A stretch of DNA of 64,000 bases. Source: an uncultured Bacteriovoracaceae bacterium. GTDB taxonomy: Bacteria; Bdellovibrionota; Bacteriovoracia; Bacteriovoracales; Bacteriovoracaceae. Both the position numbers and the translations under genes were made by a program. The notes below the pieces were generated by a model, which was not told the DNA's origin, made no database searches, and saw only the letters and a program-made list of their open reading frames with translations. Where the stretch lies: NCBI GenBank assembly GCA_964012805.1, contig CAXGUD010000008.1:32001-96000 (forward strand). The letters run 5' to 3'. Positions 1 through 64,000 of this stretch are shown here, piece after piece. The stretch's first letter is position 1. Every line of letters begins with the position of its first letter.

Positions 1-201
1 TAGAAGTTCCCCTTCATTATTTTCACCCCCTTTACTATTACTAGAGTTATTTTCCTGGATAAGGTCGTATAGTATCTTATCTAGCCAAGGCTGCTCATTA
101 GGACGAATTTGGAGCTCTAAGGGCTTATTAAAGTTGAGTTTGTCTACCTTTAGTATTCCATCGGTTAGCTTTATAAGGGGAAGAGTGGCATTTTTGTTCA
201 T
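1..201 (-). CDS. 5' part of a gene running off the window (MNKNATLPLIKLTDGILKVDKLNFNKPLELQIRPNEQPWLDKIL...); possibly DUF177/YceD family
   Basis: Hand-translated open frame from ATG at 201 to the window edge; family guess from weak N-terminal resemblance only. Confidence 0.4.
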   Translation of the reverse strand, partial: MNKNATLPLIKLTDGILKVDKLNFNKPLELQIRPNEQPWLDKILYDLIQENNSSNSKGGENNEGELL

Positions 202-335
202 TTTAAGTCTTTGTTGTTGTGCGTTAAATGTGGCGTTAAGTCAGCTAAGGATTATATTAATTGCCCTTAGAAGTACATAATAAATTGAGGAAGAAGAATT
301 GTTGTGAAAAAGATATAATCATTTTGGAGGATGTA

Positions 336-887
336 TTGATCATTTTGCTTTGTGGTTTTATGGGTTGTGGGAAATCCTTCTTAATGGACTTCCTCCACAA
401 GAATTCAGGAGGTAAAGGGGTATTTTCTGACCTTGATAAGGTGGTGTTAGATAAATTTGGATCTGATGAAAGTAGCTTAAGTGATCTAATTGAAGAAAAG
501 GGGTGGGACTTTTTTAGGGAAAAAGAGTTTTTATGCCTCAAAGAGTTTTTAGACAAAGCAAAAAAGAATAAGGGTTTTTGTGTTCTCTCTTTGGGGGGAG
601 GAAGCTTGAATGAAGAGTCTTTGAAACTTATTAATTCAACTGACAAATCAGTCCTTATTTGGCTTGAAACTTCTTTTGAAAAGTGTTTTGAAAGGATTTC
701 AAGGGATGGAGTTGGAAGAAGACCTCTTTTAAAGAAAGGAAAGGGCTTTATCCATAAACTTTATTTAGAGAGAAAGTCTCTTTATGAGAAGTCTCATATA
801 ACTATCTCAACAGATGACTTAGAAAAAATTAAGGACCTCGACGGTTTAATTGACCTAGTTCATGAGAGAAAAAGGAGAGTAATGTGA
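336..887 (+). CDS. aroK: Shikimate kinase
   Basis: Walker A GFMGCGKS, DLD, FREKE, SLGGG, RPLL motifs; TTG at 336 follows GGAGG, a better start than 261. Confidence 0.9.
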   Translation: MIILLCGFMGCGKSFLMDFLHKNSGGKGVFSDLDKVVLDKFGSDESSLSDLIEEKGWDFFREKEFLCLKEFLDKAKKNKGFCVLSLGGGSLNEESLKLINSTDKSVLIWLETSFEKCFERISRDGVGRRPLLKKGKGFIHKLYLERKSLYEKSHITISTDDLEKIKDLDGLIDLVHERKRRVM

Positions 888-2296
888 CTAACATCGGTCA
901 GGGATTGACCCAAAAATGGTTGGGCGAAAAAGTTATTTCGATTTGTTCCAATGACAAGGAAGTATTAAGAGAGTTTTCGTTAATTTTTAAAAAGATTGGT
1001 ATTGCTCCATGTATTTTTGAAAGCCTTGAAGACTTTTGGCATGAGTCTTTAAAAAGCGGAGCGCCTACTTTAACTATTTTTGATATACGGCTGATGACTC
1101 AGGAGAAACTCATATTAAAAGATCACCCCCTCGTTAAAGCAAGTAAACTGCCATTATGTTTTGTTTACTCAAAAGATACGGAACCTCTTTTATTTTCAAC
1201 CTATGAGATTTTAAACTTAGGGTTAATAAAGCTCTCTAAACATACAACTGGGCAGGTTAAAGCTGTTCTTAAAAGGTTGAATAATTTTACTAAATTGAAT
1301 GAAGAGAACGCTTTTTTGAAGAAAGAAAATGATGAAAAGTTTTTAAAATTATCGAAGAGGGTAGAAGAATTAGGAGAGTCAGATTTTTTTACAAGAAGGT
1401 TAAAGGAAATTTGTAACAGCTTTTCTTCAGAAATTGATGATTCGTTTCTAAAGTCCTGTGCGAAAATATTTGAAAAGATAGAATTTATTAAAGGTTATTC
1501 CTTTTATGAAGTTGGAAGTGTTTCAAAAAAAATTGATTCGCCTGAACTTTTTAACTTCAAAAAATATATAAAATTGCCTAGTTTATGGGGCTCAAATGAA
1601 GGTTTGGATTATATAAATATTGCTTCACAAAAAATGAGTGTCCAGGTCGCATCAGAAATTTTTGATAATGATTTTGTATCTTTGGTTATTAAAGATGAAA
1701 ATAATAAAGGTCAAAAAATTATTTTCTTAAGTCTTAACGATAAGACTTGGTATAATAAATTCGACTTTGCTTTTTTTGAGAAATTTCTAGGCTCTTACTT
1801 TTTGAAATTCTGTATTAAGTCCATAAAAGAATTAAATAAAATAGAAAGTCAGTCTTTAAATTTTTGGTCGTTTCTATCTTTAGTTGAGAAAAAGGGAGGT
1901 GAGAATATCTGCATTGATTTTACTGTATTTCTAAACTCTCTTGTTAATGATAAAATTGATAATTCTCTTGAGTGGGAAAATTTTATAAGAGATTTTATTG
2001 GTGAAGTGAAAAGAGATTTCAATGGTACTTTAAAGTATTCTTTTGATTCAAATATTAGGGTATACTTTTTAACAAGTGAAGATAAGAAAGAAGAATTAAT
2101 AAAGGTTTTAGAGGATGTTATAAGCTCGTTTCCTTACCGGCGTTATTGTTTTAATAACAGCGGAGAGTTTATTTCTTTTGAAAAGCCAAAATTAAATTTT
2201 AACGTTTTTGGCAAAAACTACATAAAAAATCACCGCATAAAAAATCGTGAAAGGGAGCAACCTGGACGTTTTTTTAAGCCCAGTGAATTTCTATAG
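884..2296 (+). CDS. Hypothetical signalling protein: receiver-like N-terminus, coiled coil, possible degenerate GGDEF-like C-terminus
   Basis: 470 aa ORF with AGGAG RBS; LTIFDIRLM / LPLCFVYS / GLIKL resemble REC motifs. Confidence 0.45.
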   Translation: MTNIGQGLTQKWLGEKVISICSNDKEVLREFSLIFKKIGIAPCIFESLEDFWHESLKSGAPTLTIFDIRLMTQEKLILKDHPLVKASKLPLCFVYSKDTEPLLFSTYEILNLGLIKLSKHTTGQVKAVLKRLNNFTKLNEENAFLKKENDEKFLKLSKRVEELGESDFFTRRLKEICNSFSSEIDDSFLKSCAKIFEKIEFIKGYSFYEVGSVSKKIDSPELFNFKKYIKLPSLWGSNEGLDYINIASQKMSVQVASEIFDNDFVSLVIKDENNKGQKIIFLSLNDKTWYNKFDFAFFEKFLGSYFLKFCIKSIKELNKIESQSLNFWSFLSLVEKKGGENICIDFTVFLNSLVNDKIDNSLEWENFIRDFIGEVKRDFNGTLKYSFDSNIRVYFLTSEDKKEELIKVLEDVISSFPYRRYCFNNSGEFISFEKPKLNFNVFGKNYIKNHRIKNREREQPGRFFKPSEFL

Positions 2297-2314
2297 AGGA
2301 GGCTTTAATTTCCG

Positions 2315-3451
2315 ATGAGGTATAGAACAAGACTTTGTGTTGATTTTAATGTTTTGGGTGAAAATTTTAGTTTTCTTAAAACTTTGGTTCCTAAAAATGA
2401 AATCCTATTTATGGTTAAAGCTAATGCTTATGGCCACGGAATGGTTCCGATTGTTCAATACGCTAATAAGGTTCTCGGTATAAAAGAGTTTGGTGTGGCC
2501 ACAATTGAGGAGGGAGCTTATCTACGAGATTCCCTAAGCAATTGTGAATTTGAGGTCTACGTTTTCTCAGATATCCAGTTGGACCTAGGGGTGAATTGGA
2601 ATATTTACAGAAGTAGACGGATTACGCCTGTTTTATCTAGGTTAGAAGATTTAAAAACTTTCCTAGAAAATAGAAGTTATAATCACATTCCTTTGGTTTT
2701 AAAATATAACACAGGTATGAACCGTCTTGGTATTTCTGATAAGGATTTGGAAAAGTCTATTGGTCTTCTTAAAAAATATAATAGGACCCACATATCTCAT
2801 CTTATGTCCCATTTCTCTTCATCTTTTTTATCTATTAATAAAGTAAAAAAAACCAATAACCAATTTAGGGTTTTTAAAGAGCTTAAAAAAATATTTAGAG
2901 ATAATGGAATAACAGTTGAAAAAAGTTCCATTTCAAACTCTGGTGCCATTGAGCAGAAATTCGGACTTGAAGAAAGCCACGTTCGACCTGGCTTAATTCT
3001 TTATGGTCCTTCGAGTCTTTCAAGCGACTTTAGGGAAAAAAGTTTATGGAAAGGAAAAAATATATCGAGTTTAGAAACAACAATTATTTCAACTTTTAAT
3101 GTAAAAAAAGGTGATCCTCTTGGTTATGGTGCAATTCCTTGCCCCGAAGATGGTTTAGTTGGTATTGTTTCAATTGGTTATGGAGATGGCTTTTTAAGTT
3201 CTTATCAAGGAGCAACTTTTTCTTTTAAAGGTCGCCCTGCCAGGGTTGTTGGTCGAATTAGTATGGATATGGCACATATTTTGTTTCCACCATCTCTTAA
3301 AAATGATGTTCATGTTGGAGAAACATTTAGGATATGGGGAGAAGATTCTTCTGAGTTACTTGACCTTTCTGATGAGCTAAAACGGATTCCTTATGAATTA
3401 TTTTGTCAGCTTTCTCCAAGGATACCTAGAGTTTATAATCTAACTCAGTAG
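2315..3451 (+). CDS. alr: Alanine racemase
   Basis: MVKANAYGHG PLP-lysine motif, NTGMNRLG, VRPGLILYG, GYGDG, GRISMD. Confidence 0.97.
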   Translation: MRYRTRLCVDFNVLGENFSFLKTLVPKNEILFMVKANAYGHGMVPIVQYANKVLGIKEFGVATIEEGAYLRDSLSNCEFEVYVFSDIQLDLGVNWNIYRSRRITPVLSRLEDLKTFLENRSYNHIPLVLKYNTGMNRLGISDKDLEKSIGLLKKYNRTHISHLMSHFSSSFLSINKVKKTNNQFRVFKELKKIFRDNGITVEKSSISNSGAIEQKFGLEESHVRPGLILYGPSSLSSDFREKSLWKGKNISSLETTIISTFNVKKGDPLGYGAIPCPEDGLVGIVSIGYGDGFLSSYQGATFSFKGRPARVVGRISMDMAHILFPPSLKNDVHVGETFRIWGEDSSELLDLSDELKRIPYELFCQLSPRIPRVYNLTQ

Positions 3452-3484
3452 TTTAAATAGTTATTAGAAGACTATCTGGGTTGT

Positions 3485-4291
3485 ATGAACAAGATTTATA
3501 AATTTTTTTCCTCAACTGTTGAACAAATTGGTTTTTCTTTAATCAATGGCCTGAGCGGTTTGGGGAGGATAATTAATTTTATTTTTAGGTTCTTTTATTG
3601 GCTTCCTAAGAACCCTTTTCGGTTAAAAGAGTTGGTTTCTCAATTATATGATATTGGAAATAAGAGCCTTTTTATTATTGCTCTTTCAGGGGCTTTTACA
3701 GGAATGGTAATGGCTTATCAGACTTATTTTGGATTTAGGCTTATATCTGTAGATTCTCTTGTTGGTCCTGTTGTTGCATTATCATTAGCAAAGGAGCTTG
3801 CACCTGTTTTATCAGGATTAATTGTCGCTGGAAGATCTGGCTCAGCAATGGCTGCACATATAGGAAGCATGAAGGTTACGGAGCAGCTAGATGCTTTGGA
3901 AGTCATGGGAATAAGTAGTTTTCAGTATCTTGCAGTTCCAAGAATAATAGCAGCATCTCTTTGTCTTCCGATGCTTTCGAGCATTTTTTTATTCGTTGGA
4001 AATGTAGGTTCTTACTTTGTTGGAACGAAGGCTTTAATGATAGATGGAACAATTTATTTTTCCAAACTTGGAAAGTGGATGTTTGTGGAAGATATTGGGC
4101 AAGGCTTAATAAAATCATTTTTTTTTGGTTTTATCATTTCAGTCATAGGGACCTATTTTGGTTTTAAGGTGGAAAAAGGAGCTGCTGGAGTAGGTAAAGC
4201 AACTAACCAAGCCGTCGTTTGGGGAATGATTTCGGTATTAATCTTAGATTATATTTTGACAAGTTTTTTGGTTCAATTTATGGGGGGGTGA
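3485..4291 (+). CDS. mlaE: MlaE-family lipid ABC transporter permease
   Basis: [40 protein letters not shown] signature; GAAGVGKAT. Confidence 0.95.
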
Positions 4292-4301
4292 AAAGGATTT
4301 T

Positions 4302-5057
4302 ATGGATTACTTCGAAGAGGAAAAAGCAGTTGATATAAAAGGTCTAACAACTATATTGGGAGGTCAAACTATATTAAACAACTTATCCTTTGGAATACCA
4401 AAAAATAAAATAACAACAATTCTTGGCTTTTCTGGTGCTGGTAAATCTACTTTGTTAAAGCATATTTTGGGTCTTTTAAAACCGACTTATGGTTCGGTAT
4501 TTGTTCTTGGTAAAAACTTAAATGATTTGTCCGAGTTTGAGTTGAAAAAATTTAGAAGGCATTTTGGTATGTTATTCCAATATGCAGCTTTGTTTGACTC
4601 TCTAAGCGCTTATGAAAATGTTGCTTTTCCCTTAAATGAATTTACAGATTTAAGTGAGGACGAGGTGGAAGAAAAAGTTTATGGCCTCCTTGAATCTGTT
4701 GGGATTAAGGTTGACTCTTTTTTTAAGTTACCTTCTGAACTCTCTGGAGGTATGAGGAAAAGAGTTGGTTTAGCTAGGGCCTTGGCATTGGGTCCGGATA
4801 TAATGCTTTATGATGAACCAACTACCGGTTTAGACCCTATAACAACTAAAATGGTCAATGATCTTATATTAAATACCTATAGGAAAAATGTAGATAGAGG
4901 GATGACATCAATAATAATATCCCATGATGTAAAGGTTACATTAGAAATTTCCGACTTTGTGGCTTTTTTAGACCATGGTAAAATTGTAGAGTTTCTTCCT
5001 GTTAAAGATTTTGTGAATTCGCAAAATAAACTAGTCCAGGAATTTTTAGCTTTATGA
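4302..5057 (+). CDS. mlaF: MlaF-family ABC ATPase
   Basis: [42 protein letters not shown]; between mlaE and the MCE gene. Confidence 0.95.
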
Positions 5058-6424
5058 GTGAATTGAAGGTAGGTATTCTTGCATTACTCACAATGGCATC
5101 GATTGTCTTTATGTCACTTAAAATAACATCTTTTCAGTCTGGCTTTGGTGAATACATTAATTATCGAACGATTTTAAAAGATGCTTCAGGAATTTTCCCT
5201 AAAACTCCAATCAAAATAGCAGGTATAACGGCAGGAAAGATAAAGAAAATTGAACTTCATGGAAATAGTGCTCTCGTTACTTTTCGAATTTTAAAAAGAA
5301 TTAAAGTCACCGAAGGATCAAGTCTAATTGTTAAATCGGTTGGTTTTCTCGGTGATAAATATTTAGAAATAAAAGTCGTGAGGGGAAAGCCTCGCTTAGA
5401 AGAGAATGGTTTTGTTATAGCAGCTGATAAAGCAGGAATTGAAAATATACTAAAAGATACATCAACTATTTTAGGAGATGTGAAGGATTTAATAGGAGCC
5501 TTGAAAGAAGGGTTAATCTCTAAAGAAGGGGATTCGGAATTAAAGTTAATGATAAGTAACTTTCGTGGTTTGACAATAAATGCTAGAGAGGTTGCAGAGA
5601 ATCTAAAAGAGATTCTTGTTAACAATAAGGGAAGCCTTTCTAATGCAGTCTCAAACTTTGAAAGTCTTTCTAGTGATTTAAAAAGCTCAATTAACAGTAA
5701 GAATGTAGGTAACACCATAGTAAAAATTAAAAACACAATGGGTCATTTAGAAAATTTATCAACTGATATGAAGGAAATAATTTCTGATGTAAAAGAAGGA
5801 AAAGGAACATTTGGTTCTCTTTTAAGGGATGGAGAATTGGCTGATGAAGTTAAAGAAGCTATTTCCTCAGTTAATAAGCTTGTAAGTAGAGTCGATTCCA
5901 TCCGAACAGAGCTATCCTTGTTTAGTGGAGTTGATACAACAGAGGGCTCTTTATCATCGTTAAAATTGAGGGTATTTTCTTCCCCTGAAAGGTTATATGA
6001 ACTTGGTGTAACAACGAGCAAAGAAGGAATAGAGAAAGAAACAAAAAAGACTGTAGTTACCGATGGTGTTGCTTCAGAAACGGTTACAAAGTCTGTCGAT
6101 AAAAATACATTTAAGATTAATGCAATGCTTGGCAGGAAGATTCAGAACTGGGTTTTTAGAGGAGGCGTGATTGAATCTACCGGTGGAGTAGGCGTTGATT
6201 ATCTCAGAAGTGATTGGGGTTCAAAGTTTTCTATGGAAGTTTTTGATTATAGTGAGTCTAAAGGAGCTAATTTGAGACTCTCATCAGAGACCCAAATGTG
6301 GAACGTCATTTATGGAAAAGCAACATTCGATGATATTTTTAATGATGAAAGAAGTGCAACAGTAAGTGCTGGCTTAAAGTTTAATGATGAGGATTTAAAA
6401 GGATTACTAGGATTCTTTTTTTAG
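5054..6424 (+). CDS. mlaD: Long MlaD/MCE protein with helical stalk and predicted C-terminal beta domain
   Basis: N-terminal TM anchor (ELKVGIL), MCE motifs ([21 protein letters not shown]), heptad-like region, beta-strand-rich C-terminus. Confidence 0.88.
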
Positions 6425-6432
6425 AGAGTGAA

Positions 6433-7161
6433 ATGGAAAAAAACTGGCTTATTAGGACGCATCAAAATCAAATACTTGGACCAATTTCAAAAGAAAGAGT
6501 CATTGAGCTCATAAGAAAAGGTAATCTTATAAGCGAGGATGAGATTTGTTCTGGAAATGGTTTTTGGTTTCAGGTTCGAGAGAAAGAGCTTGTTGAAAAA
6601 CACATTTATAATGATGAAAAACAAAACTTTAACCCGGTTTCAGAAGCAAAAAGCATATTTGCAGAAGGTGAAATTGAAAAATTGGAGGCTTTAGAAAAAA
6701 AAGCTTCTCTTCCCAAAAATGAAGATTTAGAGTTTCCAGAAATCAAAAAATTTGGTACCGAAGAGAGTGAAAAAGATATTTTACCAGAGTCGAATGATTT
6801 AGAGTTTCCAGAAGAGTTGGGTCAAAAGGAGACTCAGGAAAATGAAAAAGCAGATGAAGATAAAATAAAAAAGTCTGAATCATCTGAAAGAAGCATATCC
6901 GAAAAAAAGCCTAGAAGAAAAAAGGCAAGGAAGAAAAAATTGAAAAAAAGATATGAAGTGATTGAAGGGCCAAAAAGAAATGATCGCTTCCTCTTTTACA
7001 TTTTCTTATTGCTACTATTGATTCTCTTAGGCGTTTTTATTTTTTACAAGAATACTCTAAATAGCCTTTTTCCTAAATCAAGCAGTTTCTCTTTGTTTTT
7101 TCCTGATGCTGTCGCCCAAACTGTAGATTTAAAAAAAAAAAAAAGCAGCTTGAACCATTAA
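6433..7161 (+). CDS. GYF_2-like domain membrane protein; probably the 5' part of a frameshifted gene continuing to 8390
   Basis: WLIRT..QILGPIS...IRKGNL..EDEI..GNGFW resembles GYF_2; one TM helix; ends just after an A14 tract. Confidence 0.7.
   Translation: MEKNWLIRTHQNQILGPISKERVIELIRKGNLISEDEICSGNGFWFQVREKELVEKHIYNDEKQNFNPVSEAKSIFAEGEIEKLEALEKKASLPKNEDLEFPEIKKFGTEESEKDILPESNDLEFPEELGQKETQENEKADEDKIKKSESSERSISEKKPRRKKARKKKLKKRYEVIEGPKRNDRFLFYIFLLLLLILLGVFIFYKNTLNSLFPKSSSFSLFFPDAVAQTVDLKKKKSSLNH
6724..6813 (+). repeat. Exact 18-bp direct repeat GATTTAGAGTTTCCAGAA (DLEFPE) at 6724-6741 and 6796-6813
   Basis: Read directly from the sequence. Confidence 0.9.
7128..7145 (+). repeat. TTT-A14-G homopolymer / slippery site
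   Basis: A at 7131-7144; T_TTA_AAA in the upstream reading frame. Confidence 0.9.
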
Positions 7162-7241
7162 TTTTAAAAAAATTCGATATAAATCCCCGCATTACTTTTG
7201 GAGGGGTTTTTTTAGAAACAAACTCCAAGGTACCTAACGTT

Positions 7242-8390
7242 GTGGAAAACTGTAATGAGATGACAACGTTCACATCTCAGATGTTTTTGTCTTTGGGAAT
7301 TGATGAAGATAAGGTTAGAAGCCTTTTGGATAAGTGTAGTGCTGAGGTTTCTAATCAGCATAGAGCATTTTTCGATTTACTATTGGAGAGAAATAAAAAA
7401 AGTCTTTTAAACAAAGCTCCCTTTGATAAACAGGAAAAAAAGGTTTTTTTAGATACCCACAGAAAGAAAAAGCAAGATTTAAAAACAGTAAAAAAATTTA
7501 TATCTTTTTTTGAAGAATTCCTTGTGTTTCTTGGAAGCAAAAAAGACTCCAAAGGAGACCTGGATAAAGCTATCGGGTTTTTATCCAAGGTTGATTCTTT
7601 TGAATCTGTTTATTTAAAAAGCTTAGTTGAAATTCTTTTAGCTTTAAAGTTTGATAACTATTATAGAGTGGAAAAAAGAGTAAAGTTCATCTTAAAAATA
7701 GACCCTGCATACTTTATTTTTAACCCTATTTTCCCAGGAATTAAAAAAAGTGAAAGGATCTTATTGGAGAAGACTCTTTTTAGGGCTTTTGCTTTCATAA
7801 AAGATAATTTAAAAAATAAGACTTTAAAAAAGGTTTTTTTTACTTATCTTAACTTCTATTATTACTTCCAAAAAGATGCATTTAAAGCACTTCTAAAGGA
7901 TATTGATACAAACTGGAGCTTGCTGGATATTCGAGAACTTTCTAAAGATAATCGGAATAGCTCCGAGTACTTATTTTTTCTCTCCTATCTGCTAACCAAA
8001 AAGAAGCTGTATTCGGAAAGATTTTTATTACTTAAGGAACACTTAGAAGAGAAAAAGATAAAAGAAATGAGTTTCTCTGAATTATCTTTATTAGTTGCAG
8101 TTGTCGATAAAGAAATAATAAAAAAGACTTTTTTTAAAAACAAAATAACGAATCTCTTGAGGCAAAAAAATGATTACTACAAATACCTAGTATTTAAAGT
8201 TATGGAATACAAGACTTTAAAAGAACTGATTTCTGGTATTGATAGTAATTATAGAAGAGCAAATTTCCAATTAGAATATTCTTTTTATAGTAAAAAGTTA
8301 ATCTCAAGCCATTTTAAGCACTTTTGCCTTTATAAATTACTCAAATTGGGGCATAAGAAAAAATCAATGCTATGGTGGCTTATTCAATAA
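7242..8390 (+). CDS. Hypothetical alpha-helical protein; frame is open from 7107 and probably continues the upstream gene
   Basis: 382 aa ORF; no stop in this frame between TGA 7104-7106 and 8390; weak RBS at GTG 7242. Confidence 0.65.
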   Translation: MENCNEMTTFTSQMFLSLGIDEDKVRSLLDKCSAEVSNQHRAFFDLLLERNKKSLLNKAPFDKQEKKVFLDTHRKKKQDLKTVKKFISFFEEFLVFLGSKKDSKGDLDKAIGFLSKVDSFESVYLKSLVEILLALKFDNYYRVEKRVKFILKIDPAYFIFNPIFPGIKKSERILLEKTLFRAFAFIKDNLKNKTLKKVFFTYLNFYYYFQKDAFKALLKDIDTNWSLLDIRELSKDNRNSSEYLFFLSYLLTKKKLYSERFLLLKEHLEEKKIKEMSFSELSLLVAVVDKEIIKKTFFKNKITNLLRQKNDYYKYLVFKVMEYKTLKELISGIDSNYRRANFQLEYSFYSKKLISSHFKHFCLYKLLKLGHKKKSMLWWLIQ

Positions 8391-8410
8391 AAATTATTTA
8401 AGAGAAGAAC

Positions 8411-9025
8411 ATGAATCTATCAAAACAAAATGGAGTTATAATTTATCCAACAGATACTGTTTGGGGGATTGGTGGATGTATTCTATCAAAAAAAAATTAT
8501 GATGAAATCAATATAATTAAAAAAATAAATACAAATAAGCCGGTTTCTATACTTTTTTCTTGTATAGATCACATAAGAGAATACTTTGAGCTTCCAAAAA
8601 TAATTTCAGATGATTGGATGGAGTCTTTTTTTTATTTGGAGACAACTTTGGGCCTTCCTATTGAGTGGGCCAAAAAAGATATTCCATCATGGATTTTTCA
8701 AGAAAGTGATTTTGTATGCATTCGTTGCCTCCAAGGAAGCTTTTTTAAAGACCTTGTCGATGGCTTAAAGGGAAAAGCTGTTATAACAACTAGTCTTAAT
8801 CTAAGCGGTGAGGAACCTATTCTTAATAAAGCGGATGCTCAGGCTTTTCATGAGAAACATGCCCCAAGTGCTAGTATAGTCTACTCTGATCAATTGGTTT
8901 TATCAGGCCATTCTTCTACGATCGTTAGATTTTTAAACCCACAAGAAATCGATGTTATTAGAAAGGGTCAACGGTTTGAAGATGTCCTTAAACAACTTGA
9001 AATATTATCAGCCAGAATTTTATAA
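8411..9025 (+). CDS. tsaC: Sua5/YciO/YrdC (TsaC-like) protein
   Basis: YPTDTVWGIG, KP, TTSLNLSGE, SSTIV motifs. Confidence 0.8.
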   Translation: MNLSKQNGVIIYPTDTVWGIGGCILSKKNYDEINIIKKINTNKPVSILFSCIDHIREYFELPKIISDDWMESFFYLETTLGLPIEWAKKDIPSWIFQESDFVCIRCLQGSFFKDLVDGLKGKAVITTSLNLSGEEPILNKADAQAFHEKHAPSASIVYSDQLVLSGHSSTIVRFLNPQEIDVIRKGQRFEDVLKQLEILSARIL

Positions 9026-9614
9026 GTTTTCAGAAGATTCTTTGCTTCTCGCAGAAGAAAGTTCAAAATTAGTTAAAGAGATCTTTCCTGAAGATTTTTC
9101 TATTAAAGGTTTAGATCTTTGTTCTGGTTGTGGAGTTGTGGGTATTGAGACAATGGTACAGTTGGAAAATGTTTCATTTTTTCATTTTCTTGAACTTCAA
9201 AGTTTATTTGAGCCTTTTTTTCAAAAGAATGTTTTCTCTTTTCTGAGTCAGTATCAAAGAGATAAGGTTAAATTCTTTAATGCTAATCTTGATTCATTCA
9301 GTGGTAGCTCCAAAATGAAATACAACTTAATCATTTCTAACCCCCCTTATTTTAAAAAAGGTAAGAATCGGTTGGGCAGTGATAAAAGACGCAATTTATG
9401 TCGTTTTTTTTCAGAGTTAGACTTTTCTAATTTTTTGAACTTTATTTACTTTACTTTAGACAGGGAAGGTATCGTATTATTTTTGGGTAGAGATGGTGAA
9501 GTTTATAATGACATTAAAATGTTTCTGGAAAAAAAGCCTAAAGATTTTGAGATATTTAAATATAAATCATTTGGGATTACCTCTCTTTTCATGGGAAGAT
9601 TTTTGAATAAATAG
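8982..9614 (+). CDS. SAM-dependent methyltransferase, tRNA1(Val) m6A37 (TrmN6/YfiC)-like
   Basis: YYQP..YKFSEDSLLL, LDLCSGCGVVG, ISNPPYF; ATG 8982 preferred. Confidence 0.75.
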   Translation: MSLNNLKYYQPEFYKFSEDSLLLAEESSKLVKEIFPEDFSIKGLDLCSGCGVVGIETMVQLENVSFFHFLELQSLFEPFFQKNVFSFLSQYQRDKVKFFNANLDSFSGSSKMKYNLIISNPPYFKKGKNRLGSDKRRNLCRFFSELDFSNFLNFIYFTLDREGIVLFLGRDGEVYNDIKMFLEKKPKDFEIFKYKSFGITSLFMGRFLNK

Positions 9615-10103
9615 AGAAATGAGTTTCTCTTTTATTAAAGCATCATCTACAAATTGGAACTCTTTTTCGGCCCTTTTTTTAAGAGATTTATATTCAGGTG
9701 AAAAAGGATGAAGAGAAGGTCCATTTTCTTTCTGTAAAAAAGCTTTTTCGATAGAAGATTTTTGCTTAGTAAACAATTCAATGTCTAAAATAAAACTTAC
9801 GCTTTTGATTTTAAAAAACCGGGTTTTTTTTTCTTGGTCAACCTTTTGTTGAAAAATTCGTTTCATAAAAGGAGCCTGCTCAAGGATAGAAGGATGATCC
9901 GTAACCACGTAAAGTTTAGTTTTTTCGATATGAATTGGAACTGTGTGCTTCGATAAAAAGCCGTCTCCCACAATCTTGGCCCACTCTTTTTGCAGGTGCT
10001 TTATTTCTAAAGTTGGTCTTGGGACAAAAGACCTGCTTCCATACTTCAAGCCTGTATTGTTAAGAGATGGATTAACTTCAAGTATTTTAGATACTAACTT
10101 CAA
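9567..10103 (-). CDS. dciA: DUF721/DciA helicase-loader family protein
   Basis: W..IVG..LSKHTVP......LYV...HP pattern typical of DUF721. Confidence 0.7.
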   Translation of the reverse strand: MKLVSKILEVNPSLNNTGLKYGSRSFVPRPTLEIKHLQKEWAKIVGDGFLSKHTVPIHIEKTKLYVVTDHPSILEQAPFMKRIFQQKVDQEKKTRFFKIKSVSFILDIELFTKQKSSIEKAFLQKENGPSLHPFSPEYKSLKKRAEKEFQFVDDALIKEKLISLFIQKSSHEKRGNPK

Positions 10104-10313
10104 AATTATTCCTAGAACTAAGGGAGTTAAGAATTATGGCATTATGGACGACAAATAGAAGATTTTCTAGTGATTCTTTTTTCTATTAATGGAAAGGAAT
10201 TGTGGAATGGTTACTATTTTTGTATTGTCTGGCATTAGTTAGTGGACGAGTTCTTTATAAGAGGGTTTCCTTACTTTATGCGAGATGATTTTGTTATGAC
10301 TAGTTGTGTTGGC

Positions 10314-10973
10314 ATGAGGCTTCGTTTTATAATATTGTGCAGCCTGTTTTTTTTAGGGTCTTGTGCTGGTTATCATTTTAGACAAGTTAAAAATCCATTC
10401 TCCCATTTTGGGATAAAGAGTCTTTCTATTCCAATGTTTATTAATAAATCAGCAATTCCAAATATAAGCAATGCGTTTACGAAGGAAATTTTTCTTCTTC
10501 TTTCTCATTATTCAGGTTTAGAGGTTTACTCAGGCTTGGAAAAGGACAAAGATGCTGTTCTTATTGGTATCATAAGCTCCGGTCCTAAAACTTCAGATGT
10601 ATTTTCTCAGTCTGGAAGAGCTTTTATATCGAAGGATGCTCTTCCTGGTAGAAGTCCTTTTTATACGGTATCTGATACTTCTTATAAGTTAAATTTGAGG
10701 ATCGTTGTTATAAAAAAGCCAGATCCTAATATAGTTAATCTAGTTAAGGGGCCATGGGGAGAGCATGTTATTCAAAACTCTAGAATTGTACTAGATGAAA
10801 GATTACCTTTAACTTCTAGTTTTCTAAGGTCAATCTCTGTAGGAAAAGAAGGGGAGACTGAAAGTAGGGTTGCTAATTTCACGAAAAGTAAATCTTGGTT
10901 TCAAATTACTGTTGGGGAACTAGCTAAATCAGTTTCAAAAAGGTTTCGAAAAGAGGTTCTTAATGCATTTTAG
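10314..10973 (+). CDS. lptE: LptE-like LPS assembly lipoprotein
   Basis: Lipobox LGS-C then AGYHF; SLSIPMFINKS; position before holA and rpsT. Confidence 0.7.
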   Translation: MRLRFIILCSLFFLGSCAGYHFRQVKNPFSHFGIKSLSIPMFINKSAIPNISNAFTKEIFLLLSHYSGLEVYSGLEKDKDAVLIGIISSGPKTSDVFSQSGRAFISKDALPGRSPFYTVSDTSYKLNLRIVVIKKPDPNIVNLVKGPWGEHVIQNSRIVLDERLPLTSSFLRSISVGKEGETESRVANFTKSKSWFQITVGELAKSVSKRFRKEVLNAF

Positions 10974-11916
10974 TTTAGCACCTTGGAGCTTTTTTTCTGA
11001 TTTAGAGAAGAACCTCTCCAAAGAGAGGGGAAACCTCCTTGGGATTAGCGTTAAAGACCCCTATTTAGAGGCCCTATTTATTCACTTTTTAAAAAGAAGC
11101 GAAGCTTATAAGGGGTTTACATCCCTTGATGGAAGGAGTGTTGACTCTGATTGGTTTGATAGAAACTTGGTTTCTTTGGACCTTTTTTCAAATAATGAAC
11201 CAATTGTTATCACAAAAGCTGAGCACTTGGGGGAGCGCGTCGCAATACGCTTTTTTGAGGATTATTCGAAGATTTCTAGAAATTTGGTTTTTATATTTTC
11301 ATCGAAAAGTAGCTTTTATCAAAAATGTGTAAGAAAGTTTAAAGATGACCTTTTTTTTACTATTACACAGCCTCGCTTTTGGGAAAAAGAAACCTTTTTT
11401 CGCTTTCTTGCTAAGACCTTAAATATTAGATTGAATCGTGAGGTTGAAGCTTACTTAATTAAATCATTGCCTGATAAGTCTAGTGATTATGTGAGGGCTT
11501 TTAATGTTTTACGTCTTCACTTCGGTAATGATTGTCAGAACATCCAGCTTGCCAGAGTTCGGGAGCTAATACCTCCTGAGTTTTTGGACTCTTTTCTTTT
11601 GGCAGACCTTTATTCAGAAAAAAAGAAAGATTTATTTTGGGGGAAACTCATTGATCTCGAGGTTCCTGAAAGCTCTCTTCAGGAGTTTTTTGGTTTTATG
11701 CAATCCCACCTTTTAAAACTATCAGATACTTCTTATATAAGTGAAAAGAAGAGTCTTAATAGCTATGACAAAAAGATTGTTGCACAAAGTAATTTGTGGA
11801 CTAAGTCTGAGTTGCACTTATCTATCAGGAAGTTTAGCAAGCTCCAGGTCGAAGCGAAAAAGGGTGTAGGTCGAGTGCACCTACAGGTCTTGATGAATAG
11901 TCTTGCTTTGCCTTAG
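10963..11916 (+). CDS. holA: Divergent DNA polymerase III delta subunit
   Basis: lptE-holA-rpsT(convergent) synteny; SLDLFS...VIT.AE and F.L.D patterns; expected size. Confidence 0.6.
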   Translation: MHFSLAPWSFFSDLEKNLSKERGNLLGISVKDPYLEALFIHFLKRSEAYKGFTSLDGRSVDSDWFDRNLVSLDLFSNNEPIVITKAEHLGERVAIRFFEDYSKISRNLVFIFSSKSSFYQKCVRKFKDDLFFTITQPRFWEKETFFRFLAKTLNIRLNREVEAYLIKSLPDKSSDYVRAFNVLRLHFGNDCQNIQLARVRELIPPEFLDSFLLADLYSEKKKDLFWGKLIDLEVPESSLQEFFGFMQSHLLKLSDTSYISEKKSLNSYDKKIVAQSNLWTKSELHLSIRKFSKLQVEAKKGVGRVHLQVLMNSLALP

Positions 11917-11965
11917 AAAACATAGATTCCTGTTTTAGAGTAGTATTTACAGGCCTCCAAAACAA

Positions 11966-11995
11966 AAAAAGCTTTGTTATAAAACAAAGCTTTTT
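11966..11995. terminator. Bidirectional intrinsic terminator between holA and rpsT
   Basis: Perfect inverted repeat AAAAAGCTTTGTT-ATAA-AACAAAGCTTTTT between convergent genes. Confidence 0.85.
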
Positions 11996-12032
11996 GGTAT
12001 CTTAAAAATTTAGTGAAGAGGGTAGTTATAGC

Positions 12033-12293
12033 TTATAAGCTGTGTACTTGCTGAGCTAGTCTAGATGTTTTTCTAGAAGCAGTCTTTTGCTTAGTGATAC
12101 CAGATTTTGCTAATTTTTGGAAAAGGCTTTGGACCTTGACAAGTAATTCACTAGCTTTATCTTTATTTTTTTCTGTAAGAGCAGTTCTTAGACTTTTTTC
12201 CGCAGTTTTGACTTCAGACTTTCTAATCTTATTCATTTCCATTCTTCTATTTGATTGTCTTGCCCTTTTTGCTGCAGATTTATGATTAGCCAC
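12033..12293 (-). CDS. rpsT: 30S ribosomal protein S20
   Basis: (M)ANHKSAAKRARQ...ASRKTSRL; GTG start at 12293 after AAGGAAGGGG. Confidence 0.97.
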   Translation of the reverse strand: MANHKSAAKRARQSNRRMEMNKIRKSEVKTAEKSLRTALTEKNKDKASELLVKVQSLFQKLAKSGITKQKTASRKTSRLAQQVHSL

Positions 12294-12502
12294 GAATAAC
12301 CCCTTCCTTAATAAGTAAAATATAATATTCAGCAATATCAGGGCTTGGTTTTATTCTAATTCGAAAAGGTTGGCAAGCCTTTTTATCATAGGAGAGCGAG
12401 ATTTGGGGGGCTTGGTGTCTTAAAGCTAAGCTCCTTGAAAAGACGCTTTTAAGGGCTTAAAATCACCTATCTTTTTATATGATCAATAAAAAAGGTTTTG
12501 TG

Positions 12503-13354
12503 ATGCGTGTTGTTAGTAAAATTGGAGTAATAGGTGCAGGTCAAATGGGGCGGGGAATAGCTCAAGTAGCATCTCAAAGTGGGTTTGAAACACATCTTTT
12601 TGACTCTTCCTCCGAAAGTTTGGAGAGAGGGGCAGCCTTTATTAAGGAACAATTAGCTCGTGGTGTTTCCAAAGGGAAGTGGACCGAAGAAGCTTCGCAA
12701 AAAGCTCAGGAATCTCTACAATTGGAGACAAGCCTTGAGGGGTTGTCTGACTGCGATCTTGTTATTGAGGCTGCGACAGAAAGAAAGGATGTAAAGTTTA
12801 AAATTTTTCAAGAATGCGACCGGATAATTAAAGAAGGCGCCTTACTTGCATCCAACACTTCTTCTATCTCCATAACTGAAATAGCCTCTCAAACAAAAAG
12901 GCCTAGTAAAGTGGCAGGGATGCATTTTATGAACCCTGTACCTGTTATGAAGTTAGTTGAGGGTATTAAAGGATTGGAAACTTCAAATGAAACCTTTGAC
13001 TCTGTGGCTTCTGTTGCAAAAGCGATGGGGAAAATATTTGTTAAAGCAAATGATGTTCCTGGCTTTGCTGTTAATAGAATTTTAATGCCTATGATAAATG
13101 AAGCTGTTTATGCCTTATATGAGGGAGTCGCTTCGGTTGAAGATATTGATAGCGCTATGAAATTAGGTACAAATCAACCAATGGGACCACTAGAGTTGGC
13201 AGACTTTATTGGCTTGGATACCTGTTTGGCCATAATGGGAGTTCTTCATGAAGGTCTTGGAGATACAAAGTATAGACCGTGTCCTTTATTGAAAAAATAT
13301 GTGCTAGCTGGGAGATTCGGAAAAAAATCGGGGAGAGGTTTCTATGAATATTGA
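12503..13354 (+). CDS. hbd: 3-hydroxybutyryl-CoA dehydrogenase
   Basis: GVIGAGQMGRGIA, ASNTSSISI, GMHFMNPVPVM, MGPLELADFIGLD. Confidence 0.93.
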   Translation: MRVVSKIGVIGAGQMGRGIAQVASQSGFETHLFDSSSESLERGAAFIKEQLARGVSKGKWTEEASQKAQESLQLETSLEGLSDCDLVIEAATERKDVKFKIFQECDRIIKEGALLASNTSSISITEIASQTKRPSKVAGMHFMNPVPVMKLVEGIKGLETSNETFDSVASVAKAMGKIFVKANDVPGFAVNRILMPMINEAVYALYEGVASVEDIDSAMKLGTNQPMGPLELADFIGLDTCLAIMGVLHEGLGDTKYRPCPLLKKYVLAGRFGKKSGRGFYEY

Positions 13355-14156
13355 AGAGCAAAACAAACGCTATGAATTTTTAGATTTGTCCTTGGATTCT
13401 GGTGTATTAATGCTTGTTGTTGATAAGCCAAGAAGTTTAAATGCATTGGATACCAAGTTGTTAGAAGAACTAGATGACTGTTTGAGCTCTTTAAGACAAC
13501 AGAAAGACTCTGTACTAAAAGGGATGATATTTACTGGTTCTGGTGAAAAAGCTTTTATTGCTGGAGCCGATATAAAAGAAATGTCTGTGATGGGAACCTT
13601 GGAAGCCGAAAAGTTTGCTGTTGCAGGACAGAAGGTGACTCTTCTTTTAGAAGACTTGCCTTTTCCAGTAATTGCGGCGGTTAACGGTTTTGCCCTTGGC
13701 GGAGGCTGTGAAATGGCAATGAGCGCTGACTTTATTTTTGCTACAAAAAATGCTGTGTTTGGTCAGCCAGAAGTTAGGTTAGGTCTTATTCCTGGTTTTG
13801 GGGGAACTCAAAGGCTCGCCAAAATTGTGGGAAGAAATAAAGCAAAGGAAATAATTTATTCAGGGCGCAATGTGTCCGTAGAGGAAGCCCATGAGCTCGG
13901 TTTAGTTCTAAGGATTTATGATAAAAAAAGCGAAATGATAAAGGGAGCTAATGAGTTGTTGGACCAAATTGCCCAAAACTCACCTCTTGCTGTTTCTCGG
14001 GCTAAAAAAGTAATGAATAGAGGGAATGATTTGACTGTTCCCAATGGTTTGGAAGTTGAGTCTGAGCAATTTGCTTTGCTCTTTGCTTCTGAGGATATGA
14101 AAGAGGGTACAGAGGCTTTTTTGGATAAAAGAAGCCCTGATTTTAAAGGTAAGTAA
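13344..14156 (+). CDS. crt: Enoyl-CoA hydratase (crotonase)
   Basis: AFIAGADI, AAVNGFALGGGCE, FGQPEVRLGLIPGFGGTQRL. Confidence 0.92.
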   Translation: MNIEEQNKRYEFLDLSLDSGVLMLVVDKPRSLNALDTKLLEELDDCLSSLRQQKDSVLKGMIFTGSGEKAFIAGADIKEMSVMGTLEAEKFAVAGQKVTLLLEDLPFPVIAAVNGFALGGGCEMAMSADFIFATKNAVFGQPEVRLGLIPGFGGTQRLAKIVGRNKAKEIIYSGRNVSVEEAHELGLVLRIYDKKSEMIKGANELLDQIAQNSPLAVSRAKKVMNRGNDLTVPNGLEVESEQFALLFASEDMKEGTEAFLDKRSPDFKGK

Positions 14157-14300
14157 ATTATTGAGACCTTTTTCTTGGATTTTTAGCTCTTTTTTTGTAA
14201 GCTTTCCTCGGCTTGGGCCCATCAGGTTTACACTGTGGAAAATGTGTCTTAAATTGAAGCATTAAGGGCTCACCTTTCGATTTTGCTAGGAGATAGATGG

Positions 14301-15254
14301 ATGGCCAAAAAAAAAACGACCAAGAAAAAGGCAGCTGAAAAATCAACAAAGAAAGTAGCTAAAAAGGCTTCCTCTAAGAAAGCTCAGAAGAAGAGCTCTG
14401 CGTCAGCCAGTAAGAAAGCTTCTAAAAAGGTTCAAAAAAAGGCTGTAGCTAAAAAGTCTCCTGCAAAAAAAGTGGCTAAAAAAGTTGCCAAGAAAGTCAC
14501 GAAAAAGGCTGCTAAAAAGGTAGTGGCCAAAAAAACCACTAAAAAAGTTGCCAAAAAAGTTGCCAAAAAAGTAGCTAAAAAAACGACCAAAAAAGTAGAG
14601 TCTAAGGCACCTAAGAAAAAAGAAGTTTCGGTTAAAAGCAAAGAGGCTCAGGTAAAAGAAGTAGGAAAAAAAGCGAAAGCCTCACCTCAAAAAAGTGATG
14701 CAAAACCTCCAGTTAAAGATTCGAAAGAACCCCCAATAAGTGTGAAAGGGGTTTCTAAAAAGAAAGATGCTTCGCAAGAACCAAAATCAAACAAAAAAAT
14801 AAGTAAAAAAGAGAAAGAGGCTTTAACAGAAGAAATTTTCAACCTAACTGAAGAGTTTAGTTTTGATGAGGTCTTTGAAGCTGTAAGCCAGATAGACTTT
14901 TTTAAAAGTCAAACGGATGAATGCATTGTGAAAGGTTGCGATAACCCTGTAACAACAGGACCTTATTGTCGGCTTTGTTACATAAAGTACTGGGATCTAA
15001 TTAAGAAGAAAGAAACGATAATCGCTGAGAATAAACTTCAATTTCTTATTGAGGATATTATTAAAAAGTATCCAATAAGATATATAGAAGAGATTCTTAA
15101 GGACCTTTCGGACGAGAAATCATTTTTCTCTATTTTGAAGGAAATGAATATCGATGTCGTTGATGAAGCCTACGAAGAAGTAGAGGGCAACATTGAAGAT
15201 GAGCAAGATCTATCTTTTGAAACGAAAAATGGTGCAAGATCTTTCAATGAATAA
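14301..15254 (+). CDS. Lys/Ala-rich histone H1-like protein with C4 zinc-finger-like motif and acidic tail
   Basis: KKVA/KKAA repeats; CIVKGC-x9-CRLC; acidic C-terminus; AGGAG RBS. Confidence 0.7.
   Translation: MAKKKTTKKKAAEKSTKKVAKKASSKKAQKKSSASASKKASKKVQKKAVAKKSPAKKVAKKVAKKVTKKAAKKVVAKKTTKKVAKKVAKKVAKKTTKKVESKAPKKKEVSVKSKEAQVKEVGKKAKASPQKSDAKPPVKDSKEPPISVKGVSKKKDASQEPKSNKKISKKEKEALTEEIFNLTEEFSFDEVFEAVSQIDFFKSQTDECIVKGCDNPVTTGPYCRLCYIKYWDLIKKKETIIAENKLQFLIEDIIKKYPIRYIEEILKDLSDEKSFFSILKEMNIDVVDEAYEEVEGNIEDEQDLSFETKNGARSFNE
14466..14600 (+). repeat. Degenerate 12-bp coding tandem repeats (AAAAAAGTTGCC = KKVA)
   Basis: Multiple copies visible, e.g. 14541-14576. Confidence 0.8.
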
Positions 15255-15278
15255 TTAGGAGAGGTCTTCCTTATTTCT

Positions 15279-15722
15279 TTAGGAGTTTTTTTCTAGAAAG
15301 TCGTCTGCCATTTTTGTTAATTTGAGATTCTCTCTGGTTATTTGGTAGAAAAGAGCCTTCTTTTTTGTTTTTAGCTCTTTCCAGTCAGCGTAATAGTCAT
15401 TCCAATCTTCTTGGGAAAAGACTTCGTCAAATAAAGCCCCGAAAGAATCTACAATTGATTTTAAAAGAAGATCGCTATTTTCACCTTCTTCTAAATCGGC
15501 AGAAAGAGTAATTGTTATAGGAATGATTGTGTCATCTTTACTATTATAAAATGATGCAGCGGCTATGACTTCATTTGGGTAGGTGTAACCTTGAACAAAA
15601 AAAGTCTTTTGTGAATCTATTCTATTCTTTTCATAAACTTCATTTAAAGTTTCTTCTAATCCCTTACACCATGTATCTGGCAGGGAAATTCCATTATCAG
15701 CTTGGCTTTTTCTAGAAAGCAT
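15279..15722 (-). CDS. Hypothetical protein
   Basis: 147 aa ORF with GAGG RBS. Confidence 0.7.
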   Translation of the reverse strand: MLSRKSQADNGISLPDTWCKGLEETLNEVYEKNRIDSQKTFFVQGYTYPNEVIAAASFYNSKDDTIIPITITLSADLEEGENSDLLLKSIVDSFGALFDEVFSQEDWNDYYADWKELKTKKKALFYQITRENLKLTKMADDFLEKNS

Positions 15723-15824
15723 ATATTACCTCTTTAACTTTTTTTTGATGTTAAATATACTGAGGGGTGGTTACTCGTAGCAAAAAAAGATGTTAATTTC
15801 AAGAAAAAAAATGAGAGGTCTTAG

Positions 15825-16199
15825 TTGTCTCCACAAAATGAAGTGAAATTAAGCAAGAGTTTTAAAATTATCTTAGAGATGAAAAAAAGTTCAAAAAAAA
15901 GTAAGAAAGAAAAGCCTGATGAAAGGAGCATTTTTATTTCTGGGATGACAAATGAGAAGGTTGTTTTGGAACAAGATATCTGGGCAAGTCAGGTTGAACT
16001 TATCGATAAAATAACTTGTTTTTTGAAAGTTGATGAGGAGTGGAAAAAACACAAAATAAGTGATTTTTTCACAGGAAAAAAAGCTACTGATAATAGTGTA
16101 AAGAAAAAAGATCGGATGGTTAAAAGTTTTTCTTTCAATTTTTGTAGTGCTAAGCAAAAGAGCATGTTTGAAAAGGACCTTTCTGATATAAACCCTTAG
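15825..16199 (+). CDS. Hypothetical protein
   Basis: 124 aa ORF; GAGAGG before TTG; fills the gap before the thiolase. Confidence 0.55.
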   Translation: MSPQNEVKLSKSFKIILEMKKSSKKSKKEKPDERSIFISGMTNEKVVLEQDIWASQVELIDKITCFLKVDEEWKKHKISDFFTGKKATDNSVKKKDRMVKSFSFNFCSAKQKSMFEKDLSDINP

Positions 16200-16269
16200 G
16201 GGACATTTGCTTTTGAATTTGATAGTTTCAAATCTAAAAAGCTGTTTATCTAAAATTAAGGGTGTAAAA

Positions 16270-17430
16270 ATGGATATATTTATTTTGGGTGGAGCAAGAA
16301 CTCCTAGTGGTAGTTACCTTGGTTCCTTATCTTCAGTTTCAGCACCAGAGTTGGGCGCTGTGGCTATTTCTGGTGCTTTAGAAAAAGCGAATATCAAGAA
16401 GGAAAATGTTGATGAAATAGCTATGGGCCATGTTGTTCAGGCTGGGACTGGACAGGCACCAGCAAGGCAAGCCGCTTTATTTGCTGGTTTACCTGAATCT
16501 ACTCCATCTACGACTGTTAATAAAGTCTGTGGGTCTGGTATGAAAACAATTATTATGGGAGCGCAAGCAATAAAGTCTGGAGATGCTAAGATATATGTGG
16601 CCGGAGGAATGGAAAATATGTCTCTTGCTCCACACCTTATTCCCAATTCAAGAATGGGCTTGAAGTTTGGCTCAGGTGAAGTAAGAGATTCGATGGCCTG
16701 GGATGGTCTGCAAGATGTTTATACCAATAGGCCGATGGGGAATTGTGCAGAAGAGTGTGTTGAAAAATATTCTTTTAGTAGAGAAGAACAAGATGAGTAC
16801 TCTATTAATTCCTTCAAAAGAGCGCAGGCTGCAATTGAAGAAGGAATTTTCAAAAATGAAATTGTCCCAGTTCGTGTAAAAACTAGAAAGGGAGAAAATA
16901 TAGTTGAAACTGATGAGGGGCCAGGTAGAGCAAATTTTGAAAAGATGAAAAAGCTTCGCCCAGCTTTCGAAAAGGAAGGTACTATTACCGCAGGAAATGC
17001 TTCCACAATTAATGATGGGGCAGCTGCTATTGTTCTCGGTGGTGAGGAATATAAAGAAAAAGCAAAGTTTAGAATTCTTTCTTATGCACAACATGCTCAA
17101 AACCCAACTTGGTTTACAACCGCTCCAATCGATGCAATGAAAAAATGTCTAAAAAAGTCTGGACTTACGTTTGATGATATTGACCTATTTGAAATTAATG
17201 AAGCCTTTGCAGTTGTTACGATGGCAACAATAAAAGAACTTAACTTACCTCATGATAAAGTTAATGTTTTTGGTGGAGGAGTAAGTTTGGGGCACCCCAT
17301 AGGTTGTTCTGGGACAAGAATTGTTGTTACTCTTATGACTGCAATGGAAAATAAAAATGCTAAGAGAGGTATGGCTTCAATTTGTATTGGTGGGGGCGAA
17401 GCTCTCGCAATAATTATTGAAAGGATTTAA
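16270..17430 (+). CDS. atoB: Acetyl-CoA C-acetyltransferase (thiolase)
   Basis: TVNKVCGSG, EINEAFA, GHPIGCSG, CIGGG; ATG 16270. Confidence 0.93.
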   Translation: MDIFILGGARTPSGSYLGSLSSVSAPELGAVAISGALEKANIKKENVDEIAMGHVVQAGTGQAPARQAALFAGLPESTPSTTVNKVCGSGMKTIIMGAQAIKSGDAKIYVAGGMENMSLAPHLIPNSRMGLKFGSGEVRDSMAWDGLQDVYTNRPMGNCAEECVEKYSFSREEQDEYSINSFKRAQAAIEEGIFKNEIVPVRVKTRKGENIVETDEGPGRANFEKMKKLRPAFEKEGTITAGNASTINDGAAAIVLGGEEYKEKAKFRILSYAQHAQNPTWFTTAPIDAMKKCLKKSGLTFDDIDLFEINEAFAVVTMATIKELNLPHDKVNVFGGGVSLGHPIGCSGTRIVVTLMTAMENKNAKRGMASICIGGGEALAIIIERI

Positions 17431-18492
17431 ATGGTTGTACCACGGAAAAAAAAAGCAACTAAAACTAAACCAGGTCACAAACCTCGTATAGTAGAGTTTA
17501 AGCAAGGTGATATTATCTTTGATGAAAAAGATAAAGCTGAAGCCTTGTATATAATAAAAGAAGGTCAAATAAGACTTTTTAGACCGAAGGGTAAAGGCTT
17601 TGTAGAGATTGCCGTTTTGAGGAAGGGTGAAGTTATTGGAGAAATGGCTTATTTTGATGAAAAACAAGCAATAAGAAGTTGTTCAGCTTCTGCTTTGGTA
17701 AACACTAAAGTAATTGAGATTGGATTTGGCTCTTTTGGAAAAGCTATAAAGCATCTAAATCCGTGGTTTAAAACAATAATATTTACTTTAGCGGATAGGC
17801 TAAGAGATTCAAATGATTTGGTAAAAAATCTCGAAAGCAACTCTTTAAGTTACGGTGGCATAAAATCCAGTGAATATAAGTTTTTTAGTTTTACTGATTT
17901 AGTAAAACTACTTAATTACTTTTTAATAATCTTTAAGGGACATGGTGAAAAATGTGAAGAAGGTTATAAAATAAATAGGAAGAACTTAAAATATCATCTT
18001 TTAGATGTTTTCAACTTTCCTGAATCCAAAGTGGAAGAGTTTATCAAAATAATGGAAGAACTCAATAGTCTCCAAATAACTGAAGATGAGAATAAGAATC
18101 CTAATAACTTTATCTTGGTCAATCAAGGTTTCTTTGTAGAAGCTCTTCAATTTATTGATGGGCAAAGAAGGCTTGAACAAAATAAAAGATTAAATATACC
18201 CCATCGATCGGAAACTTTTATGGCAAAGATTCTTGAAAAATTTCAGGAAACTGAACAGGAGCCAAAAGGAAATTTTGAATTTGACTTGATAAAAATATGC
18301 GAAGATTTTAAAGCTAAGAAAATGCCTATTGGAATGGAAGATTTTACAGCTATTGTTTCTCAAGGCCTCGCTGAAAAAGTTGTCGAAGGCAAGGGATCTG
18401 TTGATATAGAAAAAATCATCAAAATTTATCCAATTATAAAGTTTAAAAATATAGTTGAAAAAATAAATAAAGAAAAAGCTGAGAAAAGTTAA
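17431..18492 (+). CDS. Cyclic nucleotide-binding (Crp/Fnr-like) protein
   Basis: FKQGDIIFDE, LYIIKEG, GEMA...RSCSA phosphate-binding cassette. Confidence 0.85.
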   Translation: MVVPRKKKATKTKPGHKPRIVEFKQGDIIFDEKDKAEALYIIKEGQIRLFRPKGKGFVEIAVLRKGEVIGEMAYFDEKQAIRSCSASALVNTKVIEIGFGSFGKAIKHLNPWFKTIIFTLADRLRDSNDLVKNLESNSLSYGGIKSSEYKFFSFTDLVKLLNYFLIIFKGHGEKCEEGYKINRKNLKYHLLDVFNFPESKVEEFIKIMEELNSLQITEDENKNPNNFILVNQGFFVEALQFIDGQRRLEQNKRLNIPHRSETFMAKILEKFQETEQEPKGNFEFDLIKICEDFKAKKMPIGMEDFTAIVSQGLAEKVVEGKGSVDIEKIIKIYPIIKFKNIVEKINKEKAEKS

Positions 18493-18513
18493 AGAGCACT
18501 ATTAAAAAGTTAA

Positions 18514-20010
18514 TCAAGGACCTAAGCATCCGGGAGGCATTTCAGCAGCTTTGCTATTAGGGAAATACTTAACTTTTATAACAGAATTGTTCGAGTATAC
18601 TACATTCCTTCCTAATTTAAGAAAGTAACCAAGAAATTTGTCTCCCTTTAGTCTATAGGTCGGCCAGTCATCGGGTGAATCTATTTGAATTTCTTGTTCG
18701 TGCGGGCCTGAATCACATCTTTCATTCGTAACTTTACCCTTACAAACTACCTCCCAGCCATTAGGATCATTTTTAGACCGAGGAACTGTTTTTCCATCAA
18801 TTTCTAGATAGAGGTTTTTTAAATAGGGTTTAAATTGAAGTCGGACAAACCCAAAAAGGTTTTTAGGTGATTGAGTTTGAACAATTAGGTAGTCTGGGTA
18901 AAGGACTTTTGCATCACTAAAAAGTTGAATGAAGTGATTGTTTTCAATATTTTGCTCTGTTGGTGGCTCTCCAATATTTAAAACATCCTTTTTTCCAATG
19001 TACTTAAAGCCATTTAGATTACTTTCTTGAATTTCAATTATTTTATTACTTCTCGTGTCGACTTTTTTTACGTCAATTTTTGTTGGATCTAATTCAAAAG
19101 AGGAAGGGGCAATCGGCCAAAACTGATATATATGGTCATCGATGTTAATTGTTTCGTTTATTGTGGCAATAGATCTAATGATTTGACTGTCTTCACATGC
19201 ATTAAAGCTATCCGGATAAGGATCAGTGGTAGATATGCCATGTTTAGGTGAATTGTCCTTAAAATAGTTAAATATGATTTTTGAAAGTTCAATGTAGCGA
19301 CTAGATTTTTTAGTAGTTGGAATAAAACATTTATCTTTATGAGGAACTATAGAAATAAATCTAAACTGTCGCTTATTTCCCATCTCATTTTTTATATTAA
19401 TCATAGTAGTAGCAACATTATTAACAAGTTGACTTGTGTTTGTGTCCTCACCAGTTGAAATTAGAACAATAATAGTGTGAGCATCTTTTCTTAAAAATCC
19501 ATTGTCTTTATTTTGATTAAGAAGTTCAATTGATCTTTCAAAACCTCTTTCTTTAGATCCAAGTTTCTTAGGGAAACTGGATATGGATGAATTTATATTT
19601 TCTTTAAGAATAAGTTTACTTTTTATCGAGTTATCAAGTCCTGAATTATTATCGGCTACATAGTATCCATTATCGATATTTTCATCACCAATTTTTAATA
19701 GGGGAGCAAATAACATATGAACGTCAAATGTATCAGAAATTTTGTTAACGCTTTCATTTACTTTTTTCATAAGTAAATTATTCGTGTAATTTGACATACT
19801 TGTAGAGTTATCCCAAATGAAAATAAAGTCAACTTTTGGCCCTACAATCGAAAATTTAGTCTGAATTTTATTTTCAAGATAGTACTGATGATCACATGCA
19901 GATTCAATTTTTGCTATAGTTGGGGACGAAAATTGTTGTTCGTTACCACACGAAATAATAATTAAATTGATAATAATTATTATGGATATTTTATATATAT
20001 TTTTTCTCAT
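18514..20010 (-). CDS. vWA/MIDAS-domain lipoprotein
   Basis: Lipobox IIS-C; VDFIFIWDNSTSM (DxSxS); FLRKDAHTIIVLIS. Confidence 0.75.
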   Translation of the reverse strand: MRKNIYKISIIIIINLIIISCGNEQQFSSPTIAKIESACDHQYYLENKIQTKFSIVGPKVDFIFIWDNSTSMSNYTNNLLMKKVNESVNKISDTFDVHMLFAPLLKIGDENIDNGYYVADNNSGLDNSIKSKLILKENINSSISSFPKKLGSKERGFERSIELLNQNKDNGFLRKDAHTIIVLISTGEDTNTSQLVNNVATTMINIKNEMGNKRQFRFISIVPHKDKCFIPTTKKSSRYIELSKIIFNYFKDNSPKHGISTTDPYPDSFNACEDSQIIRSIATINETINIDDHIYQFWPIAPSSFELDPTKIDVKKVDTRSNKIIEIQESNLNGFKYIGKKDVLNIGEPPTEQNIENNHFIQLFSDAKVLYPDYLIVQTQSPKNLFGFVRLQFKPYLKNLYLEIDGKTVPRSKNDPNGWEVVCKGKVTNERCDSGPHEQEIQIDSPDDWPTYRLKGDKFLGYFLKLGRNVVYSNNSVIKVKYFPNSKAAEMPPGCLGP

Positions 20011-20040
20011 GAAGTTCTCATTGAAATAAGGTTGGTTTAA

Positions 20041-20068
20041 TTATCGGTCGAACAATTTAGTTATTTTA
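20041..20068 (-). promoter_or_regulatory. Sigma28 (FliA)-like promoter for the vWA lipoprotein
   Basis: Minus strand TAAAA-N15-ACCGATAA, 30 nt upstream of ATG. Confidence 0.6.
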
Positions 20069-20171
20069 ATTGAAAAGAAAAAATTACCACTTGATCAATA
20101 ATTTTTCTCGTTTTAGTTAACCATATAAAATATATGAGGAAGAAAAATTTAAATTGAATAGAGGATAAAAT

Positions 20172-20948
20172 ATGTCAGTTGATTGGTATTACGTCGAAGG
20201 CGAAAAAAGAGTCGGTCCGATTAAGGAAGAGCAATTAATAATAAAGATTAAAGAAGGTGATTTAGGCGAAGATAACTTTGTATGGAAAAAAGGATTTGAT
20301 AATTGGAAGAAATTGAAAGACGTAAGTGAACTTTCAAATATTGTTGATGAAACTTCAGAAATACCAAAAATTGTTAAGTCGAGTAATAAAAGGGATATCG
20401 ATTGGGACACAATCAAAGAAAATGAAAAAGTTTTTCTAATAAAAATTGGTATTGATAGGGGGGGGCAAGACGTTGAGTATGGTCCCTACTCATTAAATAT
20501 TTTAAAAAAAGCAGCATCAGAAGGAAGAATTAACGGTAAAACACTCCTTTTTGTTAGCGGTATGAATAGTTGGGAGTTCATCTCAGATCTTCCAATATAT
20601 GATGATATTTTTGACGATCAAAAAGAGGATTTATCTGGAGATGATAGAAGAAAAAATAAGAGGAAGCCTTTTGTTGCAAGAATGTTCTATCATAACGATT
20701 CAATAGTATATGAGGGGGTTTGTAGAGATATCTCTGTTGGAGGTCTTCAAGTACTGGTAGATGGTTTTCCAGGAAAAATAGGGGATGAGATATCTTTAAA
20801 TGTTCATCCAGAAAATACTGATCATAGTTTTGTTGCAGGAGGAAAAATTGTAAGAATTCTTGATGGAGATCAGGGCTTCTCTTTAAGATTTATAGGTTTA
20901 TCTGATGAAGCTAAAGATTCAATAGAGGCATATCTGGAAAAAAGTTAA
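20172..20948 (+). CDS. Tandem GYF_2 plus PilZ domain protein
   Basis: WYYV...VGP...FVWKKGFDNW and a second YGP...GMNSW; PilZ RRKNKR and DISVGG. Confidence 0.88.
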   Translation: MSVDWYYVEGEKRVGPIKEEQLIIKIKEGDLGEDNFVWKKGFDNWKKLKDVSELSNIVDETSEIPKIVKSSNKRDIDWDTIKENEKVFLIKIGIDRGGQDVEYGPYSLNILKKAASEGRINGKTLLFVSGMNSWEFISDLPIYDDIFDDQKEDLSGDDRRKNKRKPFVARMFYHNDSIVYEGVCRDISVGGLQVLVDGFPGKIGDEISLNVHPENTDHSFVAGGKIVRILDGDQGFSLRFIGLSDEAKDSIEAYLEKS

Positions 20949-20951
20949 GTA

Positions 20952-21893
20952 ATGATTTATGAAAAAATAATTAAGAAAGAGAGAAGAAAAGTAGTTTGGG
21001 ATGGTCATTTTAAATCATCTGATGGCCTAGATACTATATTTTTCAAAAGAATAAGTTTCAAAAAGAAAACTAGCAACCTAAATGGTAAAGATTCAAAAAA
21101 TAAAAAACACTTAAATATTTTTTTTGTTCACGATATTTTGGAACATCATGGAAGATACCTTGATTTAGGTAATCAATTAGTTGATCTCTTCAAAGAGAAT
21201 GTTTCTATTTGTTTGATAGATCTAAAAGGACATGGTCTAAGCACGGGAACAAGGCATTATATACAAGATTTTCGTGAATATTCATTAGATTTAGCTATCT
21301 TGATAAGATATTTTAAAATAATAAATGAAGGAAAGGATAATAAGTTTATTCTAGCTGGGCAGGGCATGGGAGCTTTGGTATGTTTAGAAACTTATTTAAA
21401 TAATAGGAGTAATGTTGATGGACTTATAATATCAAACCCTATTTTAAAAACGTTTATTCCATGGTTGAAAAACATAAAATTTTTAATCAATAAGTTTAAA
21501 TGGCCTTTATCAGTACTTAAAGTTCCTTTTTACTTTAATGGATTTGATTTGATTAAGGAAAAAAATAGTGCAGAAAACTTTAATTCAGATCCTCTCATAG
21601 GGCATACTGCGACGGTAGGTTTAATAGTAGGGATTTTAGAGTCTATAAAGTTTATTAAAGAAAAATCATTTTTGATTAATATTCCGGTTTTGATGATGAT
21701 AAGTAAGGATAGTCTTATTTCGGACCATAAAATGTCAACTTCCTTTGTGAAGACAATTGATGAGAAATATGTAAGGTTTTTGGCTTATGAAAGAATGAAA
21801 CATGACATATTGAATTTTTATATAACAAAAAATGTCTTTAATAATCTAACGAACTGGATATCAGATGAGTTTCTAGAAGGAGATTTGAAATAA
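20952..21893 (+). CDS. Lysophospholipase-like alpha/beta hydrolase homologue lacking the catalytic Ser
   Basis: HDILEHHGRY, DLKGHGLS, elbow GQGMG, DPL, HDI. Confidence 0.85.
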   Translation: MIYEKIIKKERRKVVWDGHFKSSDGLDTIFFKRISFKKKTSNLNGKDSKNKKHLNIFFVHDILEHHGRYLDLGNQLVDLFKENVSICLIDLKGHGLSTGTRHYIQDFREYSLDLAILIRYFKIINEGKDNKFILAGQGMGALVCLETYLNNRSNVDGLIISNPILKTFIPWLKNIKFLINKFKWPLSVLKVPFYFNGFDLIKEKNSAENFNSDPLIGHTATVGLIVGILESIKFIKEKSFLINIPVLMMISKDSLISDHKMSTSFVKTIDEKYVRFLAYERMKHDILNFYITKNVFNNLTNWISDEFLEGDLK

Positions 21894-22411
21894 AATTAAT
21901 ATCAATCTTTATTTTAATATTTTTTTTGAATGGTTGTAGCTCTTTTTCTAAAAATATGTTCAAGGAAGGTGAATTCAATTTAAAGGGAGGACGCTTTTTA
22001 AAAAAGAAATGGGAAGATAGGATCATTTTTAAAAGATATTCATGGTACAAAGATTTAAGTTTAAATCTAGATATCCTTTTAGGAGAGATAAAAAAAGATA
22101 GTAATTTCTACACATGGGTATCGCCAAGTAATGAAGAAAAATTAAAAAGTTGCGAAAGATTATTTGTATCTCTAGTTTACTATCCAACTAAACATAAAGA
22201 TTTTTATAAATTAATTTCAAAAAAATTAGATAAAAAAGGTTTAGTTGAGGTCAAAATGACAAGAGTGGCTGAAAACTTAAAAATGCATCCGGATTTGGAT
22301 CAATTTTTTCATCACAATTATATCAATAGGTTCTTTTGCTCAGAATTTAAAAAGAATATAGAGTTTAATCTTCAATTGCCTGGTTTTAAAAACATTCAAA
22401 TTAAAATTTAA
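21890..22411 (+). CDS. Lipoprotein with probable ATA start
   Basis: In-frame IKLISIFILIFFLNG-C lipoprotein signal upstream of the listed TTG; AAGGAGA RBS 6 nt before ATA 21890. Confidence 0.65.
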   Translation: MKLISIFILIFFLNGCSSFSKNMFKEGEFNLKGGRFLKKKWEDRIIFKRYSWYKDLSLNLDILLGEIKKDSNFYTWVSPSNEEKLKSCERLFVSLVYYPTKHKDFYKLISKKLDKKGLVEVKMTRVAENLKMHPDLDQFFHHNYINRFFCSEFKKNIEFNLQLPGFKNIQIKI

Positions 22412-22462
22412 AAAATAATTTTTTTTTACAAAATTATCATCGAAAAATAGCCCTAGTAATTT

Positions 22463-22490
22463 TAAAGGTTAATTATTTTCTTGCCGAAGT
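22463..22490 (+). promoter_or_regulatory. Sigma28 (FliA)-like promoter for the Ser/Thr kinase
   Basis: TAAAG-N15-GCCGAAGT, 22 nt upstream of ATG. Confidence 0.55.
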
Positions 22491-22512
22491 GAATAAGTAG
22501 GGAATTATTTAT

Positions 22513-24474
22513 ATGTCTGAAAAAAAAGAAAAGCATGAAAGATTTGGTAGGTATTTAATACTTGATCATCTAGTCGATGGTGGAATGGCCAAGATTTGTC
22601 GTGCAAGATTTTTAGGAGAACAAGCTGATAAAATCGTTGCAATAAAAATGGTGCAACCTCAGTTTTCTCAAGATGAATCTTTTAAAACGATGTTTCTAGA
22701 TGAGCTAAAGGTTACTTTCAGCCTTATCCATCCAAATATAGTGCAAACTTACGATTATGGAATATATAAAAATCAGCTTTTTGTTGCAATGGAATATTGC
22801 GATGGAAGAAACCTAAAAGAATACCTTGATAAACTTAAGGAAAATAAGTTCGTTTTTCCTGTAGAGATATCTATCTACATTATAACTCAAGTTTGTCAGG
22901 CTCTTCATTACGCCCATACTCTGACTGATAAGCTTACTGGTAAAAAGGCAAATATCATTCACAGAGATATTTCTCCTCACAATATAATGCTTACTTTTGA
23001 TGGGGCAGTAAAGGTAATTGATTTTGGTATAGCAAAAGCTGAAACGAATTCTGAGTCGACTCAAGCAGGAACAATAAAAGGGAAAATATCTTATTTAGCT
23101 CCTGAGTATTTGGAAGGTTTTGATTTAGACCCTAGATATGATGAATTTGCAGTAGGCATTACTCTATGGGAAATGCTTTGTAATAGAAAATTATTTAAAG
23201 CAAAAAATGAATTAGCTATTTTGAAAAAAATACAAGAATGTAATATACCGAAACCATCTTCAATTAATCCGAGAGTTACTAAGGAATTAGATGAGATTGT
23301 GTTAAAATGTTTGTCAAAAGATAGAAATCAAAGGTTTGAAAATTTAGATAAATTAAATAGAACATTAATTAAATACCTATATTCTTATTTTCCTGATTTT
23401 AACTCATCTGATTTATCTTATTTTTCTCAAGAATTATTTAAAGCAGAAATTAAAGACGATAGATCTAAAATGTATGAATTCGGAAGTATTGATCTAAGAC
23501 CTTATTTAGATGATTTAAAAAATGAAAAAGATGGAGTTAGTTCAAAAGAAGGAATTGATGAAGGACCTAAGTTAAAAAAAGAACAAGTTCTTGACTTTGG
23601 ATTTCAACAGGAAAATACGAATAAGATTTCTCTTAAGAAAAAACGAAATAATATATCAATTTTAGGAGAAGAAGAAAATTCAGAATCCTTGAAAGGTGGA
23701 GAAGAAAAAAAGAAAAAAAATTTGGAAAGAACTAATAAGATACATATTCCAAAAAAAACCACGTCTAAAAAGAAATTAAGGAAGAAGAAAAAAAGGGGGA
23801 CATCAACTAAAAGAAAAAACCATTTAAGAAAAAAGAAAAATAAGAAATTGATTCTTATTTTTTCTTTATTGATTGTTTCACTAATAATAATTTTTACAAT
23901 CAATCGATCAAATGAAAATCCTAAAATAACCGGTAATATATCTAAAAAAAACAAAGATCCTATTAAAACAAAGCCGGAAAATGAAAGCAATAAAAATATT
24001 GTAGATGGTCAAGTAACTTTTAAAAACTTTGATTCGACTCAACAAAAAGTTTTTTTGAATGGAAAAGAAGTTAAAGTTGATGTCTTTGGATCCTTTAAAA
24101 TCCCTCTTTTAAAAGAAAATATTATTAGAGTTGAAGAAATAGACCTCGCTAATTTCGTTACATTAGTAAAATTGTCGAAAGAAAAACCTCAAATTGAACT
24201 AGAAATACCAAAGATGCCTGAAGTTAGTTATGGTTACTTAGTGACTTATCAGGATTGTTTAGAAGGGAAAATATTTTTTGAAATTTTTAAGGAAAAGAGA
24301 GAGGAAACCTTGCCAATTGATCCACAGATGGGGATTGCATTTCCTATGGATGGAGAATTAACTCCAACAAAATATAAAGTTAAGTACAAAAAAAAGGGGG
24401 AGAAAATATTAAGGAACGTGGAGTTTACGTTTAAAGTAGAAGATGATGTAGTAGACTTATGTAATATTATTTAA
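22513..24474 (+). CDS. Membrane-anchored Hanks-type Ser/Thr protein kinase
   Basis: GGMA, VAIK, HRDISPHN, DFG, YLAPE; basic linker, one TM helix, extracytoplasmic domain. Confidence 0.95.
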   Translation: MSEKKEKHERFGRYLILDHLVDGGMAKICRARFLGEQADKIVAIKMVQPQFSQDESFKTMFLDELKVTFSLIHPNIVQTYDYGIYKNQLFVAMEYCDGRNLKEYLDKLKENKFVFPVEISIYIITQVCQALHYAHTLTDKLTGKKANIIHRDISPHNIMLTFDGAVKVIDFGIAKAETNSESTQAGTIKGKISYLAPEYLEGFDLDPRYDEFAVGITLWEMLCNRKLFKAKNELAILKKIQECNIPKPSSINPRVTKELDEIVLKCLSKDRNQRFENLDKLNRTLIKYLYSYFPDFNSSDLSYFSQELFKAEIKDDRSKMYEFGSIDLRPYLDDLKNEKDGVSSKEGIDEGPKLKKEQVLDFGFQQENTNKISLKKKRNNISILGEEENSESLKGGEEKKKKNLERTNKIHIPKKTTSKKKLRKKKKRGTSTKRKNHLRKKKNKKLILIFSLLIVSLIIIFTINRSNENPKITGNISKKNKDPIKTKPENESNKNIVDGQVTFKNFDSTQQKVFLNGKEVKVDVFGSFKIPLLKENIIRVEEIDLANFVTLVKLSKEKPQIELEIPKMPEVSYGYLVTYQDCLEGKIFFEIFKEKREETLPIDPQMGIAFPMDGELTPTKYKVKYKKKGEKILRNVEFTFKVEDDVVDLCNII

Positions 24475-25730
24475 TTTAATAAAATCGACAATTCTTGAAC
24501 CATTAGAACCCCATTAACCAAAACCATAATTAAAATTATTAAATATGAAAAAAAGTTAAATATTTTAGAGTTCGCATATTCCCCCATTAATTCTTTATCA
24601 TTACATAATTTTAAAATAAAGATCAAAACGATTGGAATTAATATACCATTTATAATTTGAGACCAAATAAGAACTTTAAAAAGGTTAATTTGTGGAAATA
24701 AAATAAAGAGCGCACTAAAAAATACTAAGGTTGTGAAAATAATAAAGAAATTAGGGGCTTCTTTAAAAGACTTGTCAACACCGGATTCCCAACCCATTCC
24801 TTCACATACATAATAACTAGTTGCTAATGGTAAAAGAGCAGCAGCAAATATAGAGGCATTAAAGAGACCAATTCCAAAAAGAATAGAGGAATGAGGTCCA
24901 GCGAATGGTTTCAGTGCGATGGCTGCATCCTTCGCATCCTTAATAGAGACACCGTTTCTATGAAGAGTAGCAGCACAGCAGATAATAATAAAAAGTGTTA
25001 CAATGGACATTAAACAGCATCCAGCAATAACATCAATTTTAGAATGGATTAAGTTTTTTACGGTTATACCCTTTTCGACAACAGCAGCCTGGATGTAAAA
25101 CTGCATCCATGGAGTAATTGATGTCCCAATAAGGCCAACAATAAGAGGAATATCAGTCGACTTTAGAGAATTGATATTTGGCATGATAAGAGATTTAGCA
25201 ACTTCCTCCCAGGGAGGAGATATAATAAAACCAGATACGATATAAGATAGATAAACACTGCATCCAATTAGAAAAACTCTTTCAACTATTTTGTAATCAC
25301 CTTTAAGAACCAATAACCAAACAAAAAAGGAGCTTATAGGTACAGAAATAAACTTAGATATACCAAAAATTTCTCCAGCTGATGCAATTCCTGCAAACTC
25401 AGCCATAGTATTTCCTAAATCAGCTATTATAAGGAGTAAAAGTAAATAAAAGGTTGTTTTTAAACCAAATCGCTCCCTTATTAAGTCAGCTAATCCTTTT
25501 CCTGTAACAATTCCCATCCTTGCAGACATTTCTTGAACCATAATAAGAGCTATCGTAATAGGAATAAGAACCCAGATAAGTCTTAACCCAGATTCGGCTC
25601 CCACGAGTGAGTATATGGCAATTCCGCCCGCATCGTTATCAATATTTGCTGTAATTAAACCTGGCCCTATGATACTAAATAGGAGAAAAATTTTGGGAAT
25701 TAAAGAAGATGGCTTCTTTTGACTTTTAAT
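24471..25730 (-). CDS. Nramp-family divalent cation transporter (NrmT-like, likely Mg2+); probable ATT start
   Basis: GPGLITANIDNDAGG lies in frame upstream of the listed GTG; QEMSARMGIVTGKGL..LIRERFG; GTSITPW. Confidence 0.85.
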   Translation of the reverse strand: MKSQKKPSSLIPKIFLLFSIIGPGLITANIDNDAGGIAIYSLVGAESGLRLIWVLIPITIALIMVQEMSARMGIVTGKGLADLIRERFGLKTTFYLLLLLIIADLGNTMAEFAGIASAGEIFGISKFISVPISSFFVWLLVLKGDYKIVERVFLIGCSVYLSYIVSGFIISPPWEEVAKSLIMPNINSLKSTDIPLIVGLIGTSITPWMQFYIQAAVVEKGITVKNLIHSKIDVIAGCCLMSIVTLFIIICCAATLHRNGVSIKDAKDAAIALKPFAGPHSSILFGIGLFNASIFAAALLPLATSYYVCEGMGWESGVDKSFKEAPNFFIIFTTLVFFSALFILFPQINLFKVLIWSQIINGILIPIVLIFILKLCNDKELMGEYANSKIFNFFSYLIILIMVLVNGVLMVQELSILLN

Positions 25731-25752
25731 AAAATATCCTTTTTTTCAACTT

Positions 25753-27081
25753 TTAGTTGAGTAACCAAGGTAAAACATCATCAACAGTCACAAGGCCAAG
25801 TAAATGACCTTTATCATTTGTAATTGGAACATTATTCATATTATATTTACTCATATGTTGAGCAATTTCTTTCCAGTGAGTTTGAGGACGAAAAGTCATA
25901 GATCCATCTTTCTTCTTCATAAAAGTTGAAATTTTATCATTATCACTTTGGGTTAATAAGTGTTTTAGAGTACAAGTACCAAGTAACGATTTTTTTTCAT
26001 CAATAATAAAAATGTCGTAAATGGTATCGTATTCTTCATGATCTTTTTTTATTTTTTCTATGATTTGGTATTTTGTATTTTGAGGTGATACTGTAAACAT
26101 TTCTGTTGTCATTAAGCCGCCAGCTACATTAGGTTTATATTCAAGTAGCTCGTTTATATCGACTTGGAACTCATTATCATCTAAATTTGAAATAATTTCA
26201 TCTGCTTTTTCTTCTTCTAATTCTTTTAAAATATCAACTGCTTCATCTGTTCCCAAGTTTTCAATTATTTCGGCGACCTTTTTTGGAGGTTTTTCTTTAA
26301 TAAGTTGTGCCTTAAAATCAGGTTCAATTTCAGATAGTGTCTCTGCGGCTAAATGGTCACCAAGGTTGTTAAAAATCTCATTTCTTCCAAAAGAATCTAA
26401 GTCTTCTAGAATGTCTGCAAGGTCAGCGGGATGTATTTCGTTAAGTTGATCATTGCTTAAGTTTAGCTTAACATTTTGTTGTACATTTTTATTTGGAATT
26501 GTGTGAACGAACTTCCAGTTAATTAATGCTTCCTCATTAAGGTAGTTAGCCTTTTTATTAAAAAATTTAATGATAGAGTCAATAAAGGGCTCAAACCCAA
26601 GCCGTCTTATAATGCTCCTCAGCCCTACGGCAACATTCGTAACTCTAAGAAAAGGTCCAGATTTAATAAACTGAATATCATTAACTCGGACAACCTTTTT
26701 TCCACTAGTGTCTACAATCTGTTTATCCAGTATTACTTTACCTAAGCTTGGATAGTCTTGCCTGTCTTTTTGATAAGACTCTTTTAATATATTGGTTTTT
26801 TGATCCTTTAATTTTCTGCAAAGTACTCCATCATTAAGTTTAGTTGATTTTTTGACTATAACTTCTTTTGTAGAAAAGCTTTTTATATCCTTCCAGTAGA
26901 TTGAAAAAAAATTTTTTCTTTTTTTTACCTGTATTGCAAAAATTTCCGGGTAAGATTCTTCAAAATCGACATAAACGTCATTTAAGACACCGAGTCTTTT
27001 TCCTTGGTTGTCAAATATTGGTGTCCCTATTGTAGTAGAGAAATCAACCGTAACTTGAGGTAATTTTTGAAAGATACTCAT
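25753..27081 (-). CDS. Soluble MgtE-type regulatory protein (PRC-barrel-like, MgtE_N, CBS pair) with no membrane domain
   Basis: LDKQIVDTSGKKVVRVNDI, HPADLADILEDL, AGGLMT, LLGLVTVDDV; no TM segments. Confidence 0.88.
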   Translation of the reverse strand: MSIFQKLPQVTVDFSTTIGTPIFDNQGKRLGVLNDVYVDFEESYPEIFAIQVKKRKNFFSIYWKDIKSFSTKEVIVKKSTKLNDGVLCRKLKDQKTNILKESYQKDRQDYPSLGKVILDKQIVDTSGKKVVRVNDIQFIKSGPFLRVTNVAVGLRSIIRRLGFEPFIDSIIKFFNKKANYLNEEALINWKFVHTIPNKNVQQNVKLNLSNDQLNEIHPADLADILEDLDSFGRNEIFNNLGDHLAAETLSEIEPDFKAQLIKEKPPKKVAEIIENLGTDEAVDILKELEEEKADEIISNLDDNEFQVDINELLEYKPNVAGGLMTTEMFTVSPQNTKYQIIEKIKKDHEEYDTIYDIFIIDEKKSLLGTCTLKHLLTQSDNDKISTFMKKKDGSMTFRPQTHWKEIAQHMSKYNMNNVPITNDKGHLLGLVTVDDVLPWLLN

Positions 27082-27091
27082 GTTATCTATT

Positions 27092-27943
27092 CTAATTTAA
27101 AAAAACATTTTTTTCTCTAAACTGTAAAATTTTTAAGATTTCCGAGGCTGTATCTTCAAGTGCCTTATTGGTAATATTAAATGTGACCCATTTTTTATTT
27201 CTTTTGTAGAGTTCATTTGCCCACTCAAGCTCTTTTATCACATTGGAATTATCCGCATATTCACCGTGAAAACCATTAGCTTTGAGTCGTTCTAGGCGCT
27301 TTTTCCTTATTTCCATTAAAGTTTCAGGGTTAATTGTAAGTGCAAAAATTTTTCTTTGATCAATTTCCTCAAGTTGTTTAGGTATCTTTGAGCCATAAAC
27401 TAAAGGAACATTTGCAACTTTTTTTCCTAACTGGGAAAGGAATACAGAAAGAGGTGTTTTCGAAGTTCTTGATATTCCAATTAATACGATGTCTGCAAGG
27501 TGAATAGTATTTAAGCACTTTCCGTCATCATGGTTTAAGGTATACTCCATTGCTTGGACACGTTTAAAATATTCATCATTTATTTCATAAAGGCTTCCTG
27601 GTTTTAAATCAGGTTCTTGGTCCAATATATTAGAAAAGGTTGTTAACGATGGACCTAAAAGATCAATGGTCCTGATGGTATAGGCCCTAGCTAGAAGGGA
27701 AATTTTTTCTCTAAGTTTTTGGTTTACAATAGTGTAGAGAATTAGATTATGATTTTTTGCGACTTGCTTAAAAATTGAATCAATTTGTTGGTCGGATCGA
27801 ATATTTTTAAACCTCGTATAGTAGGCATTTGTACTTTTAAATTGAGCCATAATGGCCCTGGAAACAGCAGAGGCCGTTTCCCCTGTCCCATCAGAGATAA
27901 TGACTATTTTTATCTTCTTCTTTGAGCTAACGGTATTTTGCAT
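27092..27943 (-). CDS. ppsR: PEP synthetase/PPDK regulatory kinase-pyrophosphorylase (DUF299)
   Basis: ISDGTGETA, HDDG, ADIVLIGISRTSKTPLS, ANVPL. Confidence 0.92.
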   Translation of the reverse strand: MQNTVSSKKKIKIVIISDGTGETASAVSRAIMAQFKSTNAYYTRFKNIRSDQQIDSIFKQVAKNHNLILYTIVNQKLREKISLLARAYTIRTIDLLGPSLTTFSNILDQEPDLKPGSLYEINDEYFKRVQAMEYTLNHDDGKCLNTIHLADIVLIGISRTSKTPLSVFLSQLGKKVANVPLVYGSKIPKQLEEIDQRKIFALTINPETLMEIRKKRLERLKANGFHGEYADNSNVIKELEWANELYKRNKKWVTFNITNKALEDTASEILKILQFREKNVFLN

Positions 27944-27977
27944 AAAGCCTCATGTGTTTTTAATGAGGTTACTTCTC

Positions 27978-28940
27978 TTATTCAAGGGAGAATTGAGTCA
28001 TTCGATTAAGGGCTTTTCCCATATCAACAAGAGGATTAAAAGTTTCTTTTTCAAGAACTTTTTTAAAAAAAGTTCTTTGAGACTTTGCAAGTTGTCTTGT
28101 ACTGATATTAATTCTCTCTAAATATGACTTTTGGCTGTCAAATTTACCTTCAATAAATTGTAGAGTTTCTTTGTACCCAATTGACTGAAGAGGCTTTTCA
28201 TCTCCTTTGAAGCCTTCTTTAAGAATCAACTTCACCTCATCAACTAGACCTTCTTTTATCATTTGTTTGGTTCTTTTTTCAATAATAATTTGATGTTGAT
28301 CTTTAGGGATGTCTAGGAAGGAGTGGAAAATTTTCCAATCCTGGGCTCCTCCATCTGAGAAATCATAAGGGTTTTGTGAATCAAGCCTATTTTTTTCAGA
28401 AGATATAGGAGTACCAGTTGTTTGGAAAAACTCAGTCGCTCTTATGATTCGGTAACTATCGTTTGGGTGTAAATGTTCATAAGAGTAGGGGTCATGCTTT
28501 TTTAAAATTTCCAAAAAAGGAGTAATGCCTTCTGTTTGAAAAAGAATTTCATTTTTTTCTTTTAGTTCCATTGGAATAGTTGGACAATCATACATTCCCT
28601 TTATAAGAGAGCGTAAATAAAAGCCACTTCCTCCAACTAAGACTGGGATAATATTATCTTCATGAAGTTTTTGAATAATGGGTATTGTCTTTTTATAATA
28701 ATCTGATGCATTTAATGGATTAGTTATCGAAGTAATATTAACCATGTAGTGAGAGAATTGTTTCAATTCTTTTGCTGTAGGCTTAGCTGTTCCTATATTT
28801 AGCTCATTGTAAAATAAGAGAGAGTCAAAATTAACAATAGCAAAAGGGATGTTTTTTTCTATGCCTTTTTGAATGAGTTCCAAGCTTACTTTTGTTTTTC
28901 CGGATGCAGTTGGACCTGAAATGATAATAACTTTTTTCAA
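27978..28940 (-). CDS. miaA: tRNA dimethylallyltransferase
   Basis: GPTASGKT, IGTAKP, VGGSGFY, SIGYKE, AKSQRT; follows mutL. Confidence 0.96.
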   Translation of the reverse strand: MKKVIIISGPTASGKTKVSLELIQKGIEKNIPFAIVNFDSLLFYNELNIGTAKPTAKELKQFSHYMVNITSITNPLNASDYYKKTIPIIQKLHEDNIIPVLVGGSGFYLRSLIKGMYDCPTIPMELKEKNEILFQTEGITPFLEILKKHDPYSYEHLHPNDSYRIIRATEFFQTTGTPISSEKNRLDSQNPYDFSDGGAQDWKIFHSFLDIPKDQHQIIIEKRTKQMIKEGLVDEVKLILKEGFKGDEKPLQSIGYKETLQFIEGKFDSQKSYLERINISTRQLAKSQRTFFKKVLEKETFNPLVDMGKALNRMTQFSLE

Positions 28941-28947
28941 GGCTCAA

Positions 28948-30714
28948 TTACCTCTTCTTAAATTGAAATAAGCCCTCAAGGGTTTTTTGATCTAAAAATT
29001 TGAAACTACTCTTTTGAGAGGTGTTTTTTAATTTATTACACATCGCTAAAAAAAACTTTTCACTCAGTTCATAGGACGATGAGGGGATGTTTTCAAGTAA
29101 AAACTCGCGGTTTTCATGAAAAAAGGATGGATTACCACTTAAGTTATTAATTTTATTTTGATTTGAAAGAAATGAGATGGTCAATATAATAGCTTGAATG
29201 AGCTCCTTATAGGGTAATAATTCAAGAAATTGAGGTATTGATCTGAGAATGAGGGTGTCTTCAGCTAGATACTCTAATTCAATTCCAAAATCTTCAAGTG
29301 ATTGGAGGGTTTTTTTGCTAAAGGTGGGACCCAATACAGAAAATGGTTCACTTATAAGTAAGGGAGACTTTTCTTCATTTTTAAAAGGAAAGTGCACTTT
29401 AAAAAAATGGAGGGCATAATCCACAAGGAGCTGTCTTTTATCAACAATAAAAGATGAGCCTTCAGCATCTTTAAAAAGAGAGTACGTAGGGGATAAATAA
29501 AAGTATGTATTTTTGTTTTCAGCGAGTGATTCTTCTTGAGAGTATTTATAGCTGAAGTCTTGCCCAAAAGTCGACTCGGTTTGATTTTGGTTTGATGAAA
29601 AGTAATCTGTAAATGGGTTAGAGTTTAAATGAGAACTGGAAGTATTATTATCATTTAACTTTTTATTTAAAGAAAAGGTTTCTTTTTTTAGCTCTTGGGC
29701 CAGCCCAGAGGATATAAGAGAATAGATGAGAGAGCTTTTTAAAAACTTGATTTGAGTTTTTCTCGGATGGACATTTATATCCATATGATTTTGAGGAAGC
29801 TTAATCTTAATAAGGTAATGACCAGTTGTCCCTTCCTGCCATAAAGAAGACATCGTCCTCAAAATAAGAGCATGTATTGTTTTGTCCGCAAAGAAACGAT
29901 TATTTGCAAAAAGAAATTGGCATTTGTGGGAGTTTCCTTTTGTAGATATCTTTGAAAAATATGCTTCTAGAGAATAATTATCGTAAGAGAATTCTAGTTT
30001 TTTAATTTCTTGGTTTGAGCTACTTCTTTTAAAAAAAACTTTCTGGACTCTTTTCAAATAATTTTCAGAGTTAACGGCATTATAAATTTCCTTATCTCCA
30101 GAATCGAAGGAAATCTTAAATGTTGTCTGAGGAGAAGAGAGTAGGAATGACTGGATTATTTTCCTGATTGCATTTTTTTCTGAGTTTTTGGATTTAATAA
30201 ACTTAAGTCTAACTGGAGTATTATAGAAGAGGTCCTTAATGGAAAGGGTTGTCCCTTGTTTCTCGTTAGAGACTTGGTGGTAAGTCTCTTGTTTTGAACC
30301 ATTGATTACAATCTTTCCACCCATTCCATTATTTTTCGCTGTTTTGCATATGAGTCTAGAGATACTACTAATGCTGGCAAGGGCTTCTCCTCTAAAACCA
30401 AAACTTGACAGGTTATAAAGGTCATCAAGGTTATTAATTTTTGAGGTCGCGTGGCGACAAAATGCATAGGGGAGCTCTTCGTAGCTCATGCCTTTTCCGT
30501 TATCTTTTATACTTATGAGTTCTAATCCATTTTCAATAATATGGACCTCAATTTCAGTAGAGTCTGCATCAAGTGAGTTTTCTATAACCTCTTTAATGAG
30601 TGAAGCGGGCCTTTCTATGACTTCACCCGCTTTGATCTGGTTAACTAAGAACTCGGGGAGAAGATTTATTGAGCAAGTTTCATGTTCACTAGTTGAATGA
30701 TCGGTAATTCTCAT
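28948..30714 (-). CDS. mutL: DNA mismatch repair protein MutL with degenerate C-terminal endonuclease motifs
   Basis: GEVIERPAS, DNGKGM, HATSKI, GFRGEALASI, DINVHP. Confidence 0.95.
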   Translation of the reverse strand: MRITDHSTSEHETCSINLLPEFLVNQIKAGEVIERPASLIKEVIENSLDADSTEIEVHIIENGLELISIKDNGKGMSYEELPYAFCRHATSKINNLDDLYNLSSFGFRGEALASISSISRLICKTAKNNGMGGKIVINGSKQETYHQVSNEKQGTTLSIKDLFYNTPVRLKFIKSKNSEKNAIRKIIQSFLLSSPQTTFKISFDSGDKEIYNAVNSENYLKRVQKVFFKRSSSNQEIKKLEFSYDNYSLEAYFSKISTKGNSHKCQFLFANNRFFADKTIHALILRTMSSLWQEGTTGHYLIKIKLPQNHMDINVHPRKTQIKFLKSSLIYSLISSGLAQELKKETFSLNKKLNDNNTSSSHLNSNPFTDYFSSNQNQTESTFGQDFSYKYSQEESLAENKNTYFYLSPTYSLFKDAEGSSFIVDKRQLLVDYALHFFKVHFPFKNEEKSPLLISEPFSVLGPTFSKKTLQSLEDFGIELEYLAEDTLILRSIPQFLELLPYKELIQAIILTISFLSNQNKINNLSGNPSFFHENREFLLENIPSSSYELSEKFFLAMCNKLKNTSQKSSFKFLDQKTLEGLFQFKKR

Positions 30715-30761
30715 GATGGGATGCTTTATAAAGTCTATTTGTTAGTGTCATATGGTACACT

Positions 30762-31667
30762 CTAGTCTCTATAAAACTTAACTTGATTTCGTCCACCTTT
30801 TTTTGCTTGATAGACTGATTCGTCTGCCCTTTTAAATAGGTCTGTTCCCGTTTTTACGCCTTTTCTATAGTCTGCGAGTCCAATGGAAGCAGTCACAGGC
30901 ATTTCTTTGCCTTCGTAGATAAATTGATGCTTTTCAATAAGAACTCTTAGTCTTTCCGCAATTTCAAAGGAGTTTTTTATGTTTGTTTTTGGCAACAAAA
31001 TAACGAACTCCTCTCCGCCGTAACGAGCAAAGATATCGAGTTCTCTCACTCCATTAGCTCTTATGAGTTCCGCAAGTTCCTTTAAAACAAAATCCCCTGC
31101 ATCATGGCCAAAATTGTCGTTAAGGTGCTTGAAGTGGTCCAAGTCGAAAATAATGAGGGAGAGTGGGTTTCCTGTTGTTTTACAATTGCCTATTTCATTT
31201 TCCAGAGCTTTGTTAAAATAAGATTTGTTAAAGCATCCAGTGTGCTTGTCTGTATTAGCTTCTTGCTTAAGTTTATCGTAGGTGAGTCTTTCAGGGTCTC
31301 CTTTGGGTAGATATTTCAGAGCAATACTACCAATTTTAATCATATCCCCTTTTTCAAGGGTTGTTGGTCCGCTAATTTTTTTATTGTTGACGAAAGTGCC
31401 ATTCTTGGACCCTAGATCTTCTATGACAACCGTATTTTCCTCCATGACAATTTTAAAATGATTTCTAGAAATTCCACCAAACTCAAGCTGAATTTGATTA
31501 TTTGAATTTCTTCCAGCGGTAATTTCGTTTTCTAGAAGGTCAAAAAGAGTTCCATTAAGATCTCCACCCACGATTAAGAGGGCCGGAGGTTGATTTTTAG
31601 CTTCGCTTTCTGCGCTTCCCAAAGCTGATTTGATATCTTTAAGAACAATAGTTGAATCATCGGCCAT
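30762..31667 (-). CDS. FHA-GGDEF diguanylate cyclase (DgcB-like)
   Basis: FHA GR...ISRNH...DLGSKNGT; DLDHFK.LND.FGH..GD; RELD I-site; GGEEF. Confidence 0.93.
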   Translation of the reverse strand: MADDSTIVLKDIKSALGSAESEAKNQPPALLIVGGDLNGTLFDLLENEITAGRNSNNQIQLEFGGISRNHFKIVMEENTVVIEDLGSKNGTFVNNKKISGPTTLEKGDMIKIGSIALKYLPKGDPERLTYDKLKQEANTDKHTGCFNKSYFNKALENEIGNCKTTGNPLSLIIFDLDHFKHLNDNFGHDAGDFVLKELAELIRANGVRELDIFARYGGEEFVILLPKTNIKNSFEIAERLRVLIEKHQFIYEGKEMPVTASIGLADYRKGVKTGTDLFKRADESVYQAKKGGRNQVKFYRD

Positions 31668-31744
31668 TATAGTACCTTTGTCTAAGCAATTATTTAAGTT
31701 AGAGTTTTCAGCTTGGCTTTTATGGTATCACTTGGCTTAATTAG

Positions 31745-31791
31745 AACAAAGAGGATAGAACTTTCCTAGAAATAGCAAAGTGTCTATCCTC
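31745..31791 (-). terminator. Intrinsic terminator after the acyl-CoA dehydrogenase
   Basis: GAGGATAGA...TCTATCCTC 9-bp stem followed by TTTGTT on the minus strand. Confidence 0.55.
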
Positions 31792-31813
31792 AAAATTTGT
31801 GAGGGAATTGAGA

Positions 31814-32956
31814 TTAACTTTCTTCTTTTCCTAAAAGGGTTTTTGCAATAATCATGATCATAATTTCGTTTGTTCCAGCGCCAATTTCATTAAGTTTATT
31901 ATCTCTCAAAAACCTCTCTACAGGAAATTCTCTACTATAGCCATAACCACCATGAAGTTGAATGGCATCAAGAGCGATTTTTGTGGCCATCTTAGGAATC
32001 GCAAGTTTTACCTGGGCTGCAATCAAAGGACCCTTTTTTCCTTGATCATATTCTTTTGCAACTGAGTAAAGAAAATGTTTCATCATTTCAGTTTCTGTCG
32101 ACATTTCTGAAATCATTTTTTGAATGAGTTGGTAGTCACCAATTCTTTTTCCAAACTGTTTTCGTTCTTTTGCATATTTAACACATTGATCTACACAAGA
32201 CCTGGCGATGCCAAGTGAAATACCTGCTATAGTGATACGTTCAATCTCTAGGTTCTGCATCATGTGGTAGGTAGAGTCACCTTCATTACCAACTCTAGAG
32301 CTTAGCGGGACTCTGCTTTTATCAAAAACAAGTTCACCAGTAGGTGAAGCCCTCATACCCATTTTGTGAATAGGTTTCCCTACAGTGAACTCATTATTAT
32401 TTTTGTCTAGAATAAAAGTTGTAAGGTTCTTTTTCTCAGACCCTGTGCGGGTATAGATATAGGCTATATCAGAGTATTGTGCATTGGTGATCCACATTTT
32501 AGTACCATTAATTTCGTACTCATCTCCAATTTGTTGAGCTTTCGTTTGAATTCCTATCGCATCTGAACCATTTTCAGGTTCACTCATACCCATGCAGCCG
32601 ATATGTTCCCCGGAAATTAATTTTGGGAGATATTTTTCTTTTTGCTCTTCGCTTCCATTTTGCTGAATGTTATTGACGCATAAGATGCTATGAGCAAGGT
32701 AACTTAGGGTTGATGAGGCACATACTGCTCCAAATTCTTCCATAACAATAGTAGCTGCTGTAGCCCCTAAGCCTGAACCACCATATTTAGGGTCAGCTGT
32801 TATACCTAGGAGGCCAAGTTCGCCCATTTTTTTAAAAGCTTTGAGGTTAAAGGTTTCCTTTTCATCATGTTCTTGTGCGTAAGGAGCTAATTCGTTTTGC
32901 GCAAAGTCACGACAGACTTTCTGCAACTCTTTTTCTTCATCAGTAAAAAACCACAT
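31814..32956 (-). CDS. Acyl-CoA dehydrogenase (isovaleryl-CoA dehydrogenase-like)
   Basis: MGMSEPENGSD, NGTKMWITN, KMGMRASPT, RKQFG, IQLHGGYGY, EIGAGTNE. Confidence 0.92.
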   Translation of the reverse strand: MWFFTDEEKELQKVCRDFAQNELAPYAQEHDEKETFNLKAFKKMGELGLLGITADPKYGGSGLGATAATIVMEEFGAVCASSTLSYLAHSILCVNNIQQNGSEEQKEKYLPKLISGEHIGCMGMSEPENGSDAIGIQTKAQQIGDEYEINGTKMWITNAQYSDIAYIYTRTGSEKKNLTTFILDKNNNEFTVGKPIHKMGMRASPTGELVFDKSRVPLSSRVGNEGDSTYHMMQNLEIERITIAGISLGIARSCVDQCVKYAKERKQFGKRIGDYQLIQKMISEMSTETEMMKHFLYSVAKEYDQGKKGPLIAAQVKLAIPKMATKIALDAIQLHGGYGYSREFPVERFLRDNKLNEIGAGTNEIMIMIIAKTLLGKEES

Positions 32957-33092
32957 GCTTTAACCCTTTCTTGATGGAATTTGATTATTTAAATGTCCTG
33001 AATCTACCCTTCAACCCTAAGAATGACAACTTTACATCATTGAAATCGAAAGGGTAAAATTTTCTTTGGTAACGTCTTGTGAGGTATGAATT

Positions 33093-34826
33093 TTGTCATT
33101 GATGACACCTGTACTTAAGGAAGAAGACACTATATTTCCTGGAGAAGGATGGTTTTTCTACTGGAAGACTTCGCCCTCTTTATGGGAAGAGAAGGTAAAG
33201 AGTTGTCTCTCGAGGTACCTCATCTGTCCCATTTTTTGGGGACATCATGTCACCTCAGAAAATAAATTTGATTTTGGAGAAGCCGTTCCGGAAACAGATC
33301 TGAAAAAGTTAACTGATATTGCATCGCGTTTTGAAAAGGAAGTCATCTTCTTTCTGCCTTTAGGGCCAGCTCCCTTTTTACCTAACGGTGGAGTTCCCTC
33401 ATCCATTTCAAGGTATTTCTCTTCTAATGGAAGGGGAATGACTCTTAGCGCTGTTGATTCTAGTGGAAACATCAATAAAATGGTGTCCTTTTTTGACCAT
33501 CGTATATTTCATGCCTACTCAAACTTTATCACTACTTTAGGTAATTTTTTTGAATCAAATGGAATAGAGGCAAATGTCTTTGGCGTTGAAAGCTATTACT
33601 ATGAAGAAAATCAGACAAAAGACTATATGGAAGACTACTCAAGGGTTTTTGAGGAAGCCTTCGCACGTTATTTAAACGAGCCAACAAACAGAGAAAAAGT
33701 CGAGGAATTAAAAAAACTAGAGGATGATCCTGAAAAAATAAGGGCTTTGGCCAAGCTTAACTTTTCTAATTCAATAAAAGAATTATATCGAGGCTTGGCC
33801 GAGGATGCTTTGGGAACTTTTTGGGAAGGTAAAATAGAGTATGTGTTTTTAGGAGGGGGGACAAAGGACCTTGTTTCAAGGATATTTGATATTGAGGACT
33901 CAGAAGTCTACTCGAAGCAGCTTTTTAAAAGTTTAAGTATCAGGTTAACGCCTTCCTCTATCCTTCTACCTTTTGGGCTAAAATCAACATTACTCAGGAA
34001 ACAGTTCTTAGACATTGTGGAAAACTGCCTTAATTTTCAGAATTTTGGTAAAAAACTATTTTGTGAAAAAGGGGAATCTTTTTATTTAGCTCATCACTCA
34101 TTTGAGCTTTTTTATGGACTGGATGAAGGTCGTAATTGGGATAAAATGAGCCTCTTGCCCTATATCCGAAGCATTTATCCATATACTTACAAATTAAAGA
34201 GTTTGGAGGACTTAATTTTTTCTGAGGATATTGATTACAATCAAAAGGTTATTTTTGTTGAAGGAAAAGGTTTAACTAAGAAAATTTTAAATTTTATTTT
34301 AAGAATATTTATGAATGGTGGAAATATTGTATTAAACACCAAGGGTCTTAATGATCAGTGTAAGAAAAGGCTTGAGCTCTTCATTTTAGAAAATGGAATT
34401 GAGTCAGAAAAAATCAACTTTAAATGTTCCTTAGAATATATGTCATTGGGAGATGGCAAATTTATTATTTTGAATGGAAATGAATTAGAGGAAAATTCTC
34501 AAAACCAGCTTCTGTTTTTTTGGGAAAGAGTTTTGAATATCTTTGATTGTAAACACCCAAAGTTCAAAGGAGCTGATGACTTACTCTTCTTTTGGAAATA
34601 TAGAGAGACTAACTCAATGGATTTAAACTTTGAAGAAATTCGAAGGCTTTCAGTTTATAACCCGACCAGTTACAAGAAGAAAGTGAAAGTTTGTTTAGAA
34701 AAAAGTTTCTCTCTTATTAAGCTTCTTGATCAGGGTGGTGTTCAAGTATCTACACAGCCTTATCAAATTGAAATAAAGCTATCACCAGGAGGTTTTCTTT
34801 CTTTAGACCTAGGTGTTTATTCGTAA
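33093..34826 (+). CDS. Hypothetical protein with degenerate GH35/GH42 beta-galactosidase-like features
   Basis: PIFWGHH..FDFG..DL..L.DIA..VIFFLPLGP..GGVPS resembles the GH35 N-terminus. Confidence 0.5.
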   Translation: MSLMTPVLKEEDTIFPGEGWFFYWKTSPSLWEEKVKSCLSRYLICPIFWGHHVTSENKFDFGEAVPETDLKKLTDIASRFEKEVIFFLPLGPAPFLPNGGVPSSISRYFSSNGRGMTLSAVDSSGNINKMVSFFDHRIFHAYSNFITTLGNFFESNGIEANVFGVESYYYEENQTKDYMEDYSRVFEEAFARYLNEPTNREKVEELKKLEDDPEKIRALAKLNFSNSIKELYRGLAEDALGTFWEGKIEYVFLGGGTKDLVSRIFDIEDSEVYSKQLFKSLSIRLTPSSILLPFGLKSTLLRKQFLDIVENCLNFQNFGKKLFCEKGESFYLAHHSFELFYGLDEGRNWDKMSLLPYIRSIYPYTYKLKSLEDLIFSEDIDYNQKVIFVEGKGLTKKILNFILRIFMNGGNIVLNTKGLNDQCKKRLELFILENGIESEKINFKCSLEYMSLGDGKFIILNGNELEENSQNQLLFFWERVLNIFDCKHPKFKGADDLLFFWKYRETNSMDLNFEEIRRLSVYNPTSYKKKVKVCLEKSFSLIKLLDQGGVQVSTQPYQIEIKLSPGGFLSLDLGVYS

Positions 34827-34841
34827 TTTTTTGGGGGTCCA

Positions 34842-35300
34842 ATGAATGAGCAAGAGGATATGGGTGTCTCTCTGCTAGAGGAAAACAAACTATTTGTCGT
34901 CTACGATTATGAGTCGGGTCGGAAGGAAAACTACTCGGGAGGCGGTGAAAAAGTATTTATTTTTCATTGTTTAAATAAATTTGGTTACCTGGACGATACA
35001 GTTATTAAAGATAACTTTGATAAGATAGGACATAAACTTAATGTCAGTTATTTAAGTAAAAAAATGATAGGACCATTTTCAAATAACTCAGAACTAGAAA
35101 CCTGCCTTGAAAAGTTTGTGAATGTTCATGATTACAACGGAATCATCCTACTTTCTTTAAGTGAGTTTAACGAGGTTCTAATCACAGCCAAGGATATTCA
35201 AGAGACTAGGAAAGGTCTTTTAAAAAAGGGGAAACTCCTACTTTCTTCCAAAAAAAACGCTCCTGGAAGATCTTTGATGAAAAAAATCTTTGGTTCATAG
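34842..35300 (+). CDS. Hypothetical protein
   Basis: 152 aa ORF directly after the previous gene. Confidence 0.65.
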   Translation: MNEQEDMGVSLLEENKLFVVYDYESGRKENYSGGGEKVFIFHCLNKFGYLDDTVIKDNFDKIGHKLNVSYLSKKMIGPFSNNSELETCLEKFVNVHDYNGIILLSLSEFNEVLITAKDIQETRKGLLKKGKLLLSSKKNAPGRSLMKKIFGS

Positions 35301-35507
35301 CGGATATCTAAAAAATCAATTTTAGAAGCTTATTTTTTGGTTCTTTTCCACTATTTTTTTCAAATTGTAAGGTTTTAAGTGTCAATTTAAGGCCTTTTTT
35401 TTCAATGCTCTTGATCTCTTAGGAACAAGCTAGTAAGTCTGAGTTCTAATTAGGTTCGGCTTTTTTAAGTTCTTGCTATAAATAAGTTTTATTTCTAAGG
35501 ATCAGTT

Positions 35508-36587
35508 TTGAAGGTAAAAAAGAGCCTCTTTTCTTTTTCCCTTGAAGAGATGAGAGATTACTTAACAGAAAACCAATTTTCCCGATTTAGTGCAGATCAA
35601 ATTTTTAATTGGGTATACAAAAAGTTTGTCTTTGATTTGGAGGGGTGGAGCAATGTGTCCAAAAAGATCAAGGAGCACTTTTTAGAGAATATAGATTTAT
35701 CGTTACCTAAAATTGTTTGGAATGGTTTGTCTGAGGATGGAACAAGAAAGTTTTTAACAAGATTTTCTGATGGTCAAACTGTAGAGAACGTTGCGATACC
35801 TGGCAAAGATAGGCTAACAATTTGTTTGTCTTCACAAGTTGGCTGCGCAATTGGCTGCGTTTTTTGTCATACAGGCACTATGGGACTTAAAAGGAACTTG
35901 GGAAGTGGCGAAATCATTGGTCAGTTTTTATCAATTACAAAATGGCTCAAAGAAAATGTTGGGGATGATGTTAGGTTTACTAATGTTGTTTATATGGGAC
36001 AGGGTGAACCACTTCACAACTTTGCTAACGTTAAGCAGGCAACAAAGTTACTTTTAGAGGATAAAGGTATTGGCTTAGGCCAGAGAAGAATAACTTTGTC
36101 TACTTCAGGTTTGGTTCATCAAATTGAAAAGTTAGGTGACTTTCCGCCAGTCAATATTGCTATATCTTTGCATGCGTCGCATGATAATATACGAACAGAG
36201 CTCATGCCAATTAACAAAATTTATGATTTAAAGAGGCTTTTTAGTGCCATAAAAAAGATACCTCTTAAAGCTTATAGAAGAATAACCTATGAGTATATCT
36301 TGATAGATGGGCTGAATGACCGATTGGAAGATATTGAAGGCTTAGATCACTTATTGAACTCTAGAGAATCAAAGATTAATATTATTCCTTTTAATGAATA
36401 CCCTGAGTCTGCTTTCAAAAGACCTTCGCCAGAAAAAATTAGATGGTTTCAAAAAGAACTCTTAGATAGGGGTTATATAACGACTGTTCGAGTTACGATG
36501 GGACAGGATATCTTAGCTGCATGCGGACAATTAAAAAGTGAGCTAGAAAAGCCCAATCTCTGGAAAAAAGAACAAATAATGGCTTAA
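35508..36587 (+). CDS. rlmN: 23S rRNA m2A2503 methyltransferase (radical SAM)
   Basis: SSQVGCAIGCVFC, MGQGEP, ISLHA, AACGQL. Confidence 0.96.
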   Translation: MKVKKSLFSFSLEEMRDYLTENQFSRFSADQIFNWVYKKFVFDLEGWSNVSKKIKEHFLENIDLSLPKIVWNGLSEDGTRKFLTRFSDGQTVENVAIPGKDRLTICLSSQVGCAIGCVFCHTGTMGLKRNLGSGEIIGQFLSITKWLKENVGDDVRFTNVVYMGQGEPLHNFANVKQATKLLLEDKGIGLGQRRITLSTSGLVHQIEKLGDFPPVNIAISLHASHDNIRTELMPINKIYDLKRLFSAIKKIPLKAYRRITYEYILIDGLNDRLEDIEGLDHLLNSRESKINIIPFNEYPESAFKRPSPEKIRWFQKELLDRGYITTVRVTMGQDILAACGQLKSELEKPNLWKKEQIMA

Positions 36588-36675
36588 CAGCTCCCTCCAA
36601 CAATTTTACGAAACTACCTATTTATGGGATTATCAAAAGTATCTATGCTCAATTTTTTTGTGGGAGGTCGTTTCC

Positions 36676-37593
36676 GTGTCTGAGTCAAAAAATAGGGGAG
36701 TTATTGGTATTCTCCTTATGGTCTTTATTTTCTTTGTCATTCTTATGATTTTTGCCTTTTACACGGTGAATGCATTTAAAAAGAGCAACTTTGATAATCA
36801 ATTTATGAATACGGGTAAAGAATCTATTGCCGTCGTTGAGATAAATGGTCCGATAATCACTTCAAAAGATACAATCGAAAGACTACATCAAGCTGAGAAG
36901 GATAAGAGGTATAAGGCAGTTATTGTGAGAATTAATTCTCCTGGAGGACCGGTTGCACCTACTCAAGAAATTTATCAAGAAATAAGAAGAATTGATGAGA
37001 GTGTTAAGCCTGTCTACACAAGTTTTGGCTCTATTGCAGCCAGTGGTGGCTATTATGTCGGGACTGCAGGAAGAAAAATATTCTCTAACCCAGGAACTTT
37101 AACAGGTTCAATCGGTGTTATTTCTCAATTTGTTGATCTATCCAAACTTCTTAAATCATTCAAAATAAATCCTTATATAATTAAAGCTGGAAAATATAAA
37201 GACTTGGGTCAACCGACTAGGGCTTTAACTAAAGAAGAAAAAATTATAATGAAAAAGCTCCTTAAGAACGTCCATAAGCAATTTGTTAATGACATTCTCA
37301 AAACAAGAAAAGACAAGATTAAAGGTAATATTTGGCAATATGCCCAAGGGCAAGTGTTTTCTGGGGAAGAAGCTGAAAAGTATGGTTTAGTAGATGAATT
37401 GGCTGGCTTATGGGATGCCGGGAGAAAAATTCATAAAGAGCTAGGAATTAAATCTCCTTTCGGACTTAAATTTATAAAAAAGAAGAAAAAGCTATCTTTA
37501 ATGCAGCTTGTAGAAGGACTTGATGATGTTGCAAAAGGTATGACTTCAAACCTTCTTTCTCAAGCTGTTCCAATGTTTCTTTATAAGCAATAG
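36676..37593 (+). CDS. sppA: Signal peptide peptidase SppA (S49)
   Basis: RINSPGG, AASGGYY, TGSIGVI; GTG start after GGAGG. Confidence 0.93.
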   Translation: MSESKNRGVIGILLMVFIFFVILMIFAFYTVNAFKKSNFDNQFMNTGKESIAVVEINGPIITSKDTIERLHQAEKDKRYKAVIVRINSPGGPVAPTQEIYQEIRRIDESVKPVYTSFGSIAASGGYYVGTAGRKIFSNPGTLTGSIGVISQFVDLSKLLKSFKINPYIIKAGKYKDLGQPTRALTKEEKIIMKKLLKNVHKQFVNDILKTRKDKIKGNIWQYAQGQVFSGEEAEKYGLVDELAGLWDAGRKIHKELGIKSPFGLKFIKKKKKLSLMQLVEGLDDVAKGMTSNLLSQAVPMFLYKQ

Positions 37594-37613
37594 GTAGAGA
37601 GAGGGGGGCTTCT

Positions 37614-38843
37614 TTGGAGCATTTTTTAGGTTGGTTGCAAGGTAATTTACTAACTGTTTTTTCAGTGGGTGTTACCTTGGTCCTGATTTATCATTATTTA
37701 ATTGAGAAGGAAAATAGCGTTAAGCTTTCTAAGCGCTATCGAAGTAGTATTTTTGAGGCACAATCTCAGATTTTTTTGAATGCTTCACATTATCTAATTT
37801 CGGGTAATAAAGACCTTGCAATTAAAGAGTTTTTGAATGCTGTTGATCTTAATAGAGAAACGGTAGAAACCTATTTTGCTTTGGGAGAACTTTTTAGGAG
37901 TAATGGTGAGATAGAAAAGGCCATAAGTGTCCACAGGTCTTTGATAGCGAAGGAGTCTATGAACGAACAAATGAGACTTCGTGCACTTAAAGAGCTTGCA
38001 AAAGACTTTGATAAGGGAGGTTTTGTTGATAAGGCCATCGAGACTTATAAAGATGTTCTAAAGATTAACCGAGACCAAGAAGAAATAATCCTCTCTTTGT
38101 GCCGGATCTATGAGGATATTGAAGAGTGGGAGCAAGCTTTAAACTACCGGATACTTCTTTCAAAAATAGGTAGAAAAAACCAGTCAGAGACTATTTCCCA
38201 TATTCTCGTTCAAAAAGCTAAAAGCCACCTTGAAAAGGGTGATATAAGCCAATGTAATGAAGATTTAGAATTGGCTTTTCGGTATGCACCTTCTGTTTCT
38301 GCAAAAATTTTGAGGCTAAAGCTCTATTTAATTGGGGGCCATATAGATTTAGCGAAATCTCTTTTTTTTGAATTACTTCAGGAAAATCCAATATACTCGT
38401 CATTTATTTTTGTATCCTTGGAAGAGGGAGTTAAAACGAAGGGATTTAAACAAAACCACTATAGAGAGTGCCTTAAACTTATTTGGGAGTTTTTTCTTAA
38501 AATTAAAGACAATGATCTAACCCCTTCTCCATCTGTTATCTTGTCCAAAGTCAGGCTTCTGAAAGAGAAAGATCAATTTGATAATGCTTATGAAATATTA
38601 AAAGCGAGCTTTAAATCTGAGGAGAATCAATCTCAGGTCATGAAAATTGAGTATTTAAAGCTTCTTATGGACCTGGGTAAAAATGAAGAGTTTTTAGTGG
38701 AGGTTAAATCCTTTTTTGATAGTCTTCAACAATCATTAACAAGACACTTTTGTAAAAAATGTGGATATAATTCTGACAATGTTTTTTGGCGTTGCCCTCA
38801 ATGCCATGAATGGGAGACGATACAATTTAGATGGAAAATTTAG
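37614..38843 (+). CDS. lapB: LapB/YciM TPR-rubredoxin LPS regulator
   Basis: N-terminal TM, LGELFRSNGEIEKAISVH, C-terminal CKKCG...WRCPQCHEW. Confidence 0.88.
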   Translation: MEHFLGWLQGNLLTVFSVGVTLVLIYHYLIEKENSVKLSKRYRSSIFEAQSQIFLNASHYLISGNKDLAIKEFLNAVDLNRETVETYFALGELFRSNGEIEKAISVHRSLIAKESMNEQMRLRALKELAKDFDKGGFVDKAIETYKDVLKINRDQEEIILSLCRIYEDIEEWEQALNYRILLSKIGRKNQSETISHILVQKAKSHLEKGDISQCNEDLELAFRYAPSVSAKILRLKLYLIGGHIDLAKSLFFELLQENPIYSSFIFVSLEEGVKTKGFKQNHYRECLKLIWEFFLKIKDNDLTPSPSVILSKVRLLKEKDQFDNAYEILKASFKSEENQSQVMKIEYLKLLMDLGKNEEFLVEVKSFFDSLQQSLTRHFCKKCGYNSDNVFWRCPQCHEWETIQFRWKI

Positions 38844-38856
38844 TAGGACGTTAAGG

Positions 38857-39225
38857 ATGATAAAAGTTTTAATGATTCTTCTTTCTCTTTTTACCTATGA
38901 AACGAAAGCTGATGATTTTTTTATAAAGAAAAATTTTGTCATATTAGGTCAAAATCCCGTACCTAGTACGAACCCCATTAGTATTTTAAGTTGTGGTAAT
39001 AAGGTGACAGTTATCCCTCGAAAAAATCAAATATCAAAAAAATGGAGCTTTGTTAGAGTCGGTTCTTTTGAAGGCTACATAAAAGAACAATTTTTAGCGA
39101 AGAAAAAACCACAATGTTTCGAAGATAGATTTCCAAAATTTCATAATAGCTTTAGAATAAAATTATCAGAGATGTATTACTGGGCAAGGTTAAATCATCA
39201 GATTCTGGAAAATAGCCCTGAGTGA
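38857..39225 (+). CDS. Exported SH3b-like domain protein
   Basis: Signal peptide; L..G.KV.V...WSFVRVG...GYI pattern; ATG 38857. Confidence 0.6.
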   Translation: MIKVLMILLSLFTYETKADDFFIKKNFVILGQNPVPSTNPISILSCGNKVTVIPRKNQISKKWSFVRVGSFEGYIKEQFLAKKKPQCFEDRFPKFHNSFRIKLSEMYYWARLNHQILENSPE

Positions 39226-39238
39226 GGCAAGGTTTGAA

Positions 39239-40129
39239 ATGATAGGCTTTTTGAAAAAAATTTCTTTACTCACAGTATTTCTTTTCTCTTCTATAGAGGT
39301 CTTTGGTCAAGAAAAGACTCTCGATGAAAAAAAGGCTGAATTATTGGACTTTCAGTCTATAAGAAACATTTTAAAAAATGACAGTTTAGAAAAGATCGTA
39401 GAAAAAAAGAGAAAGGCGTTAGCAAATACAGTAGTTAAAAAAGAGAAAAAGATAGAGAAATCATTCTTGGTTCCAACAGAAGATGAAATATGGAATTTTA
39501 TCTCTGAGTATTGGATTGTTTTGAATGCTCAAAAGCTAAAATGGGACTTTAAAAAACCTCACTACGGTGTTGTGAGTCATTTTGAGGCGTTTTTAGAGAA
39601 AATGGGTTTTTTGGAAAAAAAATTTAAAATACTCATTTTAGATACGTCTTTAGTGACTCATTTTTCTCTTCCTGCAAACAAAAACCACTCCTTGTTTTTA
39701 TTATCTTTGCCATTTATGAGGACTCTTGATCTTACAAAACAAGAGATTTCAGTTCTTCTTTTCGAAGATTTTATAAGGTTGAATAAAGGTTATTTTCGAG
39801 ATTTTGTAAGTTTGAAAGAGTTTAAAGCTTTATTGGGTTCTAATTTTAAGAAGGGAAAGCTAAAGACAGAAAGCTTTTTCAAAGTTCATAAAAGATTTGA
39901 TCAATTTATTTTCAATAAAGGCTTCAGCTTTCAGCAACAATTTCTTGTAACTAAAGAGGTAGCTAGGCTTTTAAAAGGTCACCCAGAATACTTGTCAGTA
40001 TATATGAACCTTTTGAAAAAGATTGATTATCTTATAAAAACAAGGAAGGAGTATAAATCCTATGTGAATATATATCCTTCACCAGAATTGCAACTTAACT
40101 GGTTAAAAAGTGAAAACTCTAAGATATAA
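39239..40129 (+). CDS. Exported protein resembling an inactive M48 peptidase
   Basis: Signal peptide; THFSLP, EISVLLFEDFIR in place of ELAAVLAHExxH, FSFQQQ, YPSP. Confidence 0.5.
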   Translation: MIGFLKKISLLTVFLFSSIEVFGQEKTLDEKKAELLDFQSIRNILKNDSLEKIVEKKRKALANTVVKKEKKIEKSFLVPTEDEIWNFISEYWIVLNAQKLKWDFKKPHYGVVSHFEAFLEKMGFLEKKFKILILDTSLVTHFSLPANKNHSLFLLSLPFMRTLDLTKQEISVLLFEDFIRLNKGYFRDFVSLKEFKALLGSNFKKGKLKTESFFKVHKRFDQFIFNKGFSFQQQFLVTKEVARLLKGHPEYLSVYMNLLKKIDYLIKTRKEYKSYVNIYPSPELQLNWLKSENSKI

Positions 40130-40132
40130 ATT

Positions 40133-41005
40133 ATGACGACAGAAGCAAAAAATAATATTCTTATAAATTTCATATATTACTTATTTTTTAATATTTTGGT
40201 TTGGTTTACTCACCTATTCTTTATTTCGGTATTTACATTCTTTCACTTTATTTTGGACCATCCAGTAAACGTGATAGAGAACTGGATATATTATAATGGC
40301 TGGGAGGTGATAGCTATCACAAAGATAGTTGCTTTTCTTATTGTTTTAAAGTTTGTTAATTTGAAGAGCTTCTCAAAAGAGCCACTAAGAGACATGATAG
40401 TAGAGGGCTTTGTCTTACCGAGAAAAGAGTTTTTAGTTGTTATAATCTTTTTTATAACATCTGTTATTTTTTTGGGTAATCCTCTCGCCGTGGGTGGTCC
40501 AGACTTTAATTTTGGTAAAACTGTTTTTTCTTTTTTTTGTTTTTTATTATTTTTTCTAATTGATATTTTCACTCTTAACTCAATAGAAAGAGTCTATCCC
40601 ATAAAGCCAAGCCATTCCATTATAAAACCTTTGGTAATGCCCTTAATTTTCATGTTGTTTACAAAGTTTTCCTTTGGGTTAATTTTAGATGTAACGACAT
40701 CAAATCAAACTATTGTAGGTAAAGGAATTTATCTTATTTTTTATATACACTTTTTCTTTATTTTATTTTTAGATTACTTGGAAGGAATGAATTGGAGTTA
40801 TGCATTTATATACTTGTTTACGTTTGCCGCACCTCTAAACTCACTTTTTGGTTTTGATCCTGTTTGGGGTGAGAATTTTTCATTATACAAAATGAGAAGC
40901 ACATTTTCTCTTCTTGATATTTCTCTTTTATTTTTAGTTGGTTTTGTTTACTTATTTTTAAAGAGAAAGAAAGAGAGAGAGGCACATTCAACTTATCAGG
41001 GATAA
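40133..41005 (+). CDS. Polytopic membrane protein of unknown function
   Basis: About 7-8 hydrophobic segments. Confidence 0.7.
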   Translation: MTTEAKNNILINFIYYLFFNILVWFTHLFFISVFTFFHFILDHPVNVIENWIYYNGWEVIAITKIVAFLIVLKFVNLKSFSKEPLRDMIVEGFVLPRKEFLVVIIFFITSVIFLGNPLAVGGPDFNFGKTVFSFFCFLLFFLIDIFTLNSIERVYPIKPSHSIIKPLVMPLIFMLFTKFSFGLILDVTTSNQTIVGKGIYLIFYIHFFFILFLDYLEGMNWSYAFIYLFTFAAPLNSLFGFDPVWGENFSLYKMRSTFSLLDISLLFLVGFVYLFLKRKKEREAHSTYQG

Positions 41006-41023
41006 AAAAGGAGATGAGATAAA

Positions 41024-41713
41024 ATGTCATCTGTAGAAATGGATATTTTCAAAATTATTTTAGAATCTGGATTAGTCGTAAAATCTGTATTCATTATTCT
41101 TGTTCTTTCTTCAATTATCTCCTGGAGTATAATTTTGAAGAAGAAAAGGCTTTTGTCTCAATTAAGAGATAATGACTTGGAGTTTTTAGATGTTTTTAAC
41201 CAATCGAAATCACTAAAAGAAATTATGTATAAGGCAGAGTTGATGGACTTTTCACCTTCAAGGGCCATTTTTATTGAGGGCTATAACGAGTTAAATAAAA
41301 TTTTAGATGTTTCAGATAGGAGTCATTTCAATACCTATGGTTTTAGTTCCATTGAAAGGTCTATTGAAAATGGGATGAATGAATCAAACAAAAGATTAGA
41401 GGCTTTGCTCTCTACATTGGCGAGTATTGGTTCTGTGTCCCCTTTTATTGGGCTTTTTGGAACTGTATGGGGAATAATAAACTCTTTTACAGGCTTGGCT
41501 GGAGGAGGTGGTAGTTTAGAGAGGGTTGCTCCTGGGATTGCGGAAGCCTTGGTTGCAACTGCTGTGGGTTTAGCCGCAGCTATACCTGCCGTTTGGTTTT
41601 ACAATTACTTTACCAAGGAGAATGCTAATGCAAGGGGTGAGATGGAAAACTTTGGTAGAGATTTTTTAAATTTAATTGAGAGGACTCTTTCTAGTAAAGG
41701 GCGTAAAAATTAG
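41024..41713 (+). CDS. tolQ: TolQ (MotA/TolQ/ExbB)
   Basis: SPFIGLFGTVWGI, VAPGIAEALVATAVGL. Confidence 0.94.
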   Translation: MSSVEMDIFKIILESGLVVKSVFIILVLSSIISWSIILKKKRLLSQLRDNDLEFLDVFNQSKSLKEIMYKAELMDFSPSRAIFIEGYNELNKILDVSDRSHFNTYGFSSIERSIENGMNESNKRLEALLSTLASIGSVSPFIGLFGTVWGIINSFTGLAGGGGSLERVAPGIAEALVATAVGLAAAIPAVWFYNYFTKENANARGEMENFGRDFLNLIERTLSSKGRKN

Positions 41714-41739
41714 TAATTTTAAAAAGTGAGTGGAATCAA

Positions 41740-42156
41740 ATGGGATTTGGGGGAAATAAAAGAAATCAAATGATGTCTGAAATTAATGTGACACCTTTGG
41801 TTGATGTAATGCTCGTACTTCTTATCATTTTTATGATCACAACTCCCTTGATGCTAAATGATATAAAGCTGAAATTACCAAAAACGAAAAGAGTAAGTTC
41901 CTTAAGTTTAAGTAAAGAGCAAATTATTGTTTCAATTACAAGATCTGGTAACTTCTATTTGGGAAAACTTCCTATCCAGAGAAGTAGACTACTTACTGAG
42001 GTCCAAAAGTCTCTAGAGAAAACAAAAGCAAAGAATGTTTTTATAAGAGGTGATTATGGACTCAAGTATGGTGTCATAGCCCAGGCAATGAGTGATTTAA
42101 AATCAGGAGGGATTTCAAATATTTCATTAGTAACAGAAATAGAAAAAAAGAGATAG
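41740..42156 (+). CDS. tolR: TolR (ExbD/TolR)
   Basis: EINVTPLVDVMLVLLIIFMIT. Confidence 0.93.
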   Translation: MGFGGNKRNQMMSEINVTPLVDVMLVLLIIFMITTPLMLNDIKLKLPKTKRVSSLSLSKEQIIVSITRSGNFYLGKLPIQRSRLLTEVQKSLEKTKAKNVFIRGDYGLKYGVIAQAMSDLKSGGISNISLVTEIEKKR

Positions 42157-42166
42157 GTCTTCTAGA

Positions 42167-43141
42167 ATGAATGGATCAGTAACATTAGACTTTAAAGATG
42201 AGTTAGCTGAAGAGGAAGGATTATTAGGCAACTTTTTTTACATTTCTTGTCTTTCGCATATAGCGGTGGTCGTTTTATTTTATTTATATAATTCATCTTT
42301 TTTTAGATTCAAGGAAAAAGATCAGAGTCTAATGAAGTCTTTCGTTCGAGTGGATGTTGTTTCAATGCCGACTTTGACTATTAAGGAGCTTAAATCACTA
42401 AAGCTGGATAGAAACTTTAAAAAAAGTAAGGCGAAAGATTTAAATAGAACTGAAAGCAAACCTAAAGTTAAAGAGTTTAAAGCCCATAATAGTGTTCAAA
42501 AAGGAATTCCTAGTAAGGTTGAGAAATTAAAAGATGATTTGATTTTTAAAGAAAAGTCTAAGGCAAAGCTTAAGGAGTCCAGCAAAAAGATTAAGGAGAG
42601 AAAAGTAGATATAGTGGAAAGAATTTCAGAAACACCAAAGGATAATGTTTTAGATTTAATAAAAAATCTAGGTACAAAGAAGGTAAAGGTTTTAAAAAGA
42701 TCAAGAAAAAGGGAAAAAACAAATAACGGGTTGGGCGTAAATTTAGGTCGAAAAAATTCTAAAATTATAAAAAACCTTTTGATTGAAGGAAATAAAATAA
42801 GCAAGGGTGAAAACCTTATTGAGGGTAAGACTTTATTAAGAGAGGAAGAGACCCTTCAAATTATAAATGATTATATTTCAAGGGTAAGGCAGTCGGTAAG
42901 ATCTTATTGGAAATTACCAGAATATCTTAAGGAAAATAAGGAATATCGTTGTAGAATCCAAATATTTATTTCTGACGATGGAAGCTTGATGAGTCTTAAC
43001 GTTATAGAAAGAAGTGGTAATGAAGAATTTGATAAAAGGGCTTTGCAAACTGTTGAAATGGCTGCACCTTTCCCACCAGTAGATCCTTTGATTAGAAAAA
43101 GAGTTTTGAATGGAGACCTAATATTGGGTTTCCCACTTTAG
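42167..43141 (+). CDS. tolA: TolA/TonB-like energy transducer
   Basis: TM with SCLSH, charged linker, C-terminal SGNEEFD..A...AAPFPP; between tolR and tolB. Confidence 0.82.
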   Translation: MNGSVTLDFKDELAEEEGLLGNFFYISCLSHIAVVVLFYLYNSSFFRFKEKDQSLMKSFVRVDVVSMPTLTIKELKSLKLDRNFKKSKAKDLNRTESKPKVKEFKAHNSVQKGIPSKVEKLKDDLIFKEKSKAKLKESSKKIKERKVDIVERISETPKDNVLDLIKNLGTKKVKVLKRSRKREKTNNGLGVNLGRKNSKIIKNLLIEGNKISKGENLIEGKTLLREEETLQIINDYISRVRQSVRSYWKLPEYLKENKEYRCRIQIFISDDGSLMSLNVIERSGNEEFDKRALQTVEMAAPFPPVDPLIRKRVLNGDLILGFPL

Positions 43142-43157
43142 CTTCCAAAGAGGTAAT

Positions 43158-44522
43158 TTGATGAAAAATACTCTATTGCTCAGTTTTGTTTTTTTATTTT
43201 TCCCTTTTGGACTTAGTTGGGCTTCAAATGGTCAAATGATTATTGAAATTGGAGAGGCTGCTTTAGATAAAAAGAAAATTATTTTTCAAAGACCTTATTT
43301 AGCTGAGAAGTTTGATGTCTTTGAAGCAAAATTAATTAAAGAATTTCATTCTATTTTTTCAAATGATTTTAGCTTTTATAAAAAAAAGTTTTTTATTATC
43401 GACCCAAAAAATGAACCAGTTTCTGATTTTGATGATAAAAACTTTGAATTATGGACCAATAGGCAATTCAAGTTTATTACCCGTTATTTATTCACAAAAA
43501 ATATAAAAAAAGGTGCGATAAACTTTAAGGTGGAGCTTATTGATACTTACAATAAAGAAATTCTTTTAAGCGAGAAAGGGCATTTCTTTTCTAGAAACCT
43601 TAGAGAAAAAGCTCACGCATTAACTGATTTGATTTTTCAAAAGATAGAGAAGACTCCTTCTATTTTCAGGTCAAAAATTATTTTTGTTTCAGATATGATG
43701 TCAAAAGGCAGAAGAAAAATTAAGGAGCTTTTTAGTGTAGATTTCGATGGAAGAAACTTAAAAAGGTTAACTCACCACAAAGGCATTGTTATCTCTCCTT
43801 CGGTTTCCTCTGATGGGAAAAAAGTTCTTTACACCCTAATAAGAACGGGTAAAGGTCGTAAAAATCTTAATTTGTATTCTATGAACTTAAAAAACCGCAG
43901 ACATAGAATCATTAGCTCCAGAAAAGGAATAAATTCTGGTGCGATATTCACTTCTGATGGTCGTAAAATTATTCTTACCTTGAGCCATACGGGCAATGCT
44001 GAAATCTATGAAATTAATTTATCCAACCAGAGGTTGCGGAAAATAACACATCACTTTGGAGTTGACGTAGACCCGGATCTTTCAAAGGATGGGAAAGTCC
44101 TAACCTTTTTATCGAGTAGATCAGGAAAGGCCATGATTTATCTTGCAGACCCATCTGGAAAAGAGAAAAACGTAAAAAGGATAGGCTTTGTTGGACAATT
44201 CAATGCAACACCAAGGTTTTCTCCAGGAGGAAATGAAATAGTTTTCTCTTCTTGGATGGACAATAGCTTTGATATTTTTAAAATAAAAAAAGATGGCAGC
44301 CAAATTTATAGATTAACAAAAAACTTTGGGTCTAATGAAGAGCCGACCTTTTCTCCGGATGGAGAGTTTATAGCATTCAGCTCTTTGAAACTCAGAAAAA
44401 GGAAGAGATTATCTGTCCAAAATATATACATTATGGACAGAGATGGAGGAATAAAAGGACAGATAACGAGTAATATTGGCTACTGTACAACTCCTAGATG
44501 GTATAACCCCCCGAAAATTTGA
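43158..44522 (+). CDS. tolB: TolB beta-propeller protein
   Basis: Signal peptide, PD40-like repeats (P.FSPDG). Confidence 0.92.
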   Translation: MMKNTLLLSFVFLFFPFGLSWASNGQMIIEIGEAALDKKKIIFQRPYLAEKFDVFEAKLIKEFHSIFSNDFSFYKKKFFIIDPKNEPVSDFDDKNFELWTNRQFKFITRYLFTKNIKKGAINFKVELIDTYNKEILLSEKGHFFSRNLREKAHALTDLIFQKIEKTPSIFRSKIIFVSDMMSKGRRKIKELFSVDFDGRNLKRLTHHKGIVISPSVSSDGKKVLYTLIRTGKGRKNLNLYSMNLKNRRHRIISSRKGINSGAIFTSDGRKIILTLSHTGNAEIYEINLSNQRLRKITHHFGVDVDPDLSKDGKVLTFLSSRSGKAMIYLADPSGKEKNVKRIGFVGQFNATPRFSPGGNEIVFSSWMDNSFDIFKIKKDGSQIYRLTKNFGSNEEPTFSPDGEFIAFSSLKLRKRKRLSVQNIYIMDRDGGIKGQITSNIGYCTTPRWYNPPKI

Positions 44523-44561
44523 GCTTTGTGTCAAAAAAGTGATCACTTGAGTCTTTTTGTC

Positions 44562-44596
44562 TTGTAAAAAATACTGACACGTTGTATTATTTACAA
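44562..44596 (+). promoter_or_regulatory. Sigma70-like promoter overlapped by a 13-bp inverted repeat (candidate operator)
   Basis: TTGTAA-N17-TATTAT; TTGTAAAAAATAC-N9-GTATTATTTACAA with 1 mismatch. Confidence 0.6.
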
Positions 44597-44626
44597 ATAC
44601 TGCATCGCGCACCGTAAGGAGAAAGG

Positions 44627-46183
44627 ATGAAGGATCAATTAAATAAAAATTATTTCAGCTTAGAGAACCTCGAATCATTTTTATTTTCCACTTTGGACGA
44701 AAAAGTTTTTTTTGAAAAACTATCATCCTTTTTAATTCAAGAAATAAAAGTCGATAGGGTTCTTTCTTATTATCTTCAAGATGGTGGGGAAACTCTTAAA
44801 CTGATCGCTGCAGCGGGGAAAAAAGGAAGAGAGCCAAAGCCAACTCTTGTTAATCAAGGAGCTGGTGCTTGTGTAATTAGAACGAAGAAGCCTTATTTTT
44901 CTAATAATGTTTCTAGAGACCCAGTTTTTTGTAGTGAGTTGAAGGAAGGACTTGCTTCTGAATTATGTGTGCCAGTACTTCACGAAGGGGTTGTTATGGC
45001 GACACTTCACTTTCAAAATTTTTCGAAAGGCTTCTCTTTTGATGAAGAATGTCTTTCTTCAGTAAATGAAATTATTCGAAAAATAAGCAAGCCTCTTTCA
45101 AATATGAAAATGTATTTAACTGCTAAGCTTTTGAATGAATCTCTTTTAAAGAAAATTGAAATTCAGGAAAAGAAAATTCAGGACAAAGATAGCAGCCAGG
45201 TAAGCAATCCCTTATTTAAGGCAGAGGATAAAAAAATAATTGCAAACTCTGATAAAATGTTAAAAGTTCTGAGTTTGGCAGAAAAACTATCTTATACTGA
45301 TATTAACTTTCTTATTAAAGGTGAGAAAGGTACGGGTAAAGAGTCAGTCGCGAAAAGAGTTCATTGTAAAAGCTCAAGAAAAGAAAAGCCGTTTGTTACC
45401 GTTGACTGTAGCTCTTTAAGCTCACTTGATTTAAATAATAGGTTGTTTGGGCTGGATAAGCCTAAGGGCGAAAAAGGGAATAGTTTCCAAAAGGGACTTC
45501 TTGAAATCGCCGACGGTGGAACTCTTCTCCTCAAAAACGTTGAAAGATTAGATGAGGATATTCAATGCAAACTCAGTCACTTTTTGAAAGAAAAAATGGC
45601 TTATCGTATAAACGGAAGGTCACCTTTTTCATCAAATGTTAGAGTTATTGCAACGACTAATATAGATTTAGACCAAGAAGTTTTTTCTAAGCAAACCTTT
45701 AAAGAAGACTTGTTCTATAAATTGAACACGTTTACTCTTGAAGTTCCAAGCTTGAAGGAAAGAAAAGAAGACCTGCCTTCATTAGTAGGACATTTTCTGT
45801 CTACAAAAGAGTTTATGGTAAACGGGGAAGAAAAATCCTTGTCTCCAAGAGCAATGAGCAAGCTAGCTCAACATATTTGGCCAGGTAATGTATCTGAGCT
45901 CCAAAGTGTATTAAAGAAGAGTATTTTGATGACTCAAAGCGGTATAGTCGAAATCTCTCACCTCCCTGAATTGGCAACGATGGACATAGATTTAGAGGAT
46001 AAGGATAAGGAAGAAGAAGTATTCGTAGAAATGACTTTAGGTGATCTTGAAAAGAAGCATATTTGTAGAACTCTGAGCTTTCTAGGCGGTAATAAAACAA
46101 AGACAGCAAAAACTTTGGGAATTACTGTAAAGACTCTTTATAACAAGCTGCATAGCTATGGAATGATTACTTCGCAGAGTTAA
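44627..46183 (+). CDS. GAF / sigma54-interaction-like AAA+ / Fis-HTH regulator with degenerate motifs
   Basis: SELCVP GAF motif; GEKGTGKE; WPGNV; GGNKTKTAKTLGITVKTLYNKL; no GAFTGA. Confidence 0.9.
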   Translation: MKDQLNKNYFSLENLESFLFSTLDEKVFFEKLSSFLIQEIKVDRVLSYYLQDGGETLKLIAAAGKKGREPKPTLVNQGAGACVIRTKKPYFSNNVSRDPVFCSELKEGLASELCVPVLHEGVVMATLHFQNFSKGFSFDEECLSSVNEIIRKISKPLSNMKMYLTAKLLNESLLKKIEIQEKKIQDKDSSQVSNPLFKAEDKKIIANSDKMLKVLSLAEKLSYTDINFLIKGEKGTGKESVAKRVHCKSSRKEKPFVTVDCSSLSSLDLNNRLFGLDKPKGEKGNSFQKGLLEIADGGTLLLKNVERLDEDIQCKLSHFLKEKMAYRINGRSPFSSNVRVIATTNIDLDQEVFSKQTFKEDLFYKLNTFTLEVPSLKERKEDLPSLVGHFLSTKEFMVNGEEKSLSPRAMSKLAQHIWPGNVSELQSVLKKSILMTQSGIVEISHLPELATMDIDLEDKDKEEEVFVEMTLGDLEKKHICRTLSFLGGNKTKTAKTLGITVKTLYNKLHSYGMITSQS

Positions 46184-46249
46184 ATGGAATGAATGAAAAA
46201 AAAACTTTATAATCTTGTTTTAAAATTATAAGACTAAGGGAGATAAATA

Positions 46250-46465
46250 ATGAGCGAGGAATTAATGTTAGAGGAAAATAAAGAAAAGAAAACTCCCCAG
46301 GAAAACTTCATTACGCTTAGAAATTTTAGAAAGTCACCAGAAGTTGAAAATTTCTACAGGTTCATAAGTGAAAACGATTTGAGAAGGGAAGCTCAGATGA
46401 TCTTAGAGGTTATCACTTCAAAAATAGCTCAAAAAAAGAAGAAGAAATCAAGAAAGATCCAATAA
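46250..46465 (+). CDS. Small hypothetical protein (71 aa)
   Basis: Strong AAGGGAGA RBS; basic C-terminus. Confidence 0.75.
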   Translation: MSEELMLEENKEKKTPQENFITLRNFRKSPEVENFYRFISENDLRREAQMILEVITSKIAQKKKKKSRKIQ

Positions 46466-46489
46466 AAAATACAAAAAGACACCCAATAA

Positions 46490-46528
46490 AGAAGGCTCTG
46501 TTAATAAACCTTTCCGAGTCTTCTTCTC
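46490..46528 (+). terminator. Possible terminator hairpin
   Basis: AGAAGGCTC/GAGTCTTCT stem with a long loop and a weak U tract. Confidence 0.3.
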
Positions 46529-46572
46529 ATGCATTTTATAATTGTCCTATCTTAACTGGTAAAAAATAAAAC

Positions 46573-46600
46573 TAAACTATTGAGTTGTTATAGACGAAAG
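46573..46600 (+). promoter_or_regulatory. Sigma28-like promoter just upstream of the HD hydrolase
   Basis: TAAAC-N15-GACGAAAG, 8 nt before ATG. Confidence 0.4.
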
Positions 46601-46608
46601 AGCAACGT

Positions 46609-48039
46609 ATGAATAGTTCTCAGAAAATACGAAGAGTTTTTGACCCAATTTACGGATTTATTAGTTTAACCCCTGTTGAATGGGAGATCATACATTCTCC
46701 TTTTTATCAAAGGTTAAGGTGGATTAAACAACTTGGTTTCTCCTTCTATCTTTTTCCGGGGGCAGAGCACTCCCGCTTTGGCCATTCAATTGGTGTTATG
46801 CATAATGCACATAAGATACTTGAGTCATGCGGAAAAAGTGTTCCTGAAAGGGATCTAATGTCTTCAACTCCGAAGAATAAGGACGTTGAGTTTCATCAGG
46901 CAATAAGGCTAGGTGCTTTAATGCACGACCTGGGAACTTTTATGTTCTCACATACAACGGAGATGGCCTACATAAAGTTTGGTGAAACAACTAAAATAAA
47001 AAATGGGAAAGGGCTTGCTGATAACCATGAACATTTAGGTTCTTTTATAATTAAAAATACAGACTTTAGAAATGGCATAACGAATATTCTTAAACAGTAT
47101 GGGCATGATCCTCAAAAGATATCAAATTTAGTTAAGGGAAATTCACCAAGTGTATTGGCCAACCAAATACTCCACTCGGAGGTTGATTGTGATAGAATGG
47201 ACTATCTGTTAAGGGATGCCCATTATACTGGATTGAAATATGGTACTTACGATAGGCATTACCTCCTTCATCACTTCAAAAAGGAAACTGTGAGTGGACA
47301 GGAAATACTAACTATCAAAGAAAATGCAGCTCATTGTGTGAGTGACTTTCTTTCCTCTAGATTTAATTGGTACTCTCAAGTTATTAGGTCTCCCAGGGGA
47401 GCTAAATATGATGCTATAGCAGAAAAGATTTGTTTTCATCTGTTGGAAGCTGGTGAAATATTCAAATATAGTGATTTGCTGAATCTGATCGTCGATTCAC
47501 CCGAGTTCTTTTATCAGTTTAATGATAGCTACTTTATAAATAAGGTGCACAGTTGTTATATGTCAGGGAAATTTGATAAGTTTCCTGATATAAAAGATAT
47601 GGCATCAACTCTTTTGTTTTCTAGAGGGGCGAAAACAATTAAGACCCCAGAACTTAGGCAAGTCCTTCTTAACCAGGATGACTTCCAAAAAAACCATAAA
47701 GTTTATAAAAAAGTCCGGAGCAAAGTTGATGAACTGATTAACTTTATAGCTAAAAAGGGTGATGTGAGGGATTGGATTATCCCTGATTTACCAACAAAAG
47801 AGATTACCTTCGTAAAATCTTATAATAAAATTGTTAAGGATAAGGAAGGGCCTAATCTTCTTCTGGAGAGAGACCCCGTAAAAATAAGCTTTGAAAATGG
47901 GGATATAAAGTTATTAGCTGAAGTAGAAAACTCAATAATTTCGAGCTTACAAAAAACCAATAACTATATTCCAAATGTCTTTTGCTCTTATTCTGCATAC
48001 GATCTTTTAAGAAAAGAAGGTTTAATTGAAGAAGATTAA
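46609..48039 (+). CDS. HD-domain phosphohydrolase, SAMHD1-like dNTP triphosphohydrolase family
   Basis: DPIYG, QRLRWIKQLG, HSRFGHSIG, HDLG, FSH, DRMDYLLRD. Confidence 0.88.
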   Translation: MNSSQKIRRVFDPIYGFISLTPVEWEIIHSPFYQRLRWIKQLGFSFYLFPGAEHSRFGHSIGVMHNAHKILESCGKSVPERDLMSSTPKNKDVEFHQAIRLGALMHDLGTFMFSHTTEMAYIKFGETTKIKNGKGLADNHEHLGSFIIKNTDFRNGITNILKQYGHDPQKISNLVKGNSPSVLANQILHSEVDCDRMDYLLRDAHYTGLKYGTYDRHYLLHHFKKETVSGQEILTIKENAAHCVSDFLSSRFNWYSQVIRSPRGAKYDAIAEKICFHLLEAGEIFKYSDLLNLIVDSPEFFYQFNDSYFINKVHSCYMSGKFDKFPDIKDMASTLLFSRGAKTIKTPELRQVLLNQDDFQKNHKVYKKVRSKVDELINFIAKKGDVRDWIIPDLPTKEITFVKSYNKIVKDKEGPNLLLERDPVKISFENGDIKLLAEVENSIISSLQKTNNYIPNVFCSYSAYDLLRKEGLIEED

Positions 48040-48157
48040 CACCACCTTGTGATCAAAGCCTTTCTTTTCTATTCCACTTCCCCTAAGATATAAATAGGTT
48101 TCTTTTTTTTTAAAAATCTGGTGTAAACGACCTTCTATCTTTAGGGTCCTTTGAACG

Positions 48158-48850
48158 ATGCATTTACAAACTGGTACATCACATCGAAATAACTTTTTGA
48201 GAGGTGGAATTCTTCTGACTCTTGAGAACCTGTCCGCTACCTTTGGTCAAAAAAAGGCCCTTAGTAAAATAAATTTGAAAGTTTCCAAGGGGGAAATGCT
48301 TTTTGTGACTGGAGCATCCGGAGCTGGAAAAACAACTCTCTTAAGATGCATTGCAGGTGAAGTAGAGCCGACTAAGGGAAGGGTAAATGGGCCAGAGAGG
48401 AATGTTTTTATTTCTAGAGTTTTTCAGGATTTGAGGCTTATTCAAGACCTCAGTGTTTGGGAGAACTTAAGGTTGTCTTTCGATTCTTTAATTTACAAAA
48501 ATCAAAAGGAATTTAGTGAGGAAGCGGGGCAGTTATGCAGTTTTTTTTCTGTAAAAGACCGTTTGAATGATAAGGTTATGAATTTGAATGGAGGTTTGAA
48601 GCAAATAATAGCACTAATTAGATCTCTTCTAAGTAAACCAGAGTTAATTTTGTTGGATGAGCCGACTAGCTCTTTAGATACAGAGAGTGCTTTGAGAGTA
48701 TTTGAAATTCTTGAAAAATTTAATGAAAAAAGTGGTCTAACTTGTATTTGGGCGACCCACAATAGAGATCTTGTAAAAAAGTTTAATGGTAATATTGCTT
48801 ATTTAGATAAAGGCAAATTAATTTATTCAGGACATGCATGTTTTATCTAA
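48158..48850 (+). CDS. ftsE: FtsE-like ABC ATPase
   Basis: GASGAGKTT, VFQDLRL, LLDEPT, ATHN; precedes ftsX-envC-ctpA. Confidence 0.8.
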   Translation: MHLQTGTSHRNNFLRGGILLTLENLSATFGQKKALSKINLKVSKGEMLFVTGASGAGKTTLLRCIAGEVEPTKGRVNGPERNVFISRVFQDLRLIQDLSVWENLRLSFDSLIYKNQKEFSEEAGQLCSFFSVKDRLNDKVMNLNGGLKQIIALIRSLLSKPELILLDEPTSSLDTESALRVFEILEKFNEKSGLTCIWATHNRDLVKKFNGNIAYLDKGKLIYSGHACFI

Positions 48851-49629
48851 AAGAATTTTTTAAATGTTTTCAATCAAACCCCTTTAAAATATTTTGCTTA
48901 TGCATTTCTTCAATCTTACTTGGGTTATCAGTCACTCATAAGGATTTTATTCAGATAAAAATAAAAGAAAGGTTCTCGGAAGAAATTGTAACTCCTCACT
49001 TTTATGCCCTTCTTTCAAAAAAAATTGATCTAAAAAAAATGAAAAATAAATTGGGGTCTTTACCTGGAATCAAAGAAATAAATTATTTAGATGGAAAAAA
49101 GATAAAAAAAAAGGTTAATAAAGAAGTTGGAGCTTTAAGACTTAATAATGTTCTTTTTAAGAAGAATTATACTGCTCTAAAAGTATTATTTGATTATGAT
49201 CTACCTTTGGAAGGTCAAAATTTAATCAAAAAGTATTTAAGTCGGTATGTCGGCGGAATAGATATTGTTATTGGAAAAACAATTGGAGAAAAGAAATATA
49301 AAGATAGAGTTACTAAAGAAAAAATTAAAATAACGAAAATATATTGGGGAGCAGTCTTCTCACCGCTCCTAATTTATTGGATCATTTCATTTTTTATTTT
49401 TAGTAAAGGAATCTGGAAAAAAAGTTATTTGATAGAAAATTTTCAAAGAAAGAGAAATGTTCACCTAAAAATACTCCTTTCAGGCACTTTATTTCTTATA
49501 ACTATTATTATGACTTTTTCTGTCATAAAAAAAGGTTCAGGGCTGCTTGGTTTTTTACTTTTAACGATACTCTTTTTAGCTTTATCAATCCTTGCTAACT
49601 TTCAATATAGAGAGAAAAAATGGATGTGA
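48838..49629 (+). CDS. ftsX: Divergent FtsX-like permease
   Basis: TM1, periplasmic domain (LPGIKEI), 3 further TMs; synteny. Confidence 0.65.
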   Translation: MFYLKEFFKCFQSNPFKIFCLCISSILLGLSVTHKDFIQIKIKERFSEEIVTPHFYALLSKKIDLKKMKNKLGSLPGIKEINYLDGKKIKKKVNKEVGALRLNNVLFKKNYTALKVLFDYDLPLEGQNLIKKYLSRYVGGIDIVIGKTIGEKKYKDRVTKEKIKITKIYWGAVFSPLLIYWIISFFIFSKGIWKKSYLIENFQRKRNVHLKILLSGTLFLITIIMTFSVIKKGSGLLGFLLLTILFLALSILANFQYREKKWM

Positions 49630-50639
49630 TAAAGAATATGGAAAAGGCATTATTTTTCTTAGTGATCACCATTTCATGCTTAGGGTTTAGCAATGCTGGC
49701 AAAGCAAAAAATAAAATTAATAACGTAAGAAATAAATTGTACAAACAAAAGAGTGAAATAGACTATTTAAAGATAAAGTTTAAAAATCTAAAAAACTCCC
49801 TTGATGACAACAATAAAAACTTCTTGAAGATTCAAAAAAAGAAAGCATATATCGAGGCATCTCTCAGTAAATTAAAAAATGAGTTAGATGGTAATGAGAA
49901 AATTTTAAAAGAAAAAATAGTTGATGTACGGAAGAATTTTTCAAGCTATATCTTGTCAGAATTGGAAAATAATCAAGATTTAGAGTTCTTATTAAAGAAA
50001 AGAGATAGCCACATTGAATTAAAGAAAAAGATGGAGGAGATTAATAAAGATATAAGCTTTAATATAAATTTAAAGAATGAAATCAAAGATTTAATTTCCA
50101 AATTTGGTCAATACGACAAAAAGCAAAATGATCTTATATCTATATTAGTGTCTTTAGAAAAAGAAAAAAAAGAAGTAAAAGGAAAGTATCGATCAATTCT
50201 GAAGAAAAAGAGTGTCCTTAAAATTAAATTGAATCAGCTAAAAAATAAAGGGTCTATTCTACTTGGTAAATTAACGATACCAATAAAAAACTATTATAAA
50301 TTAAAACCCAAATCAAAAGGAATTAATTTCTTTTATAAAAAAGAAGGAGTTCTTTTATCTCCTGGGAAGGGCAGAATTATTTATTCAGGAAAGCTTTCAA
50401 CTTATGGTGATGTTATAATTATTGATCACGGTCATAAGGTTAACACTGTACTTTTGGGAGAATTCTCAAATGTTTTGAAAAAAGGAAATGATGTTAAAAA
50501 GGGCCAGAATATAGGATTACTTAAAAAAAGTTTAAAAAACTCGAGCCTTTATTTCGAGGTAAGAGAAAAGGGAAAAGTTAAAAATGTGATGGCGTTTTTA
50601 AAAAATAAAAATCTAAAAAGAAAGAAAAAAAATATTTAA
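49620..50639 (+). CDS. envC: EnvC-like murein hydrolase activator
   Basis: Signal peptide, long coiled coil, degenerate LytM (KGINF, YGDVIIIDHG, LYFEVR). Confidence 0.78.
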   Translation: MDVIKNMEKALFFLVITISCLGFSNAGKAKNKINNVRNKLYKQKSEIDYLKIKFKNLKNSLDDNNKNFLKIQKKKAYIEASLSKLKNELDGNEKILKEKIVDVRKNFSSYILSELENNQDLEFLLKKRDSHIELKKKMEEINKDISFNINLKNEIKDLISKFGQYDKKQNDLISILVSLEKEKKEVKGKYRSILKKKSVLKIKLNQLKNKGSILLGKLTIPIKNYYKLKPKSKGINFFYKKEGVLLSPGKGRIIYSGKLSTYGDVIIIDHGHKVNTVLLGEFSNVLKKGNDVKKGQNIGLLKKSLKNSSLYFEVREKGKVKNVMAFLKNKNLKRKKKNI

Positions 50640-50651
50640 TATGAGGTTGTA

Positions 50652-52049
50652 ATGAAGGTATTTTCTATAAAAAATATAAAATTTTTTCTAATTTGGCTTT
50701 TCGTATTTTTTATTCCTCATTCATCATATAGTTCAGATAAGAGTAAAATGAGTCGATTTGAAAAATTAGAGCTATTTAATAAAGTTTTGTATTTGGTGGA
50801 GTCTCAATACTATAGACCAGTAGATTCAGAAAAACTAATTGAAGGTGCAATTAAAGGTATGATGAATACCTTAGATCCTCATTCTGCTTATTTGGGAAGA
50901 GATATTTTTTCTAAGGTTCAAGAAGAAACCAAAGGAGAGTTTGGAGGCCTTGGGATTGAAGTAACTCAAAAGGATGGAATGATAATTATTATTACCCCAA
51001 TAGAGGATACTCCTGCTTTTAAAGTAGGGCTAAAATCAGGCGACAGAATTGTAGAAATAAATCATGAATCAACTATTGGGTTAAATCTAGATCAAGTTGT
51101 TGAAAGAATGAGAGGGACTCCTAAAAGTAAGATAATTATTGGTGTCGTTAGAGATGGCGCTGATGGTGTAAAACGATTTACCATCGTTAGAGAAATAATT
51201 AAAATTAAGCCTGTTAAGTCCTATGTTTTAGATGAGCACTACATATGTATAAGGCTGACTCAATTTCAGAAAAACTCCTCAAAAATGATTGAAAAGGCTT
51301 TGATTAGATTAAAAAAAGGTTCAGTAAAAAACCAAAAGCTTAAAGGTATTATTTTAGATTTAAGGGCCAACCCTGGAGGTTTACTGGAAGAAGCTATAAA
51401 CCTATCGTCTCTTTTTTTAAAAGAAGGCCTTGTTGTTATGATCGAAGGAAAAGATTCAAAGAATAGGGAGAAAAGATACGTAAAAAAAGGTGGCTTTAAA
51501 AACTTGGATACACCGATTGTTCTTTTAATAAATGGGGCGAGTGCATCAGCTTCAGAGATTGTAGCTGGCGCCTTGCAGGACCAAAAGAGGGCAGTCCTAA
51601 TGGGGAGTCGCTCTTTTGGTAAGGGCTCAGTACAAACAGTTGCAAAAATAGACGATGAGAAGGGAGTTAAACTGACAATTGCTCAATACATGACGCCAAG
51701 TGGTAAGAAAATACAGGCAATCGGAATCGACCCTGATGTTGTTGTCGAGCAGTTAGATAATGCATGGAGAGGCATGGCCAAAAAAGGTAATTTCATTAGA
51801 GAAAAAGACCTTAGGAATCACTTAACTGCTACTATCGAAACTGAAAATGAAAAAATAGAAAGGGAAAAAAGAGAAAAGTCAGAGAGAATAGAAAGAGTAA
51901 AAAAATTAAATATTAAAAAAAGGCTTAAAAAAATACAAAAAGAATCAAAAAAGAAAGAATTTGTTTATAGGAAATATAACCCACAGGACGATTTTCAGGT
52001 GATGCAAGCACTAAATTTTCTAAAAGGTGTTGCTAAATTAAATAATTGA
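50652..52049 (+). CDS. ctpA: Carboxyl-terminal processing protease (S41A)
   Basis: LDPHS, PDZ GLGIEV, DLRANPGG, SASASEI, FGKGSVQ. Confidence 0.95.
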   Translation: MKVFSIKNIKFFLIWLFVFFIPHSSYSSDKSKMSRFEKLELFNKVLYLVESQYYRPVDSEKLIEGAIKGMMNTLDPHSAYLGRDIFSKVQEETKGEFGGLGIEVTQKDGMIIIITPIEDTPAFKVGLKSGDRIVEINHESTIGLNLDQVVERMRGTPKSKIIIGVVRDGADGVKRFTIVREIIKIKPVKSYVLDEHYICIRLTQFQKNSSKMIEKALIRLKKGSVKNQKLKGIILDLRANPGGLLEEAINLSSLFLKEGLVVMIEGKDSKNREKRYVKKGGFKNLDTPIVLLINGASASASEIVAGALQDQKRAVLMGSRSFGKGSVQTVAKIDDEKGVKLTIAQYMTPSGKKIQAIGIDPDVVVEQLDNAWRGMAKKGNFIREKDLRNHLTATIETENEKIEREKREKSERIERVKKLNIKKRLKKIQKESKKKEFVYRKYNPQDDFQVMQALNFLKGVAKLNN

Positions 52050-52067
52050 TTAGACATTGTTACGCTT

Positions 52068-53345
52068 ATGAAAACTTTAACTGTATCTGAAGCTGTTTTA
52101 AGCGTTAAAAATGTATTAGAGAAAGAAATAGGTTACCTTCTAATTCAAGGTGAAGTTACAAATTTGAGTAGCTCTGGCGCCGGGCACTATTACTTCTCCT
52201 TAGCCGATTCTGAGTCAATTCTTTCCGCGGCTCTGTTTAGAATGGACGCTTACAGAAACCCATCCTTAAAAAACCTTAAGTCAGGTGATAAGGTTGTTTG
52301 TTATGGGCGCATAAATGTTTACCCAAAAAAAGGAACTTTCCAGTTAATTGTTAATAGAATAAATCCAGTTGGAAAGGGGGAGCTTAAGGAAAGGTTTGAG
52401 CGTTTAAAGATGAAATTGTCTAGAGAAGGACTTTTTGATGTCGACAAAAAAAAATCGATTCCTCGCTTTCCTAAAAAAATAGGCTTAATAACTTCTAGAG
52501 AGGGAGCTGCAGTTCAGGATTTTCTTAAAGTTTATAAAAGAAGATCATTATGGGGACATGTTGTAGTAAGTCCTGCTTTAGTACAAGGAGAAAAGGCTCC
52601 ATCAAGTTTGAGGAAGGCTCTTGAGAAGCTGATTCGTTATGATTTTTCTCTACCTGAAAATGAAAAATTTGATGCTCTTATTTTAACGAGAGGTGGTGGA
52701 AGTTTAGAAGACTTATGGGCTTTTAATGATGAAGCTTTAGCTTGGGATATATTTAATTGTCCTATTCCAATTATAAGCGCTGTTGGGCACGAAGTAGATT
52801 TTACTATTTCAGATTTTGTTTCCGATTTTAGGTGTGAAACACCCTCAACTGCTGCTGAGCTTTTGTCTGAAGGGCAAACTCAAATTAAAAGGCAATTGAT
52901 GTATTTTTCTAAAAGCCTTTTATCTGCAATAGAAACTAAATTAATAACTCTGAAAAGAAAGACTGAAAGAAGTTCTCCATCGGCTATTTTAAGGGAAATA
53001 TGGAAGTTATTTAATTTTTATGAAAGAAAACTTCAAAAATTTGATTTAAAAAATAGACCTTTTGAGCTTTTGAAGATGTATGAGAAAAATCAAAGGTTAG
53101 ATGAATTACAAAACGCACTTGAGAAAACTATTGAAAAAGAAATGGCCACAAAAAATAATTTTTTAGAAAAAGTTTTTGAGATGTTAAGGTTACTTGATCC
53201 AAGCAATATTTTAGGTAGAGGATATACCTATTTGATTTCTAATAAAAAAGTCGTGAGTAATTACTCTCAATTTGATAAGATCAAGAGCAATGAACCCCTT
53301 GAGATCGTTTTTAAAGATGGTAGGGGGAAAGTAAAAAAAAGTTAA
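52068..53345 (+). CDS. xseA: Exodeoxyribonuclease VII large subunit
   Basis: GHYYFSL, RGGGSLEDLWAFNDE, SAVGHEVD, TPSTAAE. Confidence 0.96.
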   Translation: MKTLTVSEAVLSVKNVLEKEIGYLLIQGEVTNLSSSGAGHYYFSLADSESILSAALFRMDAYRNPSLKNLKSGDKVVCYGRINVYPKKGTFQLIVNRINPVGKGELKERFERLKMKLSREGLFDVDKKKSIPRFPKKIGLITSREGAAVQDFLKVYKRRSLWGHVVVSPALVQGEKAPSSLRKALEKLIRYDFSLPENEKFDALILTRGGGSLEDLWAFNDEALAWDIFNCPIPIISAVGHEVDFTISDFVSDFRCETPSTAAELLSEGQTQIKRQLMYFSKSLLSAIETKLITLKRKTERSSPSAILREIWKLFNFYERKLQKFDLKNRPFELLKMYEKNQRLDELQNALEKTIEKEMATKNNFLEKVFEMLRLLDPSNILGRGYTYLISNKKVVSNYSQFDKIKSNEPLEIVFKDGRGKVKKS

Positions 53346-53347
53346 TA

Positions 53348-54313
53348 ATGAGGTCATTTTTAAGAAGGTGTCATGTGAATCTCTCAAAATTTTATATGCT
53401 TCTTTCTCTTTGCCTTTTTTTTTCATGTTCTCGTTTTGATGTAGAAGAAAGAGACTTTTCGAAATCAAGTCAAATAGATTCTTTTGAACATGTTCCTGAA
53501 GTAATCAAAAAAATAAGAGAGAAAAAGGTCATCAGGTTTAAAACTAAAAATTTAGAGATTAGACCCGGAGAAGTTGTAAGGCTTGATTTAAAAAATACTC
53601 CTGTTTCAGACCTAGGTAAAATTAATTGTAAAGATAAGGAAGTGCCTTTTATTAAGACTGGAGAGACCATTACTTTTTACGTTTCAGAAAGTTATTTTTC
53701 TAATTTTAAACCATTTAGTTGCGAATATCTTTTAGATGATAATCCAAAAATTAATCTGGTAACTTTTGAAGTGAAGTCAAAAAAATTTCCTTTTGAAAAA
53801 TTAAATGTCAATAAGAGGAAGGTTTTTTATTCTAAGAAAGATTTGAAGAGGATTATAAAAGAGAAAAAAGAATTAGATAATATTTATAATAATGGATCAA
53901 AAAAACCTTATTTTAAAAAACCATTTAAAATTCCTTTAAGATCAAAAGTAACTAGCATTTATGGTACAAAGAGGTTGTTTAATAACAATAAGAAGAGTCA
54001 GCATTTAGGAACAGATTATAGAGCAAGAATAGGGCATCCTATTAGGAGTTCTAATTCAGGTATGGTTGTTCTTTCTAAAAATCTATTTTTTTCAGGTAAT
54101 ACAGTTATCTTAGATCATGGCATGGGAATTTTTACTCTCTACGGACACCTTTCGAAGTCTATTGCCAAATTGGGGCAGTTTATCGATAAAAATGGTCTTT
54201 TAGGAGCTGCAGGTATGACTGGAAGAGTAACAGGTCCACATCTTCATTGGGGTGTTAAGGTTCATGGAAAATGGGTCGATGGTAACTCTCTAGTTAATCC
54301 AATAAAAATGTAG
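53348..54313 (+). CDS. M23 metallopeptidase, probable lipoprotein
   Basis: FFS-C lipobox; HLGTD, DHG, YGHL, TGPHLHW intact zinc motifs. Confidence 0.9.
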   Translation: MRSFLRRCHVNLSKFYMLLSLCLFFSCSRFDVEERDFSKSSQIDSFEHVPEVIKKIREKKVIRFKTKNLEIRPGEVVRLDLKNTPVSDLGKINCKDKEVPFIKTGETITFYVSESYFSNFKPFSCEYLLDDNPKINLVTFEVKSKKFPFEKLNVNKRKVFYSKKDLKRIIKEKKELDNIYNNGSKKPYFKKPFKIPLRSKVTSIYGTKRLFNNNKKSQHLGTDYRARIGHPIRSSNSGMVVLSKNLFFSGNTVILDHGMGIFTLYGHLSKSIAKLGQFIDKNGLLGAAGMTGRVTGPHLHWGVKVHGKWVDGNSLVNPIKM

Positions 54314-54323
54314 GAATGCTTTT

Positions 54324-54698
54324 GTGTCAAACTTACTGTCAATTACAACCGTTTTCATCGGAGGAGGCTTAGGAGCATTATTGAGATGGAGTTTGAGCTC
54401 TATTGTAAGTAATCATTTTAAGATTTTTTGGGCAGGTACGCTTTTTGTCAATTTACTGGGATCACTTATCTTCTTTCTCTTATCAAAAATAGAACTGCCA
54501 TCTTTTCCAATAAACTTGAGTTTAGCATTAAAGACAGGCTTATTAGGCTCTCTTACAACCTTTAGTACCTTCTCTTATGAAATAATCAGTCTATTTAGAG
54601 ATGGAAAAATGTTAGAAGGGCTATTAGTCGCTCTATTAAACCTCTTATTTTCCATTCTTATGGGAGTTTTGATTTTTAAAGATGATATTCTTATCTAA
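54324..54698 (+). CDS. crcB: Fluoride channel Fluc/CrcB
   Basis: GGGLGALLR, GTLFVNLLGS, GLLGSLTTFSTF. Confidence 0.93.
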   Translation: MSNLLSITTVFIGGGLGALLRWSLSSIVSNHFKIFWAGTLFVNLLGSLIFFLLSKIELPSFPINLSLALKTGLLGSLTTFSTFSYEIISLFRDGKMLEGLLVALLNLLFSILMGVLIFKDDILI

Positions 54699-54722
54699 AA
54701 CTTTGCAAGGCAAAAAGATCTT

Positions 54723-56063
54723 CTAATAGATATACTCAAGAGGGAAGTTAAAATCATTTTGTTTAACCGATGAAAAAGAGTCTAGCTTTTCTAATAACTC
54801 AGTACTTTCTGCGAGGCTAGCTCCATCAAAAAGCAGAATGTTTTCTGAGTTTTCAATGTTTTGTTGAATTAAGTTCATTAGAAAAGTTTTTATTTGAGGA
54901 TCTATCCCATTTTTTTTATGTTTATTTTTTTTAAATTTAGCATATTTTGATTTTGCATATTGAAGCAGCTTCTTCTTATGGCCTGGATATCTGAATATAA
55001 GCCCTGACTTTTTATGTAGTGAAAATAATGGATAGACTATAAATTGTTCGGGAACCAAATGTCTTATGACTAAGAACTTACCTTTAAGTTCATTTTGTGG
55101 GCGTTTTTTTGAGCTTTCGTTAAGAAATTCGTTTTCTAATAGATTTAAAATTTCAGTTTTGAGCTCATTTTTAAACTTTGAAAATATACTAGAAAAGGAA
55201 ACAATGGCTTCAAACAACGTTCCAAAAAGTTTTATCGTGATGACTTCCCATTCTAGGGTATTAAGTTTCTCGATGAGAAGGTCTTGCTCTTTTGGTGAGT
55301 TTGCACAAGGGATGGAGAAAAGAATGATTCCATTTTTTCCCTTAATGCTAATAAGAAAGGGCATTTTAATCTCTGACAAATCTTTTTTTATCTGATTTCT
55401 AGGTATCTGTTTTTTTATATGGATTTTATCAAGTTCAAATTTATTTCTAGGGTAATAAAGGTGATTTACTTTCGTTATTCCCTTTTTAATAAAGATGTTG
55501 AGGAAATGAATTAATAGTTCTGCTGTTGCGAGAGCATCATCTAAAGCTCTGTGGGCTTTTGCATGTTTAATCGCGAAGATTCGGCTCATATAATTGAGGT
55601 TCGAGTTCAGTAGGTTTGGTATAAGATTTTTGGTCATTAAATTTGTACATATACTTCGGTTTTTCCTTTCCGGTAAATTAAGTCTCCGTAAAACTGAATT
55701 GAAGAAAGGGACATCAAAAGAAGTATTGTGTGCCACAAGAACTGAGTTACCCATAAAGTCTAGGATATCTTGAATAACTTCATGTATTTTTGGGCAACTT
55801 TCGACATCACTTTGACTTATAGAGGTTAGTTTTTGGATAAAGTCCGGTATTTTAATTTCAGGGTTTATGAGAAAGTGCTTTTTTTTAATAATTTTTAGGT
55901 TTTGTATTTTAATTAAGCCAATCTCTATTATTTTATCGTGGTTATGGTTGCCACCAGTAGTTTCTAAATCAAAAACACAGAAGTCGATCCCTTTTAATAA
56001 GCTTATTGAATGTTCTTCTAGGACAGCTGGGTGGTGGTCTTCAAAAATTCTTTGTTTTTCCAT
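54723..56063 (-). CDS. DEDDh 3'-5' exonuclease (DnaQ-like) with long C-terminal extension
   Basis: VFDLETTG, VAHNTSFD, HRALDDA. Confidence 0.88.
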   Translation of the reverse strand: MEKQRIFEDHHPAVLEEHSISLLKGIDFCVFDLETTGGNHNHDKIIEIGLIKIQNLKIIKKKHFLINPEIKIPDFIQKLTSISQSDVESCPKIHEVIQDILDFMGNSVLVAHNTSFDVPFFNSVLRRLNLPERKNRSICTNLMTKNLIPNLLNSNLNYMSRIFAIKHAKAHRALDDALATAELLIHFLNIFIKKGITKVNHLYYPRNKFELDKIHIKKQIPRNQIKKDLSEIKMPFLISIKGKNGIILFSIPCANSPKEQDLLIEKLNTLEWEVITIKLFGTLFEAIVSFSSIFSKFKNELKTEILNLLENEFLNESSKKRPQNELKGKFLVIRHLVPEQFIVYPLFSLHKKSGLIFRYPGHKKKLLQYAKSKYAKFKKNKHKKNGIDPQIKTFLMNLIQQNIENSENILLFDGASLAESTELLEKLDSFSSVKQNDFNFPLEYIY

Positions 56064-56138
56064 ATTGAATATGTCTGCATGTTACAATTCTTAAGTGATA
56101 TTTTACAAGCTTCTTAACAAAAATTGGATAGGGAAGTA

Positions 56139-56540
56139 TTATTCCTTTGAGTGATATGTGTCTGGTGTATATGCTAAGGGCATTAAATCCTTAAATTTCA
56201 TAGTTGTTTCCTGCCCTTTTTCATCACCAATGATGACCTCTAGATTTTCGTCGGCAAACTCACTCATTACTTGTCTGCAGAAACCACAGGGTGGCCAACC
56301 TTGCTTTGTATAGATGTAGACCTTTTTAATTCTTTGTTCACCTTCAGAAATGGCTTTCCAAATAGCAACTCTTTCAGCGCAAACAGTTCCACCAAAGCTG
56401 CTATTTTCAACATTACAGCCGTAAAAGTAACTCCCTGAGCTTGTTAGAATGGCACTTCCAACTTTGGCCTTGGAGTAGGGAGAGTGAGAGTTTTGAGATG
56501 CTTTAATTGCTAATTCACGGAGCTTTGAGTTTTGATCCAT
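56139..56540 (-). CDS. cdd: Cytidine deaminase
   Basis: SPYS, GCNVEN, CAERVA, PCGFCRQ; ATG 56540. Confidence 0.95.
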   Translation of the reverse strand: MDQNSKLRELAIKASQNSHSPYSKAKVGSAILTSSGSYFYGCNVENSSFGGTVCAERVAIWKAISEGEQRIKKVYIYTKQGWPPCGFCRQVMSEFADENLEVIIGDEKGQETTMKFKDLMPLAYTPDTYHSKE

Positions 56541-56547
56541 AACTGGT

Positions 56548-57372
56548 TTAATCCTCACTGCCAATCTTTTTGATTGCATCTGCAAGAAGCGAGCTAAAGA
56601 AGTTCATAACTTTTAAAGCCTGTTCTTTAATGTCTTCGTGTTTGAGAGTTTCGTCTTTAATTCCTGCAGCCATATTTGTTATGCAGGAAAGCCCACCTAC
56701 CTTGACCCCAAAGTGATTTGCTGCAATTGACTCAGGTACGGTACTCATACCAACCATGTCTGCACCAAGAATCCTGAGCATTTTAATTTCTGATGGCGTT
56801 TCGTAAGTTGGGCCAAGTAAGCCAGCATAGACTCCAGATTTTAAATTTGAGCCCATATCTCTAGCAGACTCAAGGAAAGCTTTTTTAATATCAGGATGAT
56901 AGGCGTGTGACATATCAGGAAACCTTGGCCCTAATTCTGATTTGTTAGGTCCAATAAGAGGGTTTCTGCCAGTTAGATTTATATGGTCATCAATCAATAT
57001 AATGTCACCAGGGTTATAATCCAGGTTTATTCCGCCAGCAGCATTTGTAAGAATTAGGTTCTCTATTCCTAAGGTTGCAAGAACTCTAGTGGAAAAGACA
57101 ACTTCTTCCATGCTATAGCCTTCATAAGCATGGATTCTACCCTGAAGAACCGCTATTTCAACTTCTTCAATATTACCCAATATAAGGCGACCCTCGTGAC
57201 CCTCTACATTTGGGCTTTTGAAATTAGGAACCTCTGAGTATGGAATAACCTTTGGGTTTTCAATTTTATCTACAAAAGCACCTAAACCTGAGCCCAGAAC
57301 AACTCCTACCTTAGGAGAAGTTGAACTAAGTGATTGGATATATTTAGCTGATTGTTCTAATTTTTCATACAT
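56548..57372 (-). CDS. punA: Purine nucleoside phosphorylase (trimeric type)
   Basis: VLGSGLG, GRIHAYEG, TNAAGG, GPTYET, VGMSTVPE; TAATG coupling to pdp. Confidence 0.94.
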   Translation of the reverse strand: MYEKLEQSAKYIQSLSSTSPKVGVVLGSGLGAFVDKIENPKVIPYSEVPNFKSPNVEGHEGRLILGNIEEVEIAVLQGRIHAYEGYSMEEVVFSTRVLATLGIENLILTNAAGGINLDYNPGDIILIDDHINLTGRNPLIGPNKSELGPRFPDMSHAYHPDIKKAFLESARDMGSNLKSGVYAGLLGPTYETPSEIKMLRILGADMVGMSTVPESIAANHFGVKVGGLSCITNMAAGIKDETLKHEDIKEQALKVMNFFSSLLADAIKKIGSED

Positions 57373-58772
57373 TAGTTGTGGCTCCACTTAACAGAGGTTT
57401 CGTATATAAGAGGACGTTTTTTGAGAGGAACTTTGGGCTTTATTTTAATATCTTGTTGAGCAAGTTCTTCTTTAAGGGTGTTCGCGAGTTCGCTTTGAGT
57501 TTCATGGTGGTAAATTGTGAGGATTGGCTCTCCAGCTTTAACTTTGTCACCTATTTTTTTGTGAAATATAAAACCTACACTTGGGTCTACCAAGTCTTCC
57601 TTTACCAACCTGCCTCCTCCTAACTTTACACAATGGAGGCCAATTTTTTTTGTATCCATTGAGTGGATGTAGCCACTCTTCATGGAGAGAACCTCTGTTC
57701 TCTGGGTAGCAAGATTAAACTTTGAGTAATCTTCTACAAAGGAGGCATCGCCTCCCTGTGTTTTTAAAAGGTCGACAAACTTTTTTAATGCAGATCCATC
57801 TTTGAGTGCATTTTTGGCCATTTTTATTCCGGCTTTGTGTGTTTTAGCTAGCCCCGCAATATGAATCATACCTCCTGCTAATTCTAAAGAGACTTTTGTT
57901 AGGTCTTTAGGGCCATTTCCTTTTAAAGTTTCAATACTTTCTATTATTTCAAGGCTATTACCGACGGCCATGCCCAGAGGTTCTGACATGTCTGTAATCA
58001 TAGTCATAATATTTTTGTTAAACCTCAGTGCAGTATCTTGAAGGCTTTTGGCCAGCTTGCGGGCCTTGCCAAGGGTCGTTAGGAAGGCGCCTTGACCTGT
58101 CTTAATGTCCATAACGATGCCACTGGCTCCTTCTGCTAGTTTTTTGCTCATGATGGAAGCTGTTATAAGGGGGATGCAATCTATTGTTGCTGTTACATCT
58201 CTAAGCCCATAAATGATTTTGTCTGCTGGAGCAATGTCTTGGGTTTGCCCCATGAGAACAAGGTTATTAGCTTCAAGGATTTTTTTAAACTCATCAATAG
58301 ATAAACTAGTTTTAAAGCCTGGAATAGACTCAATCTTATCAGTTGTTCCCCCTGTGTGGCCTAAGCCTCTCCCAGAGATCATAGGAACTTTAACTCCACA
58401 AGCTGCTGCAATTGGTGCGAGGATAAAAGAGGTCTTGTCTCCAACTCCTCCCGTAGAGTGCTTGTCTATGACCCTTTGTTCGGGAAAGTTTAAAACTTTT
58501 CCTGAATAAAGCATGGCATCTGTAAGTGCACTTGTTTCGTCTGTATTGAAACCGTTAATATGAATTGCCATTAGAAGTGCAGTCATTTGGTAATCTGCAA
58601 CCTCGCCGGATAGCAAGCCATTAATGAACCATTTAATTTCCTGAGAGGAAAGTTGCTTACCTTGACTTTTTTTTTGGAGTATCGTGTAAGCAGAAAAGTC
58701 TAATTGACTTGCTTTTTGTTCTTCTATTTTATTTTTTGAAGACGGTTTTTTTTTAACCTGATTTTCTAACAT
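57372..58772 (-). CDS. pdp: Pyrimidine-nucleoside / thymidine phosphorylase
   Basis: DKHSTGGVGDK, SGRGLGHTGGT, SIMSKKLAEG. Confidence 0.95.
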   Translation of the reverse strand: MLENQVKKKPSSKNKIEEQKASQLDFSAYTILQKKSQGKQLSSQEIKWFINGLLSGEVADYQMTALLMAIHINGFNTDETSALTDAMLYSGKVLNFPEQRVIDKHSTGGVGDKTSFILAPIAAACGVKVPMISGRGLGHTGGTTDKIESIPGFKTSLSIDEFKKILEANNLVLMGQTQDIAPADKIIYGLRDVTATIDCIPLITASIMSKKLAEGASGIVMDIKTGQGAFLTTLGKARKLAKSLQDTALRFNKNIMTMITDMSEPLGMAVGNSLEIIESIETLKGNGPKDLTKVSLELAGGMIHIAGLAKTHKAGIKMAKNALKDGSALKKFVDLLKTQGGDASFVEDYSKFNLATQRTEVLSMKSGYIHSMDTKKIGLHCVKLGGGRLVKEDLVDPSVGFIFHKKIGDKVKAGEPILTIYHHETQSELANTLKEELAQQDIKIKPKVPLKKRPLIYETSVKWSHN

Positions 58773-58940
58773 AAAGTTTACCTGTTTTAACCAATTGGAT
58801 CAAAGCCTTCCGTCACAATGCCCAATGCTTTTAAAAAGGTCCACCATGATATTCTTAATTCTGATGAGTTGTAAATATGAAATGACTTTAATAAGCTATT
58901 ACTTTCAGGAAGATAGGAAACAATTAAAAATATTGAGGTA

Positions 58941-59399
58941 ATGGTCATGAACAAACTTTGGCAGAAAATGTGGAGAATGACGTTTTGTTTTTTTATTTTT
59001 TGCTCCTTTCTGCTACCTAACTCTAATCAAGGGTTTGCTCAGGAAGGTGGCAGCACGGGTGTTTTAGGAGATTCTTTAAGGGACCTTTATACGGTAGCAG
59101 GAGTTGGAGTTGCAGGGTCAGTCTTGGGACTTTCCACGCTTTCATTTGTGGAGGAGCCAGGAGAAAACTTAAAAAATATTGTTACGGGAGGGGCTATCGG
59201 AATTATTTTAGGGGTTGGAGTCGTCGCTTGGAAACATGCATCAAGAAGTAAAGACGCATATGATACATCGGAAACTAAAAGTCCTGATAACCCTATTAAG
59301 AAAGACTTCTTCGCTGGAAGTGAGCTTTTTTCTAAGTCAAATACTAAAAAAGGTCTTGCTAGTTTAGCTCCTATGGTTCGGTATAATATTCACTTTTAA
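58941..59399 (+). CDS. Small exported/membrane protein with Gly-rich hairpin
   Basis: Signal peptide (GFA-Q), two Gly-rich hydrophobic helices, C-terminal Phe. Confidence 0.7.
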   Translation: MVMNKLWQKMWRMTFCFFIFCSFLLPNSNQGFAQEGGSTGVLGDSLRDLYTVAGVGVAGSVLGLSTLSFVEEPGENLKNIVTGGAIGIILGVGVVAWKHASRSKDAYDTSETKSPDNPIKKDFFAGSELFSKSNTKKGLASLAPMVRYNIHF

Positions 59400-59554
59400 C
59401 GGACTTAAAAGTCCAAAAAATCATTGGCTTATAAACATATCATATTCCATTTAAAGAAAACTTTGTGTTGACCATTATCTTGATTTTAGGGGCTGGACAT
59501 TATATGGATAAATGCCCAAATTTTAGGGGTAATGGATTTTTTTAGGAGGATGGT

Positions 59555-60790
59555 GTGCTGCAAGAAAGAATTGTTTCCTTTATAGGTTTACTTGTCATGG
59601 TTGGAATAGCTTACCTACTCAGCGACTCTAAGGAAAAAGTGAATAAAAAGACGATTCTAACTGGAATTGGTTTACAACTTCTTTTTGGGTTTTTGATCCT
59701 TAAAACTCCTTGGGGAAAAAGTTCATTTGAATGGATTAAACAATTCTTTGTTCAAATTCTAGACTTTACTAACGCAGGTTCAGACTTTGTGTTTGGAGGC
59801 TTAAAGGATTTCCAGAAGGTCGGGTTTGTTTTTGCCACTTTTGTTCTTCCTACTATCATTTTCATGTCAGCATTAATGTCAGTTCTCTATCATATTGGGA
59901 TCATGCAGCTTCTGATTAAGGGAGTTGCTTGGGTAATGGTACGTGTTATGGGGACCTCAGGAGCCGAATCTCTTGCCGCAGCCGCTAATATCTTTGCAGG
60001 TCAAACCGAAGCACCTCTGGTTGTTAAACCCTACCTTTCTAAAATGACAAGATCTGAGCTTATGGCCTTAATGACAGGAGGAATGGCTACTGTTGCTGGT
60101 GGTGTTCTTGCAGCTTACGTTGGAATGGGGATTGATGCAGGTCACCTTCTTGCTGCATCTGTTATGTCCGCGCCAGCTGCATTGGTTTGTGCTAAGTTGC
60201 TTGTTCCTGAAACCGAAAAGTCTGTAACCAAAGGCGATGTGAGTTTTCAATTGCCGAAAACATCGACGAACATAATTGATGCTGCAGCGACAGGTGCCTC
60301 TGAAGGTTTGACCCTTGCTCTTAATGTTGCAGCGATGTTGCTTGCCTTTATAGCTTTAATAGCACTTTGCAATGGTGTTCTTGGCTGGGTAGGGAGTTGG
60401 GTTGGTTATCCTAATGTAACAATAGAATTTCTTTTAGGTTATTTATTTGCTCCAGTTGCCTGGCTATTGGGAGTTCCCTGGAATTGGGATGAATGTTTGA
60501 AAGTTGGAACTTTGTTAGGTCAAAAGCTAGTTTTGAATGAGTTCGTTGCCTATACTGGGCTGCAAAAAATGATCAATACACCGGGTGGCCTTTCTGAAAG
60601 ATCTATCAATATTAGTATTTATGCTCTTTGCGGTTTTGCAAATTTCAGTTCCATTGCTATACAGGTTGGTGGAATAGGTTCATTAGCTCCTGATAGAAGA
60701 AAAGAGTTTGCTAAACTTGGAATGAAGTGCCTCTTAGGTGGCACTCTTGCATGCTTGATGACTGCTTGTATTGCTGGGATAATGATCTAA
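59555..60790 (+). CDS. nupC: NupC/CNT concentrative nucleoside transporter
   Basis: [30 protein letters not shown]. Confidence 0.95.
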
Positions 60791-60851
60791 TAATATATGA
60801 TATAAATCATTATTATATTTGATCCGTAACTTTAAAAAATTGAGAACCTAG

Positions 60852-62438
60852 ATGGGAAAAGAGCTACTTTTAAATCAAACATTAAATGAGTGTAGAGCAG
60901 CTCTTTTGGATAGTGGAGAAATTCTTGACTACCTTATGGAAAGGCATAGGGAAAGTGTTGATAATCATCCATCGGTGGGAAATATCTACAGAGGCAGAGT
61001 TTTAAGAGTCTTACCTGGCATGCAATCTGCTTTTGTCGATATAGGTTATGAAAAAGCAGCGTTTTTGTATGTGGATGATGCCTATATCCCTACTCTACAA
61101 GAGCAGAGGGAGATGGCCGAATTAAGTAAAAAGAATCTAGAGGAGGAAGGCTCTAACCAAATAGGCGAAATTATTCCTGACGAGTTAAGCACTCTGGGTG
61201 AATCCGTGAATATGAGGTTCAGGCCTGAGGCCGCAATAGAAACATTTCTAAAAGAAGGCCAAGAAATTATTGTTCAAATAGCTAAGGAGCCGATTTCCAC
61301 AAAGGGCCCTCGTATTACGAGACATATAACTCTTGCAGGTAGGCATGTGGTCTTTATGCCTTATATTGAGCATACTGGCGTTTCTAGAAGAATTGAAAGT
61401 GAAGATGAAAGGGAAAGATTAAAAGAGATTCTTGATAATATAAGACCCGAGGGGAAAGGAATAATTGCAAGAACAGCAGCGGAGGGCCAAAGCTCCAAAA
61501 CTCTTAGAGCTGATTTCAATATGTTGGTTAAAATCTGGAAAGAAGTTGGGAGGAAAGCTGAAAAGGCAAAAGCTCCTTACCTCGCTTATCAAGACTTAAA
61601 CTTTATTCAAAGAGTTTTAAGAGATATTACTGATGAAGACGTCCATCAAATAGTTGTAGACACTAAAGATAACCTTAAAGAAGTTGAAAAATTTATATCA
61701 AAATTTCTTCCTTCCATGAGAGGTAAAACGAGGTTATATGAAGGAGATGCTCCTATCTTTGAGCATTATGGGATAGACCTTGAAATTGAGCGAGGTCTTT
61801 CTAATAAAGTTTTCCTTCGCTCTGGAGGATCTTTAAATATAGATCAAACTGAAGCCCTAGTCTCTATTGATGTAAATACAGGGAAGTACATAGGTAGAAA
61901 GACTCTCGAGGATACGATTCTCAAGACAAACTTGGAAGCTGTCAAAGAGATCGCTTATCAACTTCGCTTAAGAAACTGTGGTGGTATCATTATTATTGAT
62001 TTCATCGATATGGAAAAAGAGGAGAATAGGTTTGCAGTATATTCTGCCCTTTTGGAAGCTTTAAAAAAAGACCGGGCCAAAACAAACGTTCTTCCTATCT
62101 CAGGTCTAGGCTTAGTGGAGATGACAAGAAAAAGGACGAGAGACACCTTAACAAGAGTTATGTGTGAACCTTGCCCTTATTGTGAAGGCACGGGAAGAGT
62201 AAAATCTACTCTTACTGTTTGTTACGAACTTATTAGAGAGTTAACAAAACTGCTTAGAAAAAATAAAAACTGTAAGAAAGTTTATATTTATGCGCATCCT
62301 GAAGTCACGGCAAGGCTCTGCGGTGATGACCTTGATATTATTGACACCTTGGAAGAGAGGTTTGGCACAGCGTTAATAATCAGGTCTGAGAATAATTATC
62401 ATGTTGAGCAATATGAAATCTTTTCGAGAGAATATTAG
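60852..62438 (+). CDS. rng: Ribonuclease G (Rne/Rng family)
   Basis: GNIYRGRV..VLPGMQSAFVDIG, IDVNTG, IIDFIDM, CPYCEGTG; no long RNase E tail. Confidence 0.94.
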   Translation: MGKELLLNQTLNECRAALLDSGEILDYLMERHRESVDNHPSVGNIYRGRVLRVLPGMQSAFVDIGYEKAAFLYVDDAYIPTLQEQREMAELSKKNLEEEGSNQIGEIIPDELSTLGESVNMRFRPEAAIETFLKEGQEIIVQIAKEPISTKGPRITRHITLAGRHVVFMPYIEHTGVSRRIESEDERERLKEILDNIRPEGKGIIARTAAEGQSSKTLRADFNMLVKIWKEVGRKAEKAKAPYLAYQDLNFIQRVLRDITDEDVHQIVVDTKDNLKEVEKFISKFLPSMRGKTRLYEGDAPIFEHYGIDLEIERGLSNKVFLRSGGSLNIDQTEALVSIDVNTGKYIGRKTLEDTILKTNLEAVKEIAYQLRLRNCGGIIIIDFIDMEKEENRFAVYSALLEALKKDRAKTNVLPISGLGLVEMTRKRTRDTLTRVMCEPCPYCEGTGRVKSTLTVCYELIRELTKLLRKNKNCKKVYIYAHPEVTARLCGDDLDIIDTLEERFGTALIIRSENNYHVEQYEIFSREY

Positions 62439-62547
62439 TCTTTTTTAACCCTTTATCCTTAGTTTTTGATTGCTGCTCCCTTTAAATCTGAGAAAAAGAA
62501 TGCTAAGTTACACAGGCTATTTGCAAATTTAATGCTTAGCGTTGTAA

Positions 62548-62604
62548 TAACTCGCTCTTTCCTAATAATGGGGAAGAGCTCAATTGTAAGCCAGGAGTTA
62601 AACC
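62548..62604 (+). promoter_or_regulatory. Candidate S6:S18 ribosomal-protein leader RNA
   Basis: TAACTC/GAGTTA pairing covers the SD; inner stem GCTCTTTCC/GGGAAGAGC; unpaired CCA just before GGAG. Confidence 0.7.
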
Positions 62605-63240
62605 ATGATTTACGAATTGGCCTTAGTGGCGAAAGCTGAATTACCAGAGAATGAGTTAGAAGCTCTTTCAGAAATGGTAAAAGACGTCCTTAAAGAAGGA
62701 TCTGGAGAACTTTTTATAGAAGATGATTGGGGTAAATTGAACCTCGGTCAACCAACTTCTAATGGAGTTCGAAGAGGTTTCTTTAAGTACTTTATTTTCA
62801 AATTGGATCCTCAGACAAACAAAGAGTTAAACAGAAGAATCCTCATTAACGAGGGTATTTTGAAGTCACTTCTTGTTAAGCTTGGGGAGACAAAGGAACA
62901 AGATCAAATTATCAAAGCTTATAAAACACCTTATTCTAAAAAGTATAAGGGTAGCGCAACTTCTCCTTCTAGTACTGAAGAAGGTCAAGGCGGAGGAGAC
63001 CTCGAGAAAGATAAGAAAAGATTCGCTAGAAGAAAGTCTTGTTGGTTTACTGCTAAGAAAATTAAAGCAGATTGGAAAGATCCAACAACATACTCTTGGC
63101 TTATTAACGAATTTGGTAAAATCTCACCTGCACGAGTTACTGGTGTAAGCAGAAGACATCAAAGAATTGTTAATAGAGCTATCAAAAGAGCAAGACAAAT
63201 TGGTATGGTAAGTCACCTATCCAATAGATTAGCTGAATAG
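62605..63240 (+). CDS. rpsF-rpsR: Fused ribosomal protein S6-S18
   Basis: S6-like N-terminus (YEL...DDWG...EL.R...INE.IL) in frame with S18 (RRKSCWF, DWKD, EFGKISPARVTG, HQR..AIKRARQIG). Confidence 0.92.
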   Translation: MIYELALVAKAELPENELEALSEMVKDVLKEGSGELFIEDDWGKLNLGQPTSNGVRRGFFKYFIFKLDPQTNKELNRRILINEGILKSLLVKLGETKEQDQIIKAYKTPYSKKYKGSATSPSSTEEGQGGGDLEKDKKRFARRKSCWFTAKKIKADWKDPTTYSWLINEFGKISPARVTGVSRRHQRIVNRAIKRARQIGMVSHLSNRLAE

Positions 63241-63263
63241 TAATTAAGAGAGACTTATTTCAG

Positions 63264-64000
63264 ATGTCGATTGAAAAAGATAATACAGACGGAGTAGAGA
63301 ATAAAGGAAACCCTAAGAAGTTGGAAAAGCTTTTTATTTTAGGTTTTTTCTCTGTTCTTTTAGCAGGAACACCATTGATTTCTCAAATTTTTGGTGCTTT
63401 TTTGCCCGTTCCGCTGTGCATGGTTTTCTTGATTTATGGAAAGAGAGCAGGGAGTCTTTTTGCTGCTGTAATAACAGCGGTTCTTCTTTTTCTACACTCT
63501 TCCACGAAGGTAACTATACCTCCTGTACCACTCATGTTGTATGGGCTGTGTTTTTCTCTCGTTATAGCTGAATTTGTTAATAGAAGAGTCCATCCTATCA
63601 GAGGGTTTCTTATAGGCGGTTTTTCACTGTTCGCAATATTGGCCTCATTTCTTTTTTTTAGCGAATTCTTTACTGATTTTTCTATTAGAGGTGAAGTTGA
63701 AAAGAATGTGATGAACTTTGCTGAGAGTTTTAAGAAGGGGCCAGGCGCCGAGGCATTATCCCAAGGGGGAGAAGGTGCTAGGCGAATTCAAGATATCGTT
63801 GATAAACCTGAGGTCTACGTCAATGAAGTTATGAATTGGATTCCATCTGCTATCTTTGCGGTTTTTTTCCTTAGCTGGTGGACTAACTTCTATCTTGTTT
63901 TAAGAAATGATTCTGTTTGGCGTTCTTCTGGCGAGGATTATCCTTTTTCCCTTGATGAATTCGTAAAGTTTAGGGTGCCAGATTTCTGTATATGGATTTT
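63264..64000 (+). CDS. DUF2232/YybS-like membrane protein, 3' truncated by the window
   Basis: Hand-translated hydrophobic ORF (MSIEKDN...FLPVPL...YGKR); DUF2232 commonly follows rpsR. Confidence 0.65.
   Translation, partial: MSIEKDNTDGVENKGNPKKLEKLFILGFFSVLLAGTPLISQIFGAFLPVPLCMVFLIYGKRAGSLFAAVITAVLLFLHSSTKVTIPPVPLMLYGLCFSLVIAEFVNRRVHPIRGFLIGGFSLFAILASFLFFSEFFTDFSIRGEVEKNVMNFAESFKKGPGAEALSQGGEGARRIQDIVDKPEVYVNEVMNWIPSAIFAVFFLSWWTNFYLVLRNDSVWRSSGEDYPFSLDEFVKFRVPDFCIWI

Follow-up and report, generated by a model that had tools for sequence, protein, structure and literature searches.

A sole-copy gene for a single-chain S6-S18 ribosomal protein in Bacteriovoracia, a class in which fused and split forms alternate

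The window, the whole 64,000-nucleotide stretch of DNA analysed here, carries one open reading frame that encodes ribosomal proteins S6 and S18 as a single polypeptide. The two proteins, bS6 and bS18, are the products of rpsF and rpsR and are normally separate chains that pair. With a probability of about 0.8, the fused gene is the sole source of both in the cell and its product acts as an ordinary S6:S18 unit, binding the 16S platform and repressing its own synthesis through the mRNA leader. What surprises most is the alternation of fused and split forms over the tree of the class Bacteriovoracia; fusion itself recurs elsewhere. Repeated switching, a link to the S18 zinc motif and a retained leader lift the case slightly above a plain gene fusion. 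The gene, its parts and its neighbours are arranged as follows.

60852..62438, + strand: RNase E/G family gene, upstream neighbour (Pfam; in the same place in many relatives, both fused and split)
62605..63240, + strand: fused rpsF-rpsR gene, 211 aa, product P0001 (translation, Pfam, genome search)
62605..62886, + strand: bS6 domain, diverged, aa 1-94, Pfam match 3-92 (Pfam, NCBIfam, fold match to solved bS6 chains)
62887..62967, + strand: first part of the linker, probably the old S6 C-terminal tail, aa 95-121 (K104, Y106, K107 and P109 conserved; predicted to be ordered, with a helix at 96-105)
62968..62997, + strand: flexible joint, likely fusion junction, aa 122-131 (pLDDT below 50; length and sequence vary)
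62998..63021, + strand: last part of the linker, DLEKDKKR, probably what ended the former N-terminal tail of S18, aa 132-139 (predicted helix 133-143)
63022..63237, + strand: bS18 domain, aa 140-211 (Pfam, NCBIfam, alignment to PDB chains)
63264..64000, + strand: DUF2232 membrane protein gene, downstream, leaving the window (Pfam; followed by rplI, encoding L9, and dnaB in the genome)

Both domains were recovered well above their Pfam cut-offs, S6 (PF01250) at aa 3-92 with 55.7 bits against 27 and S18 (PF01084) at aa 151-201 with 62.8 bits against 21, so that the domain scan proposed in an earlier sequence-only reading came out positive for both. The NCBIfam S18 model TIGR00165 also scored above its cut-off (59.5 against 38.75 bits). 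The S6 equivalog TIGR00166 reached 33.2 bits, under its cut-off of 42.9, which indicates that the S6 part has diverged, as that reading had claimed. Its description of the rest of the gene was equally accurate. The linker measures 45 aa between the profile ends, against an estimate of about 45, and includes SATSPSSTEEGQGGG; C146, within SCWF, is the sole Cys of the 211-aa protein and GVSRRHQR is found in the translation. The reported lack of an in-frame ATG ahead of S18 extends to GTG and TTG, none of the three occurring at aa 95-145. Likewise, no ssb lies between the domains, both SSB matches of the genome being located on other contigs. A six-frame search of all contigs of the window's genome (completeness 100%, contamination 1.79%) returned the fused frame as the only S6 and the only S18 match, and the suggested search for other rpsF or rpsR copies therefore found none. 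Because it is the sole copy, the chain is presumably incorporated into the 30S platform, where it probably functions as the S6-S18 pair usually does.

Database relatives share this architecture: both Pfam domains were present in 119 of the best 120 of 549 relatives, and the nearest named records belong to Halobacteriovoraceae, Bacteriovoracales and Bacteriovorax metagenome-assembled genomes. Public names for these relatives are S18, S6 or "ribosomal protein S18/ribosomal protein S6". The expectation that such proteins would be annotated as only S6 or only S18 was thus borne out in part, since both single names occur but some records name both. Marker-gene and annotation pipelines that assign only one of the names will score the partner as missing. 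No published account of an S6-S18 fusion was found in the literature searched, a scope outside which most subscription papers lie, and a term search of a ribosomal-gene survey (bioRxiv 10.1101/2021.01.31.429008) returned no passage on such a fusion in its main text, the supplements of which may bear on the matter. The protein is a real variant of a well-known pair, apparently unstudied, for which automatic names already give both domains in some cases.

The gene order is rne/rng, fusion, DUF2232, rplI, dnaB, and the part downstream of the S6-S18 locus is arranged alike in fused and split relatives. The L9 gene just past the window (L279:2305-2910, on G000:C8) encodes 202 aa, extending about 55 residues past the Pfam C-terminal domain, and L9 frames are about equally long in other class members. 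Further upstream, we take the minus-strand frames at 54723-59555 to encode, judging from motifs, 3'-5' exonuclease-, cytidine deaminase-, and purine and pyrimidine nucleoside phosphorylase-like proteins; the frame adjoining this run at 59555-60790 (+) presumably encodes a NupC-like transporter, a name that is also motif-based.

An AlphaFold2 model of the whole chain, built on 148 sequences, reached a pTM of 0.81 and a mean pLDDT of 85.8, with values below 50 only at aa 122-131. Its S6 part matched the bS6 fold with Z 13.9 and an rmsd of 1.0 over 93 residues. Longer segments including the tail overlaid solved bS6 chains, namely residues 1-116 on Flavobacterium johnsoniae bS6 2-108 (7jil_k; Z 13.7, rmsd 2.2) and S6 plus tail (residues 1-116 to 1-122) on 6yw5_FF (Z 14.0, rmsd 2.1) and 9hqv_Bc (Z 14.5, rmsd 2.1), and the overlaid chains are those bearing C-terminal extensions. 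Moreover, S6 of the split relatives ends with the same YKxP tail that starts the linker, and the end of the linker corresponds to the D.DKDRR(MF) segment (about aa 132-145) in the stand-alone S18 tails of these relatives. Conservation was pronounced at aa 95-117; at aa 118-132 the top-residue frequency was 0.29 with 32% gaps, and no conserved motif was detected in the joint. The overlay on extended bS6 chains together with the tail matches to split relatives suggests that the tether is likely built of two pre-existing tails meeting at a floppy point. No fused S6-S18 chain was present among the 60 PDB sequence matches listed (57-110 aa or shorter) or among the top 50 fold matches of the model.

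The distribution of the fusion, which the sequence-only reading had proposed to survey across Bacteriovoracia, proved wide. An S18 match was detected in 226 of 238 class genomes and in all 146 that are at least 90% complete. In 215 of the 226 the S18 frame is at least 175 aa long; both domains were located in one frame at all 93 long-frame loci checked, the other 122 fused calls being made from frame length only. Linkers in the class measure 27-47 aa. The 11 short frames comprise eight two-gene loci, in which each gene has its own stop and ATG (G037, G114-G117, G123, G139 and G140), two loci at contig edges, and G130. No second rpsF or rpsR copy was found in the split genomes G115, G117, G123 and G140 or in G130. 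In the rest of the phylum, none of the 121 genomes sampled was scored as fused; S18 frames did not exceed 161 aa among 151 of 154 matches listed, except for one of 222 aa in G321, and S6 was absent from the S18 frame at all 12 outgroup loci inspected, that of G321 included. The proposed lineage-specific covalent heterodimer therefore stands as a single frame in sole copy in most of the class, but is strictly lineage-specific neither within it, where eight genomes are split, nor outside it, where fusions also occur.

Two genomes stand apart. G237 (L101), 0.9 Mb and 96% complete, alone represents the sister family. Its S6-S18 gene is fused through a linker of 27 aa, the shortest of all, and the interval from there to rplI contains no DUF2232 match. 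In G130, whose sister genome G043 carries a fusion, the linker of the sole S6-S18 locus is interrupted by a single in-frame TAA (L096:4799-4801, -), and S18 has no ATG, GTG or TTG start. This TAA reflects either an assembly error or stop readthrough; two metagenome scans contained no other assembly of the locus.

Within the class, the fused state is tied to the S18 zinc motif. The window's S18 keeps only C146 and H185 of C-x2-C...C-x2-H, in agreement with the loss of zinc binding suggested earlier. Cys2 and Cys3 are missing from all 93 fused loci and from every one of the 236 fused database proteins that could be scored out of 239, a set that overlaps with the loci; a search seeded with zinc-positive S18 likewise gave no fused class protein that keeps them. 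Cys1 is retained in 93/93 fused loci and the His in 53/93. The full motif is present in six of the eight split genomes, which represent only about three lineages, and in the outgroups G242 and G318. Exceptions are the split G139 and G140, which lack the Cys residues, and the fused P0303 from outside the class, which keeps C-x2-C and C-x2-H. P0264, on one contig without context, is an S18 of the class type that stands alone and has an N-terminal tail of its own; it lacks Cys2 and Cys3 and possibly represents another split lineage. According to PMC11791143, the CX2CXnCX2H motif of S18 is virtually absent in Pseudomonadota, and bS6m and bS18m of human mitoribosomes share a metal cluster, evidence that the metal site of S18 is within reach of bS6. 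A Cys-poor S18 is ordinary in itself, and what deserves attention is its tie to the fused state within the class.

To place the two states on a species tree, 24 ribosomal-cluster proteins plus RpoB were combined (41 taxa, 5175 columns; G037, G116, G139 and G138 lacked markers), the runs on this large set being fast searches. Split genomes nested among fused ones. The fused G237 was outermost and the split G123 lay near the base with weak support; the split G140 was sister to the fused G224/G178/G057 (SH-aLRT 100), and the split G114/G115/G117 were sister to the window's fused group (97.6), within nodes of 100 and 99.1. All tested topologies with one fused clade or with basal zinc-split genomes were rejected by the AU test (p <=1.2e-5), and relocating G140 out gave p 0.004. 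A site-mixture model on 24 taxa agreed, again rejecting one fused clade. With a 1979-column RpoB/RpoC/L12 set, the AU test rejected neither one fused clade at the level of the main family (p 0.055) nor basal zinc-split genomes (p 0.34 and 0.12). RpoB trees put split genomes among fused ones, RpoB alone joining G123 with G114/G115/G117; the RpoB-only trees and the 1979-column set left the order of events unsettled. The S6+S18 gene tree united all split forms, weakly (bootstrap 41). Altogether, rejection of one fused clade implies, at the level of these alignments, that the fused or split state has switched several times in the class. Among the marker genes, rpoB of G035 (C1:224605-228667) and rplB of G318 (C4:859164-859827) are fragmented with stops, likely through assembly indel errors.

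As to the direction of the switches, a hand count gave at least six events for fusion only and three to four for one fusion plus two to three fissions. Repeated fusion by deletion is the reading we favour, at roughly even odds, because the split loci show a longer gap between the YKxP and first-Cys anchors (182-300 nt, versus 66-114 nt in 91 fused loci), long S18 tails (44-67 aa) that resemble those of the outgroups, and the outgroup zinc motif. The path would start with loss of ssb from between the genes, rendering rpsF and rpsR adjacent; an in-frame deletion of about 100-200 nt could then take out the stop codon of S6 together with the spacer and the greater part of the long tail of S18. The resulting fusion would fix a 1:1 ratio and tether S18 to its folding partner, and the tether likely rendered the S18 zinc site dispensable. 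Deletion would achieve fusion in one step and fission would have to rebuild spacer, tail and motif, which also argues for fusion. A bolder version, with at least six independent fusions in the class, decay of the S18 zinc site each time and the tether replacing zinc as the stabiliser of S18, is tentative and falls short of even odds. Were it true, the class would offer a replicated natural experiment in turning a heterodimer into a zinc-free chain and a one-protein repressor of its own mRNA.

The closest competitor, which we regard as doubtful, is one fusion at the class root, undone in a few lineages through a new stop, spacer and start, the zinc motif being regained or kept. It needs the fewest events (three to four) and agrees with the fused state of the outermost member G237, with the GLTPK stretch that G140 has in common with its fused sisters and with the retention of Cys1 and often His in fused forms, from which two substitutions would restore the motif. 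However, each fission would call for a gain of about 100-200 nt with a new SD and ATG and for the rebuilding of a long, low-complexity, outgroup-like S18 tail, and the full motif occurs in no fused class member among the same 93 loci and 236 proteins. In-place replacement of rpsF-rpsR by homologous recombination among class members, with few fusions needed, is less likely still. It would explain why the gene tree groups split forms that the species tree scatters and why markers conflict over the place of G114/G115/G117, but support in the gene tree is weak (41-74), ancestral residues in common could alone draw the split forms together, and split and fused loci have the same neighbours, with no second copy in the five genomes searched (four split and G130).

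Upstream of the gene, the following elements were delimited.

62501-62509, + strand: possible extended -10 promoter, weak (by eye; outside the promoter-scan calls)
Near 62515-62522, + strand: possible transcript start, weak (RNA contigs start at 62515 and 62522)
62551..62597, + strand: rpsF leader of S6S18CBM type (two-helix hairpin plus unpaired CCA)
62551-53 with 62595-97, + strand: leader helix H1, CUC pairing with GAG inside the SD (fold prediction)
62554-62 with 62571-79, + strand: leader helix H2 (covariation)
62591-93, + strand: unpaired CCA beside the SD (S6S18CBM definition)

The S6S18CBM is described in PMC3854524 as a hairpin that contains the SD within the 3' arm and is accompanied by an adjoining unpaired CCR, the bases of which are read by S18 Lys60 and Arg63. 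In the window, the hairpin folds with z = -2.7. CC precedes the SD in 87/90 fused loci, and 80/90 passed the full two-helix test, compared to a mean of 20.5 and a maximum of 32 in shuffles. Four of nine passed among the eight split loci and G130, G114-G117 and the truncated G037 failing. In a covariation analysis of 57 loci, chosen out of the 80 already passing the motif test, 92.3% of cells pair and the stems contain 150 two-sided changes, versus 47.5 +/- 5.8 in shuffled and at most 69 in slid alignments. All of these changes fall in H2, and the substitutions in H1 are one-sided. An Rfam scan of 62300-63400 returned seven weak chance matches, the rpsF leader family not among them, and Rfam may lack this family. 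The promoter scan called two sites against 2.2 expected and left the extended -10 candidate uncalled.

On the protein side, K194 and R197 of the fused S18 align to the CCR-reading K60 and R63, as counted on the printed PDB alignment; across 148 sequences R197 is invariant and K194 reaches at least 90%. In Escherichia coli, repression of the leader requires both S6 and S18 (PMC4647458). Since repression is known in E. coli only, we infer by analogy that the single chain, when in excess, would repress its own translation through the leader. G114-G117 (L027, L030, L094 and L095; two genera) are split and zinc-positive and lack the CCR leader that their fused relatives retain. G116 and G117 further contain a Cys within the S6 tail (YKCP).

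A precursor cleaved in the joint, or S18 made from an internal start, would place two chains in the ribosome. The joint is flexible and exposed in the model, and 57/93 fused loci have an in-frame ATG, GTG or TTG somewhere in the linker. Nevertheless, an SD-like 4-mer precedes such a start in only 11/93, at scattered places, the window has no such start, and the joint shows no conserved motif, all of which makes two chains a decidedly unlikely outcome. A conserved internal S18 start as such was rejected because these 11 have no common position.

The sequence-only reading had further suggested that the fusion might alter initiation. SD use in the genome speaks against this: a 4-mer was found at -16 to -4 in 43% of 1651 long ORFs, whereas a control position gave 6%; G is most frequent at -11 to -9, and the fused gene itself is preceded by a strong SD. 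The 16S CCR and a canonical anti-SD are intact in the relatives G088 and G178; searches of the assemblies of the window's genome, G140 and G115 returned no 16S. Normal SD use leaves altered initiation unsupported, and an SD-blind ribosome of Bacteroidetes type was rejected on the 43% versus 6%. That the linker reshapes the platform and hides the anti-SD, as the Bacteroidetes bS6 extension does, is highly improbable on these grounds, even though the overlay of model residues 1-116 on F. johnsoniae bS6 takes in the C-terminal extension of the latter, which touches the 16S 3' end there (PMC7797042). Translation start in these ribosomes is apparently unchanged by the fusion.

The frame itself, 211 codons with no internal stop in the + strand translation of 62605-63240, was confirmed on contigs of two DNA runs. 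One from run X3 spans 62417-63572 without gaps and differs only at 62526, which lies outside the gene, and one from run X8 spans 62887-63243 with two substitutions, silent at G116 and G131A in effect; one of these DNA runs may be the window's own source sample. The stop or frameshift in the linker that was to be looked for is absent from both. An assembly error that took out a stop codon can be dismissed, as contigs from two public DNA runs cross the linker in frame and most class genomes are fused. RNA contigs from two runs of one study cover the gene in parts; they lack 62979-63024, and none bridges the whole linker into S18, so that they prove nothing about the state of the chain.

Fusions also occur outside the class. 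When 1.84 billion representatives of 50% identity clusters were searched with a profile, 41 of the 150 proteins listed matched both domain profiles. After ten class-type proteins, three with overlapping envelopes, two with partial S6 and three apparent frameshift read-throughs were set aside, at least 23 proteins remained in which one frame encodes a complete S6 followed by a canonical S18. At 90% identity, 14 of the 17 that were looked up have a cluster to themselves; P0346 lies within a nine-member cluster bearing Gemmatimonadota names. ESM Atlas added two S6+S18 clusters with 55 and 61 members (scores below 0.9), in which Absconditibacteriota and Pseudomonadota are the commonest phyla, with taxa known for few members. 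These proteins (168-266 aa) have the same architecture and domain order as the class fusions, but unrelated linkers and a canonical DYK-type S18, which suggests that they are likely of independent origin. Most are single sequences without context, and part of them may be assembly errors.

In whole-genome searches, the class profile at 1e-18 returned no fusion in 251 genomes each of the phyla of G363 and G360, a search that had no positive control and does not establish absence, and an outgroup-S18 search for longer proteins, too insensitive for outside fusions, gave two matches among 29 candidates. In the two genomes that the profile matched in the phylum of G360, G815 and G797 (L277 and L278), S6 ends in TAA and the S18 ATG follows four codons on in the same frame; these adjacent genes are one step from fusion.

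Because the class has cultured members, this natural S6-S18 chain without a second copy makes it possible to test whether the heterodimer step of 30S assembly needs two chains, and also whether the two-protein sensing of the rpsF leader requires them. Furthermore, the locus is fused and zinc-free in some relatives and split and zinc-binding in others, which provides a direct test of whether a tether can replace structural zinc.

Compared to the canonical bS6:bS18 heterodimer, of which PDB 1G1X (S15-S6-S18-rRNA) is an example, the domains, their order and folds, the CCR-reading Lys/Arg and the downstream rplI are the same; the difference lies in one gene product, in sole copy, with a 27-47-aa linker. 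With respect to the C+ and C- forms of bS18, the fused S18 is of the zinc-free type, as are the best-matching solved bS18 chains, but there is no paralog to swap, and within the class the loss follows the fused state. The anti-SD-sequestering platform of Bacteroidetes (bS6 extension, bS18 and bS21; PMC7797042) has in common with the present case an ordered bS6 extension with a similar predicted path and bS21, which is present in the genome; unlike there, SD sequences are widely used here. Operons with rpsR straight after rpsF strongly tend to lack the S6S18CBM according to PMC3854524; the class, which keeps the motif in most of its fused loci, is an exception to this trend, and the split G114-G117 are without it. 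The leader resembles the known S6S18CBM in the SD within the 3' arm of an irregular hairpin, the unpaired CCR and the compensatory changes, and differs in that its effector would be one polypeptide.
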